Shown here piece by piece: positions 1 to 64,000 of a DNA stretch of 64,000 nt; positions within the stretch are counted from its first letter, which is position 1, and every line of letters begins with the position of its first letter. Both the position numbers and the translations under genes were made by a program. Location of the stretch: contig OY970355.1 of the NCBI GenBank assembly GCA_963718525.1, positions 2,336,001 through 2,400,000 of the forward strand, given 5' to 3'. This DNA comes from Candidatus Dormiibacterota bacterium. Its GTDB lineage: Bacteria; Chloroflexota; Dormibacteria; Aeolococcales; Aeolococcaceae. Under the pieces are notes generated by a model. It did not search any database. It was not told the DNA's origin and saw nothing but the letters and a program-made list of their open reading frames with translations.

Positions 1-552
1 GGATATCGGGCGTCCGACGTCCTGGGGCGCTCGATGCTCTCGTTGGTGACAGAAACCAGCGTCGCCGACCTGCTGGGCTCACTCGCTCACGCCGCGGCGA
101 CCGGGGCGGGAGTCACCCTCAATCTCGTCGCCTGTTCCAAGCAGGGCGATCCAGTCTTGCTCGAAGCGGTGCTCTGGCCGATGCGCCCGCCGCCACGCTG
201 CGGCTTCGCGTTGCTCCCCGGCGCCTACGCGGAGTCTGCGTCCGGGACCGCGGCCGATGTGGAGAACTGGATGTCCCGGTTTGCAAGCGACTCTGGAGCG
301 GTATCCCTCTCGCGCCATCTCGCCACAGCCCCGCGCGAGGGGGAGCTGATCGGCCTCTCCCAGCTGACCACCAGGGAGCTGGAGATCGTCAGCCGGCTGG
401 TCTCCGGCGACAGAGTCCCGGCGATTGCGAAGGCGCTGTTCCTGAGCCCGAGCACCGTGCGGAATCACCTCCATTCGATTTATCAAAAGCTCGGCATCCA
501 TACGCAGCAGGAGCTGATCCATGCCTTCCGTGGAGGACCAGCGTCTCGGTGA
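1..552 (+). CDS. LuxR-family HTH transcriptional regulator, probably 5'-truncated by the window edge
   Basis: C-terminal LTTRELEIVSRLVSG..VPAIAKALFLSPSTVRNHLHSIYQKLGI is a textbook LuxR/GerE HTH; the frame is open to the window start. Confidence 0.85.
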   Translation, partial: GYRASDVLGRSMLSLVTETSVADLLGSLAHAAATGAGVTLNLVACSKQGDPVLLEAVLWPMRPPPRCGFALLPGAYAESASGTAADVENWMSRFASDSGAVSLSRHLATAPREGELIGLSQLTTRELEIVSRLVSGDRVPAIAKALFLSPSTVRNHLHSIYQKLGIHTQQELIHAFRGGPASR

Positions 553-784
553 ACGTCGCGCTGAGTGCAGCGGCGCAAGGTCATATCCATTCTCTCGCTT
601 CGATTTGGCAGGACGGATGACACTCCAATCTACGACCGGGTGACATCACGCCTATTCCGATACGGCCGCGGCGACCTTCACACTCACATCGATGTCCGTG
701 TCCACACATGTGTCTCAGCCCGCCTCGATCGCGCTGCGCGATGCGGTTCGCCGCGTGCGAAGCAGTCACTACTAGGACACTTGA

Positions 785-1453
785 ATGTGGCAGGAACAGC
801 TCGGCGCTGGGGTCGACGAGGTACACGTATCCAGGAGCGCACTCATCCTCCGCGCGGGTCAGCTCCCGAGAATTGCATTGGTCGTGGCCGGCATCGTGCG
901 AGTTTTCATCTCGACGCAACTCGGCCGGCAGATGACGATCCGCTACGCGCGAGCTGGTGATCTCATCGGGCTGTCACCCTACCTGGCGGGCACCGATCAG
1001 TGGAACGCTGAAGCGATCACCGACGTGAGCGTCAAGGTGCTCACCTTCGACGACGTGCGCAGCGCCGGAGCACGTGATCCGGAGTTGCCCTGGAGCATCG
1101 CGCGACACGTCGCGGGTGTGACCGAGGAGGCGTTGCGCACAATCGCCGACGCGAGCGGACAGCCGATCACTGTGCGAGTCGCGCGCCACCTTCGCGAGAT
1201 GGCGCTGCGCGGACCCGACGGTCGCATCGCCGTGCACATCAGTCATCAGCGTCTGGCTGATGCGGTCGGTACCGTCCGTGAGGTGGTGAGTCGAGAGCTG
1301 ACTGCCTTGCGATCAGACGGGGTGATTGACAGAACCGCGGGAGCAGTCAGGGTCATCGACGAGGATCGGCTCGCGATCCTCGCCGCCGGCCACTCCACCT
1401 TGCGCACGACTACGGGTGACCGCGGTCACACAGCTGGCAATCGCGGGCACTGA
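785..1453 (+). CDS. Crp/Fnr-family transcriptional regulator (N-terminal helix possibly missing)
   Basis: cNMP-binding beta-roll (VVAGIVRVF..GRQMTIRYARAGDLIG) and C-terminal HTH ISHQRLADAVGTVREVVSRELTAL. Confidence 0.85.
   Translation: MWQEQLGAGVDEVHVSRSALILRAGQLPRIALVVAGIVRVFISTQLGRQMTIRYARAGDLIGLSPYLAGTDQWNAEAITDVSVKVLTFDDVRSAGARDPELPWSIARHVAGVTEEALRTIADASGQPITVRVARHLREMALRGPDGRIAVHISHQRLADAVGTVREVVSRELTALRSDGVIDRTAGAVRVIDEDRLAILAAGHSTLRTTTGDRGHTAGNRGH
1415..1430. promoter_or_regulatory. Putative CRP/GlxR-type binding site
   Basis: GGTGA-CCGCGG-TCACA, 9/10 match to TGTGA-N6-TCACA, about 95 bp upstream of the histidine kinase start. Confidence 0.5.
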
Positions 1454-1525
1454 TGTTTCCCGCCGGCGTGTGTGTAAACGGTACCAGCATCATCGCGAAA
1501 CGACATCGGGTGGAAGGGAAACGAC

Positions 1526-2824
1526 GTGTCCTCGCAACCTTCGAACATGAGCGGACTGACCAACCTCGGTGGAGTTGAGCGCCTCGCCCGTCGCATCGAT
1601 GGACTGCGAGGCGCCCTGCCCCAGGCGATGTCCATTCCCCGTTACACCGCCGCGCTCGTCCAATTGACGGACGACGCCATGTCAGGCATGGCGATCGGTC
1701 AGCTCGCGCGACGCGTGCTCACTGCGAGCACCAGGGTGTTGCGAGCTGATGGGGGGCATGTCCTGGAGGTCGACTCCGCGGGTCGGGTGCTGAGCGTGCT
1801 CGCGTCTCGCGGGCTGGCAATGGTCATCCCGAGGTCGACCCTCGATGCGGGACATGCCGGCGCACGCCTCCTGGAATCCGGTGCACCGATGCTCGCGGTG
1901 TCGGACTATGCCGCGGGTGCATTTGCGGAAGGTGCGGTTCTCGAAGAGGCGGGCGTGCGCAGCGGTCTCACCGCACTGATTCGCGGCACCGAAGCGCCGT
2001 ATGGATTCGTGACTCTGTATGCTCGCCAGCCCCGCTGCTGGACCACCGAGGAAACCGAGTTCCTGCAACTGGCGGCCAACGTCCTCAGTGTTGCGGTGGC
2101 GACCAAGGTCGCATCCGACGACCGGCGGGTGCTGATGTGCCGCCTGGTCCGAGCTCGGGAGGAGGAACGCAAGCGGATCGCTGTTGAGATCCACGACGAC
2201 GCGGTGCAGGTGATGACGGCCGTGAGCCTGCATCTAGCACCGCTCATCGAGCACCTCGAGGGGCAGGAGTACAAGCGAGAAGGCCGCCAGGTCCAGGAGA
2301 CCGTGCGGCTTACCATCGGCCGGCTGCGGCGGTTGCTGTTCCAGCTCGTTCCGCCCGAGCTGCAGCTGCATGGCCTTGCGTCGTCGGTGCGGCTGCTGCT
2401 CGAGACCCTGAACGAGGACAGCGGCGTGATGTGGGAACTCGATTATCGATTGATCGAGGAGCCCGCCCCGGCTGCGGCGCTCGTGGTGTATCGCATCGTG
2501 CAGGAAGCGCTTGGCAACGTCCGCAAGCACGCGGGTGCGTCGAGCGTTCGACTCCGTGTGGCACCTGGCGACGGCGGCGTCGACGTCCGTATCGAGGACG
2601 ACGGGTGTGGATCCTCGCCTGCAAACCCACATGAACCCGGTCACCTCGGGGTGGTCGGCATGGGCGCGCGCGCCGAGATGTCAGGGGGCCGGCTTCGAGT
2701 CCGCAGCGTTCCCGGGCACGGGACGATCGTCGAGTTCTGGATCCCGATGCCGGGCTCGGGTGAGCTCCCGGCCGAAACTGCGGTCACAGCCGCAACTCCC
2801 GCGCGGGCTCCCGCGCGGGCCTAG
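1526..2824 (+). CDS. GAF-domain sensor histidine kinase (HisKA_3/NarX type)
   Basis: GAF region; H-box EEERKRIAVEIHDDAVQ; N-box YRIVQEALGNVRKHA; G-boxes EDDGCG, GHLGVVGM, GHGT. Confidence 0.9.
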   Translation: MSSQPSNMSGLTNLGGVERLARRIDGLRGALPQAMSIPRYTAALVQLTDDAMSGMAIGQLARRVLTASTRVLRADGGHVLEVDSAGRVLSVLASRGLAMVIPRSTLDAGHAGARLLESGAPMLAVSDYAAGAFAEGAVLEEAGVRSGLTALIRGTEAPYGFVTLYARQPRCWTTEETEFLQLAANVLSVAVATKVASDDRRVLMCRLVRAREEERKRIAVEIHDDAVQVMTAVSLHLAPLIEHLEGQEYKREGRQVQETVRLTIGRLRRLLFQLVPPELQLHGLASSVRLLLETLNEDSGVMWELDYRLIEEPAPAAALVVYRIVQEALGNVRKHAGASSVRLRVAPGDGGVDVRIEDDGCGSSPANPHEPGHLGVVGMGARAEMSGGRLRVRSVPGHGTIVEFWIPMPGSGELPAETAVTAATPARAPARA

Positions 2825-2847
2825 GGTGAAACGCGAGGCGCGAGCAA

Positions 2848-3423
2848 TCACGCGTTCGCTTCTTGCCCGTCGGAGTGTGCGCGGTTGTGCTCCATGGCAT
2901 CGGTGCCACCGGTCTGGTTCAGGATCTGCTTGGCCCGTTGTACGTCGTCAGGTGAACCGTGCACGACCACGAGGGACTTGCCCGCCCTGAGGTACTCGGT
3001 GTACTTGGGGATGTGGTTTTTCGACACGAAATATCCGACGATGGCGCTCAGCACGCCGGCACCGACGGCGCCCTCGGCTGCACCAACGACCGTCGACGCC
3101 AGTGGTCCGATGGCGAGCACCGGGCCGACGCCTGGGATGAACAGTGCCGCCACACCACTGAGCAAACCGAAGAGCCCACCAACCCACGCTCCGGCCGCCG
3201 CGCCCGTCTTTGCGATGTCACCGGTCGTCACGAACCCGTTGAGCTGCACTTCGCTCTGCAGGCCCTGGCCGATGACCGAAACACGATCCGGTGGGAAACC
3301 GGCCTTGACGAGCTGTTCGATCACCCGAGTGGCAGCATCGACTGTGTCATATACCGCGACGACGCTGTCGTCGGGCAGTGTGGTTGTCTGCGATGGTGCA
3401 CTGGTTGTTGCAGCATTAGTCAT
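2848..3423 (-). CDS. General stress protein 17M/DUF1269-like membrane protein
   Basis: VVAVYDT..AA..VIEQL..AGF...VSVIG, Gly-zipper GAAAGAWVGGLFGLLSG and IPGVGPVLAIGPL are typical of this family. Confidence 0.8.
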   Translation of the reverse strand: MTNAATTSAPSQTTTLPDDSVVAVYDTVDAATRVIEQLVKAGFPPDRVSVIGQGLQSEVQLNGFVTTGDIAKTGAAAGAWVGGLFGLLSGVAALFIPGVGPVLAIGPLASTVVGAAEGAVGAGVLSAIVGYFVSKNHIPKYTEYLRAGKSLVVVHGSPDDVQRAKQILNQTGGTDAMEHNRAHSDGQEANA

Positions 3424-3434
3424 CGAGCGTCTCC

Positions 3435-3818
3435 TTATTGCGTGAGCGGTGGTCTGTTGAACGCGTTCTCAGCCAGAGTGGCGTCGACCTCGAGCGTGAC
3501 GGTCCAGCGGTGATCGCCATCAGCCGGCGGCAACAACCGGCGAGGCTCATACCAGACGAGCCGGGACTGACCTGCCTCGGGTTCGACGAAGTAGAGGCCA
3601 AGCCGCGACTCATCGGGCAGTACCACGATGCAGCGGCCGCGATTGGCGATCTCCTCGAGGACCTCGCGGGCGTCACCGAGCGCGTCGTCGCCCGGAAAGC
3701 CGTACGAGCTGCTGAGGTGATCGAGCCGGAAATAGCGTGCTCCGAGCGACTGGTTCTGCGCGATGCCTCGCAGCGTCGTTGTCCGCAGGCGCTTGTCCCA
3801 GGGTGCCGACGTGCTCAT
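3435..3818 (-). CDS. Hypothetical protein
   Basis: 127 aa ORF with a 4-bp overlap to the upstream Hsp20 stop and an 11-bp gap to the downstream gene; normal composition. Confidence 0.6.
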   Translation of the reverse strand: MSTSAPWDKRLRTTTLRGIAQNQSLGARYFRLDHLSSSYGFPGDDALGDAREVLEEIANRGRCIVVLPDESRLGLYFVEPEAGQSRLVWYEPRRLLPPADGDHRWTVTLEVDATLAENAFNRPPLTQ

Positions 3819-4387
3819 CGGCCACCGGCGGGTGCGCTCTGCGGTTGCGACTGCCGGCCCACCATCTCGGCTTCGCCTGCCGGCGTCGATTCCCGCTGGC
3901 CCTTTGTCGAGTCCTGCTGACCATTGGTTGACTGCGGATTTCGCGAAACCGGAATCTGCTTCGGTTGCGCTGCCGATTGATCGATGGGAATTGAGACCTT
4001 GAGCACGCCGTTCTCAAGCGCGGCGTGTGTCTTGTCGAGCACAACTCCGTCCGGAAGGGCAATCTCCCGACGGATCCGGCCTTCGAATCGCTCGTGCCGG
4101 ATGCAGTTCTTGTCTCGTTGATGGGCCTGCTGGCGCGTTGCAGCCTCGATGACAAGGCGACGCGGCTCAGCTCTGACGGTCACGTCCTCCGGCGCGAATC
4201 CTGCGAGCGACATCTCAACCTGCAGGCCCTTCTCGTCCTGATGCACATCAATAGGCGCCACCAGCGCCGGTTGCAAATCTCCCAATCGCATCGGAAGCCC
4301 ATCCACCAGGGCTCCACCGAACATCCGATCGAGGTTCTTGTGAAGCGCCATCAAGTCATCGGCGGGATCCCAGGTCACGAGAGTCAT
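3815..4387 (-). CDS. Hsp20/alpha-crystallin small heat-shock protein
   Basis: WDP N-terminus, PIDVHQD..GLQVEMSLAGFAPEDV, ERFEGRIRREIALP, AALENGVLKVSIP. Confidence 0.92.
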   Translation of the reverse strand: MTLVTWDPADDLMALHKNLDRMFGGALVDGLPMRLGDLQPALVAPIDVHQDEKGLQVEMSLAGFAPEDVTVRAEPRRLVIEAATRQQAHQRDKNCIRHERFEGRIRREIALPDGVVLDKTHAALENGVLKVSIPIDQSAAQPKQIPVSRNPQSTNGQQDSTKGQRESTPAGEAEMVGRQSQPQSAPAGGR

Positions 4388-4591
4388 GGCTGCACCTCAT
4401 GCTTGCGTCATCCAGCGTACAGACGGCTAGGACACTAGTCGCAAACGGGACCCTCCATGTCAAGCGCGCCGTAGGTAACTGTCGTGACTGAAAGGAATGA
4501 AATCCAGCGCGGACTCGTGCCGAGTTGAGCCGTGGCTTCGGACACTCAGTCGGCTATCAGCGGGTCGAATCGCGCGACATCATCAAACGTT

Positions 4592-5587
4592 TCATCGCCA
4601 CGCGGTCCAGAAGGCCAGACGCGTTTGGCAACGCGACATCTCCAGTTGCAGAGATGGAAGATCGTTGCTGAGCAGTTGCCTCTGGACCTGCTCCTCAGTC
4701 GCCTCGGGCAGACCATAGGTGCGATCGATGATTCGCGTCTGCACCCGGACGAGCTCCTCGTACGCTCCCTGCCAGTACCCCTGCATCGTGGTGGGTGGTG
4801 GCCCGAACTCTGTGCCGGTCGTCGGCGACGCAAACCTCATGGGTTCGGGAACGGCGTTCAACTGGTAGCCGCGACCCCGGATCGTGAGAATCAGGTCAGG
4901 GTGCCTCGGATTGAGTTCGATCTTGTGACGCAGGCGCGAGACGTAGAGCTCGACCTCGGCTTCGCGACCCGGCAGTTCCGCACCCCAGGCCCCGCGAGCA
5001 AGCTCGCTGCGGTTGAGGACCCTATGCGGGTGCGCCATCATGAACGCGAAGAGTTGCCACTCCGCCGGACCGAGCACCTGGCGACGGCCGCGCCGCTCGA
5101 GCGTGTGGTCAGCCAGTCGCACGCGAAGATCACCGAGGACGGCTGTCTGCCCAAGCGCGCGGCGCAACGGCTCCGCGCGCGCGAGAACGGCGCGCACGGC
5201 GAGCTCCAGGTACTCGGGATCGAACGGCTTCTGCACTACCAGGGTTGCACCCTGGCGCAGCCGGGTCTTCATCTCGTCCTCGTCGTCCACAAGCACCACG
5301 AGTGGGCCGGCGAACGTCCTGCGTACGACCGAGAGCGCCGTATCGTCCGGCGGAAGATCGCGCGAGCTGATGAACACCAGTTGAGCACCTGCGGCCTCGA
5401 TTGCGCGAACGAGGTGATGAAACTCCACGTGGGTGCGCGCTTCCCATCCTGCATCGGCGACCAGCGCCGACAGCGTTGCCGTGTAGGCAGGCGAAGACTC
5501 CAGGATCGCGGCCGCCACAGACGTCCATGACCCGAGCCGCTTCGTTGCGTCCACCAAGGCCGCCTCCCGCAGTAATGCCAGCGCCAT
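4592..5587 (-). CDS. Atypical OmpR-family response regulator (degenerate receiver, winged helix, extra C-terminal domain)
   Basis: KPFDPEYL receiver end; Trans_reg_C motifs EWQLFAFMMAHPHRVLNRSEL, VELYVSRLRHKIE, ILTIRGRGYQL. Confidence 0.85.
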   Translation of the reverse strand: MALALLREAALVDATKRLGSWTSVAAAILESSPAYTATLSALVADAGWEARTHVEFHHLVRAIEAAGAQLVFISSRDLPPDDTALSVVRRTFAGPLVVLVDDEDEMKTRLRQGATLVVQKPFDPEYLELAVRAVLARAEPLRRALGQTAVLGDLRVRLADHTLERRGRRQVLGPAEWQLFAFMMAHPHRVLNRSELARGAWGAELPGREAEVELYVSRLRHKIELNPRHPDLILTIRGRGYQLNAVPEPMRFASPTTGTEFGPPPTTMQGYWQGAYEELVRVQTRIIDRTYGLPEATEEQVQRQLLSNDLPSLQLEMSRCQTRLAFWTAWR

Positions 5588-5701
5588 CTTGCGCTCTTCG
5601 GCTGTGTTTCGCAGCGGTGGCGTCCCGCTGACGTCGCGCTGTCGAGCGGTTCGATGGCGAGCGGAAGGATATGGGGGAGGTCATCAAGGCTGCCGTCGCT
5701 A

Positions 5702-7351
5702 TCAGTGGTGGTCGAATGCGAGGAACTGGTGCACGGTGCTGACGGCCGCCGATCCCTCGCCGACCGCAGCCGCGACGCGCTTGGTCGACCCTGAACGCAC
5801 GTCGCCGACGGCGAACAGCCCCGGGTGACTCGTCTCGAACGGCAGCGGCTGGCGGCCGAGGACGCTCCAGCGCTCGCCCAGCTGCTCGACCGTCAGCGCG
5901 CGGTCGGTGAGGATGAAACCGCGGTCGTCGAGCGCGGCACATCCGCACAGCCACGACAACTCGGGATCGGCGCCGATGAACGAGAACAGCGCTGCCGCGG
6001 GGACGCGAATCTGCCCAACCGGTCCGTCGACGCGAACCGCCTCCAGCGCGTTGTCGCCCTCGAGGCCGGCGACGTTTGTGCTGGTCATCACCCGGATACG
6101 TGGATGGGACAGAATGCGATCGACCAGGTATCGCGACATGTCAGCATTGAGGTCAGCCGCTCTGATGATCAGCGTGACGGCACTGCCCTTGTCTGCGAGA
6201 AACACAGCCGCCTGACCAGCCGAGTTACCGCCGCCTACGACCATAACCGGGCTGCCGGCACACTGCCGCGCCTCCAGCTCGGTGGCGGCGTAGTACACGC
6301 TGTTCGTCTCGAACTCCTGCAAGCGATCAACCGGTAACCTGCGGTACCTCGCGCCCGTCGCGGCGATCACCGCGCGGGCGGCGACGACGGTTCCGTCCGA
6401 CAGCTCCACCCTCAGGTGTCCGGACTCCTCCCGCAAGGCGAGGGCCGTGCAGGGCGCGCTGAGTCTCGCCCCGAACTTCACCGCCTGCACCAGCCCGCGT
6501 TGGGTCAGGTCTGCGCCTGTGATCCCGGTTGCGAACCCGAAATAGTTCTCGATCCTCGAGCTCATGCCCGCCTGGCCGCCTGGAGCGACCATGTCGACAC
6601 CGAGCGTATGCAGGCCCTCTGACGCGCCGTACACCGCGGCCGCGAGACCAGCTGGCCCGCCGCCCACGATGACGAGATCGAAGGAGCGGTCGGGCAGGTT
6701 GTCGAGTGTCAGCCCGAGATACGACGCGAGCTCGCCGGGCGTTGGCCTGCGCAGCACCTCGCCGGTGGCGATCACGACCGGGAGATCCGATGGCTCGAGC
6801 GCGAAAGCCCGCACGAGCTCATCGACCTGTGCATCGGCATCGGGATCCAGCCACTCGTGCGGCAGGCGGGTGCGAGTGAGGAACTCACGGATGTGCATGG
6901 TCTCCGGTGAGAAACGGGAACCCACGACCCGAATGAACACAGCGGCTCCCGCGAGGAGGGCTGCTCTCCGGGCCATGAACGCCGCCAGGATCTTGTCGCC
7001 GAGCTCCGGCTCCGTGGCGATGACCCGGCGCAGCAGATCTGCCGGAACCGCGAGCATGTCACCGGTTTCGGCAACTCGAGCTGAGACGAACGCCCGCAAC
7101 CCGGTGAGGAGATTCAACTCACCGAGGAATTGCCCGGCACGGTACGTGGCGATCACCTGGTCGTCGGCATCGTCAACGATGATGTCGACGGCTCCTGAGA
7201 GGACGATCCAGAAGTCGTAGCCGGGGTCACCCTCGTGGTAGAGGTACTCGCCCGGGGTGACGCGACGACGCGTGCCCACCGCCTCGAAGATCGCGACCTC
7301 GGAGGGGTCGAGGACGGGGAACGCGGAGGGGTCCGCCTGCATCAGCGCCAC
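5702..7351 (-). CDS. Cyclic-nucleotide-binding-domain thioredoxin-reductase-like FAD oxidoreductase
   Basis: N-terminal cNMP domain (YLYHEGDP..FLGEL); GGGPAG FAD motif; GGGNSAGQAA NADPH motif; TSHPGLFAVGDVRSGSTKRVAAAVGEG. Confidence 0.9.
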   Translation of the reverse strand: MALMQADPSAFPVLDPSEVAIFEAVGTRRRVTPGEYLYHEGDPGYDFWIVLSGAVDIIVDDADDQVIATYRAGQFLGELNLLTGLRAFVSARVAETGDMLAVPADLLRRVIATEPELGDKILAAFMARRAALLAGAAVFIRVVGSRFSPETMHIREFLTRTRLPHEWLDPDADAQVDELVRAFALEPSDLPVVIATGEVLRRPTPGELASYLGLTLDNLPDRSFDLVIVGGGPAGLAAAVYGASEGLHTLGVDMVAPGGQAGMSSRIENYFGFATGITGADLTQRGLVQAVKFGARLSAPCTALALREESGHLRVELSDGTVVAARAVIAATGARYRRLPVDRLQEFETNSVYYAATELEARQCAGSPVMVVGGGNSAGQAAVFLADKGSAVTLIIRAADLNADMSRYLVDRILSHPRIRVMTSTNVAGLEGDNALEAVRVDGPVGQIRVPAAALFSFIGADPELSWLCGCAALDDRGFILTDRALTVEQLGERWSVLGRQPLPFETSHPGLFAVGDVRSGSTKRVAAAVGEGSAAVSTVHQFLAFDHH

Positions 7352-7487
7352 GAAGTTTGGTGTTTCCCTTCAAGCCTGTACCCAAACGTGGGGCGAAGCT
7401 GCCGATAATAGTCGCTTCGTGTCGCGCGACATGCGCCGCTGAAGCAAAGGCGACCACAGTGCTGCAGTCCACATTTCGGCCTCCGCG

Positions 7488-8024
7488 ATGATGTCCGCTA
7501 ATCCGCCCGGCGACGGAGGCCGACTTGACAACTCGGCGCCCATCCCCGATGTTGACGTCGTCATCGAGGTGCCCAAGGGCAGCCGGAACAAATACGAGTG
7601 GGATCCGCAGATCGGTGCGATGCGTCTCGACCGCACGCTCTTCACGGCGACGCGGTATCCGGCGGATTACGGCTTCATCGTCGCCACCCTCGGAGAGGAT
7701 GGCGACCCGCTCGATGCGCTGGTCCTGCTCGATGAGCCCGCGTTTCCTGGATGCCACGTGAGGTGCCGACCCATCGGCGTGTTCCTGATGACCGATGAGC
7801 ATGGCCCCGATGCCAAGCTGCTCATGCTTCCGAGCGCGGACACCCGCGTGGAGTGGCGCGACTTGGAGGAGGTACCCGCGGCGCTGCTCCGCGAGATCGC
7901 GCATTTCTTCGACATCTACAAGCAGCTCGAGCCGGGGAAAACCACAACAGTCCATGGTTGGGAAGGCCGCGCGGAAGCCGAAGCCGAGATAGAGCGGGGG
8001 CGCCGGCGAGTCGAGGCGAGCTAG
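7488..8024 (+). CDS. ppa: Inorganic pyrophosphatase (family I)
   Basis: VIEVPKGSRNKYE, YPADYGF, DGDPLD signature, IAHFFDIYKQLEPGK. Confidence 0.95.
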   Translation: MMSANPPGDGGRLDNSAPIPDVDVVIEVPKGSRNKYEWDPQIGAMRLDRTLFTATRYPADYGFIVATLGEDGDPLDALVLLDEPAFPGCHVRCRPIGVFLMTDEHGPDAKLLMLPSADTRVEWRDLEEVPAALLREIAHFFDIYKQLEPGKTTTVHGWEGRAEAEAEIERGRRRVEAS

Positions 8025-8129
8025 CGAGCAGGGGAGGGGGCGGCCTCACGCACACGCGCGCTTCGTATAGTCTCTCTGCGATATGGGTGTGCCTTCCGCG
8101 CGCCAGCGCAATGAACCAGGAGCAGTCGG

Positions 8130-9530
8130 ATGAATGCAACCGCCGTGCAGCGAACGTCGACCGGACAGCTCGCGGATTTCTTCTGCGCGCTACGGCCCGA
8201 GGATATCCCCGAGCATGTTCGCGATGACGCGCGCTGGCGACTGGTCGACACCGTCGGGGTGGCGCTCGCCGGTTCGCGCATGGATTTCGCGGAGATGGTT
8301 CGCGGCGTGTTTGCTGACATGGGCGGAAGCGAGGAGGCGACCGCGTTCGCCGTTGGTAATCGGCTCCCCGCGGCGCACGCGGGCTTCGTGAACGGCGCGT
8401 ACGCGCACGGCCCCGACTACGACGACACGCACAGCATTGCAATGGTGCACATCGGTTGTACCGCGGTTCCCTCGAGTCTTGCCATGGCGGAACGCCAGGA
8501 CGCAAGCGGTGCGGAGATGCTCACCGCACTCGTCGCCGGGGCAGAGGTGGGACTGCGCATCGGTGCCGCTGCGCCGCATCGCTTTCACCATCGTGGCCTG
8601 CACGCCACCAGCGTCGCGGGTCCGTTCACCTCGGCGATGGCCGCGTCCCGGCTGCTGCGTCTCGACGCAGCACGCACCATCAACGCGCTCGGTCTGGTTG
8701 GGAGTCAATCGAGCGGACTGCTGGTCGGATTGCATGACGGAAGCTGGGTGAAACGCCTCCATCCCGGTTGGAGCGTGCAGGCGGGCATCACCGGCGCGCT
8801 CCTGGCGCAGCGCGGCTTTCTTGGCCCGCACGAAGTGCTGGAGAGCCCCTGGGGCCTCTATGGCGTCCTCCTGCACGGAGACGAGGAGCCGTACGACATC
8901 GATGAGCTGACCTCCGGGTTGGGCGAGCGCTGGCTGCTGCCCGACACGACGTACAAGCCGTACAGCAACGGCGCATGGAACCACTCGTCGATGGATGCGG
9001 TGGTCGCGCTGATGCACGAGCACGGCATCAACCACGCGGACATCGCCCGCATCGACGCGGCCGTGCCCGTCGAGTGCATCACGGTCGTGTGCGAACCACG
9101 GGACGCCAAGATCCATCCGCATACGCCGTACCACATGAAGTTCAGCCTTCCCTATTCGGTGGCAATCGTCGCGGTGCTTGGTCATGCGGACGTCGAGGAC
9201 TACACGGACGAAGTCCACGCCAACCCGGACATCGCAGACCTGGCAGCGCGCATCTTCTGCCACGGCGATCCCGATATGCCACCGGCGAGATTCCCGGCGC
9301 GCGTCACGCTGGAGACCCGCGACGGACGGCGATTCGAAAGGGACGTGCCGGCGCAGCGGGGCGGTCCGGGTAATCCCATGCACCCCGCGGATCACCGCGC
9401 CAAATTCCGCGCCAATGCACGCCCCAGCCTGGGGGAAGCGCGTGCCGATGAGCTGCTCGAGTTGCTCGAGAACGCCTGGGAGTCACCCAGGGTTGCGGAC
9501 ATCACCCGGCTGATCACAACCCGCGCATGA
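8130..9530 (+). CDS. MmgE/PrpD family protein
   Basis: NGAYAHGPDYDDTH, GLHATS, WVKRLHPG, FSLPYSVA motifs. Confidence 0.9.
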   Translation: MNATAVQRTSTGQLADFFCALRPEDIPEHVRDDARWRLVDTVGVALAGSRMDFAEMVRGVFADMGGSEEATAFAVGNRLPAAHAGFVNGAYAHGPDYDDTHSIAMVHIGCTAVPSSLAMAERQDASGAEMLTALVAGAEVGLRIGAAAPHRFHHRGLHATSVAGPFTSAMAASRLLRLDAARTINALGLVGSQSSGLLVGLHDGSWVKRLHPGWSVQAGITGALLAQRGFLGPHEVLESPWGLYGVLLHGDEEPYDIDELTSGLGERWLLPDTTYKPYSNGAWNHSSMDAVVALMHEHGINHADIARIDAAVPVECITVVCEPRDAKIHPHTPYHMKFSLPYSVAIVAVLGHADVEDYTDEVHANPDIADLAARIFCHGDPDMPPARFPARVTLETRDGRRFERDVPAQRGGPGNPMHPADHRAKFRANARPSLGEARADELLELLENAWESPRVADITRLITTRA

Positions 9531-9592
9531 CGCGTTAGATCCCGAGGGCGGCCCTGCCGTACATCGCTTTCGTCCCGCGCGGGTGGGCGAGT

Positions 9593-10054
9593 TTATCTGC
9601 AGGTGGCGCAGAGCCCGAGCACGTCCACGCGATGACTGTGGGGACGGAAGCCCTGCGCGTCCGCAAGCTGATCGAGCTGCTTCGCGATGGTCTTTTCGAA
9701 TGAGGCGGACGGCGTCAGATCGCTCACCTTGCCGCAGTTGGTGCACAGGAAATGGTGGTGATGCTCCGTGAGATCCTCGGCGAGCTCGAACCGTGCGAAC
9801 TCGTCGTTGGCGGCAACACTCCGAACGATCCCGGCACTCTTGAGATCGACGAGGTGCCGGTAGGCCGAGCTTCGCGGCATCGTCGGCAGCAGCTCGGCAA
9901 TGTCGCCGATGCTGACTGGATGACCGGAGTTCAGCAGCAGCTCGACGATCGCGCGCCGGCCGCCGGTGTAGCGCTGGTCGATGCGCCGGAGCCGGTACTC
10001 GACCACGGCATGCAGGGCATCGCTTGTGGCCGAGGCTTCGCTGATCGCGGGCAT
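9593..10054 (-). CDS. Fur/Zur-family metal-uptake regulator
   Basis: RYTGGRRAIVELL, SSAYRHL, HHHHFLCTNCG and C-terminal GLCATC; divergent from a metal ABC operon; start uncertain (10054 or 10072). Confidence 0.92.
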   Translation of the reverse strand: MPAISEASATSDALHAVVEYRLRRIDQRYTGGRRAIVELLLNSGHPVSIGDIAELLPTMPRSSAYRHLVDLKSAGIVRSVAANDEFARFELAEDLTEHHHHFLCTNCGKVSDLTPSASFEKTIAKQLDQLADAQGFRPHSHRVDVLGLCATCR

Positions 10055-10103
10055 CCTTGTATATGAACACATAGTGGACGGGTGCGTCGGACTGGGACTT
10101 GTA

Positions 10104-10120
10104 CTGAGACTGAGTCTTAG
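10104..10120. promoter_or_regulatory. Putative Fur/Zur operator
   Basis: CTGAGACT-G-AGTCTTAG inverted repeat (7/8) inside a hexamer run actggg acttgt actgag actgag tcttag, between TTGTAC (-35) and TAAGCT (-10) of the transporter operon. Confidence 0.6.
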
Positions 10121-10134
10121 GATAAGCTACTACG

Positions 10135-11094
10135 ATGCACCACACAAGTCTCCCGTCAGCAACGATTCCCGGCCCCCGGCATCGCTACGGGGTCATCGCC
10201 GCGGTCGCCGGTGCGGCGCTCGTGGTCACCGCCTGCGGCGCCGGTTCACCAGCAGCCGCCTCGCCAGGGGTGATCAACGCGATCGGGACCGAGAATGAGT
10301 ACGCCAACGTGATGGGCCAGATCGGCGGCTCCTACGTGCACGTGTCGTCGATCCTCAACAACCCCAACACCGACCCGCACACCTACGAGGCCAGCCCGAG
10401 CGTCGCGCAGGAGGTGAGCGCGGCGCAGCTCATCGTGCAGAACGGAGTCGGCTACGACAACTTCATGAACACCATCGAATCGGGGTCGCCGAACTCGAGC
10501 CGGAAGGTGCTCGTTGTCCAGGATCTGCTTGGCCTGCCGGCGAGCACCCCCAACCCACACCTCTGGTACGCACCCACGACGATGCCGAAGGTTGCGCAGG
10601 CGGTGGCGAATGCGCTGGCGGCGCTCCAACCGTCGCACGCTTCGTACTTCCAGGCGCAGCTGCAGAAGTTCGATGCATCGCTGACGCCGTGGTTGACCGC
10701 AATCGCGGGGTTCAAGACCGCGTACGCCGGCACGCCGGTCGCGACCACCGAGCCGGTCGCGGACTATCTCCTCCAGGCAATGGGCGCAGACAATCTCACG
10801 CCCTTCCCGTTCCAGGCCGACATCATGAACGGCGTGGACCCCGCACCTGAAGACATCTCGCTGGAGAACGGCTTCTTCACCGGCCACCGGGTGAAGCTCT
10901 TTTGCTACAACCAGCAGGTGACGAGCGCGCTGACGGTCTCGATCCGTGTCAACGCGGTGAATGCGGGTGTGCCCATCGTCGGCGTGTACGAGACCATGCC
11001 CACCCCTGGCTACGACTACCAGACCTGGATGCTCGCCGAGGTCCGGGCCATTGAAAAAGCCGTGACCCAGGGCGTGTCGACCGAGCACCTCTGA
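10135..11094 (+). CDS. Zn/Mn ABC transporter substrate-binding lipoprotein (ZnuA/TroA family)
   Basis: Lipobox VTAC; DPHTYE, NGVGYD, NPHLWY motifs. Confidence 0.93.
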   Translation: MHHTSLPSATIPGPRHRYGVIAAVAGAALVVTACGAGSPAAASPGVINAIGTENEYANVMGQIGGSYVHVSSILNNPNTDPHTYEASPSVAQEVSAAQLIVQNGVGYDNFMNTIESGSPNSSRKVLVVQDLLGLPASTPNPHLWYAPTTMPKVAQAVANALAALQPSHASYFQAQLQKFDASLTPWLTAIAGFKTAYAGTPVATTEPVADYLLQAMGADNLTPFPFQADIMNGVDPAPEDISLENGFFTGHRVKLFCYNQQVTSALTVSIRVNAVNAGVPIVGVYETMPTPGYDYQTWMLAEVRAIEKAVTQGVSTEHL

Positions 11095-11930
11095 TGGACC
11101 TGCCGCAGGCGCATCCGCGGGGTGAGGTGCTGCACGTCGACCATGTGAGTGTTGCGCTTTCGGGCCGGCAGGTTCTCGACGACGTGAGCTTCAGCGTCCG
11201 TGCGGGGGAGTTCACGGGGGTGATCGGCTCCAATGGGGCCGGCAAGACGACGTTGCTCCGCGTGATCCTCGGCCTGCAACGCGCTGGCTCGGGCAACGTC
11301 ACCATGCCGGCGCAGCCGCGCGCCCGGCGGGGACGCTCGATCGGGTACGTGCCGCAGAAGGTCCTGCTCGATCCGGAGATGCCGATGCGCGCGTGGGATC
11401 TGGTTGCGCTGGGGCTGGACGGGAACCGCTTCGGGGTGCCGATCCGATCGCAGCATCGCCGCCAAACGGTCGACGAGATGCTCAAGGCGGTGGACGCCGA
11501 GCGATTCGCAAATGTGCGTGTGGGGCACCTCTCCGGCGGAGAGCAGCAACGGGTGCTCATCGCGCACGCGCTGGTCAGCCGCCCGCAGCTGCTCCTTCTC
11601 GACGAGCCACTCGCCAACCTCGACCTGGGCAGCAGCCAGGAGGTCGTGACCCTCCTCGGTCGCGTCGCGGCAGAGCAGGGGGTAGCGGTGCTGCTCTCGG
11701 CGCACGAGTTGAATCCGCTCCTGCCCGTCATGGACCGAGTGGTCTATATCGCCGGCGGCAAGGCGGTCAGCGGCACCGCCGACGAGGTGATCCGAGGCGA
11801 CGTGCTCAGCCGCCTCTATGGGCATCACGTCGACGTCCTCCGAGTCCACGGCCGGATCCTTGTCGTGGCGGGGGAGGAGAACGCGGACCTCGCGGCCCAC
11901 GAGGCCGACGTCGTGGTCGGTGCGGGCTGA
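11094..11930 (+). CDS. Metal ABC transporter ATP-binding protein (ZnuC-like)
   Basis: Walker A GSNGAGKT, GYVPQ, LSGGEQQR, LLLLDEP. Confidence 0.93.
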   Translation: MDLPQAHPRGEVLHVDHVSVALSGRQVLDDVSFSVRAGEFTGVIGSNGAGKTTLLRVILGLQRAGSGNVTMPAQPRARRGRSIGYVPQKVLLDPEMPMRAWDLVALGLDGNRFGVPIRSQHRRQTVDEMLKAVDAERFANVRVGHLSGGEQQRVLIAHALVSRPQLLLLDEPLANLDLGSSQEVVTLLGRVAAEQGVAVLLSAHELNPLLPVMDRVVYIAGGKAVSGTADEVIRGDVLSRLYGHHVDVLRVHGRILVVAGEENADLAAHEADVVVGAG

Positions 11931-11937
11931 CCTGGCG

Positions 11938-12843
11938 ATGGGCCAGTTCCTCAGCTGGATCTTCGAGCCGGGCTTCTTTGACAGTCAGCCCGTGCACGTG
12001 GCCATCCTCATCGGCAGCGCCACCGCGATCGTCTCCGCGATCGTCGGAGTCTTCACGGTCATGCGCGGCCAGTCCTTTGCGGGTCACGCGCTGACGGACG
12101 TTTCCACGGCAGGTGGGTCGGGTGCCTTTCTCCTCGGCCTCAGCCCGCTCTTCGGGTTCGTCGGTCTCGGTGTGGTCGGCGCCTGCGTCATGGAGCTGAT
12201 CGGCATCCGCCGAGTTCGCGGGCGGGACCTCGCGACGGGGATCATCCTGGGTGCCTCCATAGGTCTGGCGGCGCTCCTGCTGTATCTCGACACGAGCTCG
12301 GGCGCAACGACGGGCGCGACTCAGCAGATCCTGTTCGGCTCGATCTTCACCATCGAGACCTCGACGATCCCGATCGTCATCAGCTTCAGCGTGATTGCAC
12401 TCGTGATCATCGCCGCCGTCTACCGGCCCCTGCTGCTGAGCTCGGTGAGCAATGACATCGCCGCCGCCAAGGGGGTTTCGCTGCGACTGATCGGGTTGCT
12501 GTTCATGCTTGCGCTGGCGGTATCGGTCGGCCTGTCCTCACTCACCATCGGCGCCATCCTTTCCACAGCGTTGCTCGTCGGCCCCGCCGCCACCGCGTTG
12601 CGGATGACTGCGAGATTGGGGGTGGCGCTCATCGTCGCCTGCGTCATCGGCATCGGGGTCACCTGGCTCGGCGTGCTGCTTGCCTACGACAGCTATTACT
12701 GGGGATCGAGCCGCCAGGGCTTTCCCGTCAGCTTCTTCATCGTTGCGCTCGTGTTTGTCCTGTACGTCATCTCCGGCTTCTCAGGCATCCGTGCCGTGAC
12801 GTCGCGTCGAGAAAGGGCCGTGTTGCGAGGGGCCGAGGCGTGA
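11938..12843 (+). CDS. Metal ABC transporter permease (ZnuB/ABC-3)
   Basis: GVFTVMRGQSFAGHALTD, ILFGSI, YRPLLLSS..AAAKGV; multiple TM helices. Confidence 0.9.
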   Translation: MGQFLSWIFEPGFFDSQPVHVAILIGSATAIVSAIVGVFTVMRGQSFAGHALTDVSTAGGSGAFLLGLSPLFGFVGLGVVGACVMELIGIRRVRGRDLATGIILGASIGLAALLLYLDTSSGATTGATQQILFGSIFTIETSTIPIVISFSVIALVIIAAVYRPLLLSSVSNDIAAAKGVSLRLIGLLFMLALAVSVGLSSLTIGAILSTALLVGPAATALRMTARLGVALIVACVIGIGVTWLGVLLAYDSYYWGSSRQGFPVSFFIVALVFVLYVISGFSGIRAVTSRRERAVLRGAEA

Positions 12844-12869
12844 ACGAGCGCCGGCGGGAGGTCTGAACC

Positions 12870-13697
12870 GTGTTCTCGGACTTCATGGTCAATGCCTGGA
12901 CGATCGCGACCGTCGTGGCGGTGATCGCAGGGATCGTGGGCTTCTTCGTGGTGCTGCGCGGTTCGGCGTTTCCCGCGCATGCAATTCCCAATGGGGCATT
13001 CGCCGGCGCCGCGGCCGCGAATGTCTTCGGATTCAACGCCCTGCTCGGCCTCGGGGTGTGCGCCGTGCTCGCGGCCCTCGGGATCGGGATTCTCGGCAGG
13101 CGCGGGCGCCAGGATGTGGTCACCGCGCTCGCCCTGGTGTTGCTGCTCGCAATCGGTGCGGTGTTCCTGAGCCGCAGCAGTGAGTACGAACCCCAGATCT
13201 ATTCGTTGCTGTTCGGTGAGGTCCTCGGTGTGAGCACGACCGAGATCCTCCCTGTCGTCGCCCTCGGCATCGTCTGCATTGCGGCGGTGGCATTTCTCTA
13301 CCGTCCGCTGATGCTGTCCTCCATTCTTCCGGAAATCGGCGAAGCCAAAGGCGTGAGCGCCCACCGCATCGAAATGGCATTTCTCGTGGTCGTCGCGATT
13401 GCCACGGCCATGACCGTTCCCGTCGTCGGGGCGCTGCTCATCTTCAGCCTGATGATCGGACCTCCCGCTGCTGCTCGCTCCTTCACCGACCGCCCGCTTC
13501 TCGCGATCCTCCTGTCGATCGGCATCGCGCTGATCACGGTGTGGAGCGCGATCGCCATCTCGTACCTTTCCAACTGGCCGATCGGCTTCTTCGTGGGCGC
13601 GATCAGCGCTGTCTGCTACGGCGTCGGCCGAGGTTGGGTCGCGGTTCGACGTGGCAGGGCGGTGCGTGCGGCAACGCGCCGTCAACTCGCCGTCTGA
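12870..13697 (+). CDS. Second metal ABC transporter permease (ZnuB/ABC-3)
   Basis: GFFVVLRGSAFPAHA, LLFGEVLGV, VVGALLIFSLMIGPPAAAR. Confidence 0.9.
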   Translation: MFSDFMVNAWTIATVVAVIAGIVGFFVVLRGSAFPAHAIPNGAFAGAAAANVFGFNALLGLGVCAVLAALGIGILGRRGRQDVVTALALVLLLAIGAVFLSRSSEYEPQIYSLLFGEVLGVSTTEILPVVALGIVCIAAVAFLYRPLMLSSILPEIGEAKGVSAHRIEMAFLVVVAIATAMTVPVVGALLIFSLMIGPPAAARSFTDRPLLAILLSIGIALITVWSAIAISYLSNWPIGFFVGAISAVCYGVGRGWVAVRRGRAVRAATRRQLAV

Positions 13698-13841
13698 CTG
13701 TCAGCTCTCGGGATCGGCCGCAGCCCCGCGAGCAGCCGGAATGACATCACGGGTGGCCGAACTGACGACGTCGGCGGCTGCGCTTGTCGACAAGGCGGCG
13801 CGACCTGTGGTCGTCGAGACCTCGCTGCAGGCGCCGGAGAC

Positions 13842-14486
13842 CTAGGCGACCCGTTCGGGGGCCAGCAGGCGGGCGATCGTCTCGACGACACGGCTGACCT
13901 CGGGGAGGGCCACGGCGCTGTTCTCACCGGCCATCGCGCGCTGCCAGGCCGCGAGGAAGCAGCTGCTGACGACCATCATGGCGATCGCGTCGTAATCGAC
14001 ATCGGCTCTGATCGCGCCCTGTGCCGCCATCGCGCGCAGATAGTCGGCGATCAGACGCACGCCCCGATGCGGGCCGAGGTCACCTGCGACGAGCCGCTCA
14101 GCGAAGGCCATTCGCAGGCCGGCGTCCGCCTGTATGGCGGCCATGACGGGCATGGCGTGGTCGAAGAAGCCGAGGAGAGCGGCGGTGATCACCCCCAGCG
14201 TGTCAGCCGGGCGCCGTTCGATGGCACCGCTCAGCGCTTCAGGATCAACTGCCTTCAACGGCCCGAGACCGGCCAGGACGGCCTCCTGGAGCAGTCCGAC
14301 CTTGTCGCCGAAGTGGTAGAAGACGCTCGCCTCGGACGTGTGCGCCCTTCTCGCGACCGCACGGGTCGTCAGCTGATCCAGGCCGTCCTTCGAGAGGATC
14401 TCGAGCGCTGCCGAGAGGATCGCCTCACGGACACCCGTTGCCGGGCGGCCGCGCGGACGCCTGGCGGCGCCGGCGGATTCAGCCAC
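13842..14486 (-). CDS. TetR-family transcriptional regulator
   Basis: REAILSAALEIL..GLDQLTTRAVARRAHTSEASVFYHFGDKVGL HTH. Confidence 0.92.
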   Translation of the reverse strand: MAESAGAARRPRGRPATGVREAILSAALEILSKDGLDQLTTRAVARRAHTSEASVFYHFGDKVGLLQEAVLAGLGPLKAVDPEALSGAIERRPADTLGVITAALLGFFDHAMPVMAAIQADAGLRMAFAERLVAGDLGPHRGVRLIADYLRAMAAQGAIRADVDYDAIAMMVVSSCFLAAWQRAMAGENSAVALPEVSRVVETIARLLAPERVA

Positions 14487-14509
14487 GAGGACGGCCCTTC
14501 ACGGCGTAC

Positions 14510-14539
14510 TTGACTTTTCCGAGCATACGGTCAGATAAT
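14510..14539 (+). promoter_or_regulatory. Sigma70-type promoter of the MFS gene with probable TetR operator in the spacer
   Basis: TTGACT-N18-GATAAT; RBS AAAGGAGAG before ATG 14594; imperfect palindromes CCGAGCATACGGTCAG and CTGAGTGAACGCACAG. Confidence 0.5.
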
Positions 14540-14593
14540 ACGCCCTCACATTGCTGAGTGAACGCACAGGAATGAGCTCGAAAGGAGAGTGGC

Positions 14594-16132
14594 ATGGCTC
14601 GAAAGTGGTGGGTGTTGGCTGCGGTCTGCACGGGCGTGATGATGCTGCTGCTCGACGTGACGATTGTGAATGTCGCGCTTCCATCGATCGAGCGAGACTT
14701 CTCGGCATCGCTCACAGACCTCCAGTGGGTGATCAGCGGGTACGCGCTCGCGCTGGCCGCGTTCCTGCTGACGGCCGGTTCTCTCGCAGATCGATACGGG
14801 CGGCGACTGGTCTTCGCCATCGGACTGATCGTCTTCACCGCCGCATCCATGTGCTGCGGCATCTCGACCGGGCCCGTGTTCCTCGTGGTTGCACGCGCGG
14901 TTCAGGGTGTCGGGGGGGCGATCATGTTCGCCACCTCGCTGGCTCTGCTCGCTGACGCGTTCCGCGGTAAGGATCGGGCGGTTGCGTTCGGTGTCTTCGG
15001 TGCGGTGACGGGGGCGGCTGTCGCTGTCGGCCCCGTCCTGGGTGGGGTGATCACCAGCGGCCTGTCGTGGCGGTGGATCTTCTTCGTCAACGTGCCCGTC
15101 GGCGCAGTCGCCCTGCTGGTGACCCTGTTCCGCGTTCCGGAGTCGAGGAGTCCGCACGCCGCACCGCTCGACATCGCCGGCTTCGTCAGCTTCAGCACGG
15201 CGCTGATCGCGCTCGTGTACGGGCTGATCCGCAGCAACGACGCAGGCTGGGGCTCAGCGGAGGTGATCGGATCGCTCTGTGCCGGCGGCGCATTGCTCGC
15301 GCTCTTTGTGGTCATGGAATCCCGATCGTCGCAGCCGATGTTCGACCTCTCGCTGCTCAAGGTGCCGACCTTTGTCGGCGGATTGCTGGCAGCGTTCGCA
15401 ATCTCCGCGTCGTTGTTCTCGCTCCTGACGTACCTGGTCATCTATATGCAGAACATCCTCGGCTTCTCGGCCGTCGACGCCGGCCTGCGGTTCCTGCCAC
15501 TGACCGGCGCGATCTTCCTCACCGCCGGTATCGCCGGCAGGTTGAGTGGTCACGTCCCGCGCCGGTTGCTCATTGGCGCCGGCTTTGCCCTGATCGCCAC
15601 CGGGCTCGTCGCGATGCACGGAGTCACGACCACGACGGACTGGACGCACCTGATTCCGGGCATGGTGCTTGCCGGGATCGGCGCCGGCCTTGTCAACGTA
15701 CCGCTGGTGTCGACCGCCGTGGGCGTCGTCCATCCCAGGCGAGCCGGCATGGCGTCAGGCATCAACAACACGCTGCGGCAAGTCGGCATAGCTGCCGGCG
15801 TCGCCGCGCTCGGCACCATCTTTGCCACGCAGATCCGGCTGAGCGCGACTGCTCATCTCGCCGGCACAGTGCTGGCGTCGCGTGCGCCGGCGCTCGCGCA
15901 CGCGATCAGCATCGGTGGGGTGGGGCAGGCCGTCGCAACGGTGCCGCAACCCCTTCGCGGCGTGCTCGCCGCGGCGGCACGTCAGGCATTCGTCGACGGA
16001 CTCAACCTCATCCTGCTGGTGGGCGCGCTGGCTGCAGGCGTCGCGACCGTGACTTCGTTGATGCTTGTCCGGGAGCGCGACTTCGTTGCGACCCACGATG
16101 ACGCCGAGCCGTTGCTGGACGCTGCCGCGTGA
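14594..16132 (+). CDS. DHA2 (EmrB/QacA) family MFS efflux transporter
   Basis: LDVTIVNVALPSI, GSLADRYGRR, GPVLGG, WRWIFFVNVPVG; 14-TM pattern. Confidence 0.93.
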   Translation: MARKWWVLAAVCTGVMMLLLDVTIVNVALPSIERDFSASLTDLQWVISGYALALAAFLLTAGSLADRYGRRLVFAIGLIVFTAASMCCGISTGPVFLVVARAVQGVGGAIMFATSLALLADAFRGKDRAVAFGVFGAVTGAAVAVGPVLGGVITSGLSWRWIFFVNVPVGAVALLVTLFRVPESRSPHAAPLDIAGFVSFSTALIALVYGLIRSNDAGWGSAEVIGSLCAGGALLALFVVMESRSSQPMFDLSLLKVPTFVGGLLAAFAISASLFSLLTYLVIYMQNILGFSAVDAGLRFLPLTGAIFLTAGIAGRLSGHVPRRLLIGAGFALIATGLVAMHGVTTTTDWTHLIPGMVLAGIGAGLVNVPLVSTAVGVVHPRRAGMASGINNTLRQVGIAAGVAALGTIFATQIRLSATAHLAGTVLASRAPALAHAISIGGVGQAVATVPQPLRGVLAAAARQAFVDGLNLILLVGALAAGVATVTSLMLVRERDFVATHDDAEPLLDAAA

Positions 16133-16195
16133 ACAGAGTCCGACTCCACTCAACCGCCGGCGCCAGAACACCGCAACCACAGGAATGACCAACCA

Positions 16196-16861
16196 ATGGA
16201 ATTGACGATCATCGCAGCGACCGGTGGCGTGGGCCATCTGATCCTTGAACAGGCTGTCGAATCCGGTCATCACGTCACCGCGGTGGCGCGTCATCCCGAG
16301 CGCCTCGACCGTCGCGCTCGTGCGGTGCAGGTCGACTTCTTGCATCCCGATACAGCGGCGTTGCGAAGCGCGATTGAGGGAGCAGATGCCGTCGTGTCAG
16401 CGCTTGGCCCGCAGAATGCAGGCGACGCCGGCATCACATGGCGCGGCACCCAGTCGATCGTGGACGCGATGCTCGCCACAGGCACGCGGCGCATCGTTGT
16501 GATCAGCGCTGCACCGGTGGCGACCACGCCGTCGCCCGGTCGCCCGAACCCGCCGAACCACGATCCCGGCGACGGGTTCTTCACTCGACACCTGGCCATG
16601 CCGATCATCAAGCGGGTGCTCGGCAAGGTGTACATGGACCTTGCGCAGATGGAAGACATCCTTCGCGAGAGTGATCTCGAGTGGACTGCGTTGCGGCCGC
16701 CCCGTCTGACCAACAAGCCTCGTACCGGCACCTATCGGACGGCACACGGACAGAACGTGCGCCGCGGTCTGACGATATCGCGGGCCGATCTCGCTGATGC
16801 CATGCTGCGCGCGATCGGCGACGCAGAGTCGTTCAAAACCACCGTGGGGGTGGCGTACTAG
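16196..16861 (+). CDS. NAD(P)H-binding oxidoreductase (BVR-B/flavin reductase-like)
   Basis: IIAATGGVG Rossmann, ADAVVSALG, LEWTALRPPRL, ISRADLA. Confidence 0.88.
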   Translation: MELTIIAATGGVGHLILEQAVESGHHVTAVARHPERLDRRARAVQVDFLHPDTAALRSAIEGADAVVSALGPQNAGDAGITWRGTQSIVDAMLATGTRRIVVISAAPVATTPSPGRPNPPNHDPGDGFFTRHLAMPIIKRVLGKVYMDLAQMEDILRESDLEWTALRPPRLTNKPRTGTYRTAHGQNVRRGLTISRADLADAMLRAIGDAESFKTTVGVAY

Positions 16862-16939
16862 TCCTCTTCGCCGGGCGAGCGAGGGTCACGATGCGCCATC
16901 GGAGGACGGCATATTGGGACCGCCGGGTAGCCTGGCTTG

Positions 16940-18337
16940 GTGCTGCAACGTCTGACGATATCGCGGATCCTCGGTGTCCTGGCCGTGGTGCTGTGGCTGG
17001 GCGTGGTGATTCCGATCGCGAGCATCGAGATCTCGCTGCTCATCTCGCCGGCGCAAAACGTCGAGGCCGGGGGGCAGTCGCTGGCGCTGAGCGCCGGACC
17101 CTCGGTGTCGACGTCCGGACCGGGAACCCTCGAACTCTTCGGGCAGGCCATCCCCACCACCCAGCAGTTCTCTGGACCGATCCGGCCGCGCCTGCTCTGG
17201 GCCGAGGTCACCCACTACGACCAATTGCTCCAGGCATTGCGCGAGCCGGAACACCTTGGCCAGGATCTTCGCGGCGGCTGGAGCGCGTACTTCACGCGCG
17301 AGCTGCTCATCGCCGTGGCCGTCGCCGTGGTACTTGCTGCACTCGGCTTCGCGCTGCTGCGACGGCGCTGGCAGCTTATCGTGATGGCGATGGTCGTGGC
17401 CGGTGTGGTCACGGGTGTGGTCGGTGCGAGCGCGATCGGCAGCGCAGCACAGGGCTTGCAACAGCTCTCCCAGGTGCGCACGCTCGACCAGCTCGTGGGT
17501 CGTGCGCCGCTTGCCGTCGATGCGGCCAACCCCAGAGGGTCGAACCCACCCGCGAGCACCGTCGTCATCGGTGACTCGACTGCGGCAGGTGCGGGGAATC
17601 CGCCGGTCCCACATGCCACTGCAGAGGACATCGCATGCCGGCGCAGCAGCGACAGTTACGCGGTCGATATCGCGGGGGTGAACCACACCTCGGTGGTCAA
17701 TCTCGCGTGCACCAATGCGTCGATCGAGAATGGCCTGTTCGGGAGCGAGTTCATCAACGGCGTGGTCGTGCCGTCCCAGCTTGGGAAATTGGAGGCGATG
17801 CACGGTGTCAAGACCGTGATCGTCAGCATCGGCGCCAACGAGATGCACTGGACACAGCTGATGGAGTTGTGCTTGGTGGCGCCGCAATGTGATGACACCG
17901 CGTCGGCTGCGTGGTTTCTTCAGGCGCTCGACAGCTTCACCATCGATTACTACGACCTGCTCCAGCGACTGGCGGCGCTCCCAGGGTTGCCCCGGGTCAT
18001 CGTCAACGAGTACTACGACCCGGTCCCCGCACAACCGGCCTGCACCGATCAGCCGGCAGTCACCGCTGCCAAAGCGTCGGTGCTGATGAGCAGGTTGACG
18101 ACCTTCAATACCGTGCTCGCCGACGGTGCCGCCAGCTTCGGGTTCGACGCCGTCGCACCGAGCTTCGCGGGCCACGAACTCTGCACGGCGCAATCGTTCG
18201 TGCAGGGTCTGAGCGACCCCGCGCCGCTGCATCCCAACGCGGCGGGGGAGATCGCCATCGCGCTGGCCGACGAGCAGGCGCTGTTGAACCCTGAACCGCC
18301 GCGCCCGACCAGCGCCGCATCCCCGAGTCCCTCGTAA
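16940..18337 (+). CDS. Membrane-anchored SGNH/GDSL hydrolase
   Basis: N-terminal TM helices; VVIGDSTAAG block I, SIGANE block III, LHPNAAG block V. Confidence 0.85.
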   Translation: MLQRLTISRILGVLAVVLWLGVVIPIASIEISLLISPAQNVEAGGQSLALSAGPSVSTSGPGTLELFGQAIPTTQQFSGPIRPRLLWAEVTHYDQLLQALREPEHLGQDLRGGWSAYFTRELLIAVAVAVVLAALGFALLRRRWQLIVMAMVVAGVVTGVVGASAIGSAAQGLQQLSQVRTLDQLVGRAPLAVDAANPRGSNPPASTVVIGDSTAAGAGNPPVPHATAEDIACRRSSDSYAVDIAGVNHTSVVNLACTNASIENGLFGSEFINGVVVPSQLGKLEAMHGVKTVIVSIGANEMHWTQLMELCLVAPQCDDTASAAWFLQALDSFTIDYYDLLQRLAALPGLPRVIVNEYYDPVPAQPACTDQPAVTAAKASVLMSRLTTFNTVLADGAASFGFDAVAPSFAGHELCTAQSFVQGLSDPAPLHPNAAGEIAIALADEQALLNPEPPRPTSAASPSPS

Positions 18338-18405
18338 GCTGGGGCGCGACGTTTACAGGGGCACGTCGCTCGGCGTGTCGTACCGCACCACGGAGGGAGT
18401 CGCAC

Positions 18406-18831
18406 GTGGCGTTCGAACTGGAGTCGTTTGATTACCACGGCGCGCTGGTGGTGATCGAGACCGATGCCGGTGAGATCGTGTTCATCCATCCGTCCGGCGG
18501 CGATCCGGGCGCCTCCGCGTCACTCCCCAGCAATCCGTGCGAGCCGGGAGAGCCGCCTGAGGCCGCCGCCCTTCGTATGGCGAGGGAGATGACCGGGCTC
18601 GACGTCGCAGTGGTCCGCGAATTCGTCACGTTCATTCAGCCGGGCACGCCGACGGGCACGATGCTGGCGCATGGCTACGTGGCCCGCGCCATCGGCGGGT
18701 CGCTGTTCGAGACCGGGCCCGAGGGTCCCGTGCGCGCGTATCCGATCGATGCGCTTCCATCGATCATTCCGGTCCGAGTGGCGAACCGGCGCGTGCTCGA
18801 CGCCTACCTGGAGCTGCGCGGTCGAGGCTGA
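18406..18831 (+). CDS. NUDIX-fold protein with degenerate Nudix box
   Basis: LPSNPCEPGEPPEAAALRMAREMTGL resembles GX5EX7REUXEEXGU; strong RBS GGAGGGAG. Confidence 0.7.
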   Translation: MAFELESFDYHGALVVIETDAGEIVFIHPSGGDPGASASLPSNPCEPGEPPEAAALRMAREMTGLDVAVVREFVTFIQPGTPTGTMLAHGYVARAIGGSLFETGPEGPVRAYPIDALPSIIPVRVANRRVLDAYLELRGRG

Positions 18832-18907
18832 GGGCCCGCGCCATCCAGGCGATCTCCGCCCCTATCGTGCAGGCGGATGAACTCGAGGCGATCCGCCGGC
18901 GAGGGCC

Positions 18908-20005
18908 GTGACCGCAGCAGGCTTCACGGTCTTCCTCCTGCTCGGGATCGTGATCGCGTCCTACGGACCGTCAATTCCGCATATCACCCGGCAGTTCGAT
19001 GTGAGCGTGAGTGTCGCGGGCCTGATCGTCACCGCGAACTTTCTCGGCGAGGTCGTCGGGCTCATGGCGCTGGGGCTGACCCATGCTCGATGGCGCCTCG
19101 GGCAGCGCCTCACGGTCAGCGCGTTGCTCTTTGGCGTCGGGCTGCTCGCCGCGGCGGTGGCGCCCAGTTGGGCGTTGCTGCTCCTGTCCGTCTTCGCGCT
19201 CGGCGTCGGCGCGGGGGGTCTCGTTGTGCTCATCAACCTGTACTACGCAACGAGATACGGACGCCGCAGCCCTGCGATGGTGAGCCTGGTCAACACGGCG
19301 TATGGCACGGGCACATTCATCGGGCCCGCCGCCGTCGCCGTGACACGTGGGTACGCGGGCGTGTATGCCGCTGTCGGCGTGGGTGTGCTCGCCTGCGTGG
19401 TGTTCCTCCGACGAGCTGTGGACGAAGCGGACTCCTCGGAGCTCGCACCGCCGGTGCTGAACGCGCGGACGCTGGGTCTCGTCATCGCCTTCGCGGTGTT
19501 GCTCTTTCTCTATGAGGGGCTCGAAGCCGGTATCGGAAGCTGGGAAGCGACCGACCTTGTGAGCCTCGGCTCGTCGGCACAATTCGGTGCTGCCGCAACA
19601 TCGGCGTTCTGGGGAGCGTTCACCCTCGGACGCGTGCTCACCGCGCCGCTGGCGGTGCGCTGGCCGCCGCAGCGAATCCTCGTGCCCTCGTTCGTGATCA
19701 GCACGTTGCTGCTCTTCGGCATCCGAGCGCACCTCTCGCCACCCGTGATGTTCGCCTTCGTTGGGCTCTGCGCCGCGCCGGTCTTTCCCGTCGTCCTGTC
19801 GTGGATGACCCGGGTGATCCCCAACGCTACGACCCTGGTGACCTACGCCATCCTCGGCGCTGTCATCGGCAGTGCGCTGGTTCCGGCGGCGCTAGGTGGA
19901 CTGATCGGTCTGGCGGGTGCCGTGCAACTGCCACTTGGCGTCGCCGTGTGCGCGGTGGCGTCCCTCGGCATGGTCGGCGTCATCTCGCTGCGGCTCCGGA
20001 CGTGA
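18908..20005 (+). CDS. MFS transporter (FucP/TsgA-like)
   Basis: About 12 hydrophobic helices; SYGPSIP, FLYEGLEAGIGSW, FWGAFTLGRVL. Confidence 0.85.
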   Translation: MTAAGFTVFLLLGIVIASYGPSIPHITRQFDVSVSVAGLIVTANFLGEVVGLMALGLTHARWRLGQRLTVSALLFGVGLLAAAVAPSWALLLLSVFALGVGAGGLVVLINLYYATRYGRRSPAMVSLVNTAYGTGTFIGPAAVAVTRGYAGVYAAVGVGVLACVVFLRRAVDEADSSELAPPVLNARTLGLVIAFAVLLFLYEGLEAGIGSWEATDLVSLGSSAQFGAAATSAFWGAFTLGRVLTAPLAVRWPPQRILVPSFVISTLLLFGIRAHLSPPVMFAFVGLCAAPVFPVVLSWMTRVIPNATTLVTYAILGAVIGSALVPAALGGLIGLAGAVQLPLGVAVCAVASLGMVGVISLRLRT

Positions 20006-20007
20006 GC

Positions 20008-20730
20008 TCAGGGTTCCGGCGCAGTCGCCACGACGGCGACCCAGAGAATTCGGTCGCCCTTCTGCAACGTCGCGAGTGCCGGGATGCCGTCGGTCACCTG
20101 CCCGAAGATGTCGTAGTTGCGGCCGACGCCGCTGCTGTTGCCCGTACTCATGAAGAACTGGCTGCCCATGGTTCCCGGGCTGGTGCTGTACATGGCAACC
20201 GCACCGAAGAGGTACTCACCGACGACAGCATCCGATTTCAGGGAGTAGCCCGGGCCGCCCGTGCCCGTGCTGGTGGGATCGCCGGTCAGCGCCAGCGACG
20301 CCTGCCCGGGGCACGGTGTGCCCGCGGCGTCGGGGCACACCTGGTAGAACGAGAGACCGTCGTAGAAACCCCGCTGCGCGAGGTACACGAAGTCATTGAC
20401 GGCCTTCGGGGCGAACTCCGGGCGCAACCGCATGGAGATGACGCCGCGGCTCGTCGAGATGTACGCGCAATAGCCGGTGTTGCGCTTGATCACCGCGCTC
20501 GGTGCAGCAGTGTAGTCGCGTAACGGACTGATGACGGCTGCGTGCGCGGGCGGTCCCGGACATGTCACAGCCGTCTGGATCGAAGCGAGATGCGTCGGAT
20601 TCGAGGGGGCGACTGCAGTGCTGCAACCGGTAATCACGACTCCCGCGCACGCGATCGATATCAGGTATCGAGACTTAATCAGGTATCGAGACTTAGGAAT
20701 TAGCGTGGTGAGTGATCCCTGTTGCGGCAT
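20008..20730 (-). CDS. Cyclophilin-fold lipoprotein (peptidyl-prolyl isomerase-like, catalytic residues altered)
   Basis: Lipobox ITGC; [48 protein letters not shown]; start uncertain (20730 or 20757). Confidence 0.85.
20660..20695. repeat. Perfect 18-bp tandem duplication
   Basis: ATCAGGTATCGAGACTTA x2, encoding [12 protein letters not shown] in the cyclophilin signal peptide. Confidence 0.95.
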
Positions 20731-20917
20731 TGGCGACACAGTGTATGCAGTATTCATGGATTCGCACCATGCTGTGTACTGCAGCGGACATATAGCGAGA
20801 AATCGTTGGTACGCAAGGCAACATAGAATGTTCCGAAGCTGCGATGCACTTGACTTTACTGGGCGTAGCTCGCAAGCTCCAGCACGAGGGGTCTCGTTGC
20901 TACGACGGAGGCCGGTA

Positions 20918-22573
20918 GTGGATCACGTTCGAAACCAAGACCAGAATGGAGGGCATCGACGTTGGTTCGTCGGCGCCGGATTATCATTACCGCTGGCGTT
21001 AGCGTTGTCGCAGACTCTGCCTGCGCACGCCACCGCGCCAGTACAGAGTGCGTTCACACCGGTGACACCGGTGCGCGCTCTTGACAGCCGTCTAACGGGA
21101 CAGGCTGCGTATCACCTGAGCGGGTCGAACGAGACCGACACGTGGCAGGTGACTGGTGCAAACGGCATCCCGTCGGGAGCAACAGCCATCGTGCTGAACC
21201 TCACCGTCACCAACGTCACCGCGCCGTCGTTCCTTGCGGCGTATCCAGCTGCCGCGGGATCGCCTCCGGGGGTCTCGAACATCAACACCACCCCCGGGAA
21301 GACGGTGAACAGCACCGTCGTCGTGCAGTTGAGCACGGGTGGGGCAATCGACATCTTCAACCAGGCCGGAAGCGCTGACATCATCCTCGACTACTTCGGC
21401 TACTACGCCGCCGTGACCACCACCGCCGGACCGACTGGTCCGACCGGAGCGACGGGCGCGGCTGGGCCGCAGGGCGCAGCCGGGCCGCAGGGTCCAGCCG
21501 GTGCACAGGGTGTTGCCGGAGCCGCGGGAGCACAGGGCGTTCCCGGAGATACAGGAGCGCAGGGCGTTCCCGGAGACACAGGAGCGCAGGGCGTTCCCGG
21601 AGACACAGGAGCGCAGGGCGTTCCCGGAGACACAGGAGCGCAGGGTGTTGCCGGGCCGACCGGTGATGCCGGACCGACTGGATCCGCCGGGCCGACAGGT
21701 AGTGACGGAGCTACGGGAGCACAGGGCATCGCTGGACCGACCGGCGCGTCAGGAGCTACCGGAGCGACGGGACCAATCGGGCCATCGGGTGGACCGATCG
21801 GACCTACAGGCGCGACGGGTGCTGCTGGGGCAACGGGAGCGACCGGGGCCACTGGAGCTGATGGAGCTACAGGCGCCGGCGGAGCAACGGGTGCCGCTGG
21901 ACCTGCCGGGAACACCGGAGCCACCGGAGCTGTCGGACCCACCGGATCTGTTGGACCTGCCGGAATCGCCGGACCGACCGGAGCCAGTGGTGCGACGGGC
22001 ATCGCGGGACCAACCGGGTCGACCGGGCCTGCCGGTAACACCGGAGCGACGGGCGCCGTCGGAGCTGGTGGGCCGACCGGACCTACCGGAAGCGTCGGAC
22101 CGACCGGACCAATCGGAACCACAGGAGCGGCCGGAGCCACCGGGACGACCGGAGCTGCGGGCGCAACCGGAACCGCGGGCGCGACCGGGACCACTGGAGA
22201 AACCGGACCCGCCGGCGCTAGCGGAGCGACCGGTGTTGCCGGACCGACCGGATCGGCCGGAGCCACAGGATCGACCGGTGCTGCGGGAGCGACCGGCGCG
22301 ACCGGCGCAACGGGAGCTATCGCGATCTACAGCGCCACCTCGACGCTGCTTACTAACACCCACGCGGTGGTAGGAACGGGTAACTCCGGTACGGCCGTCG
22401 CCCTCACCGGCCTTGCGGCGCCCTTTACGTCCGCGACCACTTACACCTGCTACGGGTCGGACAACGCGAGCCCGCCGGTTAGCGTGGTCTTCACCTACTC
22501 GTCGGGCGCGGCATTCACTCCGAATAGCTCAAGCCCTGGCGACGCCATCCGATTCATCTGCATCGGTAACTAA
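20918..22573 (+). CDS. Secreted collagen-like protein (signal peptide, N-terminal beta domain, about 100 Gly-X-Y triplets, small C-terminal domain)
   Basis: GGAGG RBS before GTG 20918; RRWF then hydrophobic stretch and AHA cleavage; PVRALDSR...LDYFGYY extracellular module; GPT/GAT/GAA repeats about 21428-22318. Confidence 0.9.
21527..21646 (+). repeat. 27-bp tandem repeat, about 4.4 copies, within the collagen gene
   Basis: Unit GGAGCGCAGGGCGTTCCCGGAGACACA (GAQGVPGDT), near-identical copies. Confidence 0.93.
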
Positions 22574-22757
22574 CACGATGCACACGGTCACTTCACTGGA
22601 CTGATCGCAACGGCTCGGGTACGTCCCGCCCCTGGCACGGCGTCGTGCACAGGTGGCGGGGCGGCCCGGGCCAGCGCTCGAATATTTCGATTTGATGGAC
22701 TCCGAACTGACTGCAACGCATGACAGCTGCGGCACAGCGCCGGCGTTCCCACGGCGC

Positions 22758-23330
22758 GTGATTGCGCTGCGGAAGCACCCGCTGGCGGCACTGGCGCTCG
22801 CGCCGGTGCTCGCGGGCATCGCGGCTTGCGGGTCCTCCCCGGCGACGCCGGCACAGGCTGCGGCAACGCTCGTGACGCAGGGGCTCAAAGCGCAACTCTC
22901 GGACGATCTTGCGACCGCGGCGAGTGATTACCAGCAGGCGATTCACGTCGACGGCAGCAACATGGTCGCTCACTACGACCTCGGCACTGTGTTCGATCAG
23001 CAGCGCAGCACTGCAGCAGCTGTCACGCAGTACCAGGCCGCGCTGGTCATCAACCCCGCCTTCCCCGACGCACTTTTCAACCTTGCTGTGGACACGGCCG
23101 GCACCAATCCGCTGAGCGCCACGGTCCTGTACAGCAGGGTGGTTGCGCTGCAGCCGACGTTTGCGGCGGCATGGCTCAACCTGGGTTTCGCGCTGATGAG
23201 CCAGGGTCAGCCAGCGCAGGCGCGGGCAGACTGGGCAAAGGCAATCGCGCTCGACCCCACCCTGGCATCGCGCCTTCCCAAGGCGACACCGACGCCGTCT
23301 CCGTCGCCGACCGCTACTCCCAAGCCGTAG
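22758..23330 (+). CDS. TPR-repeat lipoprotein
   Basis: Lipobox IAAC; TPR motifs AHYDLG, ALFNLA, AWLNLG..A..DWAKAIALDP; Pro/Thr tail. Confidence 0.88.
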   Translation: MIALRKHPLAALALAPVLAGIAACGSSPATPAQAAATLVTQGLKAQLSDDLATAASDYQQAIHVDGSNMVAHYDLGTVFDQQRSTAAAVTQYQAALVINPAFPDALFNLAVDTAGTNPLSATVLYSRVVALQPTFAAAWLNLGFALMSQGQPAQARADWAKAIALDPTLASRLPKATPTPSPSPTATPKP

Positions 23331-23445
23331 CCCGGCGCGCACCGCACGGACGATCGCGTTGCCACACGCCGGATATCGACAGACGAAGACCCGCGTACGG
23401 GGTGAGCGCGCACTGATCGGGTCGATACGGCCACAACCGCGCAGC

Positions 23446-25653
23446 GTGAGCACTGCGCCCGCGGCAGTTGCCGTCACACCAAGGCGCAGACACTCCTGGT
23501 GGCATCTCGCCCCTTGGCTCTTCGTCGCGGGCGCCTGCGCATTCGGTCTGGTAACGCTCGCGGGTGAGTTGGCGGTCGTCCAGCCGGTCAACGACGAGAC
23601 GTTTCACTACGAGATGGTGCGGTGGGCCGTGCAACAGATTCAGCACGGCAATGCGCTCCCGCTCGACGGCTGGTTTCCCTATCTGAACCTCGGGGTGGCC
23701 CAGTTCTCCCATTACCAGAGCCTGCCGCACCTGGTCACCGCGTACTTCTCGCTGATCTTCGGCACCGGCACCACCGAGCGGTGGGCGGGATATCTTGTGT
23801 TCGCGCTCTTCCCGATCAGCATGTATGCCGGCAGCAGGCTGCTTGGGTGGTCGTCATGGGCCGCCGGCGGCGCCGCACTCGTGTCGCCGCTGCTGGTCAG
23901 CGTCACAGGGTACGGCTACGAGTCGTTCAGCTACACCTGGCTGGGGAACGGGCTCTGGTCGCAGGAGTGGGGCATGTTCCTGCTCCCGCTCGCATGGGGC
24001 TTCTCGTGGCGAGCGATCAACGGCACGGGGCGAGGGCTGTATGCGCTTGCGGCTCTGGCTGTCGGACTCACGATCGCCATGCATTTCCTCACCGGGTATT
24101 TCGCGCTGCTGTCGATCGGCGTCTTCGCGATCGTGGTCTGGAGAGGGCTGCTACCGCGCCTTGGACGTGCGGCACTCGTCTTCGGCGGCGCGGCCCTCGT
24201 CGCATCCTGGGTGGTGGTGCCGTTGATCACGGACGCCGCGTACTTCAATGCCAGTGAGTTCAACACCAACACGTTCTGGTTGAACTCCTGGGGTGCGCCG
24301 CAGGTGCTCGGCTGGCTGTTCACGGGTCAGATTTTCGACGCGGGCAGATTTCCGATCGTGAGCCTGCTCGTGGCTCTCGGCACCGGTGTCTGCGTGTGTC
24401 GTTTTCGCAGTGATGTTCGAGCCCGAGCGCTGCTCGGACTCCTGGCACTCAGCCTGGTGTTGTTCTCCGGGCGATCGACATTCGGGTTGATCCTGAACCT
24501 GCTGCCGGGGAACAGCGACCTGTATCTCCACCGCTACATCATGGGAGTCCAACTGTCCGGCGTGATCCTCGCCGGCGTGGGTCTCGCGTGGGCAGGTGAA
24601 CGCGTTCTTTCCCTTGTGCGCGGGTGGAAGCCGCGCGTCCGAGTGGTGCCGGTCATCGCGGGACTCATGGGTGCGGCGGTCCTGCTCACGCTGCCTGCAT
24701 GGTTCGACCGCGCCACCTACGCCGCGACGGATAACACGAGCATCTCGCTGCAGGTCGAAAATGACCAGACGGATGGGGCTGCGCTCGATGTGCTCATCAA
24801 CGACATCAACAGCCGAGGCGGCGGACGCGCGTATGCAGGCCTGCCCGGGAACTGGGGACGGCAGTACGAGATCGGTCAGGTCCCGGTGTACGAATACCTT
24901 GCGGACCACAGCGTCGACGAGTTCGGGTACGTGCTGCGCACGCCGTCGATCGTTGCCGACAATGAGGCGTACTTCAACGAACACGACCCCGCGCAGTATC
25001 AGCTCTACAACGTCCGGTACATCCTTACGCCGAGCGGGATGGCGCCCCCGGTTCCGGCAACGCTGATCGCGTCCAGCGGACGCCATCGGCTGTGGCTGGT
25101 TGCCACAACCGGATACATCCAGGTCGTCGACACTGCGGGAGTCGTCGAAGCCGACCGCACTGACATGGCCTCACAGATGCAGCCCTTCCTGCGATCGGCA
25201 GCGTTTCGATCCGGCGAGCTGGCGACGGTTGCATACGACGGAGGCGCGCCGGCGACACCGACGCTCCCCATCGATGCAGCTCCAACCACACCGGCGGGTT
25301 CCAGCACCGACGTGTTCGTCGAAACCCAGAACGGTTACTTCGCCGGTGACGTGACCGCGAACCGGACCGCGGCGGTGGTGTTGAAGGCGACATTCGATCC
25401 CCGTTGGCACGTCATCGTGGACGGGAAGCCTGCGGTGCCATACATGGTCGTGCCCGGGTTTGTCGCCGTCACCGTGGGACCCGGTCGGCACGTCGTCGTC
25501 TTCCAGTACGTCGCGTACTCGCATTACGCGTTGCTGCTCGGTATCGGCGGACTCACCCTGGCCGGCCTCGGGTTTGGCCCGTGGCTCTGGCGATCGAGGG
25601 GCCGGCGCTGGTGGTTGCGGCTCCTCGGTCAGCGGAGACGGGCACAACCGTGA
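23446..25653 (+). CDS. Polytopic GT-C-type membrane glycosyltransferase (YfhO/PTPS-related membrane protein family)
   Basis: Acidic ND-E motif after TM1 (VNDETFH), DGWFPYLNLG..QFSHYQSLPH, many TM helices, YfhO-like C-terminus (FDPRWHVIVDG..GFVAVTVGPGRHVVVFQY); start approximate. Confidence 0.75.
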   Translation: MSTAPAAVAVTPRRRHSWWHLAPWLFVAGACAFGLVTLAGELAVVQPVNDETFHYEMVRWAVQQIQHGNALPLDGWFPYLNLGVAQFSHYQSLPHLVTAYFSLIFGTGTTERWAGYLVFALFPISMYAGSRLLGWSSWAAGGAALVSPLLVSVTGYGYESFSYTWLGNGLWSQEWGMFLLPLAWGFSWRAINGTGRGLYALAALAVGLTIAMHFLTGYFALLSIGVFAIVVWRGLLPRLGRAALVFGGAALVASWVVVPLITDAAYFNASEFNTNTFWLNSWGAPQVLGWLFTGQIFDAGRFPIVSLLVALGTGVCVCRFRSDVRARALLGLLALSLVLFSGRSTFGLILNLLPGNSDLYLHRYIMGVQLSGVILAGVGLAWAGERVLSLVRGWKPRVRVVPVIAGLMGAAVLLTLPAWFDRATYAATDNTSISLQVENDQTDGAALDVLINDINSRGGGRAYAGLPGNWGRQYEIGQVPVYEYLADHSVDEFGYVLRTPSIVADNEAYFNEHDPAQYQLYNVRYILTPSGMAPPVPATLIASSGRHRLWLVATTGYIQVVDTAGVVEADRTDMASQMQPFLRSAAFRSGELATVAYDGGAPATPTLPIDAAPTTPAGSSTDVFVETQNGYFAGDVTANRTAAVVLKATFDPRWHVIVDGKPAVPYMVVPGFVAVTVGPGRHVVVFQYVAYSHYALLLGIGGLTLAGLGFGPWLWRSRGRRWWLRLLGQRRRAQP

Positions 25654-26870
25654 AGCGTCTCCTCGAACTCTCGATCCTGATGCCGTGCCTGAACGAAGCC
25701 GAGACCATCGGCAGATGCGTGGACCGTGCACGGGCTTCGATCGCGATGCTGGATCTCCTGGCGGAGGTCCTGGTCGCGGACAACGGCAGCACTGATGGTT
25801 CGCAACAGATTGCGCTTGCTCACGGAGCCAAGGTCATCACCGTCGATGAACCCGGCTACGGAGCCGCCATCCGCGGTGGTGTCGCGGCATCGTCGAGCCG
25901 GTTCATCATCATGGGCGACGCCGACGAGAGCTACGACTTCGGTGAGATTCCGCCAATCCTCGAGCGTTTGCGGTTCGGTGATGACCTGGTCATGGGCAAC
26001 CGCTTCGCGGGCGGGATCGAGAAGGGCGCCATGCCATGGTCGCATCGCTGGATCGGCAATCCGGTGCTATCGATGACCGGGAGGATCTTCTTCTCATCGA
26101 GTGTCCGCGATTTCCACTGCGGTTTGCGCGGGTTCAGCGTCGACGCGTTCCGGCGCATGCGGTTGAACACCACCGGCATGGAGTTCGCGAGCGAGATCGT
26201 CGTGAAGGCATCGCTCGCGAGCATGAAGGTCAGCGAGGTTCCGATCTCGCTGCACAAGGACGGCAGGACTCGAGCACCGCATCTGCGGACGTGGCGCGAC
26301 GGGTGGCGGCATCTCCGATTCCTGCTGCTCTTCTGCCCGCGCTGGCTGTTTCTGATCCCGGGTCTCGCACTCATGCTCGCGGGGTCGGCGATGACGCTGT
26401 GGCTCCTCGGCGGCACCCGGTATATCGGCTCGATCGGCCTTGACATCCACACCATGCTGGTCACGGGTGTCAGCGCGCTGCTTGGGTACGAGCTGGTGCT
26501 GTTCGGTGCGTTCATCAAAGTCTTCGGCATGCGGGCAGGATTCCTGCCCGCAGATCGTCGGATGGAGCAGTTCTTCAAGGTGGCGACCCTCGAGAAAGGC
26601 TTGCTCGCCGGGGCGATTCTCACGACGACGGGATCAGTGCTTGTCCTTGCCGCCGTCGTGAGCTGGGGTCGAAGCGGCTATGGCCCACTCGACACCGAGG
26701 CGTCGATGCGTCCGTTGATCGTGGCAATGCTGCTCATCGCCGCAGGTGTCCAGACCATCTTTGCCAGCTTCGTGATGAGCATGCTTGGCATCAAGGAGAC
26801 CGTTGTCAACGCATCCCCGGTAGTCATTGAGCCCCGAGAGGAGATCGCCGTCGTGGGGGTTGCGCGATGA
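25650..26870 (+). CDS. GT2 polyprenol-phosphate glycosyltransferase (DPM1-like) with C-terminal TM domain
   Basis: LSILMPCLNEA, VADNGSTDGS, GYGAA, MGDAD DxD, DFHCGLRGF, GMEFASE, TWRDGWRHL; start overlaps the upstream stop. Confidence 0.92.
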   Translation: MKRLLELSILMPCLNEAETIGRCVDRARASIAMLDLLAEVLVADNGSTDGSQQIALAHGAKVITVDEPGYGAAIRGGVAASSSRFIIMGDADESYDFGEIPPILERLRFGDDLVMGNRFAGGIEKGAMPWSHRWIGNPVLSMTGRIFFSSSVRDFHCGLRGFSVDAFRRMRLNTTGMEFASEIVVKASLASMKVSEVPISLHKDGRTRAPHLRTWRDGWRHLRFLLLFCPRWLFLIPGLALMLAGSAMTLWLLGGTRYIGSIGLDIHTMLVTGVSALLGYELVLFGAFIKVFGMRAGFLPADRRMEQFFKVATLEKGLLAGAILTTTGSVLVLAAVVSWGRSGYGPLDTEASMRPLIVAMLLIAAGVQTIFASFVMSMLGIKETVVNASPVVIEPREEIAVVGVAR

Positions 26871-27091
26871 GGCACGCGCGGCTCCCACGACGCCGGCGCT
26901 AATGCTCGCGGAGGTCGAGCGTTCCATGCACTTCGTCTCGCTGCTCAGCGTGGGGAAGCGACCGGGGCGACCATCGTGAGCGCCGGAATTGCAACGCTTC
27001 TGAGCGGAGGCTGTGCCGACGTCTGCTTTTACGCGGCGCAACAGCTCGTTCTGGCCCAGGGTGGGGCAATGCCTTCAGGCGACATCACGTC

Positions 27092-27283
27092 ATGACCGGC
27101 CGTCAATCGACCCCAAGGCAGGATCCGCTGCCCCCGGACGTCGGCTTTGGTGAGCTGATGACGAGGATGATCTCCGCCAACCGGATGGAGAGGGCAAAGC
27201 GCGACAGGAGCGACGGAGTCAGCCGCAGCCAACCGCGGGATGCGAAGGAACCGCGGGGGACTCCCGAAAACCCCACGCCCTGA
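27092..27283 (+). CDS. Possible small hypothetical protein
   Basis: 63 aa ATG-started ORF in an otherwise empty 480-bp gap; no recognisable motif. Confidence 0.3.
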   Translation: MTGRQSTPRQDPLPPDVGFGELMTRMISANRMERAKRDRSDGVSRSQPRDAKEPRGTPENPTP

Positions 27284-27353
27284 CCTTCGCCGCGTACGGC
27301 GTTGCTCACGATTTCAACAACCTGCTCGCGGCCACGCGGCTGTGACTCGGGCC

Positions 27354-28721
27354 TTAGGCTGCCCCCGCGGGAACCTTGGGCAGCTCGGCAAGCGCAGTGT
27401 CGAGCCGCTCCTGCGGAAGTTCGACGTCTTGCAGCTTGCCCGCGAAGTACGCGTCGTAGGCGCCCAGGTCGAAATGTCCGTGGCCCGAGAGGTTGAACAG
27501 GATCACGCGCGAATCGCCGGCCTCGCGCGCCGCAGCGGCCTCCTGGGCCACCGCACGAAGTGCGTGCGACGGCTCCGGCGCGGGCAGGATTCCCTCACTG
27601 CGCGCGAATCGCACGGCCTCCGCGAAGCATTCATTCTGCTTGTACGCGCGCGCTTCGATGAAGCCGTTCTTCACGAGCAGGCACAGCGACGGTGCGTCAC
27701 CGTGATACCGCAGGCCGCCGGCATGGATCGTGTCGGGAATGAAGTTGTGCCCAAGCGTGTACATGGGCACGACCGGCCCCATGCCGGCGGTGTCACCGAA
27801 GTCGTAGGCATAGAGACCGCGCGTCAGGGTGGGACATGCCGCCGGCTCAGCGGCGATGAAACGCGTCTTGGTCTTCCCGGAGATGCGGTCGGCGAGGAAC
27901 GGATAGGCCAGCCCAGCGAAGTTCGAACCCCCGCCGACGCACCCGATCACGACGTCCGGATAGGCGTCCGCCATCTCCATCTGCTTCTGGGCTTCCTGAC
28001 CGATCACGGTCTGGTGAAGCAGTACGTGGTTCACGACCGATCCGAGCGAGTAGTGGCTGTCGTCACGCGTCGCCGCGTCCTCGACCGCCTCGGAGATGGC
28101 GATCCCGAGACTCCCCGGTGACTCAGGCTCCTTGGCGAGCACGCTGCGTCCGAACACGGTCTGATCGGTCGGGGAGGGGAGGACCTTGGCGCCCCATGTC
28201 TCCATCAGGGCGCGGCGGTACGGCTTCTGCTGATACGAGACCTTGACCATGTAGACCATGACCTCGAGCCCGAAGAGACCTCCGGCGAAGGCGAGGGCGG
28301 ATCCCCACTGGCCGGCGCCCGTTTCCGTGGTCAGGCGCTTGATGCCCTCCTCGGCGTTGTAGTACGCCTGCGCGACAGCAGTGTTGGGCTTGTGCGAGCC
28401 CGCGGGCGATGTCCCTTCGTACTTGTAGAAGATTCTCGCAGGGGTGTCGAGCGCCTTTTCCAGACGGCTGGCGCGGTAGAGAGGGGTGGGGCGCCACAAC
28501 TTGTAGATGTCCCGGACTCGATCGGGGATCTCGATCCAGCGCTCGGTGGACACTTCCTGGCCGATGATCGCCATCGGAAAGATGGGTGTCAGATCTGGAG
28601 GCGTCAGTGGCTCGAGCGTCCTCGGGCTGAGGAAGGCACCGAGCGGCTCAGGGACGTCGGCCAGGATGTTGTACCAGTGCGACGGCAGCTCGTCTTCCGC
28701 CAGCAAGAACTTCGTCGTCAT
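27354..28721 (-). CDS. trpB2: TrpB-like PLP enzyme (tryptophan synthase beta chain 2)
   Basis: [27 protein letters not shown] lysine, [34 protein letters not shown]. Confidence 0.95.
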
Positions 28722-28827
28722 CCGTGCCACCTCTGCCAATCGCTCTGACGCGTGCACGGAGGATACGCCGCGTATGGCGGGGAGTCATAGCGGGCGCATC
28801 CTGCACCGCCGACCCTATCCTTGCCCG

Positions 28828-29607
28828 ATGCGCCTGGCCACATGGAATGTGAACTCTGTTGTCGTGCGGCTGCCGCGACTCGTCGAATGGCTCGCTGCCA
28901 GCAGCCCCGACATCCTGTGCTTGCAGGAGACCAAGGTTGCAGATGACGCGTTCCCGCGGGCCGATGTCGAGACGCTCGGCTACGAGGTCGCGCTGCACGG
29001 AGAGGGGCGCTGGAACGGCGTCGCGATCCTCTCGCGCGTCGGCCTAGCGGACGTCGTCCGCGGCTTTGACGGCGAGCCTGGCTTTCCGGGAGCGGAGGCT
29101 CGCGCGATCAGCGCGACCTGCGGCGGTCTGCGAGTTTGGTCGATCTACGTGCCGAACGGGCGCGCTCTGGACAGCGACCACTATCCGTACAAGCTGAGCT
29201 GGCTCGCAGCGCTGCGTCTCGCCCTGCTGGCCGCGCGGGGGACGTCAGCGCCGCTGGTGGTGTGCGGTGACTTCAACATCGCGCCGACCGACGATGATGT
29301 CTGGGACCCCGCTGCCTTCATCGGGTCGACGCACGTCAGCGCGCCGGAGCGCGAGGCCTTGGCGGCGATCACCGGCATCGGCCTGGATGACGTGTTCCCG
29401 CGGGCGATCAAGGGGCGCCCCTTCACGTACTGGGACTACCGGGCCGGGAATTTCCACAAGGGTCTCGGGATGCGCATCGACCTCGCCCTGCTCGACCATG
29501 TGGTCACGCCATCGGTGATCGACGCGTACATCGACCGCGATGCACGCAAGGGAACATTGCCCTCAGACCACGCACCTCTCGTCGTCGACCTCGATTGGCC
29601 GCGGTAG
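28828..29607 (+). CDS. xth: Exodeoxyribonuclease III
   Basis: MRLATWNVNS, LQETK, WNGVAILS, YVPNG, GDFNIAP, FTYWDYR, RIDL, SDHAP. Confidence 0.95.
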   Translation: MRLATWNVNSVVVRLPRLVEWLAASSPDILCLQETKVADDAFPRADVETLGYEVALHGEGRWNGVAILSRVGLADVVRGFDGEPGFPGAEARAISATCGGLRVWSIYVPNGRALDSDHYPYKLSWLAALRLALLAARGTSAPLVVCGDFNIAPTDDDVWDPAAFIGSTHVSAPEREALAAITGIGLDDVFPRAIKGRPFTYWDYRAGNFHKGLGMRIDLALLDHVVTPSVIDAYIDRDARKGTLPSDHAPLVVDLDWPR

Positions 29608-29729
29608 CGAAGGCCGATCGGGGATCAGCCCGCCGGAGGAGGCCGAGCCTTGGTGGATGCGATGTCCACGATGCTGCCGCCCACCGCCAGGGTTCGGCAG
29701 GGGCAATGGTCTCGACCGGTCGGGCTCCG

Positions 29730-30158
29730 CTACAGCTCCAGCGTCGCCTCGGCGGTGATCGGCACCGCGGCCAGAGCCTTCGAGACCGGGCAGTTCGCCT
29801 TCGCATCCTCGACTGCCGCCCGGAAGACTTCGGAGTCGAGGCCCGGGACCTTGCCCTTCACGGTCAGGTGAATCGCAGAAATCCCCTCGGCCACGCCGAA
29901 GGTGACCTTGGCGGTGGTGTCGAGCCGTTCGGGCGGATGACCGGCGCCGGCGAGGCCATGGGCAAGCGCCATCGAGAGGCAGCTCGCGTGTGCGGCGGCG
30001 ATGAGCTCCTCAGGGCTTGTGCCGCTGGCGCGCGACTCGGCGCGTGCGTTCCACGTGATCGGGAGCTCGGGGAACGCCGCGCTCGCGGGCCGCACCGTGC
30101 CCTTCCCGCTGACCAGACTTCCTTCCCACGTCGCGCTGGCGCTGCTGTCAACCGTCAT
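29730..30158 (-). CDS. osmC: OsmC-family peroxiredoxin
   Basis: ATWEGSLVSGKG, SPEELIAAAHASCLSMAL, AKANCPVSKAL. Confidence 0.93.
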   Translation of the reverse strand: MTVDSSASATWEGSLVSGKGTVRPASAAFPELPITWNARAESRASGTSPEELIAAAHASCLSMALAHGLAGAGHPPERLDTTAKVTFGVAEGISAIHLTVKGKVPGLDSEVFRAAVEDAKANCPVSKALAAVPITAEATLEL

Positions 30159-30252
30159 GCGAGGCTCCTTTCACGAAATTGAACGACGGGAACCAGCCTA
30201 ACGAGACTGTCCGAGCCGCTGCGCGGTCGGGGAGGGGCTCGGCGCGGTCGAG

Positions 30253-30465
30253 CTAGTGGGAGAGCCCGTTGCTGACGTTGGAGAACACGTTGTTGACCTG
30301 CTTTCCGACCACCTGCAGGATCACGATGACCACGATCGCGATCAACACGAGGATGAGGGCGTACTCCACCATGCCCTGACCGTCCTCATCGGCGGTGAGC
30401 GCGCTGCGAACGGCCTCAATCGAGCGGAGGTGGAGCGCACCGAGCGCTTGGGAGGTGCAGACCAT
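30253..30465 (-). CDS. flp: Flp family type IVb pilin
   Basis: DEDGQG/MVEYALILVLIAIVVI prepilin cleavage and Flp motif. Confidence 0.9.
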   Translation of the reverse strand: MVCTSQALGALHLRSIEAVRSALTADEDGQGMVEYALILVLIAIVVIVILQVVGKQVNNVFSNVSNGLSH

Positions 30466-30558
30466 CCCTAGATGGTAGACGCGGGGGCCGCCCGCAACTC
30501 GGACAGTCGAGTTCAGAGCTGCGCGGCGTCCACCATGCCGATCAACTCCCGAGGTCGC

Positions 30559-30755
30559 TCAGACGTTGACCCCGAGACATGCCAGGCTCTCCTCGAGTGC
30601 CGGCCGGACCTTGTCGCACCGTCCCAGGCCGGCGCCTCCCCCGCCGCCGAACTTGGTTGCGAGGACCACGTCGGCGCGCCGACCCGCGATGGCTCGACCG
30701 ACCACCTCGTCGCTGTAGCCGGATCCGTAGATGTTCGCAGTGTCGCCGATCTCAG
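30559..30755 (-). pseudogene. Aldo/keto reductase N-terminal fragment
   Basis: Hand translation: [34 protein letters not shown]...[12 protein letters not shown] (AKR Asp/Tyr/Lys motifs); no clear start and a premature stop. Confidence 0.75.
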
Positions 30756-30899
30756 CTAGCGGTTTGACCCCGCGCTCCGGTCAGGATCGCTCGCGTTCGA
30801 TGGGTGTAGACGACCACACAAGAGACCGTGATGAGCACGCTTGGCGCTGCGAAAGCCTCGTGCCTCCATGGCGCACCCCGGGGGGGTTAGGCTCGGCAC

Positions 30900-31280
30900 A
30901 TGTCCGGTATCCACCTCGCCGACGTGCTCGCGACCTTCACCGAACCCTGGGCGCCGCGAACTGTCGCGCGGCTCAACGACTACGACGTCCGCGTCGTCAG
31001 AACCCGCGGCGAGTTCACGCGCCACCGTCATCCGGAGACCGACGAACTGTTCTTGGTCCTGACCGGCACATTGACCGTCCGGATGGACGCCGGCGATGTC
31101 GATCTCCGTTCAGGCGACCTCTACGTGATTCCCCGCGGCGTCTACCACCAGCCCGTGTCCCTGGAGGGGGCGGAGGTGATGCTCATCGAGCCCGCAGTAA
31201 CGGTCAATACCGGTGATACGCCAAGCGAATTGACGCGACGCCCGATTGTCGTTGGCGCGTCGGATGGGGCCGAGGCCTAG
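30900..31280 (+). CDS. Cupin domain protein
   Basis: WAPRTVARLNDY, GEFTRHRHPETDELFLV, GDLYVIPRGVYHQP, VNTGD. Confidence 0.9.
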   Translation: MSGIHLADVLATFTEPWAPRTVARLNDYDVRVVRTRGEFTRHRHPETDELFLVLTGTLTVRMDAGDVDLRSGDLYVIPRGVYHQPVSLEGAEVMLIEPAVTVNTGDTPSELTRRPIVVGASDGAEA

Positions 31281-31792
31281 GGCCAGCGCTCCCTGCCGCG
31301 CATGGTGGTTGCGATGGGCTCTTCTTCGTACGCGAGGTGGGCGAGGAGATCCTGCTCGAGCCGGGCCAGCGCAGCTACCAGGCGGCGGCGCGCGGGAGGG
31401 GTCGCGGTGTCGTCCAGCTGCGCGGCTGAGGCCTCGACCTCATCGAGCAGGTCGGAGATGGCTCGGTTGTCCGCCTCGAGCCTGTCGACGACAGCGGATA
31501 GTTCGGGGTTCGATCTGCGCAGCGCGGGGAACATGTCCGCATCCTCGAGCCCGTGGTGCGCGTGCACCACCCTGCAGTGGTACAGGCAGTTGACCCGCAG
31601 CGTCCAGATGGGACTTCGCGTCTGCAGCGCGGCGATCTGCCGGGCGACTTCGGCCGCAGGGGCACCCGCGGCGACCTCGCCGGCGAGCGCTCTGCACGTC
31701 GCGAGGTCGGTGCGCAGCATCTGATGGATGAGCTTCAGCTGCCGGTGCATGAGTATTCCGAACGGCGCTTCGCCGTTGACCCTCGTCGTCAC
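31277..31792 (-). CDS. Hemerythrin-like (HHE cation-binding) protein
   Basis: IHQMLRTDL, HAHHGLED..MFPAL, LLAHLAYEE; start taken as the GTG just after the HAD stop. Confidence 0.8.
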   Translation of the reverse strand: MTTRVNGEAPFGILMHRQLKLIHQMLRTDLATCRALAGEVAAGAPAAEVARQIAALQTRSPIWTLRVNCLYHCRVVHAHHGLEDADMFPALRRSNPELSAVVDRLEADNRAISDLLDEVEASAAQLDDTATPPARRRLVAALARLEQDLLAHLAYEEEPIATTMRGRERWP

Positions 31793-31793
31793 G

Positions 31794-32459
31794 TCAGAGC
31801 AGTCGCGCTCGATGAAGGGCATCCTCGACGTCAGCGATACCATCGACCAGGTAGCCGGGATTGGCGCGTGAGAGCGTGTCGCGATCGCGAATCCCAGAGC
31901 TCACCGCGATCGACACATAGCCGAGCGCGCTCGCTGCAGCGATGTCTGCCTCGGTGTCGCCGATGACTACGGCGGGGTCGTCAGGCGGGACGGTCAAGCG
32001 GATCAAGCGCGCCTTCGCAAATGCCGGATCAGCACCCGCCGCCGCCGTCTCGATGACCTCGAAAAAGGGTGTCAGTGCAAAGACGGCGAGCTGCGCCCGC
32101 AACGCCGTGGCTGAGGAGCGCAGTGACACCAGCGCACACCGGTACGTGGCCGCGAGCCGGGTGAGCACCGGGATCGTCTCGGGAAACAGGGCGTCGAACC
32201 CGAGGCTGTCGGGAATCTCGATGAGCTCAGCGAACTGCTCCTCGAACTTCGAGCGCTGCCCATCCTCGAGACCACTCTGCGCGAGGATCTCGGGACATGC
32301 GGTGTGCTGTCGCTTGAGGTCCCAGTAGGCGGAGCGAGCCAGCGGCTGGCCCCCAAGGGATGAGCAGACCGTGCTGTAGACGTGGTGGTGCCGTGCGGAC
32401 ACATCGAGCAAGGTCCCATCGAGGTCAAAGACGAGCGTCGTCGGCCGTTGCCCTGGCAA
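31794..32459 (-). CDS. HAD-superfamily phosphatase (Gph-like)
   Basis: VFDLDGTL motif I, VIGDTEADI motif IV; GGAGGAG before TTG 32459. Confidence 0.88.
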   Translation of the reverse strand: MPGQRPTTLVFDLDGTLLDVSARHHHVYSTVCSSLGGQPLARSAYWDLKRQHTACPEILAQSGLEDGQRSKFEEQFAELIEIPDSLGFDALFPETIPVLTRLAATYRCALVSLRSSATALRAQLAVFALTPFFEVIETAAAGADPAFAKARLIRLTVPPDDPAVVIGDTEADIAAASALGYVSIAVSSGIRDRDTLSRANPGYLVDGIADVEDALHRARLL

Positions 32460-32623
32460 TCTGCTCCTCCAACCCGTCTGGAACAACGCGATCCGGAGCG
32501 AATCCGGTCGCCTCGCGGAAGCGCGTGACGTCAAGCACGATATCAGCCGCAGGTTTTCCGTCGAGGGCGGCGCCATCGTAGCCGCCCTGGCGTCAGTCCC
32601 CTGTCACGCCTCCGACACAGGTC

Positions 32624-32956
32624 CTACTCGTTCGAGTCCTTCCAGCCGAAATGCTTCCAGCGGAAGATCCCGGCGAGGCCCAGCCGGGAGATGTGGAGTT
32701 GCTGGAACTCCTCGTACTGGTCGGCGCGTGCCGCGTCGATCGAGAGGTGCACCGCCTCGGTGGTGATGCGCTCGATGTCGGCGGCGGGCGCCAGGTAGTG
32801 CTTGCGGTGATGGGCGTGCTCGAAGACGATGCCGTGGAAGATGTCCTCGTTGGCGAGGGCGGCGACCTCCACGACCTTCCCGATATTGGATCCGTCGCTG
32901 GTCACGACCGCCTCACCCGTCTTCACCGCGGTCCACGCGATCTGTTCTTCAGCCAT
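32624..32956 (-). CDS. Small PRC-barrel/DUF2171-like protein
   Basis: VVTSDGSNIGKVVEV...HYLAPAADIERIT..AVHLSI pattern. Confidence 0.65.
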   Translation of the reverse strand: MAEEQIAWTAVKTGEAVVTSDGSNIGKVVEVAALANEDIFHGIVFEHAHHRKHYLAPAADIERITTEAVHLSIDAARADQYEEFQQLHISRLGLAGIFRWKHFGWKDSNE

Positions 32957-32964
32957 GTGACTCA

Positions 32965-34488
32965 TCATAGAGCCGGCGCGCGGGTGCGACGCCGGCGCGG
33001 CCGTACCGGTGCATGGGCGGGGCGCTCGGGAAAGTCAGGTACGTCGAGCGCCTCGAGCTCATCGGCGAGCCAGCGAATCATCATCCCGATGTCCGGCATG
33101 ACGTCGCGATCGGCGACGATGCCGATGTCGAGGCTGCCGTTGTAGCTCATCACCGTGATGTTCAAGCCGAGGCCGTCCATGATCACCGAGACGGGGTAGA
33201 TCGCCTCGAGGAGCGCGCCCGCGCAATAGAGCGGGATTTGCGGCCCGGGCACGTTGGAAACCACCAGGTTCCACGTCGGCCGCAGGCGACGGTTGCTTGT
33301 CCACGCGTAGGTGAGCTGAGCGGCCCGCGTGAACAGAGCAGGTGGGATGAAGTTGTTGGCATCCTGCAGCAGGGACGCTGGCAGTGCTGCATCGCGTTCC
33401 TTCATCTCGGCAAGCGATTCGCGGGTTGCGCGGAGGCGATCGACGGGGTCGGGGATCTCGGTGTGGAGCTCGACGCCCATCAGCAGGATGCGGTTGCCGA
33501 ACGTTCCCTGCTGCTCCGGGCTGCGCACCGACACCGGTATCTGCGCGATCAATGGCTGCTTCCCGAGTTCCTCATGCTGCTGCAACCAGCGCCGCACCAC
33601 ACCGGCGCAGATCGACACGACGACGTCGTTGACGGTGACACCGTGCCTGTTCTTGACAGCTTTGACAGTATCAAGCGGAAGCCGGCCGAAGACGATGCGC
33701 CGGTGCGCCGAGATCCTGCCGTTGAACGACGTGTGTGGGGGAGTGGAGAGCCTGCGCGCGCTGACGATCGGGCTCCTGCTCAGCGCCGCCTGCAACCGCC
33801 GGGCTGCGGCACCGACGATGCTGGCCCCGGGGAGAATGCTGAAAATCCCGACCTCTTCGAAGTGGGGTAGTGCAGCGGGAAACGAGCGCAGCAGGCGCAG
33901 CGGGTACTGAGGGATGCCCGCGATGCCGCGGCCCAGCATCTCCAACTGCGAAGGCATGCGCTGTGGCCCGTCCTCGTCCGGAGCGCGTGGGGGTGCGGGC
34001 CGGCCCTCGGGGGTCAGGTCGAGCAGGGATCCGAGGATCTCGGCACCCGACAGGCCGTCGATGACGGCATGGTGCACCTTGGTCATCAGCGCCACGCGGC
34101 CGTGCTCGAGTCCGTGGATGAGATAGATCTCCCAGAGCGGGCGGCTGCGGTCCAGCGGCCGCGAGAAGAGGCGCGCCACCTGCTCCTCGAGCTGCGCCAT
34201 CGAACCCGGCGGCACCAGCGCGAGCTCGCGCACGTGGAAGTCGATATCGAAGTCCGGGTCGTCGACCCAGTAGGCGAAGTCGATGCCGAACGGGACTTCC
34301 GCCAGGCGCCACTTGAAGATCGGGATCAGCGGCAGGCGTTCGAGGATCAGCTTCTGGAGCTCCGCGACAGTCAGGTTGCCGCCAGGCGCCGTGGAAGGGT
34401 CAAGCACCAGCACGCCGGTGACATGACCGTAGATCCGGGGCGTCTCGAGAGCGAGGAACTGCGCATCGAGGCTGGTGAGCTGGCGCAT
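32965..34488 (-). CDS. Wax ester synthase/diacylglycerol acyltransferase (WS/DGAT)
   Basis: LTSLDAQFLALET, LDRSRPLWE, catalytic HHAVIDG, TVNDVV, NLVVSNVPGP. Confidence 0.95.
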   Translation of the reverse strand: MRQLTSLDAQFLALETPRIYGHVTGVLVLDPSTAPGGNLTVAELQKLILERLPLIPIFKWRLAEVPFGIDFAYWVDDPDFDIDFHVRELALVPPGSMAQLEEQVARLFSRPLDRSRPLWEIYLIHGLEHGRVALMTKVHHAVIDGLSGAEILGSLLDLTPEGRPAPPRAPDEDGPQRMPSQLEMLGRGIAGIPQYPLRLLRSFPAALPHFEEVGIFSILPGASIVGAAARRLQAALSRSPIVSARRLSTPPHTSFNGRISAHRRIVFGRLPLDTVKAVKNRHGVTVNDVVVSICAGVVRRWLQQHEELGKQPLIAQIPVSVRSPEQQGTFGNRILLMGVELHTEIPDPVDRLRATRESLAEMKERDAALPASLLQDANNFIPPALFTRAAQLTYAWTSNRRLRPTWNLVVSNVPGPQIPLYCAGALLEAIYPVSVIMDGLGLNITVMSYNGSLDIGIVADRDVMPDIGMMIRWLADELEALDVPDFPERPAHAPVRPRRRRTRAPAL

Positions 34489-34568
34489 GGATGCCCGCCA
34501 ACATTGGCAGAAGGTGCGGAGAACGGTCAACTCATCCCATTCGCACGCGCATGTGGGATCGTTCGGGG

Positions 34569-35951
34569 GTGCTCCCGGAGATCGCGACGATCGAGACCCC
34601 AGAGCTGGGCGATCGGAGCTACGTCATTCTTGACGGCACCGAGGCAGCGGTCGTCGACCCCCAGCGCGACGTCGGCCGTGTGTTGGCGGTGCTGTCCGAC
34701 CGTGGGGCTCGGCTCACGCATGTGCTCGAGACGCACATTCACAACGACTACGTCTCCGGCGGCCCGGAGCTCTCCAGGATCACCGGGGCCACCTTAGTCA
34801 TCCCGACCGGGGAGTCGGTCGGCTACGCGCGTCAGGCGATTGGCGACGGGGGCCGGGTTCCGCTCGGCGCCCTGACGCTGGTGGCCCGCCACACGCCCGG
34901 CCATACCGCGACACATATGGCCTACGTGCTCGAGGATGGCGGGCTGCCGGTTGCAGCCTTCACCGGTGGATCGATGCTGCTCGGTTCGGTGGGCCGAACC
35001 GACCTCATCGGACCGTGGGTCACCGATCGCCTGAGCCATCTCCAGCACAGCTCCGCGAGGCGGCTGTCGGACGAGCTTCCCGATGACGCGGCGATCCTGC
35101 CGACGCACGGGTTCGGCAGTCTCTGCTCTGCCGGGTTCCCGGTTGGCGCCCCGGACACGGGGGATGCCCGCCACCAGCGCGCGGAGAACCCGGCGCTGCT
35201 GATGGACGAGGACGCATTCGTGGCCCGGCTCGTCGCGGGCATGGACGCCTTTCCGCGGTACTACGCCTACATCGCGCCGAGAAATCGAGAGGGGGCGGGC
35301 GCCTTCGATGGCGAGCTGCCTGACCTGAGCGATGGGCAGGAACTTGCGGAGCGGGCGCGCGCCGGAGAATGGGTGGTCGACCTTCGCGAGCGCCGGGAGT
35401 TTGCGGCTCGACATCTCGTCTCCACGCTTGCCTTCGAGCTCTCCGACCCGCTGAGCACCTACCTGGGCTGGCTCCTTCCCTGGGGCAGCCCCCTGAGCTT
35501 GATAGGACGATCACTCGAAGACCTGGCGGCCGCTCGCGTTGCCTTGGCGCGAATCGGCATCGAGAGGATCGTGGCGTGCGGGATCAGCGAATGCGAGGGC
35601 GGCGGGGACGACCCCTGGGCATGCCTCGCCACCGCCTCCTACCCGGTCGTCGGTTTTGAGGACCTCAAGCCGTACATCGGCGCGCCCGGGGAGATCGTGG
35701 TCGATGTCCGCCTCGGGCGTGAGTGGCGCGAAGGCCATCTCGCAACAGCGAGGCACATCCCGCTCCACGAGCTGCCCGACCGCCTCGAGGACGTGCCCCC
35801 GGGCAGGGTCTGGGTGCACTGCGCCGCGGGATATCGCGCGGCGGTGGCCGGCTCGCTCCTGGCTCGTGGGGCGCGCGACGTCATGGTGGTCAGCGATCAG
35901 TTCAGCAACGCCGTCGATGCCGGGCTCGACATCGTCTCCTCGTGCGACTGA
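34569..35951 (+). CDS. MBL-fold hydrolase-rhodanese fusion (persulfide dioxygenase/sulfurtransferase-like)
   Basis: ETHIHNDYVSG, HTPGHT, GRTDL, PTHGFGSLC, two rhodanese domains, active-site HCAAGYRA. Confidence 0.9.
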   Translation: MLPEIATIETPELGDRSYVILDGTEAAVVDPQRDVGRVLAVLSDRGARLTHVLETHIHNDYVSGGPELSRITGATLVIPTGESVGYARQAIGDGGRVPLGALTLVARHTPGHTATHMAYVLEDGGLPVAAFTGGSMLLGSVGRTDLIGPWVTDRLSHLQHSSARRLSDELPDDAAILPTHGFGSLCSAGFPVGAPDTGDARHQRAENPALLMDEDAFVARLVAGMDAFPRYYAYIAPRNREGAGAFDGELPDLSDGQELAERARAGEWVVDLRERREFAARHLVSTLAFELSDPLSTYLGWLLPWGSPLSLIGRSLEDLAAARVALARIGIERIVACGISECEGGGDDPWACLATASYPVVGFEDLKPYIGAPGEIVVDVRLGREWREGHLATARHIPLHELPDRLEDVPPGRVWVHCAAGYRAAVAGSLLARGARDVMVVSDQFSNAVDAGLDIVSSCD

Positions 35952-35974
35952 CCAGCGCCGTATAGACCGCCGCG

Positions 35975-37609
35975 ATGAGCCTCGCCACCCGAGCGGTCGA
36001 GCTCGTCGCCAGGATTCCTCCGGCGCGGACGCGAGCGGTCACCGTGCGCCGTGACATCGAGGTGGTCATGCCGGACGGAGTCACCCTCAGGCTCGACCGC
36101 TACCGCGCCCGTGGCGAGGGCACGCAGCCGGTGATCCTGATGCGGAGCCCGTATGGGCGCTCCGGGGTCTGGTCCCTGGCCGCGCGGCTCTTCGCAGAGC
36201 GTGGCTACCAGGTTGTCCTGCAGAGCTGCCGTGGTACCGGCGGGTCCGGGGGCGAGTTCAACGCGTACCGGCATGAGGCGCAGGACGGACTTGCCACGCT
36301 CGTATGGCTCGAGACGCAGCCCTGGTGCTCGGGCAAGGTCGCGACCTTCGGGCCGAGCTACCTCGGCATCGTCCAATGGGCCATCGCGACCGACCCACCG
36401 CAGTCGGTGCTCGCCATGGCGGCGCCGATCTCCTCGGCTCGGGTGCGCGATTTCACGTACCCGGGTGGGTCATTCTCCCTCCAGAGCACCCTGTCGTGGC
36501 TCGCGCTGCTTGCGGGCCCTCGGAGCGGCGGTCGACGGCACCTTCGCGAGCAGTTCCGCGCCAGGGGACGCCTTGAGCGCGGATTCGCTGCGCTCCCCTT
36601 GAGCGTTGCCGACATCGTCGTCACCGGCGCGCGCGTGCCCTTCTACCAGGACTGGCTCTCGCGCATCGATGACGATGCCTTCTGGGCGCCGGTCGAGTTC
36701 GACCGCCGGCTCGGCTCGCTGGCAGTGCCTGTGTCCATGGTGACCGGCTGGTACGACATGTTTCTCCCGGCACAGCTGGCGGACTACCAGGCGCTCCGTG
36801 CTGCCGGACGCGAGGTCCGGCTGACGGTCGGCAAGTGGAAGCACACCGACCCCGGCCTCGCAGGCGAGAGCGTGCGTGACGCGCTCGAGTGGTTCGGCCG
36901 GCACCTTCTCGGCCGCCACGACAGCCGTGTGCGCTCGCGTGTCCGCTTCTTCATCGGAGGAGTCCGGCGATGGGTCGAGGTCGACGATTGGCCGCCTGAG
37001 GCGCGGCAGGTGCGCTGGTATCTGCACCCGGGCGGGCTGCTCCACATGCGCTTCCCCGAGGCGTCGGCTCCCGACCGGTACCGCTATGACCCGTCGAACC
37101 CCACGCCGTCAGTCGGCGGCACGATGCTCGGGCCTTCCGGCGGACCGCGCGACAACCGTGCCCTAGAGCGGCGCAGCGATGTGCTGGTGTACACGACCCC
37201 GGAGCTGGTGCGCGACGTCGAGGTCGTCGGTCCGATCACCGCCGAGCTGCACCTTCGGTCCAACCTGGAGCACACCGACTTCTTCGTCAGGCTCTGCGAC
37301 GTCGAGCCGTCAGGAGGGTCGTGGAACATCTGCGACGGTCTGGTGCGCATCACCCCGGCCGGGTGGCGGCGAGGGGTCGACGGCGTCGCGACGGTCCAGG
37401 TCGCGCTCTGGCCGGCCGCTCACGTGTTCCGTCGAGGCCATCACATGCGGGTGCAGGTCTCCAGTGGGGCGCACCCGCGCTTCGCCCGCAATCTCGGCGG
37501 AGGAGAACCACTTGCGGCGGCGGCGACCATGCACGTTGCCGAGCAGGAGGTCTGGCACGACGCTGATCATCCGTCGGCGATCGTGCTGCCGATCAGGGAC
37601 CTGGGTTAG
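35975..37609 (+). CDS. CocE/NonD family serine hydrolase
   Basis: MPDGVTL, RSPYGR, GPSYLG nucleophile, GWYD, C-terminal PepX-like domain. Confidence 0.93.
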   Translation: MSLATRAVELVARIPPARTRAVTVRRDIEVVMPDGVTLRLDRYRARGEGTQPVILMRSPYGRSGVWSLAARLFAERGYQVVLQSCRGTGGSGGEFNAYRHEAQDGLATLVWLETQPWCSGKVATFGPSYLGIVQWAIATDPPQSVLAMAAPISSARVRDFTYPGGSFSLQSTLSWLALLAGPRSGGRRHLREQFRARGRLERGFAALPLSVADIVVTGARVPFYQDWLSRIDDDAFWAPVEFDRRLGSLAVPVSMVTGWYDMFLPAQLADYQALRAAGREVRLTVGKWKHTDPGLAGESVRDALEWFGRHLLGRHDSRVRSRVRFFIGGVRRWVEVDDWPPEARQVRWYLHPGGLLHMRFPEASAPDRYRYDPSNPTPSVGGTMLGPSGGPRDNRALERRSDVLVYTTPELVRDVEVVGPITAELHLRSNLEHTDFFVRLCDVEPSGGSWNICDGLVRITPAGWRRGVDGVATVQVALWPAAHVFRRGHHMRVQVSSGAHPRFARNLGGGEPLAAAATMHVAEQEVWHDADHPSAIVLPIRDLG

Positions 37610-38061
37610 CTCCGCGTGGAGCCGGCGGGGACACGCTCGCGAGGTGCGCCCTCGGTGTCCCGGTCGGCGTCATCAGGCACCTTCTTCCGGACCGGGTCGA
37701 GCGCGCTGATCCAGTGTGGCGGTGGTGATCCCGAAGGCGCCGGCGGTGATTGCGGCCCGTCGTCACCACGCCCGGGGTCGTCGTCGACCGCGGCCTGCTG
37801 GTTGTGGTCATTGTCAAACGTGATCAGGTAGATGGAGGCGATCAGTGTCATGGTCACCAGCGCGAACAATGAGAACGGCAGCCGGTAGACCCACCCAAGA
37901 TCTGTCGGGAGCCCAGGCATGAATGCCACCAGCACAGCACTCACGATGCCGACGGCTGGCGGCAGGAGCCAGACCCACACAGTGCGCCCTTCGCGATCGA
38001 TTCCGAGCCGCCGCTCAATGCCTCGGAAGAAGCCTGCGAGCCCTTCTTTACGTGTCGCCAT
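37606..38061 (-). CDS. Hypothetical two-TM membrane protein
   Basis: AGGAG RBS, two hydrophobic helices, acidic/Pro-rich tail. Confidence 0.65.
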   Translation of the reverse strand: MATRKEGLAGFFRGIERRLGIDREGRTVWVWLLPPAVGIVSAVLVAFMPGLPTDLGWVYRLPFSLFALVTMTLIASIYLITFDNDHNQQAAVDDDPGRGDDGPQSPPAPSGSPPPHWISALDPVRKKVPDDADRDTEGAPRERVPAGSTRS

Positions 38062-38097
38062 CTCTGATCTCCTGACTTCAGTCTATCGTGGAATGCC

Positions 38098-38592
38098 ATG
38101 ACAGTTGCGGTGACCGGACAGATCATCGGCGCGGGCGAGTTGAAGCGGTTGTCGCCGCGGTTCTGGCTTGCGCGCCAGACCCAGCTCGCGCTGTTCTGGG
38201 GGCCCGTGTTCATCGCGGCGCTGGTCGCCGCACTGGTCGTCAACGTCGGAAGCGCCGACCTGCTCCCGGTCATGGTTGCGCTGATCGCCTGCGTTGCCTG
38301 GTTGGTCGAACGAGGCCGCTACAGGGCCTGGGGCTACGCCGAGCGCGAGGACGACCTCATCGTGACCAGGGGACTGATGTTCCGCCGTGTCTCCGTCGTG
38401 CCGTACGGGCGAATGCAGTTCATCGACGTCACCGCCGGACCCATCGACCGAGCGTTCAGCCTTGCAACGGTCCAGCTCCACACCGCGGCGGCGGCGACCG
38501 ACGCCCGGATCCCGGGGCTCGATCGAGTCGACGCTGACGCGCTCCGGGACAGGCTCACCCTGGTGGGGGAGGCCAAGGCCACAGGCCTATGA
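38098..38592 (+). CDS. YdbS-like bacterial PH-domain membrane protein
   Basis: WGYAEREDDL..RGLMFR..VVPYGRMQFIDVTAGP, LHTAAAATDARIPGL. Confidence 0.9.
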   Translation: MTVAVTGQIIGAGELKRLSPRFWLARQTQLALFWGPVFIAALVAALVVNVGSADLLPVMVALIACVAWLVERGRYRAWGYAEREDDLIVTRGLMFRRVSVVPYGRMQFIDVTAGPIDRAFSLATVQLHTAAAATDARIPGLDRVDADALRDRLTLVGEAKATGL

Positions 38593-39977
38593 GCGCGATG
38601 CCGCCGGCGATGGCCACGGCCGCGCCGCTCGAGGTGGGCGAGTCGTGGCGCCGGCTTCACCCGCTCTCCCCGATTGTCCGTTTCGGGAGGGTGCTGATCG
38701 GCGTCATCGTCGTCGCGGTGCCGTCGATCGCGGAGCAGCAGGGTCTGCACCACGACGGGGGTCTGCCCATCTCGGTCTTCGTCTATGTCGGGCTGCTCGT
38801 CCTCGGTGGTATCGGCGGGGTCATCTCCTGGCTGGTCACCCGCTGGAGAATCGCCGGCGGGAACCTGCAGATCGAGACGGGGTTCATCCGGCGGCAGTCG
38901 CTGCGCATCCCGCTCGCGCGCATCCAGGCGGTGGACGTCATCGCTCCGCTCTCGGCTCGGTTTCTTGGCCTGGCCGAAGTGCGCGTCGTGTCGGCTGGAC
39001 GAGGTGCCGAGCACGGCCGGCTCGCGTATCTCACGGCCGCCCAGGCGCCGGTGGTCCGGGCCCGCTTGCTCGCGCTCGCCCATGGGCTGGAGGTCGGCAC
39101 CCCTGAGCCTGCAGCGCTGCCGCTCCTGCACGTGCAGAACGGGCTTCTGCTTCCCGCTCTGCTCATGCGCGCGCAGGTGCTGGCCCCGATGCTGATCGCA
39201 ATCGCCGGTATCGCGGCGATCGCAGCAGCCCCGGTCGTCGGCGCGGGTGCGCTGGGCAGCGCGGTCACCGTCCTGGTCATCAGCGGGCTTGGCGTTGCTC
39301 GGGCTTTCAACGAGGACTTTGACTTCGCCATCAGCGAAGCCGGAGATGGCGTTCGCCTCGACCGCGGCCTGCTCCAGCGGCGTCACGAGACCATCCCCTA
39401 CGGCCGCATCCAGGCCGTCCGTGTCGTCGAGCCGCTGTTCTGGCGGGCCTTCGGGTGGGCCCGTCTCGAGGTCGACGTCGCCAGGCAGAGCGTGTCTCGC
39501 GAAGCTGACCGCGATGCGCAACAGGTGGCACGGACGCTGATTCCGGTGGCGTCGCGCGACCAGGCGTTGTGGCTCCTCGCGAGGGTCATGCCCGACGCAC
39601 ACCCGAATCCTCCGCCCGACGCGGGGCCGCCGTCGCGGGCGCGCCTCAAGGCTCCGCTGTCGTTTCACCTCCTCGCCGCCTGGTTCGGCCAGCGATATGT
39701 CTACGCGCGAACCGGCCGGGTGCAACGCTCGACAATCATCGTGCCCCTGGTCAAGGTGCAGAGCGTTCGCCTCAAGTCGGGGCCGCTGCAGCGTGCGTTC
39801 CAGGTCGCGACCGTCGACGTCGACACTGCCGGTCGCCGGTGGCAAGCGTCTGCGCGCTGCAGGGACGAGCAGGATGCTGTCGAGATGGTGCGTCATATCA
39901 GCGAGCGCGCTCGCCTGTCCCGGAGGTTGCCACCGCCACTGCCGGCAGCCTCCGCGCCCGTCCCTGCCGCCGGATAA
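38589..39977 (+). CDS. YdbT-like membrane protein with three bPH_2 domains
   Basis: WRRLHPLSP; repeated IPLARIQAVD, IPYGRIQAVR, VPLVKVQSVR. Confidence 0.9.
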   Translation: MSAMPPAMATAAPLEVGESWRRLHPLSPIVRFGRVLIGVIVVAVPSIAEQQGLHHDGGLPISVFVYVGLLVLGGIGGVISWLVTRWRIAGGNLQIETGFIRRQSLRIPLARIQAVDVIAPLSARFLGLAEVRVVSAGRGAEHGRLAYLTAAQAPVVRARLLALAHGLEVGTPEPAALPLLHVQNGLLLPALLMRAQVLAPMLIAIAGIAAIAAAPVVGAGALGSAVTVLVISGLGVARAFNEDFDFAISEAGDGVRLDRGLLQRRHETIPYGRIQAVRVVEPLFWRAFGWARLEVDVARQSVSREADRDAQQVARTLIPVASRDQALWLLARVMPDAHPNPPPDAGPPSRARLKAPLSFHLLAAWFGQRYVYARTGRVQRSTIIVPLVKVQSVRLKSGPLQRAFQVATVDVDTAGRRWQASARCRDEQDAVEMVRHISERARLSRRLPPPLPAASAPVPAAG

Positions 39978-40007
39978 GCCGGCGTCCGTGGCAAGATCGC
40001 AGTACTC

Positions 40008-40205
40008 ATGGCGGTGACAGCCCGGTGCGACTGCGACGGAGAGGAAACACCGATCTTTCGGCTCGCCGCGGTGATCCTCGACGGCAGGATGGCGCGCGTC
40101 TGTCCGGCCTGCGCTTCGAAGTACAAGAGCCGCATCGAGATGCCCTATTCGCCGCGCGTTGACCAGGGCGCCATCCAGCCGAGCACGTCGAGGGAGGTCT
40201 GGTAG
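40008..40205 (+). CDS. Small putative zinc-binding protein
   Basis: 65 aa with CDC and CPAC motifs; fills the gap between ydbT-like and pyrF. Confidence 0.6.
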   Translation: MAVTARCDCDGEETPIFRLAAVILDGRMARVCPACASKYKSRIEMPYSPRVDQGAIQPSTSREVW

Positions 40206-40209
40206 CCCC

Positions 40210-40998
40210 GTGACATTCGCCGCACGCCTGGACGCGTGCGTCGAAGCCTCTGGTTCGCTGCTCTGCTGTGGCCTCGATCCCGACGGGTTCGCGAGCGCCG
40301 CGGAGGCCGAGCGTCGCTGCCTCGACATCGTCAACGAGACCATCGAGCACGTCTGCGCCTTCAAGCCGAACCTCGCATTCTTCGAGCAACTGGGATCCGC
40401 CGGGTACGCGATCCTCGAGCGGCTCCGAGCTCGGATACCGGCAGATCGCATCCTGATCCTCGACGCGAAGCGAGGCGATATGGGCAACACCGCCGAGGCA
40501 TACGCGCGAGCGCTCTTCGATGTGCTCGGCGCCGACTGCGTCACCGTGAATCCGCTGCTCGGGAGCAACTCAGTGCTGCCCTTCCTGCAGCGGGCCGGCC
40601 GCGGCGCGCTGCTGGTCGCGCGAAGCAGCAACCCGGGAGCGGTCGATCTCCTGGATGCGCGACTCGAGTCCGGCATGCCGGTCAGCGCTCGAATTGTGGA
40701 GCTGGGCCTCGGATGGGACCCGGGTGGAGCGGTGGGCTTCGTCGTCGGAGCGACCAGGCCGGAGGCTGTCGCCGCCATCCGCACGGCGGCCCCCGACGCG
40801 CCGCTGCTGCTCCCGGGGGTGGGGGCCCAGGGTGGCGCGCTCGAGGAATCGGTCGGCGCCGGACTCGATGCGCGTGGACGCGGAGCGATCATCTCGGTGA
40901 GCAGGGGGATTGCCGCCGCACCCCAGGGTGCTGCGAGCGCAGCGCGGGAGTTCCGCGAGCGTATCGAGCAGGTCCGGGCCGCGGTTGCACGTGCATGA
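40210..40998 (+). CDS. pyrF: Orotidine-5'-phosphate decarboxylase (subfamily 2)
   Basis: LCCGLDP, FKPNLAFFE, DAKRGDMGNT, SNPG, VVGAT, LLPGVGAQGG, SRGI. Confidence 0.95.
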   Translation: MTFAARLDACVEASGSLLCCGLDPDGFASAAEAERRCLDIVNETIEHVCAFKPNLAFFEQLGSAGYAILERLRARIPADRILILDAKRGDMGNTAEAYARALFDVLGADCVTVNPLLGSNSVLPFLQRAGRGALLVARSSNPGAVDLLDARLESGMPVSARIVELGLGWDPGGAVGFVVGATRPEAVAAIRTAAPDAPLLLPGVGAQGGALEESVGAGLDARGRGAIISVSRGIAAAPQGAASAAREFRERIEQVRAAVARA

Positions 40999-41931
40999 CC
41001 GTTCAGCTGGCCCTCATCCGCAACGACGACCAGGTGGAGCACGAGAGCCCGGGGCATCCCGAACGACCTGACCGGGTGCTGTCGATCCTCGAGGGCATCT
41101 CCGCAGACGATGAGCTGGCGGCATTGCCATGGCTCGTCCCACCCGCCGGAGACCGCGATCTCCCGCTCATGGTCCACTCGCACGACGAGGTTCGTCGAGT
41201 TCGAGGGATTGGCGGTCAAGGGCGGGGGCTGGTTCGATCCCGACACCTACTGCACCGAGTCCTCGTATGCCGTGGCCCTGGACGCGGCAGCCTGCTCGGC
41301 ACGGGCGGCGGAGGCGCTGATGCAGGGTGAAACCCGGGCCTCGTTCGCGGTGATCAGACCGCCTGGGCACCACGCAACCCCGTACGTGCCGATGGGCTTC
41401 TGCCTCTTCAACAACGCCGCAATCGCGGTACGCTCCGCCCAGAAGGCGGGCGCGGCGCGGGTCGCGATCGTCGACATCGACGTGCACCACGGCAACGGAA
41501 CCCAGGACATCTTCTATGCCGATCCCTCGGTGCTGTACGCCTCGCTGCACCAGTCCCCGTGGTATCCGGGAACGGGCCAGCCCTCCGATCGCGGCGATCC
41601 CGGCGCCTCGGGGATGACGTTGAACGTCCCGGTGCCGTCGGGGACCGACGGCGTGCGCTGGCTGCAACTGTTCGACGCGGTGGTGATGCCCGAGGTGGCC
41701 GCCTTCGAGCCGGAGCTCCTCGTCGTGAGTGCGGGATTCGACGCCCATCGAGACGATCCGCTCGCAGAGCTGCGTCTCGAGGATGAGACGTACGCGTCGA
41801 TCGCTGATCGCGTGCGCACGCTCGCCGATGCCCACTGCGAGGGACGATCCTTGTGGCTTCTCGAAGGTGGCTACGACCTTCGAGCAATCGCCGCCTCGGT
41901 GGCGGGATGTCTGCACGTGCTCGCCGCCTGA
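40995..41931 (+). pseudogene. Histone deacetylase/AcuC family protein split by a +1 frameshift at about 41200 (real or sequencing error)
   Basis: Frame A: GHPERPDR...MVHSHDEVRRV; frame B: EGLAVKGGGWFDPDTY, RPPGHHA, GFCLFNN, DIDVHHGNGTQ, SAGFDAH, LEGGY. Confidence 0.85.
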
Positions 41932-42749
41932 CCCGAGCCTGTCGCCCGGCTGCCGTCGCGGCTGGTGTCGCGGCGCTGCTCGCCGCATGCGCCGGGGTGC
42001 CGTCCGCTGCGTCGCGGACGCCGACGCCGAGGCCCACCGTCGTCCTGATCCCAACGCCGAGCCCGACCGCGCAGCTCGTCGGCACCACTCGCACGGTGCT
42101 GAGCCCTCTCGGGCTGCGCATCCACTCCACGCCGGTGCTCGACTCCAGGAACGTGCTCGGCGGCTTCTCGCAGGGACGAACCTTCACCGTCCTCGAGTAT
42201 CAGAGCGGCGGCGGAGGGTGGTTCCGGGTCCAGGGACGGACCCTCACCGGGTGGGTCGTCGCAGACCCGACGCTCACCGCCGCGGGAACCTTCAACCCCT
42301 ACTCGGAGGCGAACGGCGTCACGGCGCTCTACCCGCAGACGTGGGGGTTCCAGCAGGAGTCCTTCGGATCCCTGTTCGTCCCGCAGCAGGGGAGCACCGA
42401 GAGCGCGGTGCTCGACATGGCGACCAGCCTCAAGTCATTCGGCGCTGCCGGGTTACCCGGGTACACCCAGTCGAGCTCGACCCCCGTGCTGGTGTGCGGC
42501 TACACGGGCACTGTCAGCTACTACGTGAAGCAGACGCCGTACTCGGGCCCGACGCCCGCACCGTTGCCGGTACCACATGAGCCTTTCTATGCGGAGGTCC
42601 GCCTCACGATCGATACGACGCACGCCATGCTGATCGGGTTCAACTACCAGAACAGCAGCCAGCTCGAGGTGTTCTCCAACCTGTACAACTCGGTCGCGTT
42701 CCCGTTCCCGCTGTGCGAGAAGACCGCACCGCCGACGGCGTCGCCTTAA
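41907..42749 (+). CDS. Lipoprotein with bacterial SH3 domain
   Basis: Lipobox LAAC, Pro/Thr linker, GLRIHSTP...GWFRVQG...GWV SH3b pattern. Confidence 0.75.
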   Translation: MSARARRLTRACRPAAVAAGVAALLAACAGVPSAASRTPTPRPTVVLIPTPSPTAQLVGTTRTVLSPLGLRIHSTPVLDSRNVLGGFSQGRTFTVLEYQSGGGGWFRVQGRTLTGWVVADPTLTAAGTFNPYSEANGVTALYPQTWGFQQESFGSLFVPQQGSTESAVLDMATSLKSFGAAGLPGYTQSSSTPVLVCGYTGTVSYYVKQTPYSGPTPAPLPVPHEPFYAEVRLTIDTTHAMLIGFNYQNSSQLEVFSNLYNSVAFPFPLCEKTAPPTASP

Positions 42750-43708
42750 AGCACCGTGCTTCCGGTGCTGTGATTCACGCCAGGCACCGCATTGCTGTTG
42801 ACGATCGTCGTGTTGGCAATTGACATGCCGGCGGCGGCGATCAGCAGGATCGCGACGTAGGCAGCGCCGAGACCCAGACGCCGCGAGGCAGCGGCTTGCG
42901 TCGGATCCGTCGCCGGGTTGCTCCTCCGGAACCTGCCGATGGTGTGGAAGACGCCGAGGATGAGGAAGATGATGCCGATCGGGTTGCCGAACAGGAGCAC
43001 GACACCGGCGACCACCAGGAGGCCGAGCACGTTGATCCATCGGGGGATCGCGTCGGCGACCTTGGCTCCGTCGAGAAAGCCCACCGGAATCAGGTTGATG
43101 AGGTTGAGGAAACAGCCGAAGTACGCGAGCGCGAGCAGCAGGTATCGGAAGTATCCCGGGCTCGCGGCTTCGGCAAGGAGGAAACAGAGCAGCGCGGCCG
43201 CTGTGCCCAGCGCGGGACCGGCGATCGCGATGATGCCCGACTTGCCGGCGTCCGCCGGGGCTCGGCGCAGGTTGGTGACCGCGCCGAGCGGTCCCAGGAA
43301 GATGGGCAACCGCGCAGGCAATCCCATCCACCTCGCAACGATGAAATGCCCGAGCTCGTGGACCAGGATCAGGAGCACGAGGCCGATGGCGAACGCCGGC
43401 CCGAAGAACAGCGTGTAGAACCAGATCGCGATGATCATGGTGATCAGGGTCGGACCGAATGTGCCGAACTTGACCAGAAATAGTCCGTATTTGAAGAACG
43501 CGATGATGGCCGCGACGATGCCGCCGGCGACACCCTCGCGGCGGCGGCGCTGCTGGCGCGGCGCTGTCGGGCTGTGCTGCTGGATCGCCTGGTGTGCCGG
43601 CGGCGGCGGCGGCAGCCAGGGGGCGCCGTCGCCGGAGGTTGTCACCGAGCTGTCCGGGAGCCACTGATAGATCGGGGGCTCGTCGTCCGGCGGGGGAAGT
43701 TGACTCAT
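42746..43708 (-). CDS. Site-2 protease (M50 family)
   Basis: HELGH, IAIAGP, NLINLIPVGFLDG. Confidence 0.92.
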   Translation of the reverse strand: MSQLPPPDDEPPIYQWLPDSSVTTSGDGAPWLPPPPPAHQAIQQHSPTAPRQQRRRREGVAGGIVAAIIAFFKYGLFLVKFGTFGPTLITMIIAIWFYTLFFGPAFAIGLVLLILVHELGHFIVARWMGLPARLPIFLGPLGAVTNLRRAPADAGKSGIIAIAGPALGTAAALLCFLLAEAASPGYFRYLLLALAYFGCFLNLINLIPVGFLDGAKVADAIPRWINVLGLLVVAGVVLLFGNPIGIIFLILGVFHTIGRFRRSNPATDPTQAAASRRLGLGAAYVAILLIAAAGMSIANTTIVNSNAVPGVNHSTGSTVL

Positions 43709-43775
43709 CTGTATCGATCATGGCACGCCCTGCCGAACCCGCCGGTGAATCGTTGGCGGTAAGGTGTGCCGTCAC

Positions 43776-44669
43776 ATGAGTGGTGACAGCCTGTCGGGCA
43801 TACGGATCGGCATCGTCGGCACCGGCGTGATGGCCGAGGCGATGCTGGCCGGCCTACTCGAGAACGAGCTCGTGCCGGCGCGCAGTGTCGTCTGCACGCA
43901 TCCGCGTGCGGCGCGCCGCGAGGCCCTCGCAGCGACCTATCACGTGAACGTCACAGCGCTGAACCTCGAGGCGACCGTGGACACCGACGTCGTCCTGCTC
44001 GGCGTCAAGCCGCAGATGCTCGGCGGGGTCATGGCGGAGCTCCGCGGCTCCCTGCGTCCCGAGCAGCTGGTGATCAGCATCATCGCCGGGGCGACGACCA
44101 CGGCGCTCAGCGAGGGGTTGGACCACAAAGCAGTGGTGCGCTGCATGCCGAACACCCCCGCCCAGATCGGTCGAGGGGTCACCGTCTGGTATGCAACCGA
44201 CAGCGTCGACGAGGTGGGCAAGGCTCGAACCCGCGCCATGCTGGCCGCACTCGGGCGGGAGTTCGGGGTGCACGACGAGCGCCAGGTGGCGATGGCCACG
44301 GCGGTGAGCGGAACCGGCCCCACCTACATCTTCCTGTTCATCGAGGCGCTGACCGATGCGGCCGTGCATCTCGGGTTTCCCCGTCACGTGGCACGGGAGC
44401 TCGTGCTCGACACCATGCAGGGGAGCGCGGAGTTCGCGCTTCGGAGTGGCAAGCATGTGGCCGAGCTTCGCGACATGGTGACCTCGCCGGGAGGGACATC
44501 GGCCGAGGCGCTCTACCAGCTCGAGCGCGGCGGCCTTCGGACCGTGGTCAGCGACGCCGTGTGGGCTGCGTTCGAGCGAACCCTCCGGATCGAGGCGACC
44601 CTGGAGCAGCGCGAACCAGGTCCGGCGACCTCGTCACCGCAACGCACGATCCGACCGTCGAGGTCCTGA
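43776..44669 (+). CDS. proC: Pyrroline-5-carboxylate reductase
   Basis: IGIVGTGVMA, LGVKPQ, VRCMPNTPA, TAVSGTGP, VTSPGGTS. Confidence 0.95.
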   Translation: MSGDSLSGIRIGIVGTGVMAEAMLAGLLENELVPARSVVCTHPRAARREALAATYHVNVTALNLEATVDTDVVLLGVKPQMLGGVMAELRGSLRPEQLVISIIAGATTTALSEGLDHKAVVRCMPNTPAQIGRGVTVWYATDSVDEVGKARTRAMLAALGREFGVHDERQVAMATAVSGTGPTYIFLFIEALTDAAVHLGFPRHVARELVLDTMQGSAEFALRSGKHVAELRDMVTSPGGTSAEALYQLERGGLRTVVSDAVWAAFERTLRIEATLEQREPGPATSSPQRTIRPSRS

Positions 44670-44705
44670 CCTGCCGTCACGGGGCCTGCAATACTCCCAT
44701 CCACG

Positions 44706-45950
44706 ATGCCCAGAACCCATCTCATCGGCATGTTGCTCGGGGTCGAGGAGGACTGGCCGGCCGCCTTCGAGGCGCTGCTGGCGCGGGCCGATCTCTCGGT
44801 GCGCGAGGGCGGTGAGACGCATCGCTTCAGCACCGAGCGCGTCACCATCGAGCCCTTCGATCTGCGCATGAAGCCGCGTCATTCACTGGTCATCGACCGC
44901 CTCGGCTGGTGGTATCCGATGCCCCGCGAGTGGTTGAAGAAGGTGGTGCTCATGGACCGCGTTCATCTGCTCAACAACCCGTTCACGTTCCAGGCCATGG
45001 AGAAGCACGCGGCCTACTGCGCGATGATCCGCCTCGGCCTCAAGGTCCCCGAGACATGGATGCTGCCCAACAAGACACCGCCGGACAATCCGCGGTTTGC
45101 CGGCACGGCGCAGCGGTATCTGCGCTACTTCGACCTCGAGGCCGTCGCCCGAGCAGTCGGGATGCCGCTGTACATGAAGCCGTTTGACGGTGGTGCGTGG
45201 GTGGGTGTGAGCCGCATCGAGAACGCCGAGACGCTGTACCGCGCCTACGACGAGTCCGAGCAGCGGCTGATGCATCTCCAGGCATCGGTCGATGGATACG
45301 ACGCATTCGCGCGGAGCCTCGGCATCGGCGCGGAGTCGATTGTGCTGCACTTCCATCCGGAGCGGCCGATGCACGAGCGATATTCCGTGGATCACGGTTT
45401 CCTCAGCGCGCGCGCCGGCGACGAGGTGGTGACCATCCTGCGCACCGTCAACGCGTTTTTCCGCTGGGAGCTCAACAGCTGCGAAACCCTGGTCCGGGGC
45501 GATGACGTGTATCCCATCGACTACGCAAACGCGACCCCGGACCTCGCCCTCACCAGCCTGCACTATTACTTCCCGTGGGCGATCCGAAGCCTGTTGAAAT
45601 GGGTCGTGTTCTGCTGCGTCACGGGTCGTCTGCAGTCGGTTGACCTCGACACCGAAAAATACTTCGCGATCGCCGACCGCGCGGATCTGAGCTATGAGGA
45701 GAAGCTCGCCGGATACCGCAAGCTCGCCGACACTCAGCTCGAGGTCGAGCGGTATCGCGAGTTCTGCGCCCGGCACCTCGCCCACGTCGACGAGGTGTCG
45801 GTGGCCTGGGTGGAAAGCCCCGACTTCGACCGGATCATCGTCGACACGGTCCGGAACACGTTCCCGGCATACGAGCAGGAGCAGTTCATCGCGCACTTCC
45901 GCGGTCTGCTGGCTGCGTGGGCTCATGATCAACGCGTGGAGGCGGCGTAG
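44706..45950 (+). CDS. ATP-grasp ligase (RimK/glutathione-synthetase-like)
   Basis: LNNPFTFQAMEKH, LKVPETWMLP, PLYMKPFDGGAWVGV, NSCE..YPIDYAN. Confidence 0.85.
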   Translation: MPRTHLIGMLLGVEEDWPAAFEALLARADLSVREGGETHRFSTERVTIEPFDLRMKPRHSLVIDRLGWWYPMPREWLKKVVLMDRVHLLNNPFTFQAMEKHAAYCAMIRLGLKVPETWMLPNKTPPDNPRFAGTAQRYLRYFDLEAVARAVGMPLYMKPFDGGAWVGVSRIENAETLYRAYDESEQRLMHLQASVDGYDAFARSLGIGAESIVLHFHPERPMHERYSVDHGFLSARAGDEVVTILRTVNAFFRWELNSCETLVRGDDVYPIDYANATPDLALTSLHYYFPWAIRSLLKWVVFCCVTGRLQSVDLDTEKYFAIADRADLSYEEKLAGYRKLADTQLEVERYREFCARHLAHVDEVSVAWVESPDFDRIIVDTVRNTFPAYEQEQFIAHFRGLLAAWAHDQRVEAA

Positions 45951-45962
45951 AGTCGATCCCTC

Positions 45963-47156
45963 ATGACCCACATCGAATTCGTTTCCAGTCCGCGGCCCAC
46001 CGTTGGCGTGGAGATGGAGCTGGAGCTCATCAACCGCGACACGCGTGAGCTGGTGAGCGGCGCACATGAAATTCTCGGGGAGATGGGCGCTCCGCACGGC
46101 GAAGCGGGGCATCCAAAGGCCAAGAAGGAACTCCTCCAGTCGACAGTCGAGATCATCACCGGCATCTGTGAGACCGTGGCCGACATCAAGGCGGATCTCG
46201 CGGCGACCATGGCGGAGCTGCGCGAGCACACCGAGCCGCGCAACCTCGAGATCATGTGCTCGGGAACGCATCCGTTCAGCGATCCCGCGCTCCAGGAGAT
46301 CAGTCCTGATCCGCGCTATCTCAGGCTGGTCAACGACATGCAGTGGCCCGCAAAGCAGATGCAGATCTTTGGCATCCACGTGCACGTCGGGGTGCGCAGC
46401 GGGGAGAAGGCCATCGCGATGGTGAATGCGCTCTCCGCCTACATCCCGCATTTCCTCGCGTTGTCGGCGTCGAGCCCGTACTGGATGGGGCACGAGACCG
46501 GCATGGCGTCGTGGCGCTCCAAGGTGTTCGAGAGTCTTCCGACCGCCGGCCCACCGTGGCTGCTGAGCGGCTGGCCGCAGTTCGAGCAGTTGATGGACAC
46601 GCTGATCTCGTCGCGCACCATCAAGACGATTCGCGAGGTGTGGTGGGACATCCGACCCCACCCGGCCTTCGGTACCGTGGAGATCCGCGTCTGCGACGGC
46701 ATCCCCACGCTGCGCGAGGTGGGCGTCGTTGCCGCGTTGAGTCAGTGCCTGGTGCACCAGTTCGACGTGATGATCGACCGCGGCTACACGCTGCCGACGC
46801 CCCGCGCGTGGCTGGTCCGTGAGAACAAGTGGCGCGCTGCCCGTCACGGCCTCGACGCGTCGATCATCGTTGATGAGGGCGGCACAACCGTGCCGTTGCG
46901 CCAGGCGATTCGCGAGCTCGTCGAGGACCTGACCCCGGTTGCGGCACGTCTGGGATGCACGAGCGAGCTCCGCGGCGCCGTCGACATCATGGACCGCGGG
47001 TCGAGCTACATCCGGCAGCGTGAGGTCGTCGCCGCGGGAGGGTCCCTTGCCGACGTGGTGGACAGCCTGATCGCGGAGTTGCGTGCCGACATGCCGGCAC
47101 CACGTTCAGCGGTGCTCGAAGCGGTGGGCAAGCAGGCGGTCGCCGCCGGCGACTGA
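45963..47156 (+). CDS. YbdK-family carboxylate-amine ligase (glutamate-cysteine ligase family 2)
   Basis: TVGVEMELEL, ELLQSTVEI, SGTHPF, FGIHVHVG, LALSASSPYW, WWDIRPHPAFGTVEIRVCD, ENKWRAARHG. Confidence 0.92.
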   Translation: MTHIEFVSSPRPTVGVEMELELINRDTRELVSGAHEILGEMGAPHGEAGHPKAKKELLQSTVEIITGICETVADIKADLAATMAELREHTEPRNLEIMCSGTHPFSDPALQEISPDPRYLRLVNDMQWPAKQMQIFGIHVHVGVRSGEKAIAMVNALSAYIPHFLALSASSPYWMGHETGMASWRSKVFESLPTAGPPWLLSGWPQFEQLMDTLISSRTIKTIREVWWDIRPHPAFGTVEIRVCDGIPTLREVGVVAALSQCLVHQFDVMIDRGYTLPTPRAWLVRENKWRAARHGLDASIIVDEGGTTVPLRQAIRELVEDLTPVAARLGCTSELRGAVDIMDRGSSYIRQREVVAAGGSLADVVDSLIAELRADMPAPRSAVLEAVGKQAVAAGD

Positions 47157-47192
47157 CGGCACACCGGCGCTCTGCGTCGTGTCGGGGCGACG

Positions 47193-48417
47193 TCAGTACG
47201 CGTAGAGCTGCAGCTCGGTCGCGAAGCGATCGGCAATCTCGATGCACGAACTCGAGCATCGGATGACGGACGATGACCATGCCGTCCGAGATCAGCGTCA
47301 TCAACCAGTCGCGCCGCGGCGCTCCGATCGGCACAAGGTCGATGGCGCAGACCCATTCATCGTAATCGGAGAGCAGCCGCGAGAGCCCGTCGACGTGCGT
47401 GATCCGTCCCTGTCCCTGGGCACGTTTGAAGATGGACGCGGCATTGTAGCGGCGGTCGATCGGCTCGGAGAGGCGTCCGTGGATGAGCGCTTCGGCCCAC
47501 TGCTGGAACAGGTCGATGTCGTTCGCGAAATTCATCACATCGACGGTGCGAGCGCCGGGTGGGCGCGCTCCGATCTCGCCGAACACCACCTCGCCGTTGT
47601 CGCGCCGGTACCACTCCATGTGCGTGAACCCGTCGCGGAACTGGAGAGCGCGCAGCACGTCGCGGCCCATGGCTCGGCCACTCGAGAGCTCGGGTGCGTC
47701 GATGTCGCGCATGACCATGGTCACCGGGCTGATCCACTCGAGCTGGCGCGCGATCAGCGGTCGCGGCCGGTACCAAGCGACGTTGTCGAACAGCACCTCG
47801 CCGCGCGAGCAGATGGTGTCGTACGTGTACTCGGTCGCCTCGACGAATTCCTCGACGCTGACCTCGTCCACCCACACGAGCTTGGGCAGCACGCTCTCGA
47901 GCTCGGTTGGGCTATCCACACGATACGTGTCGGCGGATCCCGCGCCGGCGATCGGCTTGACGATGATCGGAAAGCCGATGCGCTCCGCGGCGCCGCGGAC
48001 GGCCACCGCTGTCGTGCACCGGTAGTGGTGCGGCGTCCGGATTCCCGCCGCATCGAGCACCTGCTTCATCCGCTCCTTGTCGCGAAACGGGATGGTCTGC
48101 TCGACGGTCATCCCGGGGATACCCAGGGTTTCGCGGATCCGCGCGGCGAGCACCATCGTGGGCTCCCACAACGACGCCACGTGGTCGATGTGAAGGCCGG
48201 AGGACCGCCGCGCCACCTCGAGGACAATCGCGTCCTCGTCGGCGAAGGACGGCACCTGCCAGTACGCCGCCAAGTGGTCGCGGGCCATGTTCGGGAGCGC
48301 GGAGACGGATTGATCGCCGGCGCCGATGACCTGTGCACCGGCGCGAGCAAGACCACGAGTGAAGAACGGCATCTCCGCGGGGTAGCCCGGCGAGATCATC
48401 AGGACCGTCACGTTCAT
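47193..48417 (-). CDS. ATP-grasp ligase with an apparent +1 frameshift at about 47250 near the C-terminus
   Basis: FRDKERMK, PIIVKPIAGAGS, VEEFV, HMEWY, EIGARPPG; the shifted frame gives ..SCIEIADRFATELQLYAY* ending at 47193 and removes a 170-bp overlap with the ligase gene. Confidence 0.85.
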
Positions 48418-49643
48418 GAGCTTCCCCCCAGCTCGACTCGCGCGACCTCGACGACGCGGCGCAGCCCCGCTTCGACCACCGACGTCTCGGGGTGCCGCAG
48501 GATCACGTGCCCCTCACCTTCGTAGGTCCCCGATGATAACTGCCCCGCCTCGGGCAGCGCGGCCTCGACCACGAGGTCACCGAGCTCGCGTTGCAGGACA
48601 TCGAGTCCGTGGATGCCGACCACCGACCCGGTGCCCTGACCGCGAAGGTATGCCGCGCCGACGGCGTAGCGGCGCTCGGGTGGTGAGAAGTCGCCGAAGA
48701 TCTCCAGGCGCGCCCATGCCGCGTACATGTCCGTGTCGTGCGCATACGAGAGCAACGACGTGAATTGCGCGCCCGGCGGCCGCGCAGCCACCTCGCTGAT
48801 GGCGACGGCGCCGTCGGGGCGTCTGAACCACTCCATGTGGGTGAGGCCGGTCTGCAGCCCGAGCGCACGGAGGCCGCGCACGGCATCGAGGCGGATCGGG
48901 TCGTACTCCGCGCCGGAGATGTCGCGCGGCAGCAGGACCGCCCATTGGATCCAGGGGTTTTCGAGCACCTCGAGTGGGGTCGGCAGATAGCGAGAGATCG
49001 AATGCCAGACGAGCTCCCCGTCGATGAGCACGCTGTCGAAGCTGTGCTCGGCGCCGATTACCATCTGCTCGAGGAGCACCGGGTGGGCATCGCCTGGCGG
49101 GTCGACGTGCAGCCAGGCTTCGAGCTGCGAGTCGCCGTCGAGGCGGAACGTCGAACGTGCGCCGGCCCCGGCGGGCGGCTTGGCGACGAGCGGATATCCC
49201 AGCTCCGCAGCCGCAGCCCGAGCTTCGCCGGCGGAATGGACAAGCCGGTGTCGCGCGCAAGGCACCCCGTGTGCCTCGAACACCGTCTTCATGCGCGCCT
49301 TGTCGCGAAAGTTGCGTGCAACCGCGGCGCCCAGCCCTGGAATGCCCAGCGCGTCGCGGACCTCGCCGAGCGGCACCTGCAGCTGCTCGAGCATGCCGAG
49401 CAGGCGATCGACGCTGCCCAGGTGCCGCGCCATCACCCGGGTTGCATCGGCAATCTGCTGCGGGTCGGTGCCGTCCGCCACGCGATAGTGCCCGGCCAGC
49501 GCGGAGCGGATGTCATCCGGGAGGCGTTCCTCCGGATCCTGGCTGATCAGGCCGAGGCGGACATTCGGCAGCGATGCGGCTGCAGCGATGAACCGTGCTG
49601 TGGCCGGGAGCAGAAAAGGGGCAACGAAGACCGCATTCGCCAT
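48414..49643 (-). CDS. ATP-grasp ligase
   Basis: FRDKARMK, PLVAKPPAGAGA, HMEWF, EVAARPPG. Confidence 0.88.
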   Translation of the reverse strand: MANAVFVAPFLLPATARFIAAAASLPNVRLGLISQDPEERLPDDIRSALAGHYRVADGTDPQQIADATRVMARHLGSVDRLLGMLEQLQVPLGEVRDALGIPGLGAAVARNFRDKARMKTVFEAHGVPCARHRLVHSAGEARAAAAELGYPLVAKPPAGAGARSTFRLDGDSQLEAWLHVDPPGDAHPVLLEQMVIGAEHSFDSVLIDGELVWHSISRYLPTPLEVLENPWIQWAVLLPRDISGAEYDPIRLDAVRGLRALGLQTGLTHMEWFRRPDGAVAISEVAARPPGAQFTSLLSYAHDTDMYAAWARLEIFGDFSPPERRYAVGAAYLRGQGTGSVVGIHGLDVLQRELGDLVVEAALPEAGQLSSGTYEGEGHVILRHPETSVVEAGLRRVVEVARVELGGSS

Positions 49644-49708
49644 TCAGCTTTCGCGAGTTTAAACACGGGGCGAGGGCCGGGTCGCGACCCACCGGGTAGG
49701 ATCTGTGC

Positions 49709-50932
49709 GTGAACGTCATCTTCGTGGAGCCCGCCTTCCCGGCGAATCAGCGCGAGTTCGTCCGCGGTCTTGCGGAGGCCGGCGCCAACGTGATCGGGAT
49801 CGGCGAGCGACCACCCGACTGGCTCGATGACGACCTGCGCAGATGGATGCTGCATTACGAGCAGATCCCGAACGTCACGGACGTCGGCGCGCTCATCGAG
49901 GCCGTGCGGTTCGCGCAGGGCAAGGTGTGGGTCGATGCGCTCGAGTCGACGATCGAGTCGCACACGATGGCCGCGGCGTACGCGCGTGAGGCCTGCGGCA
50001 TCCCGGGGACCTCGGTGCGCACCGCGTACCTCTGCCGGGACAAGCCGGCGATGAAGGATGCACTGCGCACCGTCGGGATCCAGACAGCGCAGTCGACCGG
50101 GGCGACCAGCGCGGCCGAGGTGCGCGACTTCGTCGCGGCTGTCGGTTATCCGATCATCCTGAAGCCCCGCGCTGCGGCCGGGGCGTCCGGAACATCACGT
50201 GTCGACTCCGACGCGGAGCTCGATCGCGCACTGGCCGAGCTCGGTGCTTCCGGCGCGGCTGACATCGCCGTCGAGGAGTTCGTCGAAGGTCACGAGGGCT
50301 TCTACGACACGATCAGCATCGACGGCCGTCCGGCCTATGACTTCATGTCGCACTACTACCCGAACGTCCTGGAGGCGATGCGCGAACGCTGGATCAGCCC
50401 CCAGTTCATCTCGACCAACCGGATCAACTCCTCCGCGGATTACGCGGAGGTGCGCGAGCTCGGCCGGCGCGCCATCGAGGCGCTCGGGATCGGGACATCC
50501 GCAACCCACATGGAGTGGTTCTTCGGCCCCAAGGGACTTCGCTTCAGTGAGATCGGCTGCCGCCCGCCCGGCGTCCGCGCATGGGATCTGTACGCAGCCG
50601 GCAACGACATCGACATCTACAGGGAGTGGGCGAACACGATCGTGCACCACACGGTCGAGCGACCGCTGTCCCGGCGCCGCGCTGCCGGTATCGTCGCGCT
50701 GCGCCCTGACCGGGACGGCACGATCAGTCACTACGACGGCATCGAGGACGTGCAGCGCCAGTTCGGCGAGTGGATCCTCGACATGCACCTGCCCCCCTCA
50801 GGGACGCCGACCCAACCGGTGGAGGCGGGGTACATGGCCAACGCATGGATACGCATGGCTCATCCCGACTACGACACCGTGCACCGCATGCTCGACGTCG
50901 TAGGGGAGACGGTCCGCGTGCGCGCCTCGTGA
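49709..50932 (+). CDS. ATP-grasp ligase
   Basis: CRDKPAMK, PIILKPRAAAGA, VEEFVEGHE, HMEWF, EIGCRPPG. Confidence 0.88.
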   Translation: MNVIFVEPAFPANQREFVRGLAEAGANVIGIGERPPDWLDDDLRRWMLHYEQIPNVTDVGALIEAVRFAQGKVWVDALESTIESHTMAAAYAREACGIPGTSVRTAYLCRDKPAMKDALRTVGIQTAQSTGATSAAEVRDFVAAVGYPIILKPRAAAGASGTSRVDSDAELDRALAELGASGAADIAVEEFVEGHEGFYDTISIDGRPAYDFMSHYYPNVLEAMRERWISPQFISTNRINSSADYAEVRELGRRAIEALGIGTSATHMEWFFGPKGLRFSEIGCRPPGVRAWDLYAAGNDIDIYREWANTIVHHTVERPLSRRRAAGIVALRPDRDGTISHYDGIEDVQRQFGEWILDMHLPPSGTPTQPVEAGYMANAWIRMAHPDYDTVHRMLDVVGETVRVRAS

Positions 50933-51855
50933 GGCAGGTGACCCTGCTTGGACCGCTCGATGGGGTCGATCTGGCGGTGGAGGTGGCGGCGCTCGGCGTC
51001 GGCGGGCCGGTCGCGCTCATCACCGCAGGCTGGGAGGAGGGCGAGCGCAACGACGCTGAGATCGACAGGCGGTTGGGCGGCGGCTCTCGCAATCTCAACC
51101 TCTACGGGCGCCGGCTCGACGTGCTCGAAAGTGACCCCGGCTACGCCGACGCCGAGCGACTGATGCGGGCGCAGCTCGACGAGCTGCGCGAGCTCTACCT
51201 CCTGCGCCTGCGCCATGCGCTCGAAGGAGTCGACGTCGTCCGTCGGCGGTTCGCCGAGGCGCAGGGGCGCCCGGGCCCAGAGCTGGATGCCGCCATCGAG
51301 GCCGTGAGAACGCTGGACGAATCGCACGTGGCAGCGATCGGAGCGGCGTACGAGCGCTTCTACTCGCTCTATCCGCCGCACGAGCGAGCGAGCATCTCCA
51401 GACATCGGGTGGAGGTCGCCTCGATCGTTGCCGAGTGCGGCGCGATCGCCATCGCCGGAGGCCACGTGGGCGTGCTCAACGACTGCCTGCATCTCTGCAA
51501 CCTTGCGATGCTTATCGAGGATCGCCCCTTGATCGCGTGGTCCTCGGGCTGCATGGCGATCTCTGAGCGGATCCTTGTCATTGACGACGATGACCCCGCC
51601 GGGCGGCCCGACGAGGTGTATGACATCGGAATCGGTGTCGCTCGGGGCATGGTTGCGCTGCCGGCAGCTAACCGCCTCCACGCACATGATCCTGACCGCC
51701 TGGCGGTGCTCGCCCGGCGCTGCGCGCCTGGCATCTGCGTGATCCTCAACTCCGGCGACCGCATGGATCTGCACTCGGGGGTGGCCGCCGATCTCAGCTC
51801 GGTACGGGTGATCTCGGGCGATGGCCAGGTCGTTCGGGGGGCGGAAGCCGCCTGA
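50929..51855 (+). CDS. Class I glutamine-amidotransferase-fold hydrolase (peptidase S51/cyanophycinase-like)
   Basis: VALITAGWEE, IAIAGGHVGVL, nucleophile elbow IAWSSGCM resembling the G.SAG of S51. Confidence 0.65.
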   Translation: MRQVTLLGPLDGVDLAVEVAALGVGGPVALITAGWEEGERNDAEIDRRLGGGSRNLNLYGRRLDVLESDPGYADAERLMRAQLDELRELYLLRLRHALEGVDVVRRRFAEAQGRPGPELDAAIEAVRTLDESHVAAIGAAYERFYSLYPPHERASISRHRVEVASIVAECGAIAIAGGHVGVLNDCLHLCNLAMLIEDRPLIAWSSGCMAISERILVIDDDDPAGRPDEVYDIGIGVARGMVALPAANRLHAHDPDRLAVLARRCAPGICVILNSGDRMDLHSGVAADLSSVRVISGDGQVVRGAEAA

Positions 51856-51857
51856 CC

Positions 51858-53018
51858 GTGAGCCCCGGCCCCGCCCGCGATCAGCGGGCCCTCACCCGGC
51901 TGCGCAGCGAAGGCAGCTCGCCCGAGGCGATCGATCAGCTGCTGCGCGACCATCGGGTTCCGCTGGTCGAGGGGACGACCTGTACGTTTCTGTGGCGAGG
52001 GGACGCCGAGTGGGTCGGTGTCGAGCACCGGATGGCCGGAGTGGCGATGCCGCTGGCGCTTCGCCGCCTGAAGGACACGGACCTCTGGTACGCGAGCGTC
52101 GAGCTGCCCCGAGGGGCTCGCATCCAGTACCGCATCCTCGTGCGTCGCGGCGAGAACGTCGAGAGCATGAACGACCCCCTCAACCCTCGGGTGGTCGGCG
52201 ACGCCGTCGGGTCTCAGTCCGTTCTCGAGGCCGATGGGTACATCACCCCTGAATGGACCCACCCGGATCCCAGCGCGGTGGCCGGGGAGCTGGTCGATCT
52301 GCGGCTTCCCAGCAGGGCGCTGCGGCGTGAAGCGCACGTGACCCTGTACATCCCCTCGCGTATGCGCCGGGATCGAAAGATGCCGCTGCTCGTTGTGCAC
52401 GACGGAGGTGACTTCCTCAACTACTCGTCAATGGGGACTGTCCTGGATAACCTGATGCACCGGCGGCTCATGGCCGATTGCGTGGTCGCATTCACGCATC
52501 CGGGGGACCGGCTGCGCGAGTACGCCGCGAGTCCTGCGCACAGCCGGTTTCTCACGACTGAGCTCGTTCCGCATATCGAAGGATCACTCCGTCTTCGCGG
52601 CGATCCGCGGGGCCGCGCGCTCATGGGGGCGAGCTTCGGCGGGGTTGCCGCGCTGTCGGCGGCGGTTCGCGCGCCGGGATTCTACGGAGCGCTGCTCCTC
52701 GAATCTCCATCGCTGCGCTTCACCGAAGCCGCCCCCCCGGGCACCTTCGGCGACACCTTCGAGCCGGTGGTGCGCTTCGTGAACTCGGTGCGTGCGAGGC
52801 CGAAGCAGGTGACCGATCGCGTGTTCCTGACATTCGGTGCCTTCGAGCCACTTGCGGTTCCCGACCGGGCGATGGTGGAGGTGCTCCGGCGGATGTGCGC
52901 TGAATTGCGCGTCGTTGAAGGGCTCGACGGCCACAACTGGATCAACTGGCGTGACCGGCTGCTGGATGGCCTTGGGTGGCTGTTCCCCGGCGAAGCGCGC
53001 CTGATCTATCCGCCATGA
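51858..53018 (+). CDS. Alpha/beta-hydrolase esterase with N-terminal Ig/CBM48-like domain (enterochelin esterase-like)
   Basis: TFLWRG..LWYASVELP..YRI..DPLNP N-domain; VVHDG; GASFGG nucleophile; GHNW. Confidence 0.85.
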   Translation: MSPGPARDQRALTRLRSEGSSPEAIDQLLRDHRVPLVEGTTCTFLWRGDAEWVGVEHRMAGVAMPLALRRLKDTDLWYASVELPRGARIQYRILVRRGENVESMNDPLNPRVVGDAVGSQSVLEADGYITPEWTHPDPSAVAGELVDLRLPSRALRREAHVTLYIPSRMRRDRKMPLLVVHDGGDFLNYSSMGTVLDNLMHRRLMADCVVAFTHPGDRLREYAASPAHSRFLTTELVPHIEGSLRLRGDPRGRALMGASFGGVAALSAAVRAPGFYGALLLESPSLRFTEAAPPGTFGDTFEPVVRFVNSVRARPKQVTDRVFLTFGAFEPLAVPDRAMVEVLRRMCAELRVVEGLDGHNWINWRDRLLDGLGWLFPGEARLIYPP

Positions 53019-53055
53019 TGCGCTGGTCATCGTCGATGCGCGAAACTCTGCGGCC

Positions 53056-53781
53056 ATGAAGAGGCGAGAGCGCTGGTACTCGAACCGGGTGGAGAGCGAC
53101 GTGACGGTTGCCCGGTGGGGTCATTTCGGCAGGCCCGTGATCGTATTTCCCACCGCCGGCGGCGACGCCGAGGAAATCGAGCGCATGTGGCTCGTCAACT
53201 CGGTGGGCGCGTTCCTCGAAGCCGGACGAGCGAAGATCTACTCGTGCGACAGCGTCTCCGGGAGAGCGATGCTCCGCGAGGACGGTGATCCGCGCTACCG
53301 CGCCGCGGTCACGCGTGGCTTCATCGAATTCGTCCGCAACGAGTTGATCCCGATGATTCGCATGGACTGCGAAAGCCCGGACATCACCGTGATCACCGCC
53401 GGGGCGTCCATCGGCGCGTTCAACGCAGTGTCGTTGCTCTGCCATTACCCGGACGTCGTGACCGCGGCTGTGGGCATGAGCGGCACGTACGACATCTCGC
53501 GCTTCGTGGGCGACAACGCGGGCGACGACCTGTACTTCGCGACGCCGTCGTATTTCCTCCCCGACCTCAACGGCGAGCACCTCGCCCTGCTGCGCACACG
53601 CAACGCGATCCTCGCGTCGGGTGAGGGTCGATGGGAGAACATCGGCGAGTCGTGGCGCCTCGCCCACGTGCTCGGCAGCAAGGGGATTCCGAACCGCGTT
53701 GACCCGTGGGGTACCGACTACGACCACGACTGGTCGACATGGCGTCAGATGCTGCCGAAATATCTCGGCGAGCTGGTGTAG
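53056..53781 (+). CDS. Putative esterase (alpha/beta hydrolase)
   Basis: WGHFGRPVIVFPTAGG, GASIGA, MSGTYD, HDWSTWRQML. Confidence 0.85.
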   Translation: MKRRERWYSNRVESDVTVARWGHFGRPVIVFPTAGGDAEEIERMWLVNSVGAFLEAGRAKIYSCDSVSGRAMLREDGDPRYRAAVTRGFIEFVRNELIPMIRMDCESPDITVITAGASIGAFNAVSLLCHYPDVVTAAVGMSGTYDISRFVGDNAGDDLYFATPSYFLPDLNGEHLALLRTRNAILASGEGRWENIGESWRLAHVLGSKGIPNRVDPWGTDYDHDWSTWRQMLPKYLGELV

Positions 53782-53826
53782 TCGAGGCCGGCGCTGATGC
53801 CGGCGCCGTCGCGCACCTCTACTGAC

Positions 53827-54456
53827 TCAGGCAGGGGAGGGGACAGGTTCGTCTGGCTCGACGTCGCCGACCATGGCGTCGTCATCGTCGGCATATTCGT
53901 CGTCACGGCCACGCGCCACCAGCAGGAGCGTCGTGATGAGCAGAAATGCCGCCATCGAGAGGAACGGGACGGTGATGAATCCAAAGATGTTGATCACAGC
54001 GACGTTGCAGGGCACCGCGGTCCCACACACGGTCGGCTGCGGGATGTGCTCCAGCTGGTAGTGGTAGATGGCGAGGGCCGCACCGACTGACGCCAGCGCG
54101 ATGAAGTATCGCTTTGCAACATGGGTATCACCACGGAACGCGGCGATGCCGAGCAGCAACGAGAGCGGGTACATGCAGATTCGTTGGAACCAGCAGAACT
54201 CACACGGGTCGAGCTGCTCCCCGAACTGGAGGAAGAGGCTCCCGAATGTGGCGAGCACCGCGACGATCCATGCAAGATGCAGCGCAACGGGGCTGACGCC
54301 GTCTCGCAACCGCCCCCATCGCTCCCGTCCCGACGGCGAGGTCCGCGAGAGGCCGAAGCCGATGGCCGTCGCGAGGACGAGAGCGTCGGCAATCAGGGCG
54401 AGCACCGAATAGCCGGTGTTGACGACCTCGGCGGACGTGACCACTGCCAAGCTCAA
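53827..54456 (-). CDS. dsbB: Disulfide bond formation protein B (DsbB/BdbC)
   Basis: GSLFLQ..PCEFCWFQRICMYP, IYHY, second Cys pair, FGFITVPFLS. Confidence 0.9.
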   Translation of the reverse strand: MSLAVVTSAEVVNTGYSVLALIADALVLATAIGFGLSRTSPSGRERWGRLRDGVSPVALHLAWIVAVLATFGSLFLQFGEQLDPCEFCWFQRICMYPLSLLLGIAAFRGDTHVAKRYFIALASVGAALAIYHYQLEHIPQPTVCGTAVPCNVAVINIFGFITVPFLSMAAFLLITTLLLVARGRDDEYADDDDAMVGDVEPDEPVPSPA

Positions 54457-54469
54457 CGGTCGGATCCGG

Positions 54470-55435
54470 TTAGCCCGAGACGGGCTTGATCGTCTTGAGA
54501 CCCTGCTCGATGCTCTGGATCATGGTGGAGGAGCATACGGATGACGGCTGATCGCCGGTGGCGATGCACGTCGCTGCGGTGAGGATGTTCGCATTGCCGA
54601 TGATCGCCTGGGTGACCGGGTCACTCGCATTGGAGAGCTTTGCCGCAATCTGACTCCAGGTAAGGTTGGCCAGCAGCGCCGGGTTGTAGCTCGTGGTGTG
54701 CAGGCTGAACAAGCCGCCGATGTCGATGAACGGGTACTGGCCCGACTGCGTCGAGTATGGGGGTTGGTCGTACTTGGTGAAGATGTTCGAGATCTGCGTG
54801 GTCATCGTCTGCAGAGCGGCCTGGTTGCGGTCCTGCAACTCGTTCGAGCTGAAGTCGACGTAGGGGCTGGAGTACGACGACTTGTAGAACGTGAAGGTGT
54901 CGGTGTTCGGGTCGACGTCGGTCGATGAGGACTGGATCTCCGAGAGGTTCTTGAAGGTGCCGAAGCGTGAGAGCCACATCACCATCACCCAGCGCTCCGC
55001 GGCGCAGAACGGGCAGTACTCGGCTCCCACGAAAACCACCAGCGGCTTTCCGTCCGAGTTCACCAGCTTCGCGGAGGCCGGGAGCCGGACCAGCTGGCCG
55101 GATTGCGAGCCGGAGCCGACGGTGTTGACCACCGAGGCGCTCGGAGCCTCGACGGCCGTGAGGATCGCCTGCGGGACGGGAGTCGCCAGGGTTGCGTTGC
55201 TGCCTCCGGTCGCGTTGATGACCACGAGCACGATGAGGACGATTGCGACTACCGCGACGCTCGAGATGGTGACGACAGTCGGCGACTGCCACGGCGGACG
55301 CCGTTCGAGGGAAACAGACCTCGCTGCCGCCTGGCTGCGGCGCTGTTTCTTGGTCGCCGGCTTGGCGGGGTACTTCGCCGCGGTCACCGGCCGCTTGCCT
55401 GCCGGCTTGCGCGGGGTCGACTGATCCACGTCCAT
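54470..55435 (-). CDS. Membrane-anchored thioredoxin-fold protein (DUF929-like)
   Basis: Basic N-terminus and one TM; [28 protein letters not shown]; YPFIDIGG; start uncertain. Confidence 0.8.
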
Positions 55436-55589
55436 CAGGGTACCGGACGAACCTTTCATCGGGATGTCTGGATCGCGAAGGAGCGATCGTCGCGGGTCCC
55501 GATGCACATGAAGATACGGTGACGAATCCCGCGATCTCGACATCCCTGACTATCCTCAGCGCGATGGTGGGTCTTCCCTCGGCGGTGGC

Positions 55590-57326
55590 GTGAGGTCTCG
55601 GAACGGCGTCAGCGCGACAGCTCTGGCGCTCATCGCGGCCGTGCCGTTCGCCCTGCTGCACACCGGCGCCGCAAGGGCGGCGACGACCCGGGAGGGGATC
55701 GACGTCAGCGCATACCAGGGGTCGATCGCCTGGCACTCGGTGGCGGCCGCCGGGATCTCGTTCGCGTATATCCGTGCGGCGGATGGCGCCGGTTCCCCGG
55801 ACGGGCAGTTCGCGATCAACTGGCGAGGAGCGTCCGCAGCGGGGGTGACCCCCGGGGCATATCTGTTCTACGAGCCGAATCAGAGCGCCGTCGCTCAAGC
55901 CGACCTCCTCATCTCCCAGCTGCGAGCGGTGGGGTTCACCCACGGAGACCTTGTCCCGACGATCGACGTCGAGACCACTGACGGCGAACCCCAGGCGGTG
56001 GTGGTCGCCAACCTCCGCATCATTGTCAACACGGTCAGCGCCGCGATCGGATCGCTGCCCGCCATCTACTGCTCGCCGGCGTGGTGGAGCGGGAACATCA
56101 GCTCGGCGGCCTTCACGCTTGACCCGCTCTGGGTGGCCAACTGGTTCGTGAGCCAGCCGTCGGTGCCCGAGAACAACTGGGGTGGCACCGGCTGGCAGGT
56201 GTGGCAGTACAGCGACGCGGGCAGCGTCCCCGGGATTGCGGGCAGCGTCGACCTCGACCAGGGCGGTGTCCGATCGCTGCCGTATTACGGCTTCCCGGAT
56301 CCTCTTGCGCTGCCGCAGGCGGCAAATGTTGCAGGCAACCCCCAGGCCGTGTCGGATCAGCCGGGGGACGTCAACGTGCTCTGGCGGGGGAGCAACAACC
56401 ACGTCTGGAGCCTCGCATTCCGCAACGGGACGTGGGGGTTGGGATCGACCGACATCAGCGCGGCTGGTGGGACGGCGGCGACGCTCGTCTCGGATCCATC
56501 GGTCGTCTCCTCCGGTCCCGGACAGATTGACGCGTTCTGGGAAGGGGAGGACCACAACCTCTGGTACTCGGCCTTTGCCGGGGGGTGGTTTGGCGACGGA
56601 ACCTGGTCGGCACCCGTGTCGCTCGGGGTCGGACCGCTCGGATCGCAACCCCGGGCCGTGTCGCCCGCCCGCGGCTTCGTCGACGTCTTCTGGAAGGGCT
56701 CCGACGGTGGCCTCTGGGTCGACCGTTACAACGTGGGCTGGAGCGGCGCCATGCCACTGAACACGGGGGCCATCGGCGGGAACCCGGTGGTCGCCAGCGC
56801 CGGCCAGGGATCGGAGACGGTCTTCTGGCGCGACGCGTTCGGTGACCTGTGGTCCGACACCGGCGCCGCGTCGGGGTGGTGGGGTGCCCAGCGCCTGACG
56901 TCCAGCCCGCTGTCGGCTGATCCGTCCGTGAGTGCATCGGGCACGACCATCGACGTCTTCTGGAACAGCGCGGGTGCGCTGTGGCACGGCTCGCTCAACG
57001 GTGCTGTGTGGAGCGGGGTCACCGCACTTGGCACCGAGACCGTCGCCGGCAATCCGTCGGTGGTCGACCTCGCCCCGGGGTCGGTGATCGTCAACTCGCG
57101 TGAGCCCTCGGGGCTCATGGCCTCGTCGCTGTACACGTCGGCGAGCGGCCTCGTGGGCCCGGAGGGGCTGGGGGCCACAGCATCCTCCGACCCGTCATCA
57201 GTCGTGTTCGCCGGTGGCGGCGCCATCGATGTCATCTGGCGATCCGCCACCAACACCCTGTGGGTTGCCCCGGCGTGCCCCGGGTGTGCGGCCCCGGCCA
57301 TTCCCGTCTTCAACCCGGGGGGCTGA
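55590..57326 (+). CDS. Secreted GH25 muramidase with C-terminal seven-repeat beta-propeller (lectin-like)
   Basis: Signal peptide; GIDVSAYQG, IDVE (DxE), LWVANW, WQYS, VDLD; seven (I/V)DVFWxGxDxxLW-type repeats. Confidence 0.88.
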   Translation: MRSRNGVSATALALIAAVPFALLHTGAARAATTREGIDVSAYQGSIAWHSVAAAGISFAYIRAADGAGSPDGQFAINWRGASAAGVTPGAYLFYEPNQSAVAQADLLISQLRAVGFTHGDLVPTIDVETTDGEPQAVVVANLRIIVNTVSAAIGSLPAIYCSPAWWSGNISSAAFTLDPLWVANWFVSQPSVPENNWGGTGWQVWQYSDAGSVPGIAGSVDLDQGGVRSLPYYGFPDPLALPQAANVAGNPQAVSDQPGDVNVLWRGSNNHVWSLAFRNGTWGLGSTDISAAGGTAATLVSDPSVVSSGPGQIDAFWEGEDHNLWYSAFAGGWFGDGTWSAPVSLGVGPLGSQPRAVSPARGFVDVFWKGSDGGLWVDRYNVGWSGAMPLNTGAIGGNPVVASAGQGSETVFWRDAFGDLWSDTGAASGWWGAQRLTSSPLSADPSVSASGTTIDVFWNSAGALWHGSLNGAVWSGVTALGTETVAGNPSVVDLAPGSVIVNSREPSGLMASSLYTSASGLVGPEGLGATASSDPSSVVFAGGGAIDVIWRSATNTLWVAPACPGCAAPAIPVFNPGG

Positions 57327-57384
57327 CGCCGGGATCCGGTCCGTCCAGAGGGAGGGAGCCGCATCCGCTTGGGCGCCTCTTAAA

Positions 57385-57412
57385 GCTCCTGATAATGCAT
57401 ATTCTCACGATC
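57385..57412. other. dif-like Xer recombination site (candidate)
   Basis: GCTCCTGATAA-TGCATA-TTCTCACGATC: 11-6-11 architecture, imperfect inverted arms, AT-rich, intergenic, near a Xer-type recombinase. Confidence 0.55.
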
Positions 57413-57558
57413 TAGAGCTGGCAGCCCACCTCAGGATCTGTGGAGACCTCTCTCCTCAGTGCGGTGATTCGTTGAAACCCGTGATGACTCGCACACGGCC
57501 CGGTAGCGCTGACGTGCGGGCGCCGTCGAGTCCAGGGAGGCGCGGCTAGGCTCGCGCC

Positions 57559-58638
57559 ATGGATTACGTGCCAGGCCGCTCCTGGAGCCTCGGGCGCATC
57601 CCGGCGCTGGATGGTCTCCGCGGGCTGGCGATCCTGCTGGTGCTGATCCTGCACCTCGGGGTGCCGTTCACCAACGGCGCCGGAGCCGCCGGTGTGACGA
57701 TCTTCTTCGTCCTCTCGGGCTTCCTGATCACCAGCCTGCTGGTCCGCGGGCTGCAGGGCAGCGGCCTCGGCTACCTCAGGACCTTCTATATCCGGCGGGT
57801 CCGACGGCTCTTCCCGGCAGTGGTTGCGCTGCTGGCAATCGTCACCTGTGTCGACCTTGTCACCGGGGATCTCGGTCATATCGCCGGACGCGTGCTCCCA
57901 GCGCTTTTCTATGTCTACAACTGGGTCTGTGTCACCACGTCGGTCGGCGGCGATCCCATCGGCCAGGCGTGGTCGCTGTCCATCGAGGAACAGTTCTACG
58001 TGCTGTGGCCGTTCGTGCTGCTCCTGGCCCTGCGTCGCGGCGGTCCGGAGCTCGCGCTGCGCGTGGCCGCGATCGGCGCGGCCGCGGCCCTTGCCGACCG
58101 CCTCGTCCTGCTTGGCATGCACGACTCGATCGCCCGGATCTATTTCGCCAGCGACACCAACGCGCTGCCGCTCATGGTTGGGTGCGCGCTCGCGTTGGCG
58201 ATCGGTCAGGGCAAGCTGCCGCGGGTTTCGCTGCTGGCGTCGGCATTCGCCGGAGTCGCGCTCCTCGGTGTCTGCGTGGACACGGCCTACGGCGCGGGTC
58301 TTGATTTCCTGCTCATCAGCCCGGTGGTCGTCACCGCGGCCAGCGCGGTGCTCATCGCCCGGATCGTGACGGCCGGGGGTGGCGCGGTCTTCACGCTGGC
58401 CCCGGCGCGGGCGCTCGGACGGGTCTCGTACTCACTCTATCTCTGGCAGACACCGGTGATCGTCTGGGGCGACGTCTGGCTCAGTGGAGCTTCGCTCGTG
58501 GTACGCGTTGTGCTGCTCGGGGGCGCTGCACTCGCCTGTGCGCTCGCCTCGTACTGGTTTGTCGAAGCGCCGATCCGACGCCTCGGCAGCCGCGCGAAGC
58601 CCGCGCCGGCGATGGCGCAACCGGCGGTCCACGCCTGA
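57559..58638 (+). CDS. Acyltransferase-3 (OafA/OatA-like) membrane O-acyltransferase
   Basis: LDGLRGLAILLV, GVTIFFVLSGFLIT, FYIRRVRRLFP, WSLSIEEQFY, SYSLYLWQ, SYWFVEAP. Confidence 0.93.
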   Translation: MDYVPGRSWSLGRIPALDGLRGLAILLVLILHLGVPFTNGAGAAGVTIFFVLSGFLITSLLVRGLQGSGLGYLRTFYIRRVRRLFPAVVALLAIVTCVDLVTGDLGHIAGRVLPALFYVYNWVCVTTSVGGDPIGQAWSLSIEEQFYVLWPFVLLLALRRGGPELALRVAAIGAAAALADRLVLLGMHDSIARIYFASDTNALPLMVGCALALAIGQGKLPRVSLLASAFAGVALLGVCVDTAYGAGLDFLLISPVVVTAASAVLIARIVTAGGGAVFTLAPARALGRVSYSLYLWQTPVIVWGDVWLSGASLVVRVVLLGGAALACALASYWFVEAPIRRLGSRAKPAPAMAQPAVHA

Positions 58639-58696
58639 GGCGTCGGGTGCCGCGGCTGGTTCGATTGAGACGGGCTCGCTCGATAGGCTTGCCGTG

Positions 58697-59506
58697 ATGG
58701 AGAGCAACGCGCGCCTGACAAAGGCAGGAGGCCCGGCCGTCAGCGCCTTCCTGGCGACGGCATCGGCGGCGTGGCGGAGCGCGCTGGGTCGGAACCTCAG
58801 CGGGGTCTACGTCTCCGGGTCGCTGTCGACCGGCGCCTTCAACCTGCGGACCAGCGACATCGACGTGCTCGTGACGACGCGCGCGCAGACCGACGCCGCC
58901 GCCAACGAGCGCATCGCCGAGCTCCACCTCGCGATGCTCGGCTGGGGCGGTGGGCGCTGGGCCGAACGGCTGGAGGTGAGCTTCGTACCGGCGAGGGCAC
59001 TGCGAGCGCCCGGTGTCCCTGAGCTCGCGGTTCTGGAGCTGCACCCGGACGAAGGCTTCAACGTCAAGCATCTTGGCGCGGACTTCCTGATCCAGAAACG
59101 GATGCTCCGCGAGTACGGCATCACGCTCATCGGGCCGAAGATCGCCAGGATCGTCGCCCCGGTGACCGCGGGTGAGCTTCGCGAGGCTGTCATTGGGAAC
59201 CTGCGCGAGTGGTGGAGGCCGCAACTCGAATTTCCAGGGCAGTTCCTCAATCGCGGCTACCAGGCGTACGCCGTGCTGACGATGTGCCGGGCGCTCTGCC
59301 TTCTGACGACCGGTGACCTGGTGACCAAGCCGGAGGCCGCCGCCTGGGCCCTGCGCGGCCCATATCTCGACGTCTGGCACCCGCTGATCGAATCCGCGAT
59401 CGCCTACCCCGGCGGGGCGCAACCGGACGAGCGGCGCGCAACTCTCGATTTCATCCGCTTCGCGCTCGATGAGGCCGGTATCGGTCACGAGGCTCCAAGC
59501 TCCTGA
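58697..59506 (+). CDS. Nucleotidyltransferase, AadA/ANT(3'')-like with DUF4111-type C-terminus
   Basis: GVYVSGSLSTGAFN..TSDIDVLV (GS..DxD), LEVSF, YAVLTMCRAL..G..VTKPEAAAWAL. Confidence 0.8.
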   Translation: MESNARLTKAGGPAVSAFLATASAAWRSALGRNLSGVYVSGSLSTGAFNLRTSDIDVLVTTRAQTDAAANERIAELHLAMLGWGGGRWAERLEVSFVPARALRAPGVPELAVLELHPDEGFNVKHLGADFLIQKRMLREYGITLIGPKIARIVAPVTAGELREAVIGNLREWWRPQLEFPGQFLNRGYQAYAVLTMCRALCLLTTGDLVTKPEAAAWALRGPYLDVWHPLIESAIAYPGGAQPDERRATLDFIRFALDEAGIGHEAPSS

Positions 59507-59510
59507 TAAT
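59497..59510. repeat. 14-bp exact direct repeat of the dif-like left arm
   Basis: AAGCTCCTGATAAT at 57383-57396 and 59497-59510. Confidence 0.9.
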
Positions 59511-59518
59511 ACGGGGGC

Positions 59519-60568
59519 ATGGCTGCTCGCGTCCGCCCCACCCGGCGTCCAACCGCGCCCCATGCACGCCGCGGTCCGGCATGGGCGTCGAACGTCCCCG
59601 GGCCGCGCAACTCACTGCCCGACCAGGTCGAACAGTTCCTTGACTGGCTTCGCGTGCAGGGCAACCGGCCGTCGACCACCGTCCGGGCATATCGCCAGGA
59701 TCTCGCCAAGTTCGTCGCATATCTGCGCACGCGTCCGCGGGGCGACGTCCTGCTGGCCGGGGTGGATCGACCGCTCCTGCGCCGCTACCAGATCGAGCTG
59801 GCTGATGTGCTGCCGAACCCGCGGTCCCGCGCGCGGGCGCTCGTTGCGTTGCGCCGTTTTCTCGGCTATGCGTATGACGAAGGCTGGGTCACGGCGGAGT
59901 TGAGCCGCCAGGTGACGGTGCCACGCTACGTGGTGGGCGATCCGCATCCGGTGCCCACCGACCACGTGCCACGCCTGCTCGCCGCCCTCCCCAGGGAGAC
60001 CTTGCGCGACCGCCGTGACCGTGCGCTCATCCACCTGCTCTTGAGCACCGGCTGCCGGATCGCCGAAGCCTGTGGCCTCGACCGCGGCGACATCCATCGC
60101 GAGGGCTTCCGAGTTCTCGGCAAAGGTGGCAAATACAGAACTGTGTACTGCACGGATGATGCGTTCGCCGCCGTTGACGATTATCTCAAGATGCGCGGCC
60201 CCGACCCCTCCCCTGCTCTGTTCATCAGCGTCGCCCGCGCCGACGTCCCCCAGGGACATGCCCTTCCCCACAACCGCCTGACCACCGATGGTGCGCGGCG
60301 GGCACTGAGCGCGCTGCGGCAGCGCATGGGTGTCGATCCGGAGATGTTCGAGCTGTTCAGCGATCTCCGCTCCCCGCATGCGGCCCGGCACACTGCCGCC
60401 ACGACGCTCCTGGAGGCGACTGACGGCGACGTCCGCCTGGTCCAGGAGGTGCTCGGGCACGCAACCCTCGAGACGCTCAAGGTCTACACCGAGATCACCG
60501 ATCGGCGCAAACGTGAGGCATACCGCCGGCTTGGTGACTACCTCCACGACGTGGCGGGCCGCGACTGA
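59519..60568 (+). CDS. XerC/D-family tyrosine recombinase
   Basis: SAM-like N-domain (TVRAYRQDL..F, ALVALRRFLGY); catalytic R (TGCRIAE), K (GKGGK), HxxR (PHAARH), H (LGH), Y (KVYT). Confidence 0.92.
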   Translation: MAARVRPTRRPTAPHARRGPAWASNVPGPRNSLPDQVEQFLDWLRVQGNRPSTTVRAYRQDLAKFVAYLRTRPRGDVLLAGVDRPLLRRYQIELADVLPNPRSRARALVALRRFLGYAYDEGWVTAELSRQVTVPRYVVGDPHPVPTDHVPRLLAALPRETLRDRRDRALIHLLLSTGCRIAEACGLDRGDIHREGFRVLGKGGKYRTVYCTDDAFAAVDDYLKMRGPDPSPALFISVARADVPQGHALPHNRLTTDGARRALSALRQRMGVDPEMFELFSDLRSPHAARHTAATTLLEATDGDVRLVQEVLGHATLETLKVYTEITDRRKREAYRRLGDYLHDVAGRD

Positions 60569-60604
60569 GGCCGAGCAGGTGATCCGGGTGGCGATGTCCG
60601 CCGG

Positions 60605-61060
60605 CTATGGCCGCCAGGTGTTGCCGAGCACGCGCACCGCTCCGGCGCCGTCCTCCTCACAGCACGCGAGCAGCTCGGCGCCGATCGGTGGGTACATCTC
60701 GAGCTCGGCCAGCGCCCGGAGCGGGTGCCATCTCGCCTCACGGAGCGACTTGTCGTCAGCGCCGACCTCGAGGGTGCCGGCGCGCACGATCCCGGCGTAC
60801 ACGGCGTTGACGATGTGGCGGCCCCCGGGCTTCGGATCGATCGCTTCGCACACCAGCAGCAGACGGCCTATCTCGACGGTGTAACCGGTCTCTTCGAGGA
60901 GCTCTCGAGTGGCGGCAGCGACCATGGTCTCACCGGCGTCGACACCACCACCCGGCACGAGCCAGTAGGAGCGGCCGGCCTTTTCGTGCCGGACGAGGAG
61001 CACCTCACCCTCACGCCAGACGAGGACGCCGACGCGGAGGCGAATGGCGCGCTCGCTCAC
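60605..61060 (-). CDS. NUDIX hydrolase
   Basis: Intact Nudix box PGGGVDAGETMVAAATRELLEETGY. Confidence 0.92.
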   Translation of the reverse strand: MSERAIRLRVGVLVWREGEVLLVRHEKAGRSYWLVPGGGVDAGETMVAAATRELLEETGYTVEIGRLLLVCEAIDPKPGGRHIVNAVYAGIVRAGTLEVGADDKSLREARWHPLRALAELEMYPPIGAELLACCEEDGAGAVRVLGNTWRP

Positions 61061-61106
61061 CGTGCCGATTATCCGGCCCGCACGCCGGCTGCGGCGGCCG
61101 CGACAC

Positions 61107-61157
61107 TTGACTCGAACATCCGTTCCCTGGTAGTGTCATGCCATGGAACATCCGTTC
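61107..61157 (+). promoter_or_regulatory. LexA-repressed promoter with two SOS boxes
   Basis: TTGACT (61107)-N18-TAGTGT (61131, with extended TG); GAACATCCGTTC at 61114-61125 and 61146-61157. Confidence 0.85.
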
Positions 61158-61168
61158 GGTGCAGGGAC

Positions 61169-61480
61169 GTGATCCAGGACAGCCTCGGCCCCAACCGCTT
61201 CTCGCGCCGGCCTGATCGCCTCGGCCGTCCGACGCGGCTCGCCCTCATCGTGGCCACCGCGGCAACCGGGCTCGTCGTCGTCGGCGGTGTGGCGTACGCG
61301 GGATCGTCGTCGACGACGACGAAAATCGTTGTCCATGCGGGCGATACCCTTTGGGGAATCGCCGCCGCGCACTATCCCGGAGCCGACATCGAGCAGTCGA
61401 TCTTCGAGATCGAGTCGGCCAATCACCTGAGCGGCGCGGCGATCAGGCCAGGCGAGACCCTGACCCTGCCGGCACCCTGA
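61169..61480 (+). CDS. Membrane-anchored LysM protein, YneA/ChiZ-like SOS division inhibitor
   Basis: Short basic N-terminus, one TM, LysM (VVHAGDTLWGIAA..IESANHLSGAAIRPGETLTLP); two LexA boxes upstream. Confidence 0.85.
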   Translation: MIQDSLGPNRFSRRPDRLGRPTRLALIVATAATGLVVVGGVAYAGSSSTTTKIVVHAGDTLWGIAAAHYPGADIEQSIFEIESANHLSGAAIRPGETLTLPAP

Positions 61481-62387
61481 CCGGCCGCGGCACCACCGGC
61501 TCGTCGGTTGTCCTGCCGTCACCGACATCGTCGAGCCAGCGTGGCAGCCCCGATGGTCGCGGGCGCGGTGCATCGAGCCTGGGGCTCGAACCACCCCCAC
61601 CGCCGCCTCCGCCACTGTCATCCTCGCGGCCGTCGGATCCGGTGCTGAGCAGATTCATGAACACCACCCAGAATGCGGCGAACAGGGCGACCTTGCTGAC
61701 CAGCGCGATGCTCGCGCCCGCGATCTGTTGATCGGTCATTGCGTCAAGGCCGACGAGCTGCGGTCCACCTCCGTACCCCGGGTACAGCACGTGTCCCGCC
61801 AAAGCGACGAGCAGTCCGCCGAGAGTCTGCGGGATCGTCGCGAGCACGATGTAGCCGAGCTTGCCGAAACCCGTCAGCGCCCGAGCCGGCGGTGAGCACG
61901 GGGTGACGATCGGCCACCAGAACAGCACCGACACCAGCAGCAGCGTCGTTTGCATCAGGTCGTACAGCCACCAGTTGGCGAGCGCAGCGTCATACGCCGG
62001 CGTCAGGTGCCAGACGATGAAGCCCGCGTTCACCGCGACGATCGCAACCACGGGATGGACCGCGAGCCGCAGCGGCAGGGGCACCGAGCGAGGCGCGATC
62101 CCGGCGCGTCGCGGGAGCGACAGCAGGAGCAGCGCCGCCACCGGGCCCATCAGGATGAGCACCTGGATCAGGTGGGCCGCAAGCAGGTAGTGCTGGGCGA
62201 GCGTTGCCAGAGGGGACATCCAGATCCCGATGAGCAACACCACGGCGGCGACGAGCGCAAGGCTCCTGCCGCGGCTGATCGGCTCGGCGGATCGGCGGAT
62301 CACCCAGAAGCGGATGGCGATGACCAGGAGGATCAGACCCAGCAACAGTGGATCGACATTCAGGGCGGTTGCCGGCGGGCGAGCCAT
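61443..62387 (-). CDS. Cytochrome c oxidase assembly factor CtaG-like membrane protein
   Basis: SPL..LAQHYLLAAHLIQ, WHLTPAYDAAL, LFWWPIV, DQQIAG. Confidence 0.85.
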   Translation of the reverse strand: MARPPATALNVDPLLLGLILLVIAIRFWVIRRSAEPISRGRSLALVAAVVLLIGIWMSPLATLAQHYLLAAHLIQVLILMGPVAALLLLSLPRRAGIAPRSVPLPLRLAVHPVVAIVAVNAGFIVWHLTPAYDAALANWWLYDLMQTTLLLVSVLFWWPIVTPCSPPARALTGFGKLGYIVLATIPQTLGGLLVALAGHVLYPGYGGGPQLVGLDAMTDQQIAGASIALVSKVALFAAFWVVFMNLLSTGSDGREDDSGGGGGGGGSSPRLDAPRPRPSGLPRWLDDVGDGRTTDEPVVPRPVRVPAGSGSRLA

Positions 62388-62450
62388 GATGCTCAACGCT
62401 ATCGCACCTCACGCAGTGCTGTCGCGACGCGGTACAAATGGAGCGCCGCC

Positions 62451-62918
62451 ATGCGCCCCATGATCACCCGACTGCGAACACGCGCCTACCAGTTCTCACT
62501 GAGGACCGGCAAGCCCCCGGACGACGTGCTCGGTGAGTTCGCGCAACGTCCGATGCCCGGCATCGCGGTCGCGGAGCGCGGACCCAACTACCTCGTGCTG
62601 CGGCCGCAGCAACGGCGGCGCTACGGCGGCGATGTTGCGGTGCTGCTCGGCCTGGCCATCGTGCTTGCTGTGCTCATCCTCACCGCGGTGACCCCGGTGT
62701 TGATCGTGCTGCTCCCGCTCGCGGTGCTCCCCGGAATCCCGCTGCTGATCGACAATCGTCCCGACCTTGCGATCAGTGCGGTGGCCGACGACCTCGGCGG
62801 CACGCGCGTAACCGTGCACGGGCAGGCAAGCTCGGAACTCGCGGCAGCGCTTGACGCATACCTCGGCTCACTTCCCCGTCTCACGCTGGAGAACATCGGG
62901 GGCGGCCCGCAGGGCTGA
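62451..62918 (+). CDS. Hypothetical membrane protein
   Basis: 155 aa with a hydrophobic hairpin; fills the gap between ctaG-like and lexA. Confidence 0.6.
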   Translation: MRPMITRLRTRAYQFSLRTGKPPDDVLGEFAQRPMPGIAVAERGPNYLVLRPQQRRRYGGDVAVLLGLAIVLAVLILTAVTPVLIVLLPLAVLPGIPLLIDNRPDLAISAVADDLGGTRVTVHGQASSELAAALDAYLGSLPRLTLENIGGGPQG

Positions 62919-62935
62919 GCCGCGGACCCGAGCCC

Positions 62936-63571
62936 CTACTTGAGCAGGCGGATAACCGCGACGACGACGCCCTCGAGTTGCAAGTCGCGCGGGTAGATCG
63001 GCTCCATCGCTGCGTTCTCGGGTTGAAGCCGCACGCGTCCCGCCTCGCGGAAGAAGCGCTTGACGGTGACCTCACCCTCGCCCGACTCCTCGTTCTCGAT
63101 CCTGGCGACCACGATGGTTCCGTTGGCGGGCGCGTCGCGCCGCGGGCTGACGACGACGATGTCGCCGTCGTGGATCCCGGCGTCGATCATGCTCTCGCCG
63201 TGCACCGTGAGTGCGTACGAGTCGACGCCACCGGCAATCTCCGTGCCGACGTTCAGGTGCTCTTCAACGTTCTCCAGCGCCAGGATCGGCGTGCCCGCCG
63301 CGACGCGGCCGACGACGGGAAGGTTGACGACGTTGCTGTGACCGCGCGGGAACTCAGTGTCCACGATCTCAACCGTTCGCGACTTTGCAGGGTCGCGGGT
63401 GATGTATCCACGGGTTTCGAGCGTGTTCAAGTGGTTCTGCACGGTTGAGGACGAACTGAGGCCGACCGCGCGACCGATCTCGCGAACCGTGGGCGGGTAG
63501 GAGTGATCGCGGCTGTGATCTCGAAGAAAGTCGAGGATTTGACGCTGCCGCGGGTTCAGGGTGTCAGGCAT
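62936..63571 (-). CDS. lexA: SOS repressor LexA
   Basis: LNPRQRQILDF, YPPTVREIG, VGRVAAG cleavage site, GESM Ser, VTVKRF Lys; GGAGG RBS. Confidence 0.97.
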   Translation of the reverse strand: MPDTLNPRQRQILDFLRDHSRDHSYPPTVREIGRAVGLSSSSTVQNHLNTLETRGYITRDPAKSRTVEIVDTEFPRGHSNVVNLPVVGRVAAGTPILALENVEEHLNVGTEIAGGVDSYALTVHGESMIDAGIHDGDIVVVSPRRDAPANGTIVVARIENEESGEGEVTVKRFFREAGRVRLQPENAAMEPIYPRDLQLEGVVVAVIRLLK

Positions 63572-63610
63572 CGCTTTGAAACATCCTCCAGCCAAAGCTT
63601 GGGCGTGCGG

Positions 63611-63649
63611 AATGTAGCACGCGCCTGGAAAAAATGCAAACGGATGTTC
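63611..63649 (-). promoter_or_regulatory. lexA promoter with overlapping SOS box
   Basis: Minus strand TTGCAT-N17-TACATT (extended TG); GAACATCCGTTT at 63649-63638 overlaps the -35. Confidence 0.8.
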
Positions 63650-63653
63650 TGCC

Positions 63654-64000
63654 TCACCTCGAACCCTCGCCGGAACGGGGCTCGGCTTCGGCAGCTCCGA
63701 CCAGGTTGAGCACCTCGCCGACCAGCTGGTCGAAGCCGATGAGGTCGGGACGGAACCACGTGATCCGGCTGTCGCGGCGGAACCAGGTGCGCTGCGCCCT
63801 CGCGTATCGGAGCGTCCGCCGCATCGTCGCCTGCATCGCGGCCTCCAGGTCGATATGGCCCTCGATGAGGTCCAGCGCCTCGCTGTATCCGATGCCGCAG
63901 GAGCCGATGACTGCGCGATCCAGACCCCGCCCGAGCAGCCATCGCACCTCGTCCTGGATCCCTCCGCTGTCGAACATCCCTGCGATTCGGTGCTCGATCC
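63654..64000 (-). CDS. miaA: tRNA dimethylallyltransferase, C-terminal part (runs off the window)
   Basis: RIAGMF..GIQDEVRWL, IGYSE, TLRYARAQRTWFR. Confidence 0.88.
   Translation of the reverse strand, partial: IEHRIAGMFDSGGIQDEVRWLLGRGLDRAVIGSCGIGYSEALDLIEGHIDLEAAMQATMRRTLRYARAQRTWFRRDSRITWFRPDLIGFDQLVGEVLNLVGAAEAEPRSGEGSR

Follow-up and report, generated by a model that had tools for sequence, protein, structure and literature searches.

A candidate single-recombinase Xer/dif system at the chromosome terminus of Dormibacteria, read from comparative sequence analysis

In E. coli and most bacteria, the XerC/XerD pair of recombinases acts on dif together with FtsK. Few Xer systems are known to operate with a single recombinase (XerS, XerH, XerA, and XerL), and each of them has informed us about the order of strand exchange and about FtsK control without a XerC/XerD pair. 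XerS of streptococci and lactococci is one recombinase with a linked site, difSL (excerpts of PMC1914069 and PMC5357621), and difSL is described as a 31-bp site with an 11-bp centre (excerpts of PMC5357621). Helicobacter and Campylobacter carry one chromosomal Xer, XerH, and its cognate difH, according to excerpts of PMC3325230 and PMC5241119. The XerA/dif system of archaea uses a single recombinase on a site of the 28-bp type (excerpts of PMC5357621). In Legionellales, XerL acts as a single recombinase at the terminus, on a dif whose arms form an inverted repeat, and experiments have found it both necessary and sufficient; sequence homology does not reveal XerL as a Xer orthologue, and the LME-1 insertion in Legionella is preceded by an intact dif and followed by a modified one (excerpts of PMC9765430).

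The locus described here lies in a closed, single-contig genome of Candidatus Dormiibacterota (3,336,189 bp, 66.3% G+C). What we call the window is the whole stretch of DNA that was analysed, 64,000 nucleotides corresponding to bases 2,336,001-2,400,000 of this genome. The "phylum" of the taxonomy used here is a large group with more than 50 families, which we take to mean that Dormibacteria sit inside Chloroflexota. The site is a 28-bp core at window positions 57385..57412 on the + strand, with the left arm GCTCCTGATAA, the centre TGCATA and the right arm TTCTCACGATC, all letters being read directly. It is intergenic, between the end of a GH25 ORF at 57326 and the start of an acyltransferase ORF at 57559. 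The two 11-nt arms flanking the 6-bp centre are complementary at 8 of 11 positions and differ at the other 3. When each arm gains one base per end (AGCTCCTGATAAT vs. AGATCGTGAGAAT), the pairing becomes 10/13, which reproduces the count in the initial annotation, where the arms were called inverted copies of each other. The sequence is as described there, the interval 57383-57413 being the core plus flanking bases. Compared with the E. coli dif sequence quoted in the same annotation, the spacer is indeed one base off (TGCATA vs. TGTATA), and the right arm, which was said to be unlike a XerD arm, matches the quoted XerD arm at 4 of 11 positions.

Inverted repeats of the 11-6-11 layout with at least 8/11 pairing occur 10,372 times in the genome, and 20 repeats of this class also have an equally A+T-rich core. 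The inverted symmetry alone is thus within chance, and the case for the site rests on its conservation, single copy, and position. The 28-mer is present once in the genome, with a second match absent even at up to 8 mismatches. No degenerate second dif was found between dif and xer at up to 11 mismatches in the window, nor in this interval at up to 4 mismatches per 13-nt arm. A canonical dif at another place in the genome would have spoken against the annotation; the ATAA-N6-TTAT signature of many dif sites has zero occurrences genome-wide. A Rfam scan of 56500-58500 at E≤1 gave as its sole match a chance lncRNA elsewhere, and the window contains no tRNA genes.

The site is strongly conserved in the genus of the source genome (g1). 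Allowing up to 3 mismatches, it was found in 40 of 42 genomes, source genome included (once in 39 and twice in one MAG), and a reversed-pattern control gave no matches in the same 42 genomes. Completeness is 79% and 71% in the two genomes that gave no match. Among the 41 places, all listed within 2 differences of the 28-mer, 30 are exact, 10 are changed only at positions 27-28, and one carries T9→G. Twenty-six contiguous bases, including the non-palindromic centre, are therefore near-invariant in the genus, with T9→G at one place as their sole change. In the collection of species-representative genomes, the exact 28-mer was found at 30 loci, 28 of them labelled Candidatus Dormibacter(ae)ota/Dormiibacterota, one Acidiferrales and one Saccharimonadales. 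The latter two contigs (L049 and L061), each with the exact site and a linked xer, are probably mis-binned or mislabelled Dormibacteria. An ungapped comparison of 31 loci delimits the full conserved block as AAA, the 28-mer, and TAGA (57382..57416, + strand); these AAA and TAGA bases are all that the flanks have in common, and the sequence outside is not conserved. Because the 31 loci were chosen by exact match, an identical core is expected and only its contrast with the flanks is informative here. In a soil run, a contig from a co-occurring relative likewise matches the window only over 57383-57416, with flanks that are unlike on both sides. In the MAG that has the site on two contigs (L047 and L053), the flanks are near-identical and one indel apart; this double site probably reflects strain variants binned together and not two dif in one chromosome. 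A 3-mismatch match in G078, a 1.5-Mb genome that belongs to a different family within the phylum, lacks a xer gene within 5 kb and was set aside as probably due to chance. The phylum-wide site search, like the tallies of Xer identity in the genus and of the 61-genome class survey given below, includes the unpublished genomes G036, G027, G032, G230, and G280, and none of the other statements made here depends on these five.

The xer gene (59519..60568, + strand) encodes a 349-aa Xer-family tyrosine recombinase (PF00589, 91.9 bits; PF02899, 39.2 bits) with a SAM-like N-terminal domain and a catalytic domain of the phage-integrase type. Its catalytic set R180, K205, H287, R290, H314, and Y323 is complete and aligns with that of E. 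coli XerD (1a0p). The protein is 87-93% identical in 22 of 24 sampled genomes of the genus; in the remaining two, xer is in two pieces (G006) or is present as a copy that contains stop codons and is either diverged or broken (G008). It scores 174.8 bits with the NCBIfam XerC model (cut-off 335.15) and 154.4 bits with the XerD model (cut-off 329.6), both below threshold, and its 164.3 bits with the generic Xer model are also below the cut-off. In a survey of 61 genomes of the class, none was above the XerD cut-off and many had one strong Xer match. Among 14 control genomes, no more than 4 exceeded the strict XerD cut-off, which makes the absence of a canonical XerD as judged by this cut-off weak evidence. 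The genome contains seven full-length tyrosine recombinases including the Xer of the window, plus fragments. The initial annotation had spoken of a lone Xer and proposed a count of xer genes. One conserved Xer-type gene was counted, and "lone" holds in the sense that this is the only conserved Xer-like gene, but not literally, since six other full-length tyrosine recombinases are present.

The site and xer travel together. In 29 of the 30 exact loci, xer lies 0.9-2.1 kb from the site, on a constant side and strand with the site upstream, and at the thirtieth locus the contig stops 870 bp past the site, before xer. The 28-mer was thus found beside xer orthologues in the genus, where the annotation had suggested looking for it, and variants were found in other genera. 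In genus g6, the site GCTCCTGAGAA-TGCATA-TTCTCACGAAC is 15 nt upstream of xer, and in g10, AGTCCTGATAA-TGCATA-TTCTCACGATC is 31 nt upstream. The g8 site, ACTACTGATAA-TGCGTC-TTCTCACGATC, precedes xer by 0.9 kb. Longer distances are seen in g128 (ACTCCTGATAA-TGTATC-TTATCAGGAAC/G, 2.3 and 4.9 kb upstream), g9 (ACTCCTGATAA-GGCATC-TTATCGGGAAC, 5.3 kb upstream) and g131 (TCATGATAA-TGCATA-TTATCATGA in genome G291, with perfectly palindromic arms, 9.7 kb upstream); in g7, xer and the site are on separate contigs. Near-perfect or perfect palindromic arms occur in sister genera. An inner arm position co-varies between the two arms, being either GATAA/TTATC or GAGAA/TTCTC. Such a concerted change of both arms is what would be predicted if one protein reads both of them.

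Related sites were also found outside these genera. Three of 5 loci in family f5 have a different palindrome with the g128 centre, ACGTCGTAAAT-TGTATC-TTTTACGACGT, at 1.2-1.6 kb upstream of xer, and family f3 has a related site 3.9 kb upstream of xer in two loci. In family f2, whose Xer is 40-44% identical, 13 loci searched out to 6 kb from xer gave no related site, and a palindrome-pattern search of the closed f2 genome G037 gave no dif candidate. In 12 of the 13 loci (L076-L087), the f2 xer is followed after ~1.9 kb by a tRNA-Pro(GGG) gene. This was considered as a mark of a tRNA-linked integrase and rejected, as it represents synteny and not adjacency and is absent in the window. Three loci of family f4 (L129:7783, L136:8954, and L135:9136) share a G+C-rich perfect hairpin, AGGCCGGAATC-GTATTC-GAATCCGGCCT, 2-4 kb downstream of xer. 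Candidate identities for this hairpin are a terminator, a repeat element, and the dif of f4.

We examined where the site lies on the chromosome. In genome coordinates, dif is at 2,393,385 and dnaA at 959,047, which gives unequal replichores of 1.43 and 1.90 Mb measured from dnaA. A coding-strand walk, built from 2017 crude ORFs picked by codon-position G+C and covering 73% of the genome, has its minimum at 861,118 and its global maximum at 2,396,568, which is the last base of xer and 3 kb from dif. Genes are co-oriented with replication at 57.5% and 58.4% on the two replichores. The forward-minus-reverse walk of GGGGGA, the core common to strand-skewed 8-mers that were picked only from regions distant from the site, peaks at 2,392,385, 1 kb from dif, and the walk of the narrower motif [GT]GGGGGA[GC] peaks at 2,374,563. 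The positions of the coding-strand and GGGGGA maxima are in agreement with the proposal that the site marks the terminus. The cumulative GC skew is weak, with a broad minimum at ~1.0-1.2 Mb and a maximum at 2,452,000. The flip of the skew that had been expected at the site thus occurs near it but not exactly there, and with its maximum 59 kb away, GC skew as a single marker is only approximate. In G291, the 400 kb around the site contain [GT]GGGGGA[GC] at a ratio of 33:17 on the left and 16:43 on the right; the walk maxima are 2.4-3.3 kb from its site, and GC skew makes no turn at the site within this stretch.

A full FtsK is encoded 21 kb from dif, outside the window (C1:2413891-2416266). It has the 4TM, alpha, motor, and gamma domains (PF01580, 196 bits; PF17854, 86.4 bits; PF09397, the gamma domain, 84 bits) and is the only full FtsK in the genome. 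In other bacteria, FtsK is oriented by the motifs GGGNAGGG, GAAGAAG, and GAGAAGGG. In this genome, GGGNAGGG and GAAGAAG show little or no bias (54% and 47% on the leading strand, respectively), and GAGAAGGG is 61% leading with only 97 copies and a z of 2.1. The motif GG[AG]GGAG is on the leading strand in 64% of cases genome-wide (771:429) vs. an overall G-over-C excess of 0.7%. The bias of the skewed motif is modest (62-67%), and because the motif resembles a Shine-Dalgarno sequence, part of the bias may mirror gene orientation; it marks the terminus either way.

Two boxes of this kind flank the site. The left purine-rich box, AGGGAGGGAG, is at 57349..57358 on the + strand, 26 nt from the left arm. 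The right box is at 57447..57456, 34 nt from the right arm; it reads CCTCTCTCCT on the + strand and is purine-rich on the - strand. Both point at dif and thus converge on it, and boxes here are of the GAGGAGAG/GGGGAGGG type. Among g1 flanks, 48 of 59 contain a 10-mer of 9 or more purines whose end is 30-44 nt away from the arm, as do 8 of 15 flanks from other genera, compared to 2-3% in more distant 15-nt bins. The box keeps its position although the sequence around it is not conserved. Purine boxes were not evident in families f5 and f3. Since the boxes belong to the genome-wide class of leading-strand-biased GG[AG]GGAG motifs, our best guess is that they may orient or load FtsK.

A third feature is a copy of the left arm, AGCTCCTGATAAT, at 59498..59510 (+ strand), which ends 8 nt before the ATG of xer. 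In a genome search with up to 1 mismatch, this 13-mer was found exactly twice, in the left arm of dif and here. In 29 of 31 g1 loci, 7-10 nt separate the arm copy from the start of xer; the exceptions are L044, and L053, whose contig ends first. The copy is also present in g8. It is absent from g9 and g128, and likewise from g6 and g10, where xer directly adjoins a complete dif. At window position 59513, in the short stretch that separates the arm copy from the ATG, a G run differs by one base in contigs of three soil runs, which we regard as strain variation.

The genes between dif and xer are variable. In the window, the slot starts with an Acyltransferase_3 gene (57559..58638, + strand; PF01757, 93.3 bits), which is found only in the source genome among 30 loci. 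It is followed by a gene for an AadA_C/NTP_transf_2-like nucleotidyltransferase (58697..59506, + strand; PF13427, 37.7 bits), the start of which is uncertain, the longest ORF beginning at 58484. The AadA_C-like nucleotidyltransferase is between dif and xer in all 30 g1 loci and was not found near xer in other genera. A GNAT acetyltransferase is additionally present in 16 of the 30 loci, and the g8 interval contains instead a gene like that of a beta-carbonic anhydrase (L088:5265-5816). An integron was considered and rejected: the Xer scores 42.6 bits with the integron integrase model TIGR02249 (cut-off 265), xer lies downstream of the variable genes in the same orientation and is not divergent from them, and no repeated attC-like site was found between the variable genes. 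The bracket formed by dif and the arm copy resembles the dif pair of Legionella LME-1, an analogy that suggests Xer-mediated insertions beside dif. A simple exchange between two arms does not fit, because what is retained on the xer side is a left arm without its right counterpart. No excision or insertion joints between dif and the arm copy were seen over 56400-60700 in the data of 4 soil runs, which consist of contigs and so drop rare forms. The arm copy may equally be an operator through which xer regulates itself. A consensus scan of 57200-59700 called no sigma-70-type promoter. The TGATAAT within the half-site was considered as a -10 box for a leaderless xer mRNA and was not retained, since the scan called none; it remains speculation.

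Taken as a module, the Dormibacteria locus is similar to XerS/difSL in having one recombinase with a linked site (adjacent in g6 and g10, at 0.9-2.1 kb in g1) and in being lineage-specific. It differs in its 28-bp site with a 6-bp centre and in the Xer protein, which scores 70.7 bits with the XerS model NF003462 (cut-off 267). With XerL/dif it shares the single recombinase, the inverted-repeat arms and the location at the terminus, and its dif plus arm copy is reminiscent of the intact and modified dif of LME-1. Unlike XerL, the Dormibacteria protein is plainly XerC/D-like, and its putative system is read here from sequence comparison. One Xer with its dif is also the arrangement of XerH/difH, although the 5 PDB sequences that matched at E≤1e-10 include no XerH chain, and E. 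coli XerD is the best of them. The 11-6-11 layout, the A+T-rich inner arm ends and centre, the one copy at the terminus and the FtsK gamma domain are as in XerC/XerD-dif-FtsK, and the protein is closest to the XerC and XerD models. In contrast to that system, there is one conserved recombinase, both equivalog cut-offs are missed, and the arms are related and not of two kinds. XerA, which likewise pairs a single recombinase with a site of the 28-bp type, is distinguished by score (121.6 bits with NF040815, cut-off 220) and by the bacterial host with FtsK.

These comparisons led us to the reading that the 28-bp site is very probably the chromosome dimer-resolution dif, with the Xer of 59519-60568 as the only Xer acting on it. 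By its scores the protein is outside the XerC/XerD, XerS, XerA, and integron classes, and it appears to work as the single-recombinase systems do. Most likely this would be a further lineage-specific single-recombinase dif system beside XerS, XerH, XerA, and XerL. The initial proposal of a symmetric dif for the 59519 recombinase is supported, and the near-perfect and perfect palindromic arms of the sister genera strengthen it. From the sequence features described above we infer that Xer binds both arms and is catalytically active, that the reaction depends on FtsK, and that it serves to resolve dimers. In the proposed mechanism, each dif copy would carry two Xer monomers on its two related 11-bp arms. 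In a dimeric chromosome, two dif copies would be synapsed at the septum, and a Xer tetramer would exchange strands across the 6-bp centre TGCATA. The polarity of the site would come from its asymmetric centre and, in g1, from the arm differences. FtsK is predicted to move toward dif along the polar G-rich motifs and then to switch the reaction on. A non-conserved helper among the six other full-length tyrosine recombinases is possible.

If such a second protein were a full partner, dif would be served by two recombinases in the manner of XerC/XerD. The differences at 3 of 11 positions between the g1 arms and the supply of six other full-length tyrosine recombinases are compatible with this explanation. 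The most Xer-like of the six (C1:1500773) scores 107 bits with the XerC model, 102 with the XerD model and 154 with the XerA model. This protein is not conserved, however: in the genus its best identity is at most 57%, it occurs in 0-3 copies, and 11 of 41 genomes have no match at E≤1e-30. The palindromic or near-palindromic arms of the sister genera and the many class genomes with a single strong Xer match also argue against two recombinases, and we regard this explanation as improbable. A different concern is that the palindrome could be an operator, bound by a transcription factor or by an autoregulator, for the downstream genes and xer, and not a recombination site at all. Palindromes are typical of operators, 29 of 31 g1 loci have the arm copy just ahead of the xer start codon, and the entire site falls within the upstream region of xer in g6 and g10. 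For an operator, however, 26 contiguous invariant bases that include a non-palindromic centre would be unusual. The site is also kept where xer is 5-10 kb away or on another contig, it coincides with a switch of strand polarity in two genera, and the 57200-59700 scan called no sigma-70-type promoter. We therefore consider an operator hardly credible as the explanation of the site.

Alternatively, the site could be an att site or the boundary of an integrated mobile element, with the Xer as the integrase of the element and the interval genes as its cargo. The 13-nt direct repeat of the left arm does bracket the 2.1-kb interval, the genes within vary as cargo would (the nucleotidyltransferase alone, with GNAT, or with Acyltransferase_3, and the beta-carbonic anhydrase in g8), and the intact upstream and modified downstream dif that LME-1 leaves in Legionella, as described in excerpts of PMC9765430, provide a precedent. 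Against an element, essentially all genomes of the genus have the site and the recombinase, always in a single syntenic location in the terminus, and the terminus position is fixed in all closed genomes. The full site abuts xer in g6 and g10 with no cargo, and a second full site is absent from the genome. The core was not found in viral contigs, and among plasmid-borne relatives the identity does not exceed 35%. A mobile element would account for the interval and not for the site, and as an explanation of the site it is very unlikely.

The reading of a chromosomal dif with one Xer can be extended to the accessory features, although we offer the extension only as a tentative and rather unlikely possibility. 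In this family, the terminus might be a composite module of ~130 bp with dif as its core, in which the convergent boxes, each at a constant distance of ~30 nt, would serve to load FtsK directly on Xer-dif or to orient it there, the half-site before xer would let Xer set its own level, and the bracket of dif and half-site would be a Xer-made slot. Depending on the lineage, the slot would have captured different genes whose products modify small molecules (nucleotidyltransferase, GNAT, acyltransferase, and carbonic anhydrase). Gene modules flanked by dif are known on Acinetobacter plasmids. If the composite module exists, its slot would be a chromosomal counterpart of those plasmid modules.

A literature search, exclusive of supplements, found no description of Xer/dif in Dormibacterota. 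The sole report on Chloroflexi that we found, by Kono in 2011, reportedly covered three Dehalococcoides. The purine boxes, the arm copy and the variable genes have no mention in the excerpts of PMC5357621 and PMC9765430. The system would thus be of a known kind, with a lineage, a site sequence, and three accessory features that neither the search for Xer/dif in this lineage nor these excerpts showed. For an uncultured soil class without genetics, the site would provide an anchored terminus, against which MAG assemblies and replichore structure can be checked even with a weak GC skew. Nature also supplies a graded set of dif sites, from perfectly symmetric to asymmetric arms and apparently served by one recombinase family, as material on how asymmetry directs catalysis.

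Directly upstream of dif lies a GH25 muramidase-like gene (55590-57326), in which the GH25 domain is followed by ~350 residues of W/G-rich repeated segments.
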